From NCBI GenBank assembly GCA_043228905.1, contig JBHGNT010000001.1, positions 31,682,001 through 31,746,000 on the forward strand: a stretch of 64,000 nucleotides of DNA, given 5' to 3'. Origin of the DNA: Azolla caroliniana. Taxonomy: Eukaryota > Plantae > Polypodiophyta. The notes under the pieces were generated by a model. The model was not told the origin of the DNA. It ran no database searches and saw only the letters and a list, made by a program, of their open reading frames with translations. This document shows positions 1 through 64,000 of the stretch, one piece after another (position 1 is the stretch's first letter; every line of letters begins with the position of its first letter). The position numbers and the translations under genes were made by a program.

Positions 1-3000
1 ATCAGCTACAGAAACTTTAAAACATGGATTATCCAGAAACATATACCTCAACTGAAAGCACATCCAAATGGATGGAGGATGCATCTTCTTTAGATCCACC
101 ATGCCATTCAAATTTGTTGGTCAAATTGAGAAACCCCAAGTCTAATTGCATGTATCTGTCCATATATTTAAATAGAATTGTCTCAACATTGATAGCCATT
201 GAGCATCTTGCATAAGCACAAAAACACACTTACTCTTTGCTTGACGAACATTTAGGCATGTCTATGATGGGGTTGTCCAAAGAAACATTCAACTTCAACG
301 CTGGTAATCCATCGATATCAGACTGTGGAACAAGCTTCTCCATTCCACCAACTTTGTCAACAACTCTGGTAAATTGCTGTGCATGTGGTGCTGACAGGGC
401 TGTGAAATATGCAGTCACCTGCAAAAAATTGAGAGGTTGAAAAGAAACCTAAATTTCTAGTGTGAATTTTAGCAACTGGAACAACCTATCATTGAGGGAA
501 AATCCCCAGGGAAAAAGGAAATGTTTATAACAAGGTCATACCTCCTGGATGAACCTATATAAAAAGACAATGCGAACAGACGAGAGCCTTCCTTCCAGAC
601 TATAATCATAACCTTCATAGTCATCCTCATCCACATTGAACGATTGAAAAACCAACTGAATTAAACAAGATTTATGTCATTTTTGACAGAAAACTAACTC
701 CTGAATTATGCATTAAAAGTTCATGAGATCCTCTATTGTGAAACTGAAATTGAATTGATGACAAAGTCCTGAAAAGGAATGAAGAATGAGCTATAATGTA
801 CCTTTACTAGGGAATCACAACCTGGGTCACGTATATCACACATCCAACCCCAATGGTGAGCTGGACCAAGGGTCATGTCCCGTACTCTAAGATTTCCAAG
901 TAATCCATTGATAGCGAATGATCCTGGAAAGACCTATCACATTTCATGAAGGAAGAACACAATCAAAATAAAGATGTGATTTCACCCTTATTAAAGAAAA
1001 TTACATCATTTATAGAGTGCCAGTATCAACAACTTTAAATATATTGTCTTCAAAGATCATCACATGAACAAGTTTCTTACTTTCAGATCCATGTGAAATC
1101 TTTCTTGATCTAGCATAGCCAATCCAGTTCCGTCCTCCAAATTGAGAAAAATACGTACACTATCCATATTCATCTTTAACTGAAAGACAATTCTTGACTT
1201 CCCTTGACCAAGCAGACCTCTTACTACTTCACATTCCGCAAATGGTTCAACATCACTAGATGATATTCCAGATGCATTAGAATTATCAGGAACCTTAGAT
1301 TGCATATCCATAATTTCACTGATTTCTGAACCGAAGTCAATAAGTGCAACAACTGTAGGCCGATTGCAGAAAAATTCCAAAGTCGCCATTGAGATGCTCA
1401 TCTATTGATATTGGACAAAAAGAAAGAAACATATAATGTTGTTTTAGAGGACAAAAATGGCCTATGAAATCAAACAAGAGATCACATATTGAAACATTTT
1501 CTCATCTTTGAGACAACAAACCAAAATAAATTTGAATAGATTAGTAAACGGTCTAAGGTCAAGGATATTTCTCTTAGCTAACCATTTAACAAACTAATAT
1601 GACCGAAGACGAGAGGGGTAATTTCTGAACTAGTGGGTTCCCACTCGGTCTTTCATCTGGCAAGTAAAGCTAACAAATAGCTTTCTAGATGAATTATAGG
1701 TTCAGTGGCTTAGAAGGAAACAGGAAATCCACCAGTGTAACGAGGATTGCAACTGAAGAAAGATTATTGGAAATGTTATCTCATCTTTGAGAACAAACCA
1801 AAATAAATATAATTAGAACAGTAAAATTGCCTACAGTACAAATATTTTCATTCGCCAAGAATTTAACACCTTAAGGTATTCTCACTAGTAAAGGTACCAA
1901 TGATTCTGATTAGCTTAACATTAGCTAATGGAAGACCAGATATTCTTGTCAGCTAAGCACTTAATATATATTCTTGTTGGTTAAGCACAAAAGAAAAATG
2001 AACCCAATGTCCAATGCCTAAATTAAAAACTGTTATAAATTCAGTTAAAATGATGAAGACTCACTTGTACATCTGTATCATCATAGTCTGGTGACTCGGA
2101 CTGTCTTGTTATGATTTGCATACTCACAAAACTTCTTGAATCTCGATCTGTTCCTGACAGAACCTTATCCATTAAACGCTCCCCTGGACAAAGATTAAAG
2201 GGCTTCAGCTCTGAAGCTAAGACCATGTCTTTAATGCATGAGAAAGTGACTTTCTCGGATTCCTTTGAATGCGACTGCGAGAACTCCAAACTTTTTGCAG
2301 GTGAGGAATTTGGAGAACCACCAAATTCAGTCAGAGCATCGTTATAAATATCTTCTTCTTCCTTCTGTTTGAGCTCAGATTCAGGCAGCATTTCATTTGA
2401 TGCTATGGTCAGGCTCATATTCTCTTGGCTAAGAACAGACCGAGCAACATACTGACATGACGGAGATATGGAACCCTGCAGCTTATCCTCTATTTTCAAG
2501 TAATGAAGATTCATACCAACAGTTAAATCATACTGCCGTTGTAATACATTGACCTAGAAAGGAAGGGTGGTTCTCATCAACCATACACAGCATAACTCAA
2601 CCTTAATAAGTTATATTGACAAATCAGCATTGCATAGTACCTTTCCTCCACCAGCTTGCAGACTCAAAATAACAGCTTCATTGTTGCGTTCATGAAGAAC
2701 TTTATCTGTCTGAGCCATAGAATATAAAATATAAACAATGTAGACTTTTAGTTGCCCTGGTCATTTCTTGATTTCAATTACCAAAAAACCCACCATCTAG
2801 ATTATTCATCTCACCAATCCATATATAGATAATTGAAGTTCATGCAAAGCTCCGGTAACAAAAAGAAGGGACTGACTTAACAAATCCACCCTTGGTGGGT
2901 CCAATTCTTCATCTTCTTCAATAAAATATTCAGGTAGAGATATGGAGACAGGAACCTGTAAAAGTTTTCATTAGCAAATAAGTCACTTGACAGTGACTGT

Positions 3001-6000
3001 AAGATATTTTGTGTATCTGTCTGTATCCTTACTGATGATTTATGAATTGCTGATGTCAATAATTTCAACCATGTTTCCTTGCACCCTTGGTCCGTAAGTT
3101 CCATTATAAGACTACTAGAAGTTTCAAGACCCTGCAAAAAGAAAATTACACTCAAGGATCATATGGTCTCTAATATTGTCTTTAATCATGTCTGCAGCAT
3201 GGATAAACAGTTCAAACACACATGATACACACATGATACACACATGATACACACATATCCTCATCCTGTCAGCATAAGCAGAGATACTTTGTTCACAAAT
3301 AAAGAGAACTACAGATAAATAAACAAAATGTTTAATACCTTCTGCAGTTCTATTCCACGACTGCAAACAGCTAGGACATAACTGGACCCTCCAATATTAG
3401 ATGGAGGAACCTCCAGAACCTGCTTCCCATCCAAGCTGAAATGCAAACCCAAAAAATGAGCATAAATATCACTTTCAGAACTAGGCAAGAAAAGAGAACA
3501 AGAAAGGAAATTAAATAAATTATTATATTAAAAAAAAGAGCCATCATTCTAGTGTAGCAAAGTTTAGAACCTGAAGCAGCGTTGATATGCTTGCGAGTTG
3601 GCTGACTCCAGAACATATAAGTATGACCCGGATAAGACAACACACCGAGGCTGCCATTCAGCTACCGCATTGCCTATTCCCTATAGCAATTGGTCAAGTA
3701 AGTATAAATGTTTTTACACACATAGACATCAATCAGCCACGCTATAAAATTATTTACCTTCCAAAATAATACTCTTACAACATCCTCATGATCAGCTGGA
3801 TACCACAAAGCACTGGATTGAGCTTTCTCTATCTGATCTTTTGAGCCATCAAATGTTGCAATCAGCTGCAAGAGTCTCTCATATCTCCCAGCAGAGAAAT
3901 GCAGACCAAGCTGTGGAACTTGCAGCCCAACATGCATCAAGGGATATGCTGGATGTGGTATACGCAACTAAACCAACCAAGAAGTCAAAATTTTGATAAA
4001 ATATTTAGACAATCAAGATAGTTATAAACTCACAAACCTTTTCAAAAAGAAGAAACATTCTACAGTGATCTAACACAGGTAATAAACTACGGATAGCTTC
4101 ACGATTGCAAACTTCTTGAGATTCTTCATCCATTGACAGGTATTTTGGCATTTCTGCCCAATCAAATGATCCATCCACAAGGTAAGCCGCAATATCCGTT
4201 CCAGATATAAAGCACTGAGAATATAGATCCCCTCTAAGAGAATGACCAGAACTTCCTTGCTCGTGTTTTTCATCCTGTTCAGAAATAATCATTCACTTTA
4301 GTATCTTTAAAAGATAACATTAAATGAAATCTTGATATTAATCATAATCAACAAACATTTTCTGTATGTAAAGTGAAATGTCCCAAGTCTAAGATGAGCT
4401 CTGTATTTAATCCATTTGTTAATTTGGTATCTGCAAGAAATCTGACTTTTGGAGCATCCAAATCAAGATCAATGGAAAACCTGAATAAGTATAAGTAGTA
4501 TAGTCAGATCAATCATAGGAATTATAAATCCAACAGTGATAACACATGAGAAGAGTCTATGCTACATGCCTACTCTCTTCCTCTAGCACCGATCTTAACT
4601 GCTCCTTAGCAGCACGTCTAACTTTCTCTAATTTGCTCTACATTGAGACACAAATTAATAAAAATTAATAAAGGAATAACCATAGAAATATCTACCCTTC
4701 AATGGGGAAGATTTAGGCACTGACCTGCAAGGCTGCTGCTGTTTCCAATGCAATGCCCCGATTAACAGCATGACTACTGTTAAAAAAATGCCTGATCCGT
4801 TCAAAACTTGTATAACAGACCTGAACAGTACACCTCCCATCACATGAAAACATTGGCCTATTTATGACATCAACCTTCTTAAAGCATCGTCGAAGTTTTA
4901 AGAATCAGTTGATACGGACATTTCTTATTAAGACAAGGAATACTAGAGACTTGTTACCATGACATAGCATGGCAATATAACTGCTGATATTTTCCAATCC
5001 AATGTTGAACGCAAAGGTTGGTGAATAAACCAAGCTGATAGAACTTGTTCATTATCATCACTGCTCACACTCTAAATAAACATCAAATGTAAACAGTTGA
5101 GAAAGAAAGAAACAAAGCTATATTAACATCTTTTAAGAAGCCAAAATAGAAATACTCTGAATTGAAATACATTCTGGACAACCTTTATTAAAGGACCTTC
5201 AGGTACTGTAATGCCATATGATTGCAGTTTTACGTTACACTCTAATGTCTTCATATACATGTTAATTCCAACACATAATGCCATAAAACTGCCACCCAGT
5301 ATTTCTACTCGGTTTTGATCAAAAATTCGAACAGAACTTTCTTTGATGATTGCGTCAACAGACATTTGCAAAGAATCTGCAGCTTCCTGCAATAAAGGAT
5401 CTTCCCCTGGATGATGATTCAAAAGCTCATTTATTTTTTCCCACTCCTCCTTCGTGAACTCCCCCAATCGCATATCTTGTTTCCCCATATTAGCTTCAGG
5501 CAGAGAACCACTGATGTCATTGACCGCTACAGTTCTCCTGTATCATAAGAAAGGAAATGTCCGAGTGAGAAATTAGATCTGAAAATATTGTCACATTTTG
5601 GAGAGAAATAAGACTGAGATTCACCTCACGGAACACTAGACAGAAGATGTGAATGGTACAGGAAAATGCAGGACAAAATACCTACCATCCAAATCCCCAC
5701 CATCCCTGTTTCTTGACTTTATCACTTTCTGAACTTGTTTCTTTCGATTTCAAGCTTTCTGCTTTGGCACGTGCCAATAATCTGCTCCATTAGAAGTAGC
5801 CTTATCTTTAGCAAGACTATCATCATTCTTAGTAAAGGCTTATTTGTAAATGTGAAGCATGGATTAAACACATACCTCCAAAGAAGTAAGACTTGTAAAT
5901 CTACTTTGTCCTCAATCTCTCTAATTTGGTCACTTTCAGTTCTAGACTTTTGTTGTAGTGACTCTGCATACAACTGGACATATGTCCTCCTTAAAGAACA

Positions 6001-9000
6001 CATATGCTCGACCATGCCCCATGAGAGGTGGGATCTGCAAAATAAATATATCCATTAAGGATTCAAACAGTTACAGTACAGAACCCTGCAAAGATTTGGA
6101 GGCACCAAACAATTAAACAAGCATGTATCTACTGAAACTCATGTCACCCAAATGCTACAAAATCAGCATGAAACTCTGCAGCAATTAGGAGACAAAAGAT
6201 AGGTTTATCAGTATAGATAATACAGTGCAATACATTCTTCAAAAAATATGAAGATCTTCAGAACTAAAAATTCCTAATAATATTGCCATTATGTTGACGA
6301 CCACAAACAAATCTGATTGCATGCAATCAAAACTTGCTACTTGACGTATGTCCATTCTTACAAAGGCAAACAAAATTTCACTTCTAAACAGAAGCGATGG
6401 ATTTTATAATTATACAGTAAGTACCTACAAGCAGACAGTAGGACACAGGTCCAACATGTTACCTCAAACTTCAAAGCATACCATCTCAGACCAAGAATGA
6501 CTATGGATTACTGATTTAGTCTCAATGTGTTTGCCAACAGCCTTCATCTGAAAGAAGAACAGTTACTCCAATCCAGGAAAAGTGAAGATCAACATTAACC
6601 TTCGAGGTCAGATGTAATGTTTTATTAGATCACCCACAAATACCGCATGGTCAACAAAAAATTTATCTCATCAAAGGCTGATATACATTGAAATATATGT
6701 GGCCGTGCAGCAGAGACACTGAACAGAGATTGCAAGGCATTCAAGGAGGTCTTTTCAACCCTATACTATAGGTAAAACAGTGTCCCAGAGGAATGAGAGA
6801 GCTAAGGATAATGTCATTGGGCCAAAATAAAATAATATAGGTAAAGTTTGATCTACATCATTCTTTTAGTCAACACAATGAAGCCCTCTCAAACATGTCA
6901 TCCATTTTTTATATTACCCATATTATTTCTATGCAAACAAGGCACTGACAGTTTCAGAAGAAACCAGGTTAGCCAAATAAGAATGAAATAGTGGATTCAG
7001 CTCGCACTAGCCTCCAAAGAGGTTGCTTACATAGACAAGTAAATTAATCAGATATATAATTAGACACGTATCTAGCCTGTTGACGGACTTCATGAAAGTC
7101 TTTCCATCCAGAATAAACAGAAATTTCAATCCCTCTCCACTTACGGAGTCTTCTCCTGCTGCTTCCGTCCTGCTTGAGAAGCATACCTCCACCAGATTCG
7201 TGGATTTTCAGACACTGCTACCCCAGGTCGGAAATGTGAAAATTCCACACGCTTTCTGTATTGCGAAACCACTTCCAGAAGCCTGAATCCATCACAATAT
7301 TGTGCCTGAATACAAGGAAGACAACCAGATCGTTATGTCCTCAACTTACATGTAAAAATTGATCAACAGAAATAAACATGGTCCAAGTTAATTATAACCT
7401 CAGAAATGTTGATAGATACTTCATTTAGCACGAGAGAGAGATTTTGGAAAGCCACAGCAGGATCACGTTTTTCTCTCTTGCTGCAACGATGGTAACTCAA
7501 AATGCCATTAATTGGCCGTAAAAGGTACTGATGCTCATCAATCAATTCTCTTGATAATGAATCTGTGCCATTTTTCTGGTTTATTGCCGGTTCAAAAACC
7601 TAATTGAAAGACACCAAACCATGTGATTTGCAGAAACCTCAGGTCCACATAGACAACACATTTATTTGAATGACATTACCTCACTCCATTCCTTGGAAGT
7701 CATCTCTTTCCATCTTTTCTCCACGTTCCAAGGTGCTTTTCCAGAATCATGGTATATTGCCAAGCCTTCCAAATGCAAGGACTGTACGGCAATTATCAGT
7801 ATCTTATGATCAATTAATATGTATTGCTCTTTGTGGATCTTATCAAGTCGTACACCTAACCTTGTGAAGCTTATCAAGTAATCCACTTGGAACAAATGTT
7901 TCCTTCGAATTTTCATCTATTGTAACAGCAGCAAGTTTTGACAGAGTAATTCCAGCACAAATGGGTTTCCCAGGATTGCTAGTGAAATCAGTAACAGCCA
8001 CCTATCAGCACACTAATTGCAGACACTATAGAATTACTTGACAGACCATAAGTGACTTGTCATCAGATCACAGAGGACGTCATGCAATGTGCAACACAAT
8101 TCAATTGTAACCACATCAACAATCCAAACCAACCTGGTTCTGTCTTCATATCGAACATGAACATTTGTGATTGAAATCTTTAGGTTTCCAATGATTGTAG
8201 CAATTAGAGAATTCAACCAAGAATTTGCCTCTGCAAACTTTTTGAAGCACAAATGTCATTAATTACTTATAAAGCCACAAACATGTTAACAGACAAGAAA
8301 AAAAGATAAATAAACATCTTTTACAAGGCCAAAATGGCCCATGAGATTAAACAAGAGGTTAATCTTTAAAATGTCATATGTTCGTTGAAAACAACAAAAC
8401 AAAATGAATATAACTGAAAGTTACTAAAGAAGCTAGATACCTAAGCACTTAAGATTCTAGACTCAGTGTTGAGCGGACAATAAATAAACATCTTTTACAA
8501 GGCCAAAATGGCCCATGAGATTAAACAAGAGGTTAATCTTTAAAATGTCATATGTTCGTTGAAAACAACAAAACAAAATGAATATAACTGAAAGTTACTA
8601 AAGAAGCTAGATACCTAAGCATTTAAGATTCTAGACTCAGTGTTGAGCGGACAAGCTCAACCAGATCCGGATCGGTTGAATAAACCAAAGCCGGATCAGA
8701 ATCCAGAACGGACCATATAGGTATCCGGATCGGTATCCGGAATCAAAAGCCGGATCAGATTGTATCTAGTAGGCCGTTAGAGGCTTGCAAATCTAGCCTA
8801 GTACGTAGGCACATGGGAGTCGGTGTCAGTCGCACGTATGAGCATTGAAGTACATGTCAGTACTTCTGTCAGTCTTTTAAGGATTTGTATAAAAAGTGTT
8901 CTGTAGGACATTGTATGTACACAGTGTTATTTTTGAAATTGAGTTTATGCTTTTCTGCTCTCTCTCTGTCACTCTTGTGTATTCTCTGTGTGTTTTGAAG

Positions 9001-12000
9001 AATCCATTAAACCTGTATATGTTTACTGTTAACACGAGGTGAAGTCGGTTCGGTCGTCACGCTTCCACAAGTAATTCTTTTCACTCAGGTATACTAAAAT
9101 TTCTGCCTTCAAAGAACCACCACCATGGGCCACTCCAATATGGAGAGACCTCCGAAGCAAGGGAGCCAACTTCAAGGCCAGTGATGATGGCCTTTACTTG
9201 TCAATGAGAAGGGTGTGGGGCGAAGGTCCAAACAGTCATCACTTATGTTTAGGGTTTAGGGTTTAGAGGTAGAAAGAAAGAAAGATATATTAACGTCTTT
9301 TAAGAGGCCAAAATGGCCTATAAGACCAAACAAGAGATTACATCTTAATTGTTGCCTCGTCTTTGAGAACAAATCAAAATAAAATAGATATTACACCGTA
9401 AATATAAAAGTAGATAAGATGAAAAGAAAAGAAATGAGGGAATTTGGTTTTTGGCACATGTGAGATTCTCAAGTTAGATATATTGTAGCTTTTGTCTTCG
9501 AAAGATCGCTAGCATAGGGCAATTGTAACCCCTCTACGTGCACAACAAAATTGCTATTGCCCGATCAATTGTAACCCCTTTGTTATGTCCTGGTCTGGAG
9601 CCCATTTGTGTATCCCATGATTGACTTTCAGTAGGAGTGATGGGGCTAAAGAAAGTTGTGATTGTTCTTTGTGGATGAGCTTGTGTGGTTGTATTCTTCA
9701 ACAACTTTTCCCGATGTCTCTTGAGCTCTAGCAAGAAAAGTCCTAGGCATCGTTAGTCCTCATATTCCATTACCTTGCATAGTGGGCCAAAGCCTTGTTT
9801 AAAGAGGCAATGGTATCTCCCTCTGATTTCATAAAAGACACTACAATGACAAAAATAGTGTTCTTCAGATTCCACTCCTTGATGACACAATTGGCAAATT
9901 CTCTCTTCTAGAGGTAGTCGTGTATATCTGCCTACCTCAATCTGTAACTGATGTGATGAAGTTTGCAGCTGCCCTATCACAATACGCAGAGCATAGGATA
10001 GATGTATGTCCATATAAGGTGGCTTGATGATGAATCCATCCTCCGATGTGTGTAAGAAGTGTCTTATAGTGGGCCATCTTTGTACCAAGTGGTATTTTGG
10101 GGCTGATCCATGTTATCTTGTTTTCCAAGTTAATAATATCAGTTCGGATCACTCTATTCTTTTCCGCTTTGGTCATATTTAGATGGGGACAATCCAAGCA
10201 ATATTGGAACGGGGGTAGTGCATTTATACTCATGCCATGTGACTCAAACCATTGCTGCATTTCAGCATACCAACAATGAGTGTCTCCACTTTCAGCCACC
10301 TCTTTTGTTTTTGTTGATTCACATTAAGTGCTTACACTCATTATTGTAATCTTCCCCCATTTGTAATAAACTCATTCTCCTCTTTCTTATCGTTCTCCTT
10401 GCCCCTCGCAGAAATACACATAACACAATAAACACATAATTAATAATCCATTACGTACTAGAGCTACATCGTTGTCACGGTAATCCACGTTTGCATGTCA
10501 GATAGGACGGAACCACGGGGGTCTTGGACTAGGGAGGTCTCGCTCTCAACAAGCCTCAGCGCTTTGGCTTTCTACTCGCGTCAATTTCCAGCCAAAGAAG
10601 ATTCCGGGTTCGATAAGTCGATTAACTATGAACAAGGACTCAACTCAAATAGGTGAACAGAAAGAGGAATATACCCAAATATATATATGTTACAAATGTT
10701 TTACTACGAATCGGCTTACATGCCACAAATCCAGTGGCTATTACAAAACAATCAGCTAATACAACAATGTTAGGAAATGGGAACCGGCGAAGGCAAGTCA
10801 AGTGGGCCGCCAGGACCATGACATCCACCGTTGGTCACGCCCGAAGACGGTGGAGTGTTCCCGTGCCACTTCGCCCTCCTTTCTCGAACCCGCCGCCACA
10901 TGAAACACTCACCATCGAGGAGTGGAAGCCGAATCACCATGTGCTGCCACCAGAATGCTGAAGAGCCACCGTTGTAGAAACCCCAAACCAAAACCAAACT
11001 CTCACACGAAGCAGAAGAAGAGAGTAACACCCAAAACCCTCACTCACACGAAGAAAACCGAAACCGAAACCCTAAATCTCCCACAAACTCTCACAAGATG
11101 AAGAACCAAACGGAACGCCAAACCTCCACTCAAGAGAAGGAACCAAACCCACGAGACGACGAAGAAGAAGACCTAAAGTGAAACCCTAAAACGAAATAAG
11201 GTAAAGAAGACCGAAGTAGAAACCCTAAGAAAATAAGAATGAGAAAACTACCAAACCCTAGATCTAACGGTATACCCTCCTAACTCAAAATTAGCGACCC
11301 CTTAATAAGAGACCCCTCCTTCCTTTTATAGTCCAAGGAGGGAAGGACGTTACAATTTGGGACAAATATTCCCCTTTTTATTTTATATACATTTTCGAAT
11401 GTACATGTGCACACGGTGCACATTCCCGACTTTGCCCACTCCACCCGGTTTTCTCACCATAGCCAGAAATCTTCACGACATCGTTTTGCTCTAGTTTACA
11501 CAATTGCACAATTGGCAAATCAGCCCATCCATACATTTGTGTGCATGTTTGCCTATCTCAAATTCTAACTGATGTGAAGAGAGTCTAAGTTGTGCCCTAT
11601 CACACTATGTAGTGCTAAGTAAGTTGGTAGTTAACATGCCCAATCGCATCCTAAGTATATAAATCCAATGGGTTCACCTTGAAGCATGGATATGCATGAT
11701 CTACTACCAAGCCATTATGTCCACTAGAGATGGTGAAAAATTTGTTCTCAGCTAGAAGGGATGGAGATCCCATCTCAATAGTGCTTGCACCTCCCTCAGG
11801 GTTCCAATATGTCAAAGCATCTGATCTTGGCCATTGTGACAAACTATTGTATATCACAAATCCATGTCCACTACCAAAGGATAGCAAGTTTTTCCATATT
11901 TCGTTACCAATCTTGTCCATTTAGGCTAAATTCTTCCTATAATTTCTCCATACATAATGTCTCTTGCGTCAAACATTGTTTGTTCATCCTTCGTCCAGCA

Positions 12001-14732
12001 TTGAGGTGCCCTAAAGTATTACATACCCCATAATAGCGAATACTCCAAAACCATCATATAATATGATGATTCTAGTGCTTCCTAGCATGTGGTTGGGGAC
12101 AGCATATTGACTTCCACCTACTCTCTATACACAAAGAAATTTACTACCAATGTATTGATGGTTCTATGTATACATAGCAATCTTTTCCTTAAAGGTATCT
12201 TCAAAATAGTCAGCATTTGTCCAGGTCCATTGCAATTCCATAGTCATGTGTGAGCTCTTAAAGCCCGTACATCATCATGCAGTTCTTTTCTTTGTAATAA
12301 TAACCCTGCCATCCCTATAGGCAGCCCATTTTCCATCCTTTCTTGAACAAAAACTCATGGCATATTTTCTTTCAAGTGTACTACTTGAACAAGTTTGAGA
12401 TCTTCAATATTTGAGTGCCCCTTCCCTTGGATATGAAAAAAAAAATTATTCTCCACATCTATGAACCAATGGCTAAAAGCCTAGGGCCAAGACTCATTTC
12501 TTTTTACCTTCCATGTTGAAGCAATTGGAATATCCAATGCCTCTATCCTTATTCTGAGATTCCAAACATATTTTTTGTAGGCTTCGTTTTTCAGCCTGTC
12601 CAACAATTCGTGCATGCCGTCCACAAGCTTTCCTTTCGCATTCATCTTCTAATGTTCAATTCATCGTCACCTCTCGCCTACCTAGGAATTTAGAAAATGT
12701 CAAAACATCCTTTTCCACGTGGAAACAATTGGAATATCCAATGCCCCTATCCTTATTCTGAGATTTCCAACATATTTTTTGTAGGCTTTCTTTTTAAGTC
12801 TGTCCAACAACTAATAGATGTCGTGCACGAACTTTCCTTTAGCATTCATCTTCTAATGTTGCATTCATCATCGCCTCTAGCTTACCTAGGAATTTAGAAA
12901 ATGTCAAACCATCCTGTAAAATCTTCCCAAAAACTGTGAAATATATCTTCCACCGAAAAGTCCCACCTACACCTCATCAAAAAAATACGCTTGCAATGTC
13001 GTACTTAATTTTGCTAATGGAAATTAGATTACTTCTCATAACAGCCAGGCACACTACATTGCAATTGCAAATAGTCATGGAAAATCATAATATATAAATC
13101 AAGAGTAACTTTGTTCATAACAAATCCACGCATAATACAAAGAAATTAATGTAATCAACTATTTCCTAGCATGTTTCTCCAAGTTAACATACATTTTCTG
13201 CTTTGGCATTCTTCCTCTCCTTTGCTTCAAGCACTGCTAACTCGGCCTCCTGTGAATAGTAAACAAATTCATTGGTTGTTATTTTAAGTCAAATGATACT
13301 ACAAAATGAGACTAATCAATATGATACTACACATTGTGACCTTACACAATTTTCCAAGGTCAGGATTGAATTGCCTTGTTTCCTTGGAAGAGCAAAACAC
13401 AGTTTTCTCCTATTTCTGTCATTTCTATTACAGAATTCCCAACTACTATGCTAGTCATATATTTGATTATAAATTCCTATCCATATAAAACCATCTCCAT
13501 CAATATGTTGTGTGATGCACAAGGGAGAGCACACACTAAGCATGATCCATCCCCATTAAGTTATAACCACAAACCTAAACAATGATCTCTAGTTAAAGGC
13601 ATTCAAATAAAAGAGATGATCCATCACAATGTACACCCAGCACAAACATGCAAAATCTTTGTCAAAAAAGAATTAAGTGCATTAATATATTTCCGATATT
13701 TTCACAAGTATACTAATCTCTCACAAAATTCTTCATTATTTCTATTTGATTAGATTATGGAGTTAAACTTATGTTTCATGATAGATATTGAACAGTAGAA
13801 GTTAGGGTAAACTGTACGAAATAGTACTCATATAACCAATATGCACAAAAAAATCAACAAACAATATAGATGTACAAATCCAGATTATCAACCTCGAGTT
13901 GTCGCCTCTTTGCATCAAATAGATTCTCATTCTCATTTGCCTGTACATTCATAAGCATTTGAAATAAATTAGACGGTAATGGCAATCGTCGTCCATCTCA
14001 TGTTTCCAGCAATCAGGTAAAATTCTTAACATCGGTCAGATTAACACTCAAAATACACACATGGGAATCACGCGTGCATCTAGCCATGCCGCATTAGATT
14101 TGGACAGTATTGAAATTCAAACAAGGCTGCACCAAAGGGTACCAAAAACATATAGAAGGATTCAACTCTTTAAATTTGCAATGTACCTTAGAAAGATTTG
14201 CATCATGAATAGCTTCTGCAAGAATAAATATACGATCCAAAAGAACTACTACTGATTCTTTCCCGAGCCTACTCCAAGGAACCTGTTAAATTCAGCCAAA
14301 TGCCATATACATAGCCATTCAAATATAAATTTCTTTCAACTGAATCGAGAGATCATAAACCATATCATGAATGAGCTGTTATATGCACTAACAATAGGAT
14401 TAATACTTGCCTTTATGGTGAGAGATCCTAAACGTCCAGCTTTAACAGTAATAGGAAGCTTCAAAGCATTCAGTGCATCAGCTCTTAGCTCCAGGTCATT
14501 TAGAATCACGTTACCTGTTGTGACAAAAAACTCACGATCAATTCTGTTATTCATTAATGAAAGTTTCCAACTAGAAGATTTTGATGCTTATTCTAAGAAG
14601 AATTTGTCAATTTTTTTAGCCCTTGCTCACGAGGTGAAGCTGCAATATTAGCTCACTCTTGTGTGTTTATCTCCGATTTTTGTTTCTTTTATTTCTTGTT
14701 TTGCATCTCTTTTCTTTCATACTTCTATGTTC

Positions 14733-14787
<55 letters not shown>

Positions 14788-15654
14788 CATTAGATGGATC
14801 TTAGTTGGTTCTTAAACATGCATCCATACATATTAGGGTGATGCATTAAATGAAATTCTCTAAGGGCATAGTACTTCTTGGCCAATATATAAATCCTAAA
14901 ACATAGAAAGATGGAACACATATTGCACGATGTGAGCAATGGACACTTTTAAATGTAGCCTTTCTTTTCATCTTGAACTTCTAAAGAAAAAAAAATCAGC
15001 ACCACTAAAAATAGTTAGTGCTGAGTTGGGAAAAGGTCCAATCATCATGAAGGCTCATGTGGTTTCATTCATCACACCAATTATATGGAAACACGCATGT
15101 TACATTGCCCATCACACAACAATAAGGCTGCTCGTAACATCCTAGCATCAAATAATATACAGACTGATCAATATAAACATATAGTTGACGAGATCCTTGC
15201 AATCAGGATGTTGCATCAGAGTGTTTCTTTTAACAATTAATCATTACCTTGCCAAACACTAACTTTCAAAGCTTCCATTGACAATCCAAGTACATATTCC
15301 CCTAAGTATGATCGAAGGGTCTCCAAAACCTGCAATCCAAAAGACAAAGGGGTCATATTTGTGTCATTATATATATATTGAATCTATATGATACAATAAA
15401 AATGCATGAGCTAAAGGTTTGAATACATCATATTCATAACAATAGGTATAAAATTCATCACCTTAGCCAGAAGGATTGCACAACTTAAAAAACATCAAAT
15501 ACATTCCTCTATTCGGTCAATAGGCATAAGAACAAATATTATTTGAATATTAAAGAAGAAAATGTTGAAATTCAATTACATTCGAATCAATTGATTTGCA
15601 TTGAATGATATGGAATAAAAAATTTGGAGGCAACTCTACCTTAGCTTTAAACAT
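1..15654 (-). CDS. VPS13: VPS13-family lipid-transfer protein, 5' portion; many exons, continues beyond window start
   Basis: Spliced N-terminus MFKAK|VLETLRSYLGEYVLGLSMEALKVSVWQG|NVILNDLELRADALNALKLPITVKAGRLGSLTIK|VPWSRLGK is the Chorein_N motif (exons 15640-15654, 15248-15329, 14411-14514, ~14187-14282). Later exons include SWLNSLIATIIGNLKISITNVHVRYED (~8134-8231), WWRYA (~7145-7305), FSIDLDLDAPKV (~4480), FFCNRPTVVALIDFG and LKLNVSLDNPIIDMP. Confidence 0.93.
1418..1560 (-). mobile_element. Truncated 3' end of a LINE, same family as 9271-10305, in a VPS13 intron
   Basis: AGAAAGAAAC...AGAGGACAAAAATGGCCTATGAAATCAAACAAGAGATCACAT...CTCATCTTTGAGA..CAAACCAAAATAAA matches the LINE tail at 9271-9400. 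A second partial copy lies at ~1775-1830. Confidence 0.6.
8307..8654. repeat. Near-perfect 174-bp tandem duplication (LINE 3' stub plus first 14 bp of adjacent LTR)
   Basis: 8307-8480 and 8481-8654 are identical apart from about one substitution (GCACTT vs GCATTT). Confidence 0.92.
8641..9083 (+). mobile_element. Solo LTR (Copia-type) with 5-bp TSD
   Basis: Starts TG (TGTTGAGC), ends CA, and is flanked by CTCAG on both sides (8636-8640, 9084-9088). It has internal ATCCGG repeats and a TATA-like TATAAAA. The 5' end TGTTGAGCGGACAAGCTCAAC resembles the Copia LTR start TGTTGAGAAGCAAGCTCAAC. Confidence 0.8.
9271..10305 (-). mobile_element. 5'-truncated, frameshifted non-LTR retrotransposon (LINE; RTE-X-like C-terminus)
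   Basis: Broken ORFs 9937-10299, 9753-10088 and 9534-9734 encode SSHQLQIEVGRYTRLPLEERICQLCHQGVESEEHYFCHC, the LINE ORF2 C-terminal CCHC finger. There is a (TTTC)n tail at 9271-9284. Confidence 0.85.
10473..11480. mobile_element. Probable solo LTR (~1 kb, Gypsy-like termini)
   Basis: TGTCACG...CACGACA termini (TG..CA, TGTC/GACA inverted) flanked by TCGT on both sides. The interior is GC-richer with many AAACCCTA motifs. Confidence 0.6.
11490..13050 (-). mobile_element. Older degenerate LINE fragment
   Basis: CACAATTGGCAAAT...GCCTATCTCAAATTCTAACTGATGTGAAGAGAG...TGCCCTATCACACT aligns with the CCHC-coding part of the 9271-10305 LINE. The reading frame is broken and the right boundary is approximate. 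Confidence 0.55.
12508..12915. repeat. Diverged ~205-bp tandem duplication
   Basis: CAATTGGAATATCCAATGC...CCTAGGAATTTAGAAAATGTCAAA occurs twice in succession. Confidence 0.85.
14736..14782. repeat. (AT)n microsatellite in VPS13 intron
   Basis: Run of ATATAT read directly. Confidence 0.95.
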
Positions 15655-18600
15655 CATCATCCTCTATTTAGTTTTTTCAGATCATGTTGTAATTCTTGTC
15701 AATTTCTTCTCCGATGTCAAATCTCAAAAATTTGATCTTTTCCTGTGATTTTTCCTTCACTGAATAGGTCATGACATTCCCATCAGCACGCAATCAAGCT
15801 GTGTGATACAAAGCGTGCAAATTAACCAAGACAGAAAAAAAAACAATTTATAATTGCTCAAGAAACCTGTTATAACAAGCTCTGTGGTTCATTTCCTGTC
15901 ACAACAAATTTTTAAGGTTCCTTTTCTGAGTTCAAACTACGAGGAAATATACAGAGCTAAAAGAAGGTGTCAGAAAAACTGAAATTTCAGGGTTCCTTAC
16001 TATGGGTGCGTGAGTATGTGTACGTGTACGTGTACGTGTATGCAGGGAAGAAGAATAAAGCAATGGTGTTTGTTAACTAATGCGAAGTAGTGTTTATTTG
16101 GATGGAAAAAAAACAAAGAAAGCAATAGTGTAAAGGTGCAAGAATACTGCTTCAGGAGTATGGAGAATTAGGGTTTTGTAAAGAAGAACAAACAATTATA
16201 CAGATAAGGGTGCCAATGATCTCTTTCGGTGACGATGGACATGGACATGGAGAACTAGGGTTTCGAGACAGGAGAAATTACACAGAGAAGGAGTGATAAA
16301 CGTAGAGGTCGTGCCTGCGATCAGTCGATCGCTCGACGGATCCAGAAGGTTTTCGCTGCACGAGAGTACCATAATTTTTCTTTCATAAAACGAACAGCGT
16401 GGGGAGGCGAGCAGCATAATAGTGAGAGTCTGCTTCTTCTTCTTCTTCTTCTTCCTCTTATTCTTCGTCGTCCTCCTCATCATCACTACTTCAAATTACC
16501 GGCCAACGCGAAAACTTTAACCGGGAAAATAAGTCGTCCACATTTTTTTACCGGGAAGTTATAACACTTGTCCGGGTGTCGGGGGGCTCCGCCTTATCGA
16601 CACACTGATTTCCCACAAAGAAACTCGGCATCACTTTAGTTCACATTGATCAATACCTCTTTACTCGTCACATATGCTATCAATTGTTGCACGCTCCTTT
16701 TGCCCGCCACATTGGGCACATCATCCGCTAAATTTGCCTCATTACTAGTCTTTGTCGAGATGTACGCCACCACCTTCATCGAACACTTCTTTCTCACATG
16801 TCAATTATCACCATGAAGATTGAGTGGTGATCTAGTAAATTCCAGCGTTGGAATCGTTTTCTCGCATAAATATACATTATGCATTAGCAATTCATCCTTT
16901 TGGCAAATGTGTTTATTACTATGTTGAGTTATCCTCTACGTGTTCACTCGACTAAATCCCTTGGTTCCAAGGGTCACTTACAAGTTCATTAGTCGAACAG
17001 GAAAATTCCATTTTGGAGTAACCAAAACATGATGAATGGGGAGGTGTGTATATACATATGACCAAGAGATTGAAAGCATTACTTTTTAGGTAAAATACTT
17101 GCCCTTAGTAATTTTGGTTGTCCAACTCTGAATAACAATACAGGGGAAACATTTAGAGAGTTAGTGAAATAAGGCATTCCCCACATTGCTAAAACATGAT
17201 ACACACATTATTGTTTATGAGTCTTTTTTCAACTATTTTGCTTGCTCCTCCTTGGATCTCACAACAACATGCAAGGTTAATAATTAAGAGCATTTGAAAC
17301 CTATGTAATATTCTACAAGGTGAAAATTTACCCCTAGTAACCTTCATTTTTTGTGAACTTCTCGACTCACTCTTCATACTTGCCCAGATTTTGGATATGT
17401 CCTTGCTTTTTCAAACATATCATTCCCCTCTCCCAACATATCATTTTAGCATGGGGATGCTCTCTCTCTCTCTCTCTCCTAATCAAAAAATACACATGGG
17501 TCTTTTTGGAGAATAAAAATAAATAAATAATACGTGTGGGTCATATTCACCCGCATTGTCATTGATATAGCATCATCTCCCTCTCTTCTGTGATGTTCAA
17601 TTATTGAAATACCTTTTCAATTGTAAGTTGTAACCCTCTCTTTCTCTCGCCCTCTCCATGAGAAGATTAACCCCAACCTATAGAAAAGGCCTTAAAATCA
17701 ACTATCATCCCAACTTCCTAAAAAAAAGCAACAACCTTAAAAAATAACAATCATCTCAATATTTGAATAATAATAAGCTTTCATTGAAAAAATATCATTA
17801 GTTCCGTAGCCACATAACAACAAATTTTGAAAAAAGAATAACAATTATTATCTCGACATCTAAATAATAAGAACCATTTAATAAAACAAGCAATTATCTC
17901 AATGTCTAAAGAGGAAATAACCTTTAAAATCTCCATATTTGAAGGATTTTCTTCAATGCTATCACTATGCACCTTGTCTTATGTAGACGTCCAAATGTAT
18001 ATTTTGAATGATGCAATTATTGACTTCACTAAACATGTATCTTCTCCTACTATTGATTGAAGTCCTTTGATTTATAGCAGTTTGTTGAGATGTTTAATCA
18101 TTGCTTTTTCCTTCTTCCATTCCCTTTCTTGAAATACCTTGCATTAGTTCTAGAAATCTTCAATATGAGATGAAATCAGACAATGTCATCATACACAAAC
18201 ACCTATGTATATGTCACGATACTTAAAAGCACTTGAATATACGTACAATTCATCTAATGTAAGCTTGCATAATATTGAATAATCATGGAAGCAATGCATG
18301 AGTGATACTTAAATAACATTAGCTCGTTGATATTTAGTACATTGAAAACTCGATACCTCGAGGAATGAAGCCAAATCAATTCTCTAAAATTGAATCGTCA
18401 TGAATTGCTTGAGGATACGGTCATTAGGTCACAAGAGAAACATTTTAGCATTTTGTAGAACTATAGTAAATGCCTCGTTTAGAGACATGATCATGTCATT
18501 TACATTATGGGTTGTTGTAATGTTGCATTTTTGTATGATGGCGCCGATCAATAGAATACCCAACATAGTTATATCCTTTGTTTTAGTGATAACATATAGT

Positions 18601-20279
18601 TCCAATTTCTAACGAACCATTCGACTTTGTGTGTATCCCATGTTGTTGAAACACAAGTTGGTGTGATATACACCTTCTTAATCGTACATTGATATGTTTC
18701 TAGTGATTTAGACCTAATATTTCATGTGTTTGTGAGGGTCGTTGCAGGGGAGTTGTGTATACAAGTTACAACATTGGTTACATGCATGTAAATTTTTAAA
18801 ACAACAAAGATGAGAATGGCATGAAATGATCAATATATCTCACAACATATATTAAGCATAGTTGCACTAAAACGTGGATTTTATGGAATTCATGGTAAGG
18901 CACGTAAACAACGAATAAATAATTAGAACAAATGAAAACTTCATTTACATTGACTTTGAAGATTTTGAGCATGTCCAATTCCATCATGAATATTCAAAGG
19001 CGTTCCATAATTGTCCTTTCTAATTTTACTAATGTGACATCCTAGTGTCCAAGGCATCTAAATTACACATTTGCATTCACACAATAGCAATCGTTATTGT
19101 TGTCCATGGTTGAATTTGTTTTTTCTTCAAATTGAATTGCAATTTGATGGTAGATACTAGAAATCCAAACCCCCGTCTCATAGTACACTACTTCCCTTTA
19201 CAAGTCATAACCTCTTATTATATAAATGGCTCATTAACTATTGGTGTAGTCGTTTGAACCTATTGATGCAAGGCCAAAAAATGTCACGTGAGTGATATAA
19301 AAAAAACCTTACAATGAGTTTGAACCAAACCAACCTCGAGGATTAGATATCAATACCTTCACATGACCTTATTATATATCAAATTCCCTTGACAAACCAT
19401 GGCCTTTTCATGGAAAGCTTTGATATCCAATATTGCTTGCTAAGTACTACGAATAGTTGTTTTAGCCAAATGATGAAAGGTAAATAAAATGATGTGCAAA
19501 CAATAGTAGTTGACCATACAATTCAAAACCTTGATATTCTCTCCACGAACAAGAGTAAAGGATGGCTAAATACTTTATGGGCAACTTTTTGTTGCGTTTT
19601 TGGCTTGCCCTTTAATAATTGGATAGCAAGGTAGTAGTGGTCATGATGCTTACGAGTATAAAGGCACAAATAGGGAGGATGATGTCACCAAAAGGATAAC
19701 AAGGTGCTTGTATGCAGGCTTCATGAGGCCACGTGATTTGTAATGGTATCAATGAAAGTGATATGTTAACATACTATAAGGTGTCATCACAACAATGTTT
19801 TTGTCATCTTCAAGGGGGCAAGATGTGGTGATGAGCAACAAGGTTTGTGCATATGGATAAAATAGAGACAAAGTTCTAGTGTAAGTAACTTTTGCAATTG
19901 AATTGGGACATAAAAGGTCACAAGTTAAATATTACGAAGGATAGAGACAATGGTCTAACTTCATCGATCCTAAGTTATTTCTCGATCTTGATTTGTGTTA
20001 TATGCTCATGATATTATTTGAAAACACGTTTGCAATTTATATAATTTTTACATCTACATTTTTAAATCGTTGATAGTCCAATTCCATTGTTTAACACGAC
20101 TGACAATAATGTTATATGAGACATCCCCAACTGCAATACACCAATGATCATTGAAGGCCTCACGTAGCTTTCTTTTCAGAAAGAGTTTGAGAAAACTTTG
20201 ATATCACAAACCTGACAAAGGCTCCAATGACACACGTTATTTATCAATCATATATACAAGTTCATGAAATTTAACATAC

Positions 20280-20421
20280 CTCGAAACAACTGTGAAATCC
20301 ATTAACTCTATTTGGGGGTGTTCCACCACCTTGGATTTATGCGACAACACCCTATCTCGAAACAACTTTGAAATCCATTAACTCTATTTGGGGGGGTGTT
20401 CCACCACCTTGGATTTCATGC
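20280..20421. repeat. Direct repeat (~62-bp unit, ~76-bp period) upstream of SC35
   Basis: CTCGAAACAACT.TGAAATCCATTAACTCTATTTGGGGGTGTTCCACCACCTTGGATTT occurs twice. Confidence 0.9.
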
Positions 20422-20740
20422 TTTCAGTCAGATAAACTGTGGCGAGCACGAGGTGAAGGAGCGGCCGAAGCTTGTCTCAACTGCCTCGTAGATGGCGAGT
20501 CCCAAAAAACCAGACACGATGAGAGAGTACGAAAAGAAGAGAAGCCTTAGAGTGGCACAACAAAAGGCACACACAGATAAAGATAGAGAGACACACACAA
20601 GAAGAGAGCGTTTGGGACATAAGGAATAGTGTGAACCCGCCCACACGTTTCCGTTTCCAAGCCTTCATAAGGCTAACCAAGGTAAAGCTCTCATCTTTCT
20701 CAGCGACAGGCAAAGGGGCAGAGAACCGACATACACGCAG

Positions 20741-20743
20741 GGA

Positions 20744-20779
<36 letters not shown>
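20741..20779 (+). repeat. (GA)n tract immediately upstream of the SC35 start codon
   Basis: GA run ending just before the ATG at 20792. GAGA tracts are typical BBR/BPC-binding elements (inference). Confidence 0.85.
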
Positions 20780-20783
<4 letters not shown>

Positions 20784-20791
20784 TCGTCGCC

Positions 20792-23668
20792 ATGTCTCAC
20801 TTCGGCCGCGCTGGTCCCCCGGATATTAGCGATACCTACTCCCTTCTCGTCCTCAACATTACCTTCAGTAAGTCCTCGTCCCTTCGCTCCCTCCCTCTCC
20901 ATCTCTGCATATTTCGTCTTCGTTTCCGTCTTCTTCTTCTTCTATTTGTGCTCGAGGGTTTCAGATCATGGCCTTTCATGCAAAGTCGATGCATTCCATT
21001 TTCAGCTGTTTGATTTAACACCTTCCATGTTTCTTTCTGCCTCAAAAAGGACTTTTGGATTTCCTTAGTTTCGTTTCGAACTCATTGTTAACAGTAAAAT
21101 TACTATTTTTCTTTTAGTTCTCGCGCTCTAGGGTTCTACTGTTTTTTTCCGAATTTATCTTTTTCTAGTTTGGTCGCAGACATGTTCAAGGTATCTACTT
21201 TTTCTACGCTTAGTTGTTTTTCCATCTCCGGGATTGCTATTGGTAGCTTTGAGCAGTCTTTAAAAATTAGTAAAAGACACACAGTTCCCTTTAGAATACA
21301 TAAAGAGCTTACGAAAAGAAAGAAGAAAGAGAAAACGAGAGAATGCACAAAGAAAGATTTACCAAAATTTATGCACAAACACAAAAGCAATACTGTCTTC
21401 TCCGGGAGCACACTAAGACATCTTGGAACATTAATAAAAGACCGAGGCTGTAAGTAGATATGGTTTTAGTTCGATACATGTCGGATCAGAAACACTAATC
21501 AATCATCAGAAAACTTCATTTTGCCGGTGTATTTAGACACATGAAAACGCTAAAGGTTTTTGATAACTGCTGTTAAGTGTTTGTTGCAGATTATAAATGA
21601 AGTTAGAATACCAAATAACTAATGTTTCTATAGTTTGTACATGTACGCTAACAAATGTATCCTATGGTTTATATTTCGTCACTGTAAACGGGAAATTTTC
21701 TAGAGAGGAAGATAGAAAGATTCTTATTTTAGCTCATGTAAAATTTGGTATAAGTCAGTGGTCATTGACGGAATCATACAATTCGATTTTCACAAAGGAG
21801 GCTCCCATTATTATCATTTTCAACTCGGGGAGTGAAAGCCTAAACTTTAGTCGTCATTCTTTTAAATCGTCATATTGGTGTTTGGTTGTTCTTGTTATTT
21901 TGCAATGAGACAGTTCCCGAAATCTTTCCAGTCTATTGGACACTGACTTGGAATTGTTTAGTTACAGTTTTCACGAAGAAACGATTTACATTTTGTTGAT
22001 TACACAGTAATGCTAGACTACAGGTATTCTGTTTGAAGGGATGATATTGCTGATGCAGAGATTCTGTTTTTTACTCAGGAACTAGTGCAGATGACCTTTT
22101 TCCTCTATTTGATCGGTATGGAAAGGTTGTTGATATCTTCATACCCCGAGATAGAAGGTATGATTATATGTGCATGACTGCGCAGTGTTTTTTTGCTTTC
22201 TATATAATAATTTATTGTTTACTCCTATCCTTTGTTGCTTCACCAGGACTGGTGAATCTCGAGGTTTTGCATTTGTACGGTACAGGGATGTTGAAGAGGC
22301 CCAAAAGGCAGTTGATCGCCTAGATGGTACATAAAGGCTGAGTTTAATATCTCTGATGTACAATGTTAGTATTGTAAAGTGTTAAATTTTTTAGTACTCG
22401 GACTGTAATAATGTAGGCAAGATGGTGGATGGTCGAGAGATTATGGTGCAATTTGCGAAATATGGTCCCAATGCTGAATCAATGTAAGTGTTTATGTCAG
22501 TTTCTGTTTTATACATTGTAATCAATTCCCATTCTATTAAGTTCTGTTTTCAGATTATTGTTAATGCATTTCCATTATATTTTCCAGTCAGAAAGGCCGG
22601 ATATCTGATGCTGCCTATAAAAATTCGAAAAAGTCCAGGTATTGCACGTTCAAACAATTTCCATTTTATCTGTACACCTCATTTGATTTATTAACATGCA
22701 TCATGCATAACTCTGATACAGGTACCGGGATGAAAACTCCCGTCACAGTCGATACCGCAGTCGCAGTCGCAGTCGCAGTCGTAGTCGCAGTCGTGATAGA
22801 TATAGAAGAGACCGGTATCGTGAGGGGGATAGGTATTCATCAAGGAGATCTAGACGGAGTCGCAGTCGAAGTTTGAGCCGTAGTGGGAGCAGGAGTAAGA
22901 GTCCAGTGAAGTATCGCAGTAACCGATCCCGTAGTCGGAGTGACAGTCGCAGCCCATCTGGAAGCCCGGGTGCTGTTCGTGCTCGCAGCCGCAGCCGCAG
23001 CCCTATCCGCAGCCGTAGAGATGATGACCATCCGAGGCGTGGATCCTACAGAGAAGAAGAGTCTCCATATGCTAGTAAAAGGTATGTTTAAACATATTAG
23101 CAAGGATAGGTCTTTCTTTACTAATCTGCCAGGGTTTCATTATCATGCACATGTGACATATGAAAATCGGAAGGAAATATACAATTTGCAGGAATTTAGT
23201 AGAAAAGGATTTATATTATCGTATTATATTCCCCTACAAATATTTCCTTATTTTTGAGGAATTTCATGCATTATGTAATAGGAAATTATATAGAATCATC
23301 ACAAATTGTAGAATTACATGATAGAAAATTTGTATTTTTTTTCGCATTTTATTCATTTTATAAATAAAAAACTATGAATCAAAGTTTAAAATTTTTCAAT
23401 TTCATGAATTTGATGCATTTGTTTCCAATGTATTTGACAAACAACAAAGACCATTTTACCTATTTGATAAATTCGTTTGCCTGGCAGAGGTCGTACATCT
23501 AAGGATGACAGTCCATCTCCTCCACGAAGTCCTCCAGATAGGGCTCGAAGTCCCGCTGCAGTGCCTAAGAGAAGCTCATCCCCTGATCGTGCTGCTGCTA
23601 GGAGCCGTACTAGAAGTCGATCTCTTGATGCACCTTCCCGCAGTCCCTCACATAACTCTGACAACTAG
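20792..23668 (+). CDS. SC35: SR splicing factor SC35 (RRM + RS domain), 7 coding exons
   Basis: Exons 20792-20867, 22079-22157, 22247-22326, 22417-22483, 22588-22638, 22722-23081 and 23488-23668, all GT-AG. They give MSHFGRAGPPDISDTYSLLVLNITFRTSADDLFPLFDRYGKVVDIFIPRDRRTGESRGFAFVRY...DGREIMVQFAKYGPNAE followed by RS repeats. Confidence 0.96.
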
Positions 23669-26600
23669 GTAAACTCATTACCCCAGTCTCTCGAAATTCA
23701 TGCATTGAGTTTCCTCTTCAGTTCTGTATTTTATAAATGTTTTAATCACTACATCTAGGTGTTGATTCATAGGTTTATGAGTTATACTGCAGAAAACTGA
23801 TGATCCTTCCATGCTGATTGACAGGAACGGAGTATTTCTTCTCAGGTTCATGAGATGTGCAATTTCCTTTAGATGGTTAGTCCAATTACTATTGTAGTTG
23901 TTAGAAACTGTATGACCTAGATATATGTGAAAAGAGAATCATTGCCATCTATGGTGAGACAGATTGGATCAATATTGTAGCTTCAACGAATCTGTTTGGT
24001 TTTAATTGTTGTAGAAATGACTTGCTGCTCCCTAATTTATTTGCATCATGCACGGGGGTTGTGGTAGAGTTGTGATGAGTGAGGCTGCTGTGCTGGTAGC
24101 AGTGCTGCTGCTGATTATGATTGCGGTGGGCACAAAAGTGCTGTTTTTACCTGATGATGCTCGTTTGCTGATATTCTATAAGTTGTTGGGAGGTATAGTC
24201 TTATAGATGTCACTGCCGAAAGACTCTGCTAATTTTAGCTGCACGATTGGCTCTGTATATTTTTTGTTTACAAGTGTGTTGTTTGCTTCATCATTTTGTT
24301 CATACTTGTCTTCTTCTAAATTATATTATATGCATTGTGCTGGTTTGGATAGTGTTGTGCTGTGCTGATAGCTGAGGTTCCTGGTCAGTTAATGATGAGT
24401 ATGGAGATGGGAAGGGTGATTATTGGCCTGTGCTCGTTAATGATCGTGTGCTGTGATGGTGTGCTGATCATATTCTTGAAATTTGCAGAGGAAGTTCAAC
24501 TGTTTGGCTTCAAACAATTGGCAGATAATTCTTTTTAATTTGTGTTTTGAGGTGGTTGGGATTGGTTTTATTTTTATTGTTTCATCATCAATCAAATTTA
24601 GATTATGCACTGTGCCGGTTATAGTGTTGTGTTGGTCGGTGATGTTCCTCGTGGTGCTTATGGAGATTGGAGTGGTGATATTGTGCTTTGCCTTGTTATG
24701 ATGATATGCCATTCCTGAAATTTGCAAATCATGTTAAATGAGATTTTTTTTTTGCTTCCTTCATGTACTTTTGGGTTTTCTGTTTGGTTCATCTGCTTTT
24801 AAAAATCTTTGTTTTGCAGTATTCTTTTGGTCTGTATTTTTTATGTCTTGAACTGTGTGAGCTTCTTCTGCAAGATGTCTGATGTGGGAATATGTAAAGG
24901 AGTAAAACCGTGAGAGCCAGAAGATAGTTCTCTTAATGGGTATTGTGATTGGAACAACGTAGGGTTTTGTTCAGTTGGCATAAATGAGTGATTCTCTGTT
25001 TACAAGAAACATTTGAATTTTTGTGAATATATCAGTGCACATCTGTCAAAAGTTAGTTCTTTTTGAAATCGCTCAGATTTCCTGGTGCTCAAATATCAAA
25101 CTATGCCTAAATTTGGATGGAACCCATGCATTGGGCTCCTTGTTGATCTCCTCATCTCGTTGGTATCATAGTTTCTGTTGTGGCTTTAGTTTCAACTGAC
25201 TTCTTATCTTTGTATTATTTTTTGTTGGTGGATTTATTAATGTCTTTATTGTTTTCATTAATATAATCAATCACCTCAGGTTTGTTGGAAATGTTCTCAG
25301 CATTCACACTGGGAAAAGCTAAATATAACAGATAATAAATTCCTGCTTTGTTTGCTGCCTTGTGAGGATTTTTTCATCCTGGGATTTTAATCATAAGAAG
25401 CCCTTGTACATATAGGACCAAGAGGATTTTGTATGGAAGAAAGGTACTGTAGAACTGACGATGTGCTATAGGATCATATCTGGCTTTATAGTGTATCCAG
25501 GACCCTGACTAATGTTAAACCATTATATGATTCTGTTGCTGGCATGTAACTCTGGTGAGCATCAAATAAGTGACGAGAAATTCGTAAGAGATCCTTATAC
25601 ACGTATGACAGTGATGTCGATAAGACGTGCGTGAGTGCCCTAGTATTGGAGGAGCTTTAACTGGTTGACGATAACAAGAAATCTGGGGTTTTAATAATGA
25701 CAGTGCCCTTAATATTGACAAGTCACTGAATATGCTCATCTTTGTGCTGATGACAAATGCTGGCAGAACTTACAGCTTGGGTACAGCAAAGTCATCAGTA
25801 TGCGTTGTGTATTCTTTAGATATTACAAGAACATGCAAATGGTTCTCTTGACAGTGCAATAAACAGGATATGGTGAGAACTTCAGAGGACAGACATAAAT
25901 TGGGTATCCTTTGGAAGAAGTGCTTTGAGTACTTTAGAAGTTGGAAGGGGTGTAATGTAAGCTTGTGCATGTTTCTGCTGATCACAATAAGAAATATGAT
26001 CCTAAGCAGATGCAGACTTTGCATGAATTATTTAAGGGGTACAACTAGAGCTGGGACATGTTTCTGTTAATCGCTATAACAAATATGATCCTAAGCATCG
26101 GCAGACTTGAGAGGCCTTGCATTGCAATATTTTGGTCAACTCATTCTAATCTCAAAGGAGTGGGTTGTCTACAAAGCTTCTGAGGCACACCATAATACGA
26201 AGGGAAAACATGAAACATCTTGCAAGCAAAATATGTAGTGCCGACGTTTACATTAGACATGTTTACTAGAGCTTGCGTATGGTTCTGTTTATCACAGTGA
26301 TAGAGATTAATATAAACAATGACAGACTCGAGAGGCCTGTCTTTGCAATATTCTAATATCAAAGAGGTGCGTTGTCTACAGAGCTAGATTTGTCTAAACT
26401 AGACCATATCCCCTGAGACAATACCTAATAACAAGAAAAATATTGAACACCCTAATTGTTAACAAATATGAATTAGTGCTGAAGGGCATTCTTTACATTA
26501 GACATGACTAATATTTAATTCCCATGCTTTAGGTGTTTGGAGTAGGATGAACTAGAACTTCATTGGGGCTATAACATGAATAGTGCTTAAGCACAAACTG

Positions 26601-26791
26601 TAAATGTTGACACTCATTCTATTAATTTAAGAAAGTATACAAACTGTATATTAATCTACCTTGGAATGACTAATAAGTGCGGTTGATGTATTAGTGTGGT
26701 TGATTACTACCATTGGCATCAGGAGTCATCCAAAACCAATATTCCATTAAATGGGAATGAGGGGAGCAAGAAGTCACCAAACAAAAGATGA

Positions 26792-27540
26792 ACTTGTTTC
26801 CCATCGACATTGTTTGAATTCTCCTTTTCAGAGTTAACTAGCAACAATATTCAATTAAAAAATGTGGATGAAGTAGAGCACTTAGTCAAAGCCTTTTTAA
26901 TCGTGATTTGTGATTTGATCTTCATCATATCTATTTCTAAAACTCTCCACTATTATAGACAAAAAACCCACTAAATTGAGTGGATGTCTGCAAGTCATAA
27001 ATGTATTTGACTTTCATCTCTAATGTCGTAACTGCCATTGTTTACTTGTTTCCCATTAACATTGTTTGGATCCTCCTTTTCAGTTCTTAACAAGTATTAA
27101 AACTCAAGAGTCAACAAGAAACGGTATTCAATTAATAATGGGGATTGAGTGGAAAACTAAGTTGAACCATTCTTAATCATGATTTGATCATAATCGCGTC
27201 TATTTCCAAAACTCCAATATTTCAAACAAAAACCCACTAAAATGAGTGGATGTCTGCCAGTCATAAATTTATTTGACCTTCATCTCTCCTTCAGTGTCTG
27301 AGTGAAGTTTAAGTAAACCAGTTTTGTAATCACCATCATCACTTCTATTTCCAAAACTCTCTAATAATCCAAACAAAAATCCCACAAAGAGGAGTTGACA
27401 TTCATAAATAGACTAGTAGAACGTCAGCTCCTTCCACCTTAAAGAGAGCTGATAAAACGTATGGCCACTTGTTTGGGCACTTGTTCTCCAATATTCCCAA
27501 CACAAAATCCCACAAAAATGACTTGATGTCCACAAATGGC
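26792..27540. repeat. Degenerate tandem repeat (two ~250-bp copies plus partial copies) downstream of metaxin
   Basis: ACTTGTTTCCCAT..ACATTGTTTG...CAAAAACCCACTAAA.TGAGTGGATGTCTGC.AGTCATAAAT at 26792-27021 and 27044-27288, with partial copies at ~27320-27410 and ~27480-27530. Confidence 0.75.
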
Positions 27541-27645
27541 CTTATAGCCACCACATTTATTTGAACTTCAGCTGCTTGCCTTAAAGAGAGACCAGCACAC
27601 AAGTATGGCCACTACAATCATTCACAGCTTGTTCTGCTTGACTTT

Positions 27646-30600
27646 TCACTCATTTTCGTAGTCTGCATAGTCCTCTAAGTCGCTTATTAAAGAAACACCC
27701 CATATATATGCAAATGCAAGAACAGCAACAGCTTGTGCTCCAAGGAAAATTTTTGTTCTTTGCTTAAATAGTTTTGTTTTTTCAGATCTCTCCTTGGGCT
27801 CTTGTTCTTTGCGGGTCCTTGTAGAAGCTGCTAGTAAATAACAGTTGACAACTAATTATTGGAAACAAACTTCACCCATAATCAGAATAATAACATGCTC
27901 ATGCACGGGACAAGAGCCTTCATATATGTTAACCAAATATCACAACCAGCTAGGGTCTATTTTTTAAGAGGGTATCTAAAACCTCGGCTGATAGTTCACA
28001 ATTATGTTACAAAATTTCCTTGGTTTTATACATACGGATATATATACCTTTAGTGTAGTTTGCTGTTGTTTTTGGAGTTGCATAGATAGATTTGGCAATG
28101 GGTGTCGTGCCTCGACCTTCTAAAAACTCAGTTCGTAGATCTTCAGCATACTTGATCAAGTTTGGATACTTCTGAAACTCTCCTTTCAGTAATGAATTTT
28201 CCTGCCAAATTAAATAATATCTATCAATATCTATATTAACCCTACCATAACAGCAATGGACACCAGAAGAAAGCTTGCATTCTTTGTGAGGACAGCATGC
28301 CTCATGGCTGCTCAAGACAATAATCAGTAAACTGAAGCAGATTGTAGTTGAAGAGCTGTTGAATGGTATTGCTAACAAAAAATGATAATACAACTAAATT
28401 CTCACAATGCAGTATACTCTGTTTTTTCATTCTCATGTGAGGCCAAATAAATCTATCAATGAAGAAGATATGTTCGTATTGGATGGGTCACTAGTTACTC
28501 AGAATCCTACTTTTTAAAATAACAAGGGACTTTGGATACAAAAAGTTGCACAAAGTGCTTAAATTCAATATTGCGATTAAACTTTGAAGGACAAGAAACA
28601 CTTACCAGAGGTACATGCAGAACAAATAGGGCATGGCTGAGAAATAAAGCATCTACACTTGATGGCCTGTGACATCCTTGCACAAACATGATCTACAGAA
28701 TAAGATACTTATTGCAGTTAAGTCTAAATACCTAGATACAAAATTACCTTGTTTTCATGAAGTACTTGTAGTTATTGAGCAGATTTGAGAAAGATTCATA
28801 TGCCTCAGTTGCTTTCCTTGCAATCTGCAAATAAAGATGAATCAGAGTTAATTTTGGTTTTAAACAACCAGTAAACTACATAAAATTAGAACAATTGCAT
28901 ACTTAATTTTAGGTTTGTGTATTCAAATAGCAATCAACAGTGGTTTGATTTAAATCACTAATGAACCATACAACTGTGACTCAACAGCTAAACAGCATGA
29001 ACAGTTTGGTTCGAATTTCAAAATTAGAAAACGGTTTGATTTGGGTTAGATTTAGCTTGCGGAGGTAACAGATGATTTGAAATGTATTTGGTTTATGGTT
29101 TATAAAGCTTGAAATTACAGCTTAAACGGCTTCTAGGGCCATTTTTATAATACAACTTACTGTTAAAATAGAAACCCTAACATATTTAAAAATTGATGAA
29201 TTTCAATTTCATTTTTTATACAAAATAGTTAGGATCTTTTATGCACTTTGGTTTTGAAAGGTTTATTTAGGTTTGACAATTTCTTCAGTTTTGTTGTTGT
29301 TTCAATAATTAAAAAAAGTTTGAGTTTGAGACTCCCAAATCAAAAGCATGTTAACTTTATCTTTGCCATATTTATCCTAATCTTTGCATACACAATCAGA
29401 TGCCCATGCATACAGTGAATGAATCTCCCTACTAAAATTATGCTCTCATGAATTTGATTTATAATAATCATTTCTAGCCTTAACACTTTATTTATTGAAA
29501 AAACAATATTACTAAAATATTAACAAGTCAAATAATTAACCAGAGACAATGTAAAACAGGGTTAAAAGAAATGTCAAACATATTCTCACCACGTCCAACA
29601 CCACCTAAGATTTTCACACAATAGTCAAATGACCATAATCTTAAACTTGACCGTATATTTTGATGAGATTTTGAATGTGAAATAATCTCATAGTAAAATA
29701 CTGGATAGTGAATTCTGCACATTTCAGGATAATGATGACCTGGTTTGAAATTTCAACATTGGACAGAAAATACAACACTGATCTACCTCATTTTTGAAGG
29801 GGAAGGATGAAGGTGTACCTCATCAGTTCTGGATTCCATATTAAACTTTCTCAGCCCTAATAGTTCCCGATTCCGCATTTGCTGTTTCCAATGTAAGATT
29901 TTGTTAATTGGCCAAGGCAAAGCCTTGAAATAAATTCTTTGAGCAATCTTTTTGTTTTCATTGCTCCATAGTTCACACAACAATGCATTTTGGAGATGTG
30001 ATTCAACTAATGCACTGAGAGCTCGAATCTGAGCAATCTCCTCATTCGAGAATCCTGCATCAAGGTCGGTAATATCTTCTGCCTTGAGAAACTCCACAAT
30101 ACCCCCTCCTTCTCCAGAGAACACAGCTTTTTCTCTATATTCTAGAGTTGGCAAGTCCTCTGCAATGTAATAAAATAACATTCAAGGTTCAATTCAGACC
30201 AAGAGACGGAAGAACAGGTTCAATGAAGAGCAAGAAAGCAGAAAATTAAGGAGATGCCGTGCGATGAACTTCTATTTGAGGGCAAATAATCAGAAAAATT
30301 TCAATTTGAACCAATTAAGAGCGACTAAACATAAAGGGAGCAAAACGTAAGATCCACATCGAATGAATGAAGCAGAAAAAAGTTCACGGAAGAGAAAGAA
30401 AACATAAAATGATGATAAATTACGGGCTAACTCCTAGAGATTAATTAGAAAACATATTGTTTCAGAGAATATAAGCAGGGTGAGATGCATAAAGGAAGGG
30501 ATAACCATATATTCAATCAAGATCCAATTCGGACTGAGTAAGCAGAAAACATCCAGTCAGGATCCATTTCAAGCAGACTAGGCAGCAACAAAAGCACAAA

Positions 30601-30860
30601 AAGAAGCAGACGCCCTAGAAAAATATGAAGAAAAGGAAAGGTAAAAAAAAGTGGAAACCTGAATCCGGCACGGTGTCGTTGTAGAAGATGGAGAAGTTGA
30701 CTTCTGAGAGCTTCAGGTAGACGAAGGAAGGCAAGCAGAGAGGGCAAGAAGTCGGCAAGCCCCAGGCCGGGCCTCTGGTAATGAGAAGGATACCATCATC
30801 AGAGGGTGGTGGAGGAGGAGGATCAGAAGAAGAAGAAGGAGGAGGAGGAGGAGAAGCCAT
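27646..30860 (-). CDS. MTX1: Metaxin (mitochondrial outer-membrane SAM complex protein), 6 exons
   Basis: LITRGPAWGLPTSCPLCLPSFVYLKL, LPWPINKILHWKQ, RPSSVDALFLSHALFVL, YPNLIKYAE, and C-terminal TM FLGAQAVAVLAFAYIWGV plus acidic tail. Exons ~30659-30860, 29819-30159, 28748-28825, 28606-28667, 28047-28202, 27646-27830. Confidence 0.92.
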
Positions 30861-31033
30861 AGCTTCTGTCTCTGTCTCTGTATCAGAGACTCTGTTTCAG
30901 AGTCTATTATCTCTGTCTTAAACCCTTGAAAATAATATGTTTGAAGATTATATATGTAGTAATGTATGTACATACATATGTATGCATATCTCGTTTATTA
31001 TTTATTTAACTCAAGAAACAAGTGCAGAGCAGC

Positions 31034-31095
31034 TTTTTCTTCTTCTTCTTCTTCTTCTTCTTCTTCTACTACTACTACTACTATTGCTACTACTC
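31034..31095. repeat. Compound (CTT)n(CTA)n microsatellite upstream of metaxin
   Basis: Read directly. Confidence 0.9.
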
Positions 31096-32487
31096 CTTCA
31101 CAAATCTCTTTCATGTGATGGATGGATGCACACCTTCCTTCCTTCATGTGCAAACAAGCGAACAATCAAACAAACAAACGAAAAGAGGAATGGGTGACCC
31201 CATCCTACTTCGTTGATGGGGAATTGTCGCCACCTGTTTCTTATGGGCGTGCACTTGGTTGCGACTAGCCTCTTGGCCAATGACTCTCTCTGACTGGATT
31301 TCACTTGGTGATGTTATACACATTTTGGCTCGAAACGACAAAGCACCTCCCAAACAAGTACAGTCTCAATCGATTGAGCCATCAAGTTTTTCAATATCAA
31401 CGAAAAGACCAACTCAAGCCTTTGTGCCCATAAGATGAAATTATGGATTGTGGTGGAGCTCCTTTGTAACCACAATGGTGAGGCACTCATGATTATGCCT
31501 TTGTGGAAGATGAGCCAACATTTAATAGTTCTTAGATTAGTGGTAATTAATTATGTTTAAGCATTTATTATGATTAATAAAAACATGCAACATATTTTTC
31601 ACGCCTACTTCATGCCAAGATATCATGTCAACAAAAATCTTGGGAGTAACAAATATTTTGATTGTGAAGTTATCAAGCATGTTTTACGAGTTTGATTTTG
31701 AGATTGTGATCCTAGCACTATTCTAGTTTTGTTATGATTGGATAAAAGTGGGAAATATTTATGGTTCTAGTTTCAATTCTTGTCAAGCTATGACACGAAT
31801 ATAGAAATGTGGATATCATAGGTGCCAAGATCATGATTAATGAAGTAATTAGCAAGAGAAGACAAGAATGGAATGGATTAAGGGTGCTTTTACAACCACC
31901 CTCAAACAAAGAACAAGAGCCAAAAAGAAAATCCCATAGATGTCCTTGTAACATATATCAGGAGTCAACTTGAATATGGATGTGAAATATGAGACCTTTG
32001 CCTCACCAATGGAGTCTTTGAGATGCTATGTCGACGGTGATAGTAAGTCCCTTTTATATTATCAAAATAGTTGAGGTCCTAAACCACCACATGTTTCCAT
32101 GTTTCCATGTCTCCTAGATTCTTAAGGTTTGTCTCAAGGCCTACATTGATATTTCTAGCTAATTTACAATGTCATAATTGAATGCGATTTTGGAAGATGC
32201 ATTGGACAGGCACATGACATTTTAGTATAGGTTGGTCCAAATTTCAATAAGTGGCAAAGTGAGTAGCTAGATGAACACACTAACATGAAACAATACAAGG
32301 TTAGTCAACAAAGTTATATTCAAGTGCAGATGAATCCAATTGATTATGCTTATATGTTTACTATTGTTTTGCATAATTGCAATATATATAAGTATGCATG
32401 TTTTTGCAAGCATAAGATAATATTCTTTCGTCCATTCATTTGCACATAACTTTTAATTACCAAAAATCACACTAGTCAATGTGTAAC

Positions 32488-32956
32488 TGTTAAGAAAACG
32501 TGAAGAAGGCACTCGGGCTCTTCTTTTGTATGCGCGGCGGATCGTAGTGTGTTGGATCGTTAGCGTGCTCTAAACAGACAGAGAAAGGAAAGGGGACTTA
32601 CCTCTGTAGTAGCAAAATGGTTTTCTTCTATTACATGTAGAGCTCAACTTGCTCTCGTCAGTCTTCTGGTCTCTCACTCTCTCTCAGAGTTCTCTACTCA
32701 CTATTCTCTGTTTTTTCTTACTACTTACTTCCTATTCACTCTACCTTACTTTTACCTAAGTCATAAGTTATTACACATGCAGCTAATTAGCTGCCAGTAG
32801 CTAATTAGCTGTCAGTCGCTAAATAGTTGTTCACTAGCTAATTAGCTGTCACTAGCTAAATAGCTGTTTTACCTTTTTTGTTCACTAGTAGCTAAATAGC
32901 TACTATAGCTTATTTCTCATAAGCATCACATACCATGTTGAGCTTGCTTCTCAACA
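32488..32956 (-). repeat. 3' LTR of the Copia element (469 bp)
   Basis: TG...CA termini, adjacent to the PPT, about 7 substitutions and one 18-bp indel versus the other LTR. Confidence 0.96.
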
Positions 32957-32996
32957 CTCCCCCTCAAGCTCAACTTATTCTTGCTTGAGGTTCTCT

Positions 32997-35900
32997 TCAA
33001 TCTTCTTTTCCATTTTGCTTTTTAGCCATCTCATCAATGTTTACAACTCCCATCATGTTCCGAAACTGTGTATGCTTTTCCACACTCAATCCCTTTGTGA
33101 GAATATCAGCAACCTGCTGATTTGTATTCACATACACCAGATCAACTTCTCCTTCAATCACTTTTTCTCTAACAAAGTGATAATGCACTTCAATGTGCTT
33201 TGTTCTTGCATGGAACACAGGGTTCTTTGCAAGTTGAATGCTGCTCATGTTGTCACACCAGATTGTGACAGTACCGTCTATATACTCTCCCAAATCAGCA
33301 AGCAATCTTCTAATCCATACCTCTTCACAAGTGGCTATGGTAGCTCCTCTGTACTCAGCTTCAGTACTAGACAATGCAACAGTAGCCTGTTTCTTGCTAC
33401 TCCATGAAATACCTGCACTTCCCAATGTAAAGATATATCCACTTGTGGATCTCCTGTCTGTTTGGCTTCCAGCCCAATCGGCATCTGTATATCCTTCCAG
33501 ATTTATGTCTAGATCAGCCCTGTAAAATAGTCCAAAGTTCTGAGTTGCTTTTACATACCTCAGAATCCTTCTGATGCAGTCCAAATGTGGCTTTGTTGGC
33601 TGTTGCATAAACTGGCTGACTAATCCAACAGCATAGCTCAAATCAGGTCTTGTTATGGTCAAATAAATAAGGCTGCCCACCATAGACCTGTACATGTTTA
33701 CATCTTCTATCTTGGCTCCCAAATCAGCCCTCAACTTGCAGTTTTTATCAAGTGGTACAACAATAGGTTTGCATCCAAGCATACCATACTTTTTCAACAT
33801 AGTTGTTGCATACTGTTTTTGCAACATACATATACCACTTTCAGATCTGATGATTTCAATACCAAGAAAATATCTCAGATCTCCCAAATCTTTCATATGA
33901 AACTGCATTTCCAGATTTTTTTTCAACTTTCTTATTTCATCCACGGAATCTCCTCCAATAATCAAATCATCTACATAAATCAGAATAATAACAATGCAAT
34001 CATTTTCACTTTTTACATACAAAGAAGGATCAGCTTTTGACATTTTGAAACCAAGATTTTTCAGAGAATCTGAAAGTTCTCTGTGCCATGCTCTTGGTGC
34101 CTGTTTCAGTCCATAGAGAGCTTTTTTCAGCTTACATACATAATCAAGATGTTTCTTATCTTCAAAACCTGGTGGTTGACTCATATACACTTCTTCTTCC
34201 AAGTTACCATGTAAAAAGGCATTTTTTACATCCATGTGATGCAAAATCCATTTTCTGGCTGCTCCTACAGCAAGTAGTGTTCTCAAGGTTGCCATCTTTG
34301 CAACCGGTGCAAAAGTCTCATCATAATCAATCCCTTGCATCTGGGCATATCCTTTTGCAACCAATCTTGCTTTATGTCTACTTATATTCCCATTGGAGTC
34401 ATGCTTTGTCTTGTAGACCCATTTGCAGCCTACCACATTTTTCTCTTTTGGTAACTTCACTAAATCCCACGTTTTGTTCTCAGCCAATGCATCAATCTCT
34501 TCTTGCATTGCATCCATCCATTTTTTCTCAGATTTTGCTTCTTCAAAGCTGTTTGGGTCAGGGATCTGTACCACCTTAGACATATATGCATAGTGCATAG
34601 CCATATATGTATCATACCCAAATCTTTCCACAGTCTTTTTCTCTCTATCTGATCTTCTCAGTTTCTGATTTGCATTCTTTATTGCCTTTTCCATACCAGG
34701 GATTTTCATTTCCTGTATTCCAAGGAAATCATCCAAAGACATATCTGAATCTTCATCTTCCATGTTTTTTGATAGGTCATCCGGGATTTCATACTCTGGC
34801 ATTTTCTGTTTTCCTTTTTTGTCATCAGATTTTTTCTGTCCAGTTTTTCCACTCCATGAATTTGAATCAGATTTACCATCTGAGCTTTTTGATGGTCCAG
34901 AACATTCTGTTGATGTTGGACTTTGCTATCCAACCTTGTCTCCATCTCTGTGACAGTCTTCTACATTTTCTGATCTGTCTTTGTCTTCATTTTGACAGTC
35001 TTCATCAGTCTCTAGATTCTGTTTTGGGCTGTACCAACTAGCCAACTCATCAAATATCACATCTCGACTTGTCACAATCTTTTTAGTCACAGGGTTATAA
35101 CATCTGTACCCTTTTTGTTCTTCTGAATATCCAACAAAGATACATTTTTCTGCTTTTGGATCCAACTTACTTCTTACTTCTGCAGGCACATGTACATATG
35201 CAAGGCATCCAAACACTTTCAAGTGTTGTAAGCTAGGCTTCCTGCCATAAAAACACTCTTCAGGAGTTGCCTCATGTACTCTTGATGTAATACATCTATT
35301 TAAAATGTAATTTGCTGTATTTACAGCTTCTGCCCAATAGTATAATGGCATGTTCTTCTCAGTCATCATTGCCCTTGCTATGTTCACCAATGTTCTGTTT
35401 TTCCTCTCAGCAACTCCATTTTGCTGTGGAGTATATCTACATGTGAACTGTCTTCTTATTCCCCGATTACACAAAAAATCAGAAAATTCATTGGAGAAAT
35501 ACTCTCCTCCTCCATCAGATCTCAAACATTTTATCCTTGTACCAGCCTGCTTTTCTACCATGCATTTAAACTTACGAAAACAGTCAAATACTTCACTTTT
35601 CTCCTTCATGAAGTACACCCATGTCTTCCGTGAACAATCATCAATAAATGTAACATAAAATCTGCATCCACCAATAGATGCATTCTTTGTTGGTCCCCAT
35701 ACATCTGTATGTACCAAATCCAACAGATTTTTGCTTACATGTCTTTCATGAGGGAATGGCAACCTGTTTTGCTTACCATATTGACATGCTTCACATACTT
35801 TTCCCATTTCACACTTTTTCAAGTTTGGCAGTCCAGCCACTGCATCTTTTCTCAACATATTCTTTAATGTTTGCATACTTATATGGCCAATCCTTTTATG

Positions 35901-37322
35901 CCACATTTCCACATCTGAGATTACACTCGTTCCATTTGCAAACATGGCTGAAATCTGTTTGGGCATTTCTACATCCAAGATAAACATTCTTCCTTGTCTC
36001 TTCCCTTTTGCAATGAGCTTCCCATTCTTTTCTATATAGCATCCACTTTGCTTAAACTTCACTTGCATACCTTGCTCTACTATCTGTCCAACAGAAATCA
36101 GATTCTTAGCAAGGTTTGGAACATGCATCACATTCAACATATACTTGGTTTTTCCTCTTTCTTCCCACAATGGGATATCTCCAACATGTTTTATTTGGTG
36201 AGTTGTGTCATCACCTGTTTGTACATAACCAGGAACCTCTGGTTCTCTTAAACTCACAAACCAATTTGCATGTCCAGTCATATGGTTAGATGCCCCCGAG
36301 TCTACATACCACGTAAACTCTTCATTACATTTCTGTGAGCTTTCAGCCACTGCTGCTATCTCATGTTGCACTACAAAACCACCTTCCTTTTCACAATCTT
36401 CACTAGTAGAGGCATAGTTACTCTGTTGTCCTTTTCCTCTTTTCTCATCATTTTGTTTCTTGTAACATTCAGCCTGTGTATGGCCTGGTTTACCACAATA
36501 CCATCAGCCATCATCATTTACATAAGTTTGCTTACCTCTACCTCGGTTGCTCCCCCTGCCTCTGTTGTTGTTTCCTCCTCTATGAGCTTGTTGTCCTCTT
36601 CCTTGAAAGCCATTATTATTGGTTCTTCCTGAGCCAAATCTTCCATGGCCTCTTCCTCGGCCTCTTCTGGCATTATTATAGAGGGCTTGCCCCTCGTTCT
36701 CTGAGTTTCCTTTATTTGCATCATCCATCTGATTCCTTTCCTCTACCACAAGCATTGAGACCAGATCTGAAAAACTTGGGGTACTATCCCTTGTGAGCAT
36801 AGAAGTTTTAAAACTCTTGTATTGAGGTCCTAAGCCTCTTAAGCATATTTCCACTTTGTCATCATCTTCTATCTTCACATTGATAGAAGCAAGTGATTCA
36901 CATATACTCTTGATTTTTAGGGCATACTCATTTATTGACATCTTACCTTTTTCTAAGGTATTTAGCTCAGTCTTCAACTGTAGCTTTCTAGCTTTTGTGT
37001 TTACTGCAAACAGTTTTACCAAATTGTCCCAAGCTTCTTTTGGGAGCATAGCATCCTGTATGTGCCCAAGCATCGAATCTGAGATGCTAAGTGAGAGCCA
37101 ATGCAGTACCTTCCTTGCCCCTTGATTCCAATCTTTGAATGCTTTAATCTGTGCTGCTGTGGCATTTTCTTCTGGGATCTCCGGAGCCTCTTCTAGGTCT
37201 CCTTTAATGTAATCCCAGTATCCTTTCCCCATTAGGAAATTTGTCATTCTAAATTTCCACGCCGGGAAATTGTTTTTATCTAATTTCTCTGTGACCATTT
37301 GGCCTACATTCTCTGCAGCCAT
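32997..37322 (-). pseudogene. Copia gag-pol polyprotein interrupted by two in-frame stop codons
   Basis: ORFs 36504-37322 (gag), 34926-36371 (PR WYVDSGASNHM, GAG-pre-integrase WHKRIGH, INT VHTDVWGP..LRSDGGGEY..PQQNGVAERKNR) and 32997-34802 (RT IYVDDL, RH GYTDADWAG) are all in one frame, separated by TGA 36504-36506 and TAG 34926-34928. Confidence 0.92.
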
Positions 37323-37466
37323 TTTTTTCCTTCCAAAAAACCAGGGTTTTGCTTTAGTTACTTCAACAAGTAACTTTCTGATTTCTGATCAGCAACCAGA
37401 GAAATAACTTTCTCAGATTAAGGCACTGCTATACTCTTCCTTACGAGCTACTCTGCTCTAATACCA

Positions 37467-37953
37467 TGTTAAGAAAACGTGAAGAAGGCACTCGGGCTCT
37501 TCTTTTGTGCGCGCGGCGGATCGTAGTGTGCTGGATCGTTAGCGTGCTCTAAACAGACAGAGAAAGGAAAGGGGACTTACCTCTGTAGTAGCAAAATGGT
37601 TTTCTTCTATTACATGTAGAGCTCAACTTGCTCTCGTCAGTCTTCTGGTCTCTCACTCTCTCTCAGAGTTCTCTACTCACTATTCTCTGTTTTTTCTTAC
37701 TACTTACTTCCTATTCACTCTACCTTACTTTTACCTAAGTCATAAGTTATTACACATGCAGCTAATTAGCTGCCAGTAGATAATTAGCTGTCAGTCGCTA
37801 AATAGCTGTTCACTAGCTAATTAGCTGTCACTAGCTAAATAGCTGTCACTAGCTAAATAGCTGTTTTACCTTTTTTGTTCACTAGCAGCTAAATAGCTAC
37901 TATAGCTTATTTCTCATAAGCATCACATACCATGTTGAGCTTGCTTCTCAATA
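37467..37953 (-). repeat. 5' LTR of the Copia element (487 bp)
   Basis: Adjacent to the PBS. The outer terminal CA is mutated to TA and there is one extra 18-bp repeat unit. Confidence 0.96.
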
Positions 37954-39163
37954 GTAACAAGTCATATTATTATCATTTTCTAATGCTAAATGAATTCTTA
38001 TTGCCTGTTTAATTGATGGAATTTGTGTTTCAAGTAAGTTGGATTGAAAACTGAATTTTGATAGTTTTAACTTTTGGTTATTACTTGAGATTTTGGGTGT
38101 AGTAAATGGCCATTTGTATTTGTTTTAGGATTTGTCTCAATTCACATATCATTACTACTCTACTCACCTTGTACTATAATGTAAAAGGTCACTTAAGGGA
38201 TTGTGAAAGACATGCCAAATGCATATGAGAAGAAGAGAGTGCATGAGTAACCATATAAGATACATGCAGCACACAATTCAGTAGATAAGAAAAAGATACA
38301 GAACTAAAGATACATACCAGAGAATTCCATCTCAGTATAAAGCTTATTATGTTTCTGGCATTATAATATGCATAATAACCCAAGAAATAGAATTTGCAGC
38401 ATGGTCTGACTAACCATGTTTTGTGACTGACATGTCTAAATCTCAACTTACACATCAGGTTAGATAAAGCTTTACTGATTTATGGCCTCACGTTAAGAGG
38501 TTTAATATTTATGACATCATGCTAGTAGATAGAGATTTACTCTTGGCTCAATTTTGGAATCGCCGCACTCCAACTTAGGTCGGAAATTCCAATAAATTGT
38601 CAAATTTGATTGCGGCATACAATAGAATCCAACACCAGCATACAATAGAATCTAAGTGTAACTCATATATATATGCTTTGATTAAATTGCGATTCGCATT
38701 TCTCCATACGGCATTCAATTTGGCAACATGTAATAGAACGACAACTGTAACTTATACGCTATGGCATTTATATTACATGTCCAAAATCAAAGTGCAGTTA
38801 TCACTAGATGGATTAGGTTGGCAGCATATCATTACAACTTAAACATTGTCAAGATTGAATTGTAAGCTTGACACGGACATATATCTCACACCAAATCATA
38901 TGAAGACATATCCACTATTTAAAGACATGACTGTAAAATAAAATAATCATTTACGCAAACTTACACTATACCATAGCATTATAACATGTGATGATCATTT
39001 GGCAAAATCCTCAGAAAACACACCCACATTTAAAGATATATCATATAACATGAGATAATCAATAAACCAGTCTGCATATACAGTGCAGGTCCGGACTAAT
39101 TAAAGATGAGAAATAAAAACCCATTGAAATTGTTCTATATTGCTGCAGCTTGCAGCGTTTTTC

Positions 39164-40477
39164 TCACCAATAATCACCACATGAACAATACCCTTTCTTG
39201 AAGACATGAAACCTGAAGGCATCTCTCATGATGATCTCTCGCCCGGTGATATAAGCCATATACTTAGTAGCAGTATGGCAATCTCCACAAACCCTAAGGT
39301 TCTTGATAATCCTTATGGTAGTCTTGGGAGGAGTTTTGATGAATCCATAGCACATGGCAAGCTTTTCACTATGGAAATTGATGGCTCGGACCTTGGCTGC
39401 CTCATCAATATCATGAAGAACAAACCTAGTATCAGGTTCATATCCAATTAAATACATTTCCTTGATGATACGGTCAAGCTCAGCGTGAATTGCTTTCAGT
39501 TCAGGATGGTTTCGATCATTAGCCATGAAAGAGTGGATTTTCCCATTCACCTCAATTCGGCTAAGTCCGGGTTCCTTCTTGATACCTCGTTCTTCCATCA
39601 TTTTGCGGATTTTGTTCTTCTCTTCCCATCGATTGGCTACAGGTGGCGGCTTTGGGACAACACCACGTTCAACTGGTGTGATTAAAGGGACACCCCCGGG
39701 TAAGGTTGGAATCACAGCAGGTCCCACTGATGGTCTTGGAACAGCAAACAATACATTAGGAAGCCTAAAGTTGGTCTCTTTATTACTGGTCTTTCTCCCT
39801 AACGTATCCCGTTCTTTACATGTGATCCATCCTGATGGCATTCCTGCAAGCTGAGGAACTAACCTGTTGTTGTTTCCACTGATAAAGTTTATGATCTCAT
39901 CCATATATGTGGTGCTGGTGTTGTTGCCATATATTAAGTTCATAAGATCATCCACCATGCTGGAAAGCTGAGAGACTAACCCGTTGTAATTGTTGTTTCC
40001 ATGGATATAGTTCACAAGCTCGTCCATCCCAAGAGTGTCGTATATGCCGAAAAGCATCATCTGTATGTGAAAATGCACGCTTTCCATAAAAAACTGGAGC
40101 TTTTCGGAAGAATTACCTGAGAAGGAAGACGAAACATCCAAACTCCCCACGGTCTCCTTGCTTTCCACAGCTTCTTCTGCATCTGAACCTTCTTCTCCTT
40201 TAAGTAAACGAAAAGGTGCAGAGGACAATGATTTCATCATCAACGGAAGAGTAATAGCCGAGAACAAGCCTTCATGTTTCTTCTTCGTGTCTTCTGACCT
40301 ACCATCGGTCGTCGAAGAAGCCATAACCACGCCATATCTCCAGTTAGTTCTGCTTCTGGGAAGCTTCGTGCTGGGTAACGACGGAAGGCGGGAGGAGGAG
40401 GAAGAAGTAGAGATTGTAGCGATTCTTTTATCGAGAGAAGGGGAAGAATATGCGTGAGCCTTGCAGAGGGCGTCCAT
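39164..40477 (-). CDS. Intronless DYW-domain cytidine deaminase with putative plastid transit peptide and no recognisable PPR motifs (437 aa)
   Basis: C-terminus has the PG box KKEPGLSRIEVNGKIHSF, HSEKLA, KNLRVCGDCH and RDAFRFHVFKKGYCSCGDYW*. The Ser/Arg-rich N-terminus ends in VVMAS. Confidence 0.9.
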   Translation of the reverse strand: MDALCKAHAYSSPSLDKRIATISTSSSSSRLPSLPSTKLPRSRTNWRYGVVMASSTTDGRSEDTKKKHEGLFSAITLPLMMKSLSSAPFRLLKGEEGSDAEEAVESKETVGSLDVSSSFSGNSSEKLQFFMESVHFHIQMMLFGIYDTLGMDELVNYIHGNNNYNGLVSQLSSMVDDLMNLIYGNNTSTTYMDEIINFISGNNNRLVPQLAGMPSGWITCKERDTLGRKTSNKETNFRLPNVLFAVPRPSVGPAVIPTLPGGVPLITPVERGVVPKPPPVANRWEEKNKIRKMMEERGIKKEPGLSRIEVNGKIHSFMANDRNHPELKAIHAELDRIIKEMYLIGYEPDTRFVLHDIDEAAKVRAINFHSEKLAMCYGFIKTPPKTTIRIIKNLRVCGDCHTATKYMAYITGREIIMRDAFRFHVFKKGYCSCGDYW

Positions 40478-41761
40478 GGCGGTTGTGAAACAGGGGAACC
40501 CTAGCTGAGCAGAGAAAGCGAGGGGAGGAGTAGGGGTGGAAGAAACAGGGAAGATGCGAACCTCTCTCTCTTCCTTCCTTCCTTCCTTCCTTCCTTCTCC
40601 CTTCCTTATCTTTTTATCAGATATTTTGGTTTCTTTTCTTCTTCTGCTTGAGTGGCTCCTCTCTTAAAAGTTAAAACCCCAAGAAATGTATTCTTTTTTT
40701 TCTCCACATACATTACATACATACATGTTATAGGGGTTTATCACATCCAAGACGGTGGTAGGCATGTGTGTGGGTGTGCCCCACGTCCCCGACCGTTTTC
40801 CATGTGTGAAGTGTTACCACACTACCTATACGGGGACATCCCCCGTCACTCCTCTCAGTTCTAGTCATACTGACACATACAGAGCACGCATATATGCTTT
40901 CTCTGCACATCATTAGACTCCCAATGTATAAAGAAAAGAACCTTGTTCCATTGGGTTCGCAAATGATAAGCAAGAAAAGATCATTCATGCCCAAGTTGAA
41001 TCTAAGCTACAATAAAACGTAAATACTTCACGTTGTGCATTGCCCTAGTGGTTGGCTAGTTGCCATATGATATTGCAAGTTTTTTTTTTTTTTTTTCTGG
41101 CATGCGAAATAGTTTGGGAATCTTATCATGCTATTACAAAGTAGCAAAGGATAATCAAGGGATCATCATCCAATCAATGATTTTCCTTGGTCACAACTAC
41201 AAGCATATAGAGGCATGCATGAATTATTTGGCTATTAGTCAGGATTAATGCCTACATAATTTGGCCTACAAGCCCACATAGTTTTGTTTGAAATACTTAT
41301 TGTTAGTAGGGTCCGGCACAAGAATTGGAAATACAATCTTAGATTGCGCATTGATTTATAATAGACCCTTTGTGCACGAGATCTTTTACAAAGACTCTTC
41401 TATAGACACTCATTGAATATCATCAATTATATATCATATTGAGGATTAACACATTGGTGAATTGTTGGAGGGGCAAACCCCATGAAATTCAACAAATCAA
41501 TATATTCTCCCTTTACATTGGATAGGCAATCACAAGCACAAACAAAATTAATAACTTAGCAAAAGATCTATACATAAAAAAGCTATAAAAGATAGAGAAA
41601 GTTTTGCAAGACCAATATCAATGTCAAATGTGAATGCCTAATATGAGTCTCTCCTTGAACTACAATCATAAATAAGGCATTTATAATTTTATGCAGAAAT
41701 TTACTAGCTCACAAATCTGCTAAAACAATTTAATCTAAATAATTCAGTCAATAAACAAATT

Positions 41762-41903
41762 AATTTAAATCATTAATTAATGATTCACATCCTCCTAAAT
41801 GGAGAGCAAAATTACTTCTATTGAGAAACAATGTAATTTAAATCATTCACTAATGATTGGCATCCTCTTGAATGGAGTGCATAACTACTATTGAGAATAA
41901 TTT
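41762..41903. repeat. Diverged ~73-bp tandem duplication
   Basis: AATTTAAATCATT...AATGATT..CATCCTC...AATGGAG.GCA.AA..TACT..TATTGAGAA occurs twice. Confidence 0.75.
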
Positions 41904-41961
41904 AAAATTTTTAAAAGAACAAAAAAGTGTTTCATGGTTAATCCAAAAGTGTTTTAACAGG

Positions 41962-42024
41962 CTCTCGTCCAAAGGCAGTTAATTTACTCAAAGTGATCCA
42001 TCTTATACTGCCTTTGGACGAGAG
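41962..42024. repeat. Perfect 18-bp inverted repeat (hairpin)
   Basis: CTCTCGTCCAAAGGCAGT (41962-41979) and ACTGCCTTTGGACGAGAG (42007-42024), with a 27-nt loop. Confidence 0.92.
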
Positions 42025-42398
42025 ATCCCACAGCTATCTTTATTTTTTCTTAACAGAACCAGGTAGCAAGCTGAAGATTCTAAACCCTACAAAGAACATC
42101 CAGCAAAAACAGTACAAACAAACATTCTACAAAGGACATATATAGAAATATTGAGACATACTTTAGGGGGCTAGGATTTAGGCACAAAGAAAATATAATG
42201 TTAAAATATAGTTTAGGGGGTTAGGATTTAGAAATTTTTCTGCTTGCATATATATTCGCTATAGTGCAAGCCAACTAAATAACATTGTCTCTAGAAATAA
42301 CTCAGCGTGCATACATTCCTTCACATACATCTTGTACAACAGAGCTAATGCAATTTCCAATGTAAGTGCAAAACTCTAGGAACTACATTTCTTTCCTT

Positions 42399-45328
42399 CT
42401 AAACTCGTAATGGTTTTAATCCCAATTCTGCTCTCAGCTTGTTTGCCGCAGCTATTTCAGGGTCAGGATGATCAGTACCATCAGCAGCTGGCTCTTTCTT
42501 TGTTTTCTTCTTTTTCTTCTTATCTTCATCATCTCTGTCTACACGGTGTTCTCCTTCTTCAAGGACTCCACTATCATCAGCGTGATGCCTCCTCAGAGGA
42601 CTAGTACTACGATGTCTCTTCTTTCTATCAACACCTGGGGATGTTGATCTTTCTCGTTCTCTCTCTCTACTCCGAGACTTGCTGCGATGCCTATCCCTAT
42701 GTCTATCATAGTCTCTTTCTCGATCCCTCCTGTGATGATCTCGATCTCGGTCCCGATCCCTTTCCCTATAGTAATCCCTATCTTTCTCACGGTCCCTATC
42801 AGTTTAAACAAAAAATCTTGATTTTAATGTTAGTTTAGAAAAAAAAAGATATCCATTCATTAGTGTGAGCAATTTACAGAGTTTTGATTCCTAAGTGATC
42901 GGAGAGGGAACAGCCATCTTGGGGTGCTGAAAACATTTGAAATAGTATCCTTTAATTTTAAAATTGAAGCTAAGAAAATATCTCCCAACATTTTGCGTGA
43001 TTGTAGGACACAAGCCATAGAAATTGTGAGATATTCGCTGATGCACAATCACAACATATTTAGAAGAAGGTTTATTACCTGTAGTAATCCCTGTCACGGT
43101 CTCGTTCCCTAAGGGAACGGTCTCGATCACGATCACGATGGTCCCTATCTCTATCTCTTTCTCTGTCCCTCTCTCTATCTCTATCTCTGTCCCTCTCTCG
43201 GTCTCTGTCTCTATCTTTGTCCCTGTCTCTTTCTCGATCTCGGTCACGTCCCCTATCTCTATCCCTGCACAAATGGAAGCTCAGTAATGTATCCATTGAT
43301 ATCTTTTCTTAGTGCTATGAGAATAGAATGTCACCTATAATCTCTGTCTCTGTCTCTATCTCGATCTCTGTCTCTATCTCTTTGAGGACTTCTTCGTCGA
43401 TCCTGCAATTACTCATTTGATTATTTCATTACTTTACTTTGATCAGTTGTTACATTTGACCTTCACTATTCTATTTTGATCAGTTCATTTCATTATATCT
43501 TTCCATTATCCTCCTTTTACAGATATAATATACCCTTTCTAAATCGAGGTTATTCAGCGCTGCAGCTGCATCTTCCTCGTCCTCTTTCTCTTCTTCATCT
43601 TCAAAGTCATCCTCTAATGCACTACGGCGAGGCTCCAGAGCACCATTTACCTCCAAAGTCCATCTAAAATAACCAACCAGTAACATATGTTAAAAAATAT
43701 TTACCTCAAGTATTAAAAAACTCAAAACTCCCATAAAAAATGACTATAGACTTGAGCCCAATAAAGATAATACCTTTTTGGTAGGCGAGGTAGTGCAATA
43801 TCACAGCTGTAATCAGAAACTAATAGTTCATCGATGTACTCATCAACATGGGAAAGAGAGAAAGCTGAAAATTCAACAGAATGTCAAGTCCAACTTTCCA
43901 AAGGATATAAATTGTAGTTGTGTGTAATTCATGTCAAACTTACTTCCATCTGCATTCTTTCGGCGGAGCTTTCTATAGTCATTATACAAAGGTTCCAAGT
44001 ATTGATAAACATCTGTGGCTTTGCCAACCAATCTCAAGTAAAAGGCACCTAAGATTCGCACATACCTACATTACCATGAATTTATAGAATTTATGTTGCA
44101 CTCAATAATGATGCAAAACATGAATGTTTTCAGACTACTCACTTGTAATCATCATTTTTTATAAATTCTACCACTATTTCCTTCTCTGGCTGTATTTGCA
44201 GCATTTTCAATATAAGACACATGAAAGGGGTCGCCTTCCGATTACCACCAAAAGTTCCACCGAAGTGATCAATTTCCATGGCTTTATCTACCAGGGTTTC
44301 AGCTGCAACAATATACAGAAAACAGAACATAAAATAAAAACTTCTGGAACATCACAATTTCCATGAATTACACAAAATTTCTAATTTATGCAACTGAACC
44401 AGATGCATTTATGCTAAATAACTCTGTACATCACTCTGAAACAACATCATTAGCTCCTACAAGGAAAAGACTGGAGATATATACTTCAATTATTTTATCT
44501 TCCGCTTCACTATCCTCAGTTATGACTCTTCACTCACATGTATTATTTATACACCAACTTCTTGTTATTATATCTTCGAGTTATGTTGATCACTTCTTAA
44601 TAATAATGCAAACAAGCAAGAAAACAAAGAAAGAGACAAATGAATCAGGCAAATGAAGAATCAATGTAACAAACTTAGGCTTCCGATTTTACGGTGGTGC
44701 CTCTACCATATCCTGTGCCTGTTATAGTTATAGTTATAGATAAGTCGAATGTCTTTGAGAAACACTATGAAATGAAACCCCTTATAGCTGCATTGCATCT
44801 AAGAAACATCACTGCATTTTGAGGGATTTTTACCTTCAAATTCGATATTAAAAGTGATGCTCGAATAATGATGTTAAAGGTTGCACTAAACTCAGAATTT
44901 CATCAGACAGTGATATCTAAGAAGTTACAGTGCTTGAGAGAAAATCTCTCTCCCTCTGGCTGTTATGTTAGTGGTTTACACCTATAAATGAAAATGAAAA
45001 AAAATCCAAGTTTGATCTTCATCATAGGCTACCATCCATCCCATAGATCGCATTCCGTATCCTGTACACGCTAATAATCTACCTGTCTACCTCATTCACA
45101 TACACATATGGATCTTTCTTTCCTATAGTTAATGTGACATAGATTCAGCCTCAACTAACAAGAGCAAAAAAGGCAACACACAGACAAACACCACCTACCT
45201 GTGAGACCAAAGCATTGTTCTTTCCAGTAGGTGTTCTGGTAGATCTTGGAGCGCAGGATCTTCTCGACGAGGTTCTGAGGGTTCGTCCCATGGACGCTTC
45301 GCGCAGCAGGGTCTGTGCGATTCGCCAT
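42399..45328 (-). CDS. PRP38: Pre-mRNA splicing factor PRP38 (PRPF38A-like) with RD/RS-rich tail, 8 exons
   Basis: [43 protein letters not shown]|AETLVDKAM...[29 protein letters not shown]|[12 protein letters not shown]..., ending [27 protein letters not shown]. Exons ~45199-45328, 44142-44302, 43944-44065, 43774-43864, 43534-43663, 43335-43402, 43078-43264, 42399-42796. Confidence 0.96.
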
Positions 45329-45448
45329 CGCTAGCAGCTGCAGCGACCGGCTTCCCGCAGTCCCACACCAGCGGCTCTCCCACCACCACTTACAAATATG
45401 TATGTAAATACTTCCTTTTAGGTAACAAAATATATATAACTCACACAC

Positions 45449-45510
45449 AGAAAGAAAGAAAGATATATTAACGTCTTCCTTCTAAGGTCAAAATTGGCCC
45501 ATGAGACAAA
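45449..45510 (-). mobile_element. Very short LINE 3'-end stub in the PRP38 promoter region
   Basis: AGAAAGAAAGAAAGATATATTAACGTCTT is identical to 9271-9299 and is followed by AGGTCAAATTGGCCCATGAGA. Confidence 0.65.
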
Positions 45511-45586
45511 TGGTTTACAACAAAAAATGGGATATTTACCCATTCATACACCATTTATGATTTGTGTCATAATAGACACGTCAGAC

Positions 45587-45600
45587 ATACATACATACAT

Positions 45601-45654
<54 letters not shown>
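45587..45654. repeat. (ATAC)n(AC)n microsatellite
   Basis: Read directly. Confidence 0.95.
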
Positions 45655-45656
<2 letters not shown>

Positions 45657-47304
45657 TTGGTTTCCTGAGTTGGGCCAACATCGATCGAGGGGGCTCTAGT
45701 TGTCCGTCCTGACGTGTACTTGATGTAGATTGAACTTCGAACTCTGGCTTACCAACTTGGCTCTCACACCCTTGAAGCCCTTCATCACAAAAGGTCAATG
45801 CTGCGTATCATGGATTCGATTTATTAACTTTTGCCCGGATTACGTTCACCCTTTTTGCTTTGTGTGAAGAATATGGTTGGTTCCTAAATCTAGAGTCAAA
45901 CATTGTCACAAGGAAACCATGTGCTATTGTGTAAAAGCTAGGAGCATATTTACATCTATATGATCACAAGTTGAAAGAGCAAATAGGACAAGATAGCCTG
46001 AAATTTTCTCCAATATTATTCAATGTCATCCCTATAATTAATCAACTTCTAAATGGAGTGTATGCAAGAGAATCATTGAAACACAATTGTCATTATTCAT
46101 GTATCCCTTGTCAGATAATCTTAAATTAGTGCGGTATGTTATGTAACATATAAAGGCAATGATTTATTGATTATTTGACACATATTAGGTTGCTTGATTC
46201 AATTTGGAAAAGGACATTTTCCAACTTACAATGAAGACATTAGAAAAAAATTAAATGCTCACAAATAAAAGCCATAGATTATTTTTGTTATGCAAGGTTA
46301 TGATTTAACATATCAAAGAGTTTACCTAATTTCACTAAAAAAAGAAGAGCAATTAAGCATTGATATAATTGCGCAAAAAAGTTTTCATTCTCAAAGGCAT
46401 TTTGGGAATTATGCAGGTTGTTAATTTGCCATAATTCTTGGAATATACAGGCAATGTATGCATTTACAAAGATGATATAATAGCTCAAAAACTAGTGTTA
46501 CTAATGCCATTCTGGGAATTCAGCACTTTATTTATTTGACATAATTCTTAACAGGTATATAAAAGCAATATAAAGTATAGATTTTCACATGCTACCTGTC
46601 TTTCCACGTTCAAAAGATGATACAATGGCTCAGAGGTGGTATTATTGGACATATAATTACATGTCTCCTGTTTCTAATGTATAGTCTCCATGGTCTTGGA
46701 AGCCAAGTTTTGGTTTCACAACACACTGAAAACTATATTGGAATTAACATCATCAATGATTATTGAAATGGGGTTAGAGTTCCAAGATTTGGAATAGACT
46801 ACATTGTAATTGGTTGCGGTCTTCTGGTAACAAAAAGAAAAGCGTTTTAATCAGAATTATAATGGAACAATTGAGAAAAACTAATTGATACCTTAAATAC
46901 ATGAGAAAGCATTGGTTTTAAGCACTATGATACTTGATCTTTATGATTGTTGAAAAAATGATGATAGACAGTATCCACACAGCTTACCACAATCATATAC
47001 CCACCAAATTGCAAGATTGAAAAGAATCTTGATACACAATCAGATTTAAACAATTTAATGATAATAACTAGCCATAAAAATAAGGACAACATATCAATTT
47101 CATATGTTGGATCCTTTACATGGTGCATTTAACGAGGGAAAATTTCACTAGAATGTGGTTGAATATTTTAACTTGCCAATTGTATAGAAATCTAGCAAGC
47201 TTCCAAGAAAATCCCAATGAGTTTCTGGTATTTTCTTATATGTAGTTTCCTAAGCTTTTCATGGATGCAAAGAAAACTCAGCATATGAAAACTCATGTTG
47301 CATA

Positions 47305-50300
47305 TCATGGTTTTGCTTGCTTTTTGCTAAGAAGATTCATTCGCCGTTCTTCATAGGTAGCTGCATAACATTGAAAACATCAGGTGGTAAACTTATTAAT
47401 TTATTAGAAAACTTCACACTTTGCTATAATATGCTTAGTTGGATATAACAAATGTTGAACAAACTTCAGCAGTGCTTATCCAACTCACGTTCTGTTGGAC
47501 GACAAGAAAGAAGAACATGCGGAATCTTTTTCCATGTTGCCTCTTCAACATTTTCTGAACCATTAGAGATGTGAAACTGATCATAAGAATGATTGAGCAT
47601 TGCAGCCGCCAGCACACGTCCTCTAACCATGTTGTCGTAATGTAAATGAAGTGATCTTGCAGCACCTAATTATTGTTGATGCAAACATGTTATACTATGC
47701 CCCCAGATGATAGATCCATTTACTTTTAGAAATTTGTAAAAAATGTCTATGTATATAAATGTATCATGAACTTCCCAAGACACTTCCAACCCATCGAAGA
47801 ATTTACTCTTAGAAATTTGGGGGGAATATTTATTATGAGCATATGCATAACTCAGTAAATGAAATTTAATATGTAGTCTTCATTAGCACATCATTACTCA
47901 GCAACACATAATTGACATGGTTTATATTGTTTTGCAATGCTTTCTATATTTTTATGCTCTTTCTATAAATAAGGAAACTTTATCTTTTGACATTAATACA
48001 TGACTTCTCATTTCTGTTAGATATAATCATAGATTGGCCCATGCATGAAATTCGACATTCGTAATATTCAAGAATGAAAAAATGCCTCGAGAATATTATA
48101 AAACCATTCGTTTTAAATTTATATAATAAAATTTATTTAGTTCACTAAAACAATTAATTCACTAAAACATTAATTAAATCACTAAGACAATAATTAATTT
48201 ACTAACACATTAGTAATTAATTAGTTCACTAATATAATAATTAATCTACTAATACATTAATCAATTTACTATTAATTAATTAATTCAATTAAACATTAAT
48301 TAATTCACTAATACATTAATTAATTTACATACATTACTTAATTCATTAAAAAATTAATTCATTCATTGAAAAATATAAATTAATTAATTAATAATGAAAT
48401 GATACATTAATAATTATTAATTAGGGTTTCGGCTAAACTTAGGGTTTCAGTGAAACCCTGAGTTTGCAGCCGAGAACAGGATGTAGGATTAGAGTAGAGC
48501 ATGAGAGGGAGGACAGGATGCAGGCTGAAAACAAGAAATATGGTCGAAATTAGGATTTTGACTAAAATTAGGGTTTCAGCGGAAATCATAATTTTCTGGC
48601 CGAGAACAGGATGCAGAGGCAGGCAAGGGTATAAGCATGCACAGGGAACAGGGTGAGGCTCCTCGCTTGCTGCTTGCTGTTCACTCGCTCGCACATGTTT
48701 TTTTTCCACAGAAAACAAATTTTTTTTCAAAAAAGAAGAAGAAAATGAATACATTTTAATGTATTCGTATTCGCATTCGTATGCATTCGTGGGGCGAATA
48801 AGTCAATCTATGGATATAATCAATGATTAACCCCAAGTTGTGATAGCACCCCAAATGAGGAGTAGCTATTGTGCAACCTGACCATATCGATCGATAAGGT
48901 GTCAATCTAGGAAACCGTAGATGAGTAGGACAGAATGTATTTAGGAAAGAGGGAAGTAGGCTAATAGGATTGACTAATCAAGTAAGCTAGAAGAATATTT
49001 TGTGGGCAAGTTAGGATGTACTTAGTCTTGAAGTATGTGTCATTCACTTCAAGATTAGCTATCTAGCATTAGCTTGTATCTCGGGAGCCGGGTCATATTA
49101 AATGACAAGTCAGTTCACAGAAAAGGAATATCTCCACTATTGTCAACTAACTTGCACATTTAATGCTACATTGAGACCAAACAGAGAATATAATCCACTC
49201 TCTTTCTCTTACACAATGGTAGTGACTACTATTGGTCCCCACTAGTTGTGTCATGGGCTGGTCCAGATCTCATCCAAGGTCTAAGGCGTGAGCACATGGG
49301 TGGAGCATCATTGTGACCTACTATCATATGTAATAGAAAGTTTGTTTTCATAATCCATCTCTGTGATTGTAACTCTATATGCGTATATAATCGATTCTCA
49401 ATATTTCTAATTTTTTTTACTTATAGCAGCCTTAGGCATGTTGATTTATGCAAACGCTTAAATGGCTTAAAAAAGACATTTACCTGGCGAGCAATGAAAT
49501 GATATACCCTTGAACTCACAGGATTGCAAGACAAGGCCTGTTTCAGCAGCCATCACATATTGTGGCTTTCGTGATGTTTTTCTGACATCCAGTAATTCAT
49601 CAATCATCTGCACAATAACTAAAATGTGAGATTTAACATATGTGAGTGCCATATGGCATGTCTACGATCCAAACGTATTGCAAGAGTTGCATTGTTTTAT
49701 GAAGATAGAGATTACCGATGAGCTTTCCTTCTTTTGGCCAATCATGAAGAGAACAGCAACCATACACCGTACTTGATGCCACAAAAAGGCTGTCCCCTTA
49801 ACCCGGAACATCCATAAATTGGAGCCCTTCCATCTGTGATTTCACAATCAAATACTACATCAGAATAGTTAAAGTATGATATGATTGAAGATAAACAAGA
49901 ATAACACTTATAAACTTAGTTTTGATTAAGCTGAAATGCAAGAAAAAAGCACAGCAATCAATCACTTTGTCACAAACTACTGATGTTCCATGTTCACAGG
50001 TACCGAGACAAAACAATAAGCTAAATTTGAGGTAAACATATTCTCTAAAATCAATAATATAACGAAGTAAACGGTATATAACTCACTCCACACAGGGAAT
50101 AATATCAAATGATAGTATTTCACGCCTATAGTTATGAACATTATCAGCATCCATTTTGCAGAAGTTTCTGAAGTCATGCTCCCCCTTAAACTTAGCAGCA
50201 GCAACTCTCATTTCCTATATGTCATGTTGTATCAACTTGCATCACTTTCATAATGTACGGAATTTATGCATAGACAAGACATTGTATGACTTACCTCAAT

Positions 50301-53300
50301 GTCAAGGCCATCATTTATAAAAATATAATTGTATTCCCTTGATAAGCAACTAAACCTGAAAGAGAACTATAATAAGTGAGTGATGACATTAAGATAAATT
50401 ACCTGCAATTACTAACCAACGGATTTTTCAATAGAGAGCACAAGCCAGCAGAAACTGAGTAACATTCTCAGGCATAAACAATATTCTTCAATAAGTACAA
50501 CTTTTTAGATGCTTATAAACGTTGCTCTGAGATCAGTACACTAATTCACTGTTTATGTGTAAGAGTGACCTGGAAAAAGGCCTAAATTCATGTCAGCTAC
50601 AATTTGCAGGTACCTTGTGGTTGTGAAATACTTCGAACAACAAATGCCTTCGGCCATGTTTGATACACTTTTGTATTGTATTGAATCTAGATAGCTATTC
50701 TGCGCCTTTAACCTTAACTTTTAATAATTCTTCTTCATTTAATGCTTCAATACCATAGGATATATTATAAAATATTGGTGTTTTCAGAATATATGTCAGA
50801 TTTAAAAAGGAAACATATTTCAGCCTTCTTTGTTATACAATACATTTATGATGTATTATTAAAACAAAAGGAGTAAGCCTGCACACAGGCATGCTCTAGA
50901 GAATGCATGATAAAACATCTATAAGATAAACAGAAAAGACAAAAAGGTACACGTAATATAATAAAATATAAAGAAGTGATTGGCAATTATGGTTGCCTAT
51001 ACCACAATTATGAAATGTAGCCATCAGTTTAAACAAACTTTTGTTGTCTTGCACACGTTGAAATTAGATGTACAAAATGCACAAACAGATGTAGAAGTGT
51101 CCACTTTTTAAGCATCAACATGATAAAATATAATTAAGATAAACATTTTGATAAATGCATAACTAGCATGGGTTTCTCAGTAAAAAGGTGCATGTCTGCA
51201 CATGAGCATGCAAATTTACAATCTTTAAATAATGGATGATAAACATCCATAAGCTCAACAGAAAAGACAAAAGAATACAATACAATAGAAGCAATATAAA
51301 GTATAAAACATTCTGAAAAAAATGCTCACCTAGCATGGAAATTGCAGGGAACATAGCACCAACCAAGAACACGAATATCGATAGGCAATGCTCGATTCAA
51401 CACCGCAACATAATCTATTTCTTCATTATCTACACAATCAATTCACAGAATTGTGGCAGTGTCTGCTTAGTTGTATATTTTTGTTTCAACTAGTGTCATA
51501 ATTTGATCTCAAAACCTTTAAAGATACTGTCTTCTATCTATATGAGTAGATGGACAAAGTTCATGCTCAGGGACGTTTTTCTACTAACGTGGAAATATGA
51601 TGAATTGATGAAAGATGTGCAGGATGGAAAACTCTCCTTTCATGCCCGTTACATTGTTGAGAATATTATAGTGATATGCTTCTGATTTACAGAGATTGGA
51701 AAGTTATGCTGAATCTACTCAGGCTCAATCAGCAATTTACCAACCTCATGCAGCAGAGAGCAGAGAGCAGAGAGCAGAGAATTGAGATGGTGATATCCAC
51801 TCTTTGGCTAAGAAAATGATTGACTAATCTCATGAAAAAGAGAAACAAGGAAACTGAGAATAATAAGAGGAGGCTTCTCTCCCCCTGTGACCATGTTTTA
51901 GAAAGATCAAGCCATACTTTTTAATACCTGGGACAAGATTCAGGAACATATTTACATATTTTTCCTACATTATTTTGGGTTGTTCATGAAAATGTCTTCA
52001 TACTCTGCAGAACATAAAGCTTGGGTAATAGTACCAACCTTGCAATTTTGCAAATTCAGACTCTTGAGAACGGCTTGCTATTGCGGCAGTAACTCTATCC
52101 TCTTCAGGAATCAAGACTGGCGTGTCACTATCAGGATCCTTGTGATATGAACGTAGTAAAAGTGCAACAACCTGTATATGCAAAATGTTGCATAACAAAA
52201 AGCATTAACACTTTGGATTCCATTGTGAACTATGGTTCTAAACTTGCAATTGAAGAAACAATAGTTATCTATAGTGTTACTTTATAAGGATCCCCATGCT
52301 ATCAAATTGAACCTGGCCATTGGCTGAAACTCCTTTATCTGTTCGACCACACCGTGTATACTTTGCTTCGACACGGCCTCCTACAATTAATTTTGTCTTT
52401 TCTAAAGCTGCAAATAATTCCGCCTGAAAGAAAATATCATGATAATTTCAATATACAAATGATCATGACATTTTTAATGCTAACAAATATTAGAACATTT
52501 ACGGGTCAGCAAGGTTTACTTGGAACATAACACTAGAAATAAGCCTGGTTCTCCAGTTAAATTCAGGCAAATGTGATTTTCAAGAAAATACAGTTCCTCA
52601 ACTAAAGAACAAGGAAATACGCATATAAAGCGTGCTTGAGCAAGATAAGTGATTCAAAGACAAATGATTCTATCAACGAGAAAGAGCAGAAAACACACTA
52701 ACGTTTACAGCCATTGTTTAACCTATAAAGTTCCAAGAAATCCATCTGAAGGACTCAAAACACTTCATATTGTGCTTTGAGCAAACTCGTTAGAGACCCC
52801 ATTTAAACTATGAATATATGACATGCACCAATGTAAACTTTCATGTTTCATACTCTAAACAAATCTAGAACAATATTCAGATTATTCTTATAACAAGAAG
52901 CAGAGTAGTTATTACACTTGGATAGTTATCCAGCAAAACAAAAGATCTCTGTAAAGAATACCTCAACAGTTCTCTGGTTGTTTGCTTGTGACGCAAACCC
53001 GTGAAATCTGTATTTATGAATTACAAATGTTTTAACATTGTAAGAAAATGTTAAAACACAATACAGTGATAATTACTTGGATTTGTTCCTTTATAAAATA
53101 CCATAGTCATGTTTATACAAGTTGAAAGTTAGCTTCCAATAGCAGCATTTATCATCTTTCTGATTCTATAAAAAACCTTTTTAATCAAATAAAATAGTCA
53201 ATAATTAGAATTTCATGTACAGCTTGGAGACTTTCTTTACCCTACCATCCTGAATATTCAAATGAACAGTATTTTATCTTTGTTGACTTGTTGATGTTAC

Positions 53301-55065
53301 TGCTAAACACAATACAAAATCTATACTGAAAGCAGCAACTTCATATACAGGCACAAGATCCACCAAGTGTTTATGTACATGGCTGCTGTTGGGCACCAAA
53401 TTCATCCAACAAAGCAGCTTTACTAGAATGTATGCCCATGTATGCTAAAGCACATTAATACCTGTGGACATAGCTAGTTGTGTCCACTAATTTCGTCAGT
53501 GGGAGTATCACAAGTTGGTAGACCTTAAATGAAGATTGAAATGAAAATTTCTGCTTTGGATCTACCAATGCCTCTGCTACTGTACATGGTTTATTTGCTT
53601 CTTCACAGATCTCAAAACCATTAATGCTATGTCGATTATCTAACCAACAGACCTACTTTGCCCTCCATTCGCCTCAATATCCTTGACCTTTCAGTTGGTG
53701 CCTCATTTCTCTCTTGTTGAGTCATTGATCATATCAATGTGCCATGCAGACGGTGCTTCTTTCACTTTGTAAAGTGGCTTTCCCTATTCTAATGGCAAAA
53801 CAGGTTGAAATGTTATCAGGAGGACATCACAGGATGTTTTCTGCTTGTAATCCTCTTCAACTGTTGATTCCACTTTGATTTAGCCTAGACAGTGTGGAGT
53901 CATTCTGCAGCATTGAAGATGTCTTCAATGGAGGTTTAAGAGATGTACAAGAATCTTTCAATTTAGAGAGCACAGAACTCACTTTCAAAATTGATATTGT
54001 TACAAGGAATGAAGATTCTTTCTCATATACACACATATACATCTTCGAGACAAAAGCTATGTCATTCCTACTGACATTATCAGTGTCCATCAGAACAAGT
54101 AGGCCCTTGACAAATAGCAATCATTTCCATGAAAAGTAATTTTTCTATCTGAAACGAAACCGCACTTAAAGAAAATTCAAAAGAAGGAAGCAACATCTTT
54201 GTACCTGTCACCTTGATACATGATTTTCAAGGCCACGTGCTTCCTAGAGTAATGAGAAAGATCACCTGCACACAGTCAATACCATATGGTGGTTATAGCC
54301 AATGTTGTTGATGGTGTAAGATGAAATACAAGTAAACTGAACTGAAGTTCAACTACATGTTGCACCTTTTCCTTTTCCTTGTTTAATCACTGCTGGCATG
54401 GGGAAAATGTCCAATGCATTGTTCATCAATTGATCTAGCTCTATTTCCTGGGCTTCCTCTTCTTCTGACCTCTCACTTGATGTGCATGCTTTCAAAGGGA
54501 CCTCTAGATGAATCACCTCAACACCTTGCCTACTCTCTACGATAAACGATTGAAGATTATCAACTTCACGATTTTTTTCCACTATTTTCTAAATTCGCAT
54601 AGTTCATTTTTGCACTGCCCACTATACCAGAGTCATATGAAGAGTTTGTTGTTCTTTTGAGGCTTTGTTGATGGGCTTCAGCATTTGCGAACTTTCTATA
54701 CTTTCTACTCTGTAAATAAACAGTAATGTTAGCGATTGGATGTTAGAGAAGACATATACCAAACACAAGGTTAAAAAAGAGTCAACCTGCTTTAGGATTT
54801 TCCACAAACCAGAATTTTCTGCTTCAAGGTCCTAATGTTAACACGGATCATCACGTTTATTATACTGTTCAAAATATTTCCCCGGTTGAATGAATTTAAT
54901 TTGAACCAAGACCCAATTTATTAAAATGGGTTTTGTATTTTTTAAGACATTTTTGTACATGGATATACATGCCTCTATTTTGTTAGAGAGAGAAGCCACA
55001 AGTTCTTCTAGATCAGCAATCCGTTGTCCCGCACATATCAAACCCGGTCCATCATCAGACCCCAT
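47305..55065 (-). CDS. tRNA pseudouridine(38/39) synthase, TruA/Pus3 family, ~13 exons
   Basis: [12 protein letters not shown]|[23 protein letters not shown] (catalytic Asp), [24 protein letters not shown]|[60 protein letters not shown]. Start 55065 is inferred. Confidence 0.93.
48036..48795. mobile_element. Possible degenerate non-autonomous DNA transposon in a pseudouridine-synthase intron
   Basis: Extremely AT-rich ATTAATT/CACTAA minisatellite (48120-48420) abutting a TAGGGTTT-rich segment. The ends are loosely inverted (GGCCCATGCATG / CATTCGTGGGGC) and no TSD was found. Confidence 0.3.
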
Positions 55066-58000
55066 TGGATTCAATTACATGTATTTTCTCTCTGCAAATA
55101 TATAAGAAAATATTCAAAGCATAAATGTTTGGTAAAACTTGTCATCACAAGGTAAAGATCGACAATGTCCGAATGTGTTTCTTTCTGCCATATGATTGAT
55201 AATGTGTATAATAGAGCTCTGATGTAATATTATTGAGAAAACTTGAAGATGCTTTCGTTACTTCTATTCTCTAATCCATTTCTTTTTTTTTGGTTTGTTT
55301 GCTTTCTTGTAAAGCATGAAAACACGAGTGGTCACTAGAGATACCATATATCTTAACATCTTAAAGGTTTTGAGAAATTCTGCGTTTGATGTCAAAGCAT
55401 TCAGTTTGAACCAAACGCACAAAGCAAGACAGCTTTGAGCAGATTTATATCTTCAATTGCTTGGCTTCAATTGTTCATGAAACCTAAAAACATGTTAAAC
55501 TAGAAATAAAATATATATCTCACAATCTTTAAGGTTTGACCATTTTGTATAACAAAGCATTTAATCCAGATTCTCAGCAAAATTCATACAGAAAATCAGC
55601 TTAGAGCACATTGATTCTCATTTTCATTTATTACATCGATTTCCTGATAAAAATCATGATAGCGTGTTATGAATTGATGGATTTCAATATGTGTCACTTA
55701 ATTCCATGTGCAAAAGATTAATGTGATATAGAGGAGATAATATTTTGGCTAGGAACAGAATCCATCAATGTGCCCAAATGCCAAATGGCCAACATATACT
55801 GTCCTCAAATTGCACACAACTGTCTACAGACTCAAGCAGACACCACCAATTTAGTCTCTTCAGTTCAAGAAATAATAATTGGCACAGGAACAAGCTCCAT
55901 CAATTCTTGATGCCATTAAACATCAGTTACTACCAAACAGCAGGCAGGAGGGTTTGCAGAGAGTACGCAAGTGTATCCACCTTGTGCCATGGACATTAAA
56001 TGCCAATAAGAACAAGGGTTGCGGTCTGACAGGTAATATGCCAATCTATATACCTTGAGTAGGAACAAGTTCCACCGATGGCCAATGCAATAAATGAGTT
56101 TCTTTTGAAATTCTCGCAATCTGACTTGCAGAGAACATGCCAGCATACTCATCATGTGCCATGGAAACATGGTAAAAAAGAAGGTTTATAGATAATTCAA
56201 AACAATTTGTTGTTTACCCATAGCAATGTTTTAGTACGGCTTGCAACATCAGCCTTAAGGTATCTATATTATGTCATTCCCACAACCATAGACATTGTCC
56301 TAAATATCTTAAAGAAGTATATCTTGATGTCTTCTCCATGATCCTATATGCTTCCAACACTGTCTTAGCAACGTTCTGGTATCATCATCATTCATGCTCA
56401 AGATGAACCCTAACAAATTACGATGTTGTCAACAACATGAGACAAGAAATTAACGTTATGCTAAAAAGCATTAACCTCCTGAGCCGTCAAAATGACCCCA
56501 AGATTATGTATGGAACAAGCCAAATCATTCATTGGGGGGAATCTGGTATAATCAGTTCGAAAAGCTATTTTCCATTTTTCAACGTGCCGATTGTGAGCAT
56601 AAATTTGAGAAATTTGAGGGTGCTTACCAGAGGCAAAGAAGGAAGCGGGCCTGAACATATATCTGCACTAAGTATACAGTAAAAAGACGGTCAGAACTCA
56701 GGAGGGCATGTATACATACATATATATATATATATATGGACTGCCTATATGTTGTACAAAAAAATTGCTCCGTGATCGAGAGCATGCCTTGCATAAACAT
56801 GTACATGCACATAAAAGAGGGGGATCTTTTGAGAACTACATATTGCAGTTTTGCTTACTTCCCACTTGCCCACTCGATGTCCACACCTCTCAAAGAATCG
56901 CCATATATATATATATATATATTGTGGTCTTATGTGCATTTCACAATATATATATTGTATGTACATATGTATATATGTATATATGCAAATGTATACAGAT
57001 AAAGGAAGCAAATAAAAAATACACTATGCTAAGATCAAAATGCAGAGTGTGGGTGTGTGTGCACATATTAGAGCTTTGGTGATTGGCCATGGTGAAGACA
57101 TGTCATGGAGAACTTGATCTCCTCGCAATTGGACAAAAAAAAGAGAAAGTGCCCTTCTCCCTTTAGACTCACTAGTTTCATCCGGCCATATGTAGTGCTC
57201 ATCACTCACCCAAAACATTCCCGTGATCATGTGGGCATGTTTGTCCACTCGTGAACACGTGCCTCAAATGATGTGATTGATCTTCAATCCTTGTACCATC
57301 TAAGTATCTCTTCCTACCATGAACCCCAAACATGAGGTTTAGCATCATGTGAGTACCCTCAAATTTATTAGGCTTTGGTCAACACCCAACCAGTTTTTAT
57401 AATCTCGCCCTCATCCCTCACATATGCATGTGTAGAATATGATGTATCTTGCCTTGGTAGCAATAGAGTAAAGTGTGTTGGGATACTTACCAATAGTAGA
57501 TTGGCAAGAGTCTCGTTGTGGTTCGACATTAATTGATATAAGCCAAACTACATCCGGATAACATAGCGATTTGACATGGATCATGATATACGATTTTCAT
57601 GAAATAAAGGGCATTTGATTTATACATGCTACATTGGATTTCTCTTTTGGTTCAATTAGCTCCTTATGGATTAGAACTAGCTCACATATGGGACATACCA
57701 ACGGTAACTACCAACTGAAGTACCATATGATTATGGTTGGTTCTTGGGCAAAACAAATGGGTGTGTATTGGAATAATTGAGGGCTGATTGTTTAACAATG
57801 TTGAACCCATATCATCACACATCGATTCTTTTTAAGAGTTTAACTCTTCGGGTATAGAGTGAAAAGTTTAAAACCCTTTAAAATAATGTGTAAGGAGTCA
57901 ATCTTATGTCTCACCCAAGTAAAAAGTAGAAACTAACAACTTGTTTGCATGTTGAAAGTATGTTGATGGCTTAACACCAATTGATCCTAAATGGGGCAAA

Positions 58001-58708
58001 AGAACAAATAACATAGCACTCTTGTTAATTTTACTATTTTTCACAAACCTCTTATGTAAGTTCCTCCTTTGTGCATATGACAATATAAGGATAATAATAA
58101 TATCACTACGAATCAACTTGTACCATGGCATTGCAATAATTAACATGTGAATCATTTGTTTGATACAACGCATTGTCAATATGTAGTATGATGTTGGGAA
58201 TATTTGAAACTTAACTTTACGGGTTGGCAATCTAGTCATACAACCACCATTAGAGAAAAGTTTTCTAGCCAACATTGCTTGACCACCTTGTGGTAAATCT
58301 AATGACCCTTTCGACTATTTGATTAACTTTGTGCACATCGAGATTTAAGGATATAGAAATAGATCAATTACATTAGGTTCCCTTTCGCTTCCATCTAACA
58401 AGGGCCCGACAAAAAAGACCAAGCTACTCACATTCTTATGTGTATCCACTAAAATGATGGAAACTCATAAATGGAATTTCCAAAAATCCTAGCTACATAA
58501 AAACAGCCCCTTCATGTTGAATACTAACACCGTAATCAAGAGCTTTAAACCAATAACTTTATAGAGCTCTAGTTTCAAATTCAGAAGACACTCATATGCA
58601 ATGGAATCCACCTTTACATTTCGAGTAAGATATGCTCCCTATTAACATTCCCATTTCACTGTAATTCCAATCCATCCTAACCAAAACCAATATTTATCTA
58701 ACTTTGAC

Positions 58709-60780
58709 CTAGAGGAAGCACGGTCGTGCACCAAGACTCATTTCCTTGATATCCTCAACAAGCTTGTTCAAACTAGACCTCGAATACCCAATCTCCATTG
58801 CATGTCTAGCTTCTTCTTTCATCTCCAATATCCTTTTCCTCACCTTTTCTCCCTCTGGTTTATGCATCAATGTATTGATAGCTTTTGTCACCAAGCCCTT
58901 CTTAACCTCAACCTTGCTCTTTCCTACATCCATGGGAATGGCCACATTCCAATCTATGAGACACTTCAAGTTTGTGTTTTGCTCAGCCCCACGAGGGCAC
59001 CCAATGAATGGTTTCCCATTCCAAAGGGACTCCAGTATGGAGTTCCACCCACAATGAGTGAGGAATCCTCCAATTGCATCATGCTCTAGAACATCGAGTT
59101 GGGGTGCCCACGAGGTTACTCTACCCCTCTCTTTAGTCCTAAGAAGGAAACCCGTCGGCAATACACTCGAAGTATCATTACCCATTGCTAAATCCGGACG
59201 AATCACAAGCAAGAATGGTTGCTGGCTATCCTCAAGACCAAGGGCCAACTCATGGATCTCCTCAACTGAAAGCTTGGCATAGCTCCCAAAGGATACATAG
59301 ATAACTGATGAGTTAGTTTGCTTGTCGAGCCATTCAAGGCACCCATCATCCTCCGAATGTGGGCTTGCCCTCTTGTATCCTTTCAAAAGTAATGGACCGA
59401 TGGGGTCAATAGGTATCCCCTCCTGCCGCAAAGCATTCACAATATCCTTTTCCCATTCGTATACGGAATGCACAATGACTCGTTGGGCCTCCTTTCCTCG
59501 CGCACATGATTCCTGAATGAATTTGAAAGTAAACGGTGATATGGGATAGGCTAAGTCGTAAAAGAAATCACAAATTTTCCACAAGCCGAGTCCGGGTAAA
59601 GGGTCGAAATATGTGTCACCACAAGCACCTGCGGAAAAAACCAAGGAAGCCTCTCATTAGGTAACTTCTCTTATAACAAATTCATGTACATTGGAGGAAT
59701 TTTACTCTGGTGAACCATACCCCATGACCATTCTATTAATGTTAGCATTGACCATTAAAATTTAGTTATATTCAAGATTCCTTGGAATGATTAAACTATG
59801 TAGGCATATGGGCTCCTAAAAATATAAATGTGCTCCTCGAATAAGGTACAAGGATGTGGCATTGCATTGCCAAATCCTCTACGTAAGACCTATCTCTTGT
59901 GTTGGACATCTCCTTGCATTGATTACTCGGTCTACGGAAAGACAAACAATGTGGCCATTAATTGTTGCATTACATAGAATTGTCCCTCGGTATAGCGTCT
60001 TGGGTCGCTTTGTATAAGACCCATCCGAGATCTCCACTATTACATAACTCTAACCAATGTATCTGCCATTGCTAGCTACACATGTATGGCATCCCGGGCC
60101 TCTCTATGTGAGAGACTAACTATCTCTTGTTGTAGCCGCTTCACATGGCATGCATGGCCTATGCTTCCAAGAGAAACAAAATAAAAAACCAGACGTCCTC
60201 AACAAAGACACTCAAATGAATATGTTGGTTGACATGAAGAACTGAATGAACTACCTGGCTTCACAGGAAGTTGACCATTGGCAAGTAATCGAGGAGCATA
60301 GAAGCCCATGGCATAGCTAGTGACAGAAGAGGCCCAAAACTCAATCCTTGGTATGTTGAATTTGTTAGCCACATCTTGAGTCCAAGTCAAGAAACTATTA
60401 GAGATGATACAACAAGGAGGAAGAACATGAGAAGCACCATCTTTACTCTCACAAACGTTAAAAAGCTTATGTAAGAGCTCTTCTAGCTTCAGCATTAGGA
60501 GAGGGAAGGAGTCCACAAACATCTGAAAAGATGGGATGATAGGTGCACCCTTGTCCATTGGATCTGGTAGATCTTGGATTACCTCAACTTTGATGCCTTC
60601 GCCGAGGATTGCGCTCGTAAGGTTATTGGTACTATTGTCGAAGAGGGACATGATTCGTGCGGTGTAGATTAAGGTTATGTCTAGATCTCCTGAAGAGGCC
60701 AGATGGGTAGCCAAGAGACCCATAGGGTTGATATGGCCAAGTGCGGGGAAAGGAAACATGAGAACATGTGGTTTGCTCAT
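58709..60780 (-). CDS. Family-1 UDP-glycosyltransferase, copy A (2 exons: 60255-60780, 58709-59628)
   Basis: N-terminal PHVLMFPFPALGHINP, IYVSFGS and PSPG box WAPQLDVLEHDAIGGFLTHCGWNSILESLWNGKPFIGCPRGAEQ. The GT-AG intron 59629-60254 joins the exons in frame. Confidence 0.95.
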
Positions 60781-60794
60781 GATTTTGGTCTCCC

Positions 60795-60832
60795 TCTTCT
60801 TCTTCTTCTTCTTCTTCTTCTTCTTCTTCTTC
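60795..60832. repeat. (CTT)n microsatellite just upstream of the UGT start codon
   Basis: Read directly. Confidence 0.9.
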
Positions 60833-63012
60833 TTGCTTGCTTGTTGCTTATATGCAGTGGTGGTAGTGCTAGATATAATGGCATACGTTTTATTGTAATG
60901 CTAAATAAAGATGTGATTAATTGCTCTGAAGAGAGAGTAATGTGAAATACATAAATGCCATTGCAAAGAAAGTTTTAAGCCATTGCTTAAGAGCCTACTC
61001 TGAGATCGTTGTAGGTGGAATCATCTAAATGCTTAAAAAGTTGTGCCCCATGGGCCATAAGATATGTACCCGCTTGTCTCACAACCACTTCTTCATGAAC
61101 CACAAAACACTTATCTCCATGTCTTCAAAACCATACTAATGAATCGATGAATAGGATATGTCACGTTGCCTTTATGTTTTCAAAGTCGAGTCCCCACACA
61201 CATTATATAGTATGCTTATATGACTTTTGGCAACTTTTTCACTTTTGCCAAATTGGAATGTTGGAAGCTTCTAAAGGACTGATCAAAGCTTCTGCATTGG
61301 GAAAGTAAATCGAGAAAGCTTCTACATTTGGGTGTACATACTATATATATACAAAAACATGAGGTAAAACTTTGAAATATAATGGTTCATTTTTACTTGA
61401 ACCAACTTTGATTAATTGATACCTTCTCAAAAGTGGTACGTACATTTAACATAAACCCTTCTGATATTCGAGCCATTTCGAACGGCTCAGTTCATGTGAG
61501 TAATAGGGATCTAATTTGAGGGAGAGAGAGAAAGAAAGCAAGCAAATAAAAAATACAGTGTGCTAAGATCAAAATGCGGACTCTGTGTGTGTGTGCGTGC
61601 GCGCATATTAGAGCGTTGGTGATTGGCCATGGTGAAGACATGTCATGGAGAACTTGATCTCTTCTCGAGTACACATTAAAAAGAGAGAGTACTCTTCTCC
61701 TTTAGACTCACTAGTTTTCCTCCGGCCACTGCTTGGCCAAAACATTCATGTGGTCGCGTGGACATGCATGTTCCTCCTTGTGTCCATGAGTCGACACGTG
61801 CCTCCAATGAAGCGATTGATCTTCAATCATCAACCATGTGAGTACCCTCAAATTTATTAGGTTTTGGTCAACACCCAACCAATTTCTATAATCTCGCCCT
61901 CATCCCTCACTTATGTATGTTGTCTTAGTAGCAATAGAGTAAAGAGTATTGGGATACTTACCGATAGTAGATTGGCAAGAGTCTAGTTCATGGCTTGACG
62001 TTAATTGATATAAGCGAAACTACATCCGGATAACATAACGCTTTGATATGGATTATGATATACAATTTCATTATAGAGTGCATTTAATTTATACACGCTA
62101 CATTGGATATCTCTTTTGGTTCTATTAGCTCCTTCTCCACGATATGGAATAGACGTGCCTCACATGCGGAACATATACCAACGGTAGCTCCCAACAAAAG
62201 TACCATATGATTATGATTGGTTGTTGAGAAAAACAAATGGAACATCAACAAATGGGTGTAGTGGAATAATCAAGGCTAATTGTTTAATAATGTTGAACCC
62301 ATATCATAGCACACCTATTCTTTTAGCAATTTAGCTTTTCGGGTATATAGTGAACAACTCAAAACCGTTCATAGCAATATGTAAGGATCCAATCCATGTC
62401 TCACATAAGTAAAAAGTAGAAACTAACAACTTGGTTGGATGCTTAAGTGTTCGAGGCTTAATAATGTAGAAATAGATTGATTACATTACGTTGCCTTTCT
62501 TTTTCGTCTAACAAGGGCCTGGCAAAAAAGACAAAGCTACTCACGTTCTTATGTGTATCCACTAAAATGATTGAAACTCCAAGCTCCAAAAAAACACCCC
62601 CTTCATTTTGAATACTGGTAAATCTAATGACCCTTTTGACTATTTCATGAACTTTCTAAGCATCGAGGCTTAAGGATGTAGAAATAGATTGATTACATTA
62701 CGTTGAGTTTCTCTTCCATTTAACGAGGGCCCAACAAAAAAAGACAAAGCTACTCATGTTCTTATGTGTATCCACTAAAATGATTGAAACTCCAAGCTCC
62801 AAAAAAACACCCCTTTCATTTTGAATACTAACAACAAAATCGAGAGCTTTAAACCAATAACTTTATAGAGCTCTAGTTTCATATTCGGATGACACCCATG
62901 TGCAATGGAATCCATCTTTACATTTTGAGTAAGATATGATCCCACCAACATTCCCATTTCATTGTAATTTCCAATTCATCCTAACCAAAACCAATATTGA
63001 TCTAACTTTGAC

Positions 63013-63932
63013 CTAGAGGAAGCACGGCTGTGCACCAAGACTCATTTCCTTGATATCTTCGACAAGCTTGTTCAAACTAGACCTCGAATACCCAATCTCC
63101 ATTGCGCGTCTAGCTTCTTCTTTCATCTTCAATATCCTTTTCCTCACTTTTTCTCCCTCCGATGTATGCATCAATGTATTGATGGCTTTTGTAACCAAGC
63201 CCTTCTTAAGCTCAACTGCACTCTTTCCTACATCCATGGGAATGGCCACATTCCAATCTATGAGACACTTCAAGTTTGTGTTTTGCTCAGCCGCACGAGG
63301 GCACCCGATGAATGGTTTCCCATTCCAAAGGGACTCCAATATGGAGTTCCACCCACAATGAGTGAGGAATCCTCCAATTGCATCATGCGCAAGAACATCG
63401 AGTTGGGGTGCCCACGCAGTTACTCTACCCCTCGCTTTAGTCCTAAGAAGGAAACCCAATGGTAACACACTCGAAATGTCCTTACCAGATGCTAAATCGG
63501 GACGAATCACAAGCAAGAATGGTTGCAGGCTATCCTCAAGGCCTAGGACCAGCTCATGGATCTCTTCAAGTGAAAGCTTGACATTGCTCCCAAAGGATAC
63601 ATAGATAACTGATGAGTTAGTTTGCTTGTCGAGCCATTCAAGGCACCCATCATCCTCCGAATGTGGGCTTGCCCTCTTGTATCCTTCCAAAAGTAACGGA
63701 CCGATGGGATCAATAGGTATCCCCTCCAGCCGCAAAACATTTACAATATCCTTTTCCCATTCGTATACGGAATGCACAATGACTCGTTGGGCCTCCTTTC
63801 CCCGTGCACATGATTCGTGAATGAATCTGAAAAAGAATGGTGATCTGGGATAGGTTAAGTCGTAAAAGAAATCGCAAATTTTCCACGAGCCGAGTCCAGG
63901 TAAGGGGTCAAAATATGTGTCACCACAAGCAC
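63013..63932 (-). CDS. UDP-glycosyltransferase copy B, exon 2 only (exon 1 outside window)
   Basis: Open frame highly similar to copy A exon 2, with PSPG box WAPQLDVLAHDAIGGFLTHCGWNSILESLWNGKPFIGCPRAAEQ and the same acceptor context (CAG|GTGCTTGTGG). Confidence 0.92.
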
Positions 63933-64000
63933 CTGAGAAAAAAGCAAGGAAGCATCTCATCAGGTAGCGTCTCTTCTAACAAATTCGCGCGCATTGGAGG

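Follow-up and report, generated by a model that had tools for sequence, protein, structure and literature searches.

A PPR-less DYW protein of the fern Azolla caroliniana: a candidate trans-acting C-to-U editing deaminase

Arabidopsis DYW1 works in trans with CRR4 in plastids (PMC11897456, PMC7076377), and it relies on CRR4 for E2 and the PG box (PMC11897456, PMC13041630). The DYW1-like group, whose members are DYW1, DYW2, MEF8, MEF8S, DYW3 and DYW4 (PMC11897456, PMC7076377), has as its defining features a very small number of PPRs, the lack of a PG box and an E2 that is degenerate (PMC7076377). Maize PCW1 and MEF8 are described as having a complete DYW domain, few retained PPRs and no E1/E2, and angiosperm donors as relying on P-class and MORF bridges (PMC11897456).

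In ferns, editing affects hundreds to thousands of organelle cytidines, and thousands of PLS proteins stand beside as few as four DYW proteins (Schizaea). DYW proteins were reportedly surveyed across plants by Gutmann et al. in 2020. In Schizaeales, 1266-3095 DYW-less PLS proteins are counted beside 13-280 E+ and 4-35 DYW proteins (PMC13263110), and Salviniales have a similar excess of PLS proteins over DYW domains (PMC12548569). Trans-acting donors have been proposed for ferns, with pairing not yet predictable (PMC12548569, PMC13263110); in the parts of these two papers considered here, counts and the hypothesis are given and no donor gene, family or signature is named. The PPR-less fern family described below and its signature likewise do not appear in the considered parts of the literature, including PMC13386178, PMC7611903, PMC10226603 and PMC6786969.

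Trans donors are already known, and for ferns they have been proposed in print; added here are a concrete candidate gene and its family. The gene lies in 64,000 nt of Azolla caroliniana DNA (contig JBHGNT010000001.1, positions 31,682,001 to 31,746,000), the whole of which is called the window below. We consider it reasonably probable, from its sequence and those of its relatives, that this PPR-less DYW protein is imported into plastids and acts as a shared trans C-to-U deaminase for DYW-less PLS proteins.

Architecture of the protein and comparison with known editing factors

The minus-strand ORF at 40477..39164 is real: it translates to 437 aa in a single exon (39164..40477), contigs cross it without joints, and the 62 open codons upstream of it have no in-frame ATG. 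Pfam placed DYW at residues 345-437 and E+ at residues 314-341, and it recognized the second half alone of the E motif (residues 281-309, profile positions 35-63 of 63), with no PPR family found in the protein at E<=1. A P2-L2-S2-E1-E2 profile made from 81 canonical PPR-DYW proteins matched residues 281-310 alone (E 4e-10). Searching all six frames of the window with a similar profile, including the 23.5 kb upstream of the gene, yielded no further credible PPR piece, the two remaining matches having E values of 1.7 and 2.9. The original prediction had claimed an intronless ORF with neither PPR repeats nor E1, and the scans find only the second half of E/E2, E+ and DYW.

The catalytic anatomy is also as predicted. 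HSE is at residues 369-371 and CGDC at residues 397-400, the second zinc site and the terminal DYW are present, and the PG box (PG at 303-304) reads PGLSRIE, in which R307 is a Trp-to-Arg change. Residues 303-437 (39164..39571, minus strand) hold the PG box, the gating region, HSE, CGDC and the DYW end. The C-terminal 158 residues align gap-free with the solved synthetic PPR-DYW 9kfx (62% identical). Hence, the domain is of the PG type (C-to-U) and not of the KP type. KP-type domains (U-to-C) are described as having a KP motif and a 3-4 residue deletion (PMC11713852); the fern protein has neither, and it has the HxE, CxxC, second zinc site, terminal DYW and PG box of DYW:PG domains.

Ahead of its DYW domain, the protein is without the P-L-S tract and E1-E2 of PLS-class PPR-DYW proteins. 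Relative to canonical PLS-E1-E2-DYW:PG factors (consPPR-DYW 9kfx, OTP86), it shares E2 helix 2, the PG box and DYW without a gap, but it is devoid of P/L/S repeats, of a recognizable E1 and of E2 helix 1, and its PG-box Trp is replaced by Arg.

Like Arabidopsis DYW1, the DYW1-like group and maize PCW1, the fern protein is a short DYW protein with few or no PPRs and intact HxE and CxxC. In contrast to the DYW1-like proteins, it keeps helix 2 of E2, the PG box and the gating region in full; of the three features that define that group, it shares the scarcity of PPRs, has a PG box and has kept E2 residues in helix 2 (helix 1 is absent). AtDYW1 scored 127-136 bits against three PPR-less fern proteins and 154-160 bits against three ordinary DYW fragments, and these scores were 0.54-0.58 of the respective scores to 9kfx for PPR-less and ordinary proteins alike. 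The original prediction would have fallen had the protein been a plain DYW1-like member; two of three defining features and the AtDYW1 scores speak against this, although a D-I...K..A motif before HSE is seen by eye in AtDYW1, too, and would be either convergence or deep orthology. We infer that the fern protein works like a DYW1/PCW1-type donor, yet we do not file it as a DYW1-like member.

Two PPR-less fern families

A first search gave 1497 matches, and the best 120 had eight PPR-less proteins on top, followed by P0011 among canonical PPR-DYWs. Named members come from Pteridium aquilinum, Adiantum nelumboides, A. capillus-veneris and Ceratopteris richardii (KP509_22G033800), and the family has in common the leader, a helix, a PQLAG motif, a Pro-rich stretch and DYW. 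The Azolla protein is identical to the Pteridium, Adiantum and Ceratopteris members at 139-142 of the 157 C-terminal residues, and to P0002 at all of the last 157. Six relatives share the start position of the ORF. Counted over nine members, invariant positions number 0/54 in the leader, 1/70 in the spacer, 3/26 in the helix and 2/53 in the repeat (six within residues 1-203), then 10/40 in residues 204-243, 19/37 in the Pro-rich residues 244-280, 17/22 in the E2 helix and 114/135 in DYW.

With residues 50-282 as the query, four matches were found among 1233 candidates and all are family members. In the ESM Atlas, residues 55-282 had no usable match, and all that P0269 (the Ceratopteris protein KP509_22G033800) retrieved were generic pieces of DYW under 0.8. 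Among the best 150 of 4178 representatives of 50% clusters, the N-terminal region was matched by P0002, P0007 and P0008 only. A metagenome scan gave 14 loci, of which at least two belong to the family (L001 and L002), and L005 is an ordinary PPR-DYW. In L002:150-210, the reading frame is broken near codon 286. The contig is very thinly covered, and this is either a sequencing error or a decayed copy.

A profile search for further PPR-less proteins (4919 matches, 120 listed) revealed a second PPR-less fern family, with at least the members P0284 (Pteridium), P0291 and P0344 (Adiantum nelumboides), P0272, P0293 and P0126. Its PG box reads PGWSRIE, it has a significant E1-E2 relic (E 1.4e-5) and Arg at the RNA contact equivalent to H528, and it is without the conserved middle motifs of the first family. 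The leaders of its three full-length members start Arg-rich (3-4 Arg in the first 20 residues) with hydrophobic moments of 0.45-0.54; they look mitochondrial, which makes this family a candidate mitochondrial donor.

The remark in the original prediction that PGLSRIE departs from the usual PG box proved informative, as Arg marks both PPR-less fern groups: it is found in 15/15 PPR-less proteins and in 6/314 other DYW proteins. The usual Trp is present in 228 of these 314; hence, the position does vary. Lys287 is similarly found in 15/15 versus 14/314, and the D-I...K..A motif in 14/14 PPR-less rows versus 10/309 others.

A FastTree tree was built from 329 rows, without duplicates, isoforms, three double-domain rows and the synthetic protein; in it, both PPR-less groups join at 0.87. 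With IQ-TREE on 59 rows (of which 14 are PPR-less, 7 were chosen and 38 were drawn at random), group 1 plus P0011 has a support of 99/96 and group 2 of 100/99. From these trees, a single origin of the two groups is likely, with weak support for their union (84/51). The nearest tree group is three Selaginella-type PPR-DYW proteins (P0067, P0109 and P0136), which join the union at 84/92. These three also are without E2 helix 1 by eye, and the part of their E motif that Pfam recognizes is the second half alone, as in the fern protein; they differ in that the PPR tract is kept and the PG-box Trp position has Met, not Arg. They possibly represent an intermediate state.

The middle region, the leader and a possible role in trans

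Between leader and E2 helix, the original prediction had seen an acidic spacer, a hydrophobic helix, a triple repeat and a Pro-rich linker, and it had offered as one option a novel module in place of the PPR array. Residues 54-124 (40106..40318) are a variable, partly acidic spacer with one of 70 positions (55-124) invariant in nine members and pLDDT below 30. The triple repeat at about residues 151-204 (39864..40026) is present in the DNA as three copies of 40 nt that are 73-75% identical. It is found in 2/10 aligned proteins, the rest having the unit once, and one Ceratopteris isoform is without the unit entirely; we take it to be a recent lineage-specific tandem duplication and not a family feature.

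AlphaFold with a 10-row alignment gave a mean pLDDT of 42, with DYW itself poorly resolved, pLDDT below 50 for residues 1-133 and 178-280, and helices at 123-200. In Foldseek, only DYW and other deaminase folds scored below E 0.002, with no match for the middle region. Hence, with the repeat in 2/10 proteins, six invariant positions in residues 1-203 and no confident fold (weak evidence given the shallow alignment), a novel folded module is unsupported. The middle region is best read as a linker that has decayed while keeping a few conserved short motifs, and not as a new folded domain.

The helix (residues 127-150, 40028..40099), which is moderately hydrophobic, is shared by the family, and it may be a faint PPR-like relic. 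In an unrestricted profile comparison, the first family's residues fell on L2-S2 (P about 0.09-0.1), and in a restricted comparison they landed on E1, where 1/100 (local) and 2/100 (global) shuffles did as well. With the three Selaginella-type proteins, 5-6/60 shuffles scored as high, and the match lay at a different place. These tests disagree on register and each is weak or negative, so the helix is described here as a possible decayed E1- or L2-like motif. We also considered it as a membrane anchor and were not convinced (the highest hydropathy over 19 residues is 1.29 in this protein and 1.41-1.81 in its relatives). P0009, an annotated isoform of P0269, is without 36 residues spanning the conserved helix; this looks like an in-frame internal splice, and no such joint is found in contigs on the window.

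Residues 206-280 (39638..39862) hold the motifs PQLAG and P.VL and a Pro-rich stretch at the position of E2 helix 1. The search with the middle region matched only family members, and their similarity is uneven, being high in the Pro-rich stretch and low in residues 1-203. The Pro-rich stretch is conserved enough for a binding role and may be a short docking motif. Its invariant positions and those of residues 204-243, the confinement of middle-region matches to the family, and the P-class and MORF bridges of angiosperm donors (PMC11897456) could also mean that the middle motifs have a targeting function of their own and bring the deaminase to RNA through a non-PLS partner, or directly, and not through DYW-less PLS proteins. 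We regard this as unlikely: the second fern group has the same architecture without these motifs, the DYW domain still has its PPR-docking face, and P0009 does without the helix segment.

The reading that we prefer is a donor for DYW-less PLS proteins. Without repeats of its own, a protein cannot choose its site by the PPR code; hence, this one likely works in trans. Across the 15 PPR-less proteins compared, no variation is seen at H369, S370, E371, L394, C397 and C400 of the active site, which include the zinc ligands, the catalytic Glu and the base-stacking Leu, or at R395, R418, R422, F423, Y436 and W437 of the interface (R568, R591, R595, F596, Y609 and W610 of the solved PPR-DYW). Of the RNA-backbone contacts, R291, K301 and H355 are kept (R464, K474 and H528 of the solved PPR-DYW), the first two within the second helix of E2 (residues 281-302, 39572..39637), which Pfam, the profile and the structure comparison all recover. 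The roles of these active-site, RNA-contact and interface residues come from the solved PPR-DYW, and recruited DYW proteins are described as retaining the interface residues; W480, the PG-box Trp, goes unmentioned in the considered parts of that structure paper (PMC13324415). The interface residue equivalent to H598 is Val in the Azolla protein and P0002 and His in the other 13.

The gating and catalytic parts carry many family-specific residues seldom found in other DYW proteins (for example Y342 and Y409 in 0/314, F421 in 1/314), and E1 and E2 helix 1, described as RNA-contacting, have been lost; the protein might therefore be a zinc-binding non-editor, such as a regulator, a decoy or a deaminase of another substrate. 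There is only a small chance of this, as the protein has all catalytic residues, R291, K301 and H355 as well as most of the docking residues, and as ferns need donors (PMC12548569, PMC13263110).

In the donor model that we favor, a DYW-less PLS protein would bind upstream of the target C, and the donor would dock on its terminal repeats via R395, R418, R422 and F423 (R568, R591, R595 and F596 of the solved PPR-DYW). The donor would contribute the second E2 helix, the PG box, the gating region and the zinc site, and deaminate the C. K287 and R307, both basic and invariant, replace mostly hydrophobic residues and would suit a domain minus the first E2 helix, and the conserved Pro-rich stretch may be a flexible tether or a short docking motif. 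Having its own E2 helix 2, PG box and gating region would suit the donor to acceptors that end before these parts; most Schizaeales PLS proteins are of this bare kind (PMC13263110). The fern protein also fits the short trans-acting DYW protein that the fern donor hypothesis predicts (PMC12548569, PMC13263110). The original prediction of a donor recruited in trans is therefore the part that is favored, indirectly, through the conserved PPR-less family, the intact active-site and docking residues, the contigs without joints and the PLS excess, and its alternative of a novel module is the part that is not.

Residues 1-53 (40319..40477) form a Ser/Thr-rich, acid-poor leader, likely a plastid transit peptide judging from composition. 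Its first 50 residues have 16 S/T, 2 D/E and 8 R/K, and relatives are alike; its end, V-M-A-S, presumably fits the cleavage consensus of plastid transit peptides. Across the family, leaders have 8-18 S/T in 50 residues, 0-2 Arg in the first 20, and hydrophobic moments of 0.12-0.46. Plastid targeting is plausible on this composition. A trans donor that is mitochondrial or dual-targeted instead of plastid-only has a slim probability; AtDYW2 serves both organelles (PMC11897456) and the moments of the family touch those of the second group, but the leaders are Ser/Thr-rich and poorer in early Arg than the second group's. The second PPR-less family, with its mitochondrial-looking leader, would serve the other organelle.

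A wider proposal is more tentative, and we would rather doubt it than count on it: that the two families are a fern pair running most C-to-U editing, the Azolla protein's family in plastids and its PGWSRIE sister in mitochondria, having arisen independently of the angiosperm DYW1-like proteins, bringing their own E2 helix and PG box to thousands of bare PLS arrays, and held by a Pro-rich tether. The slowly evolving PPR-less family, the PGxSRIE signature, KP509_22G033800 and the sister family are named candidates for donors. They would bear on how a donor with a PG box docks onto a bare PLS array, on the expansion of RNA editing in ferns, and on programmable C-to-U editors of a split design.

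Transcription, selection and surroundings of the locus

Of 24 runs listed, 20 have part of the stretch, with the kind (RNA or DNA) a guess for most; eight were aligned to the gene region, all as Logan contigs. The gene is covered in 7/8 of these with no joints in any, and flanking bins are empty. Coverage ends within about 180 nt 3' and about 80 nt 5' of the ORF, giving a probable-RNA contig span of 38984..40556 (minus strand; the ORF with about 180 nt on its 3' side and no less than 79 nt on its 5' side) with uncovered flanks and a 5' limit that abuts a skipped microsatellite. In run X6, which comes from a relative with about 95% identity, one 1535-nt contig lies on 38984-40482 and crosses the whole ORF without a splice; its loose 3' end resembles, we assume, a cDNA-synthesis adaptor. 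Run X8, the sole run on record as RNA, had nothing aligned on the gene. The full-length relative P0004 comes from a Pteridium transcript assembly. The unspliced mRNA of the original prediction is thus what the contigs show, with most runs only guessed to be RNA, and splicing to upstream PPR exons is not seen.

Between X6 and the window, 40 of 106 differences were listed; among these, 14/14 in codons 265-437 are synonymous, and 6/18 in codons 172-246 alter the residue. At locus L001, 24/233 codons differ, 22 synonymously and 2 conservatively. The DYW half is under purifying selection. Logan contigs drop rare variants; hence, minor splice forms may be missed, and this, together with the 5' end abutting a skipped repeat, is what could be said for the gene being a fragment, a pseudogene or the last exon of a longer spliced PPR-DYW gene. 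We consider that very improbable and largely refuted by the single contig over the whole ORF, the 23.5 kb upstream free of PPR motifs, the six relatives that begin at the same place and the synonymous excess.

Runs X1, X2 and X15 have a second copy beside the exact one, about 92% identical (28 differences in 354 nt, 40049-40402), with many non-synonymous changes in leader and spacer; it is a homoeolog or a recent paralog. A Copia-type LTR retrotransposon lies 1.2 kb downstream of the gene (32488-37953), with LTRs 95% identical, a 5-bp direct repeat at its ends and a polyprotein frame broken by stops; locus L001 aligns on both of its sides, the element itself being absent. Tandem duplicated UDP-glycosyltransferase genes are found in 57001-64000 on the minus strand (58709-59653 and 63013-63975, with an 89% identical stretch). 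A 44-nt stretch at 41296-41339 matches high-depth contigs in four runs (one of 8.7 kb) that diverge from the window beyond it, and it is possibly a small organelle-derived insert.
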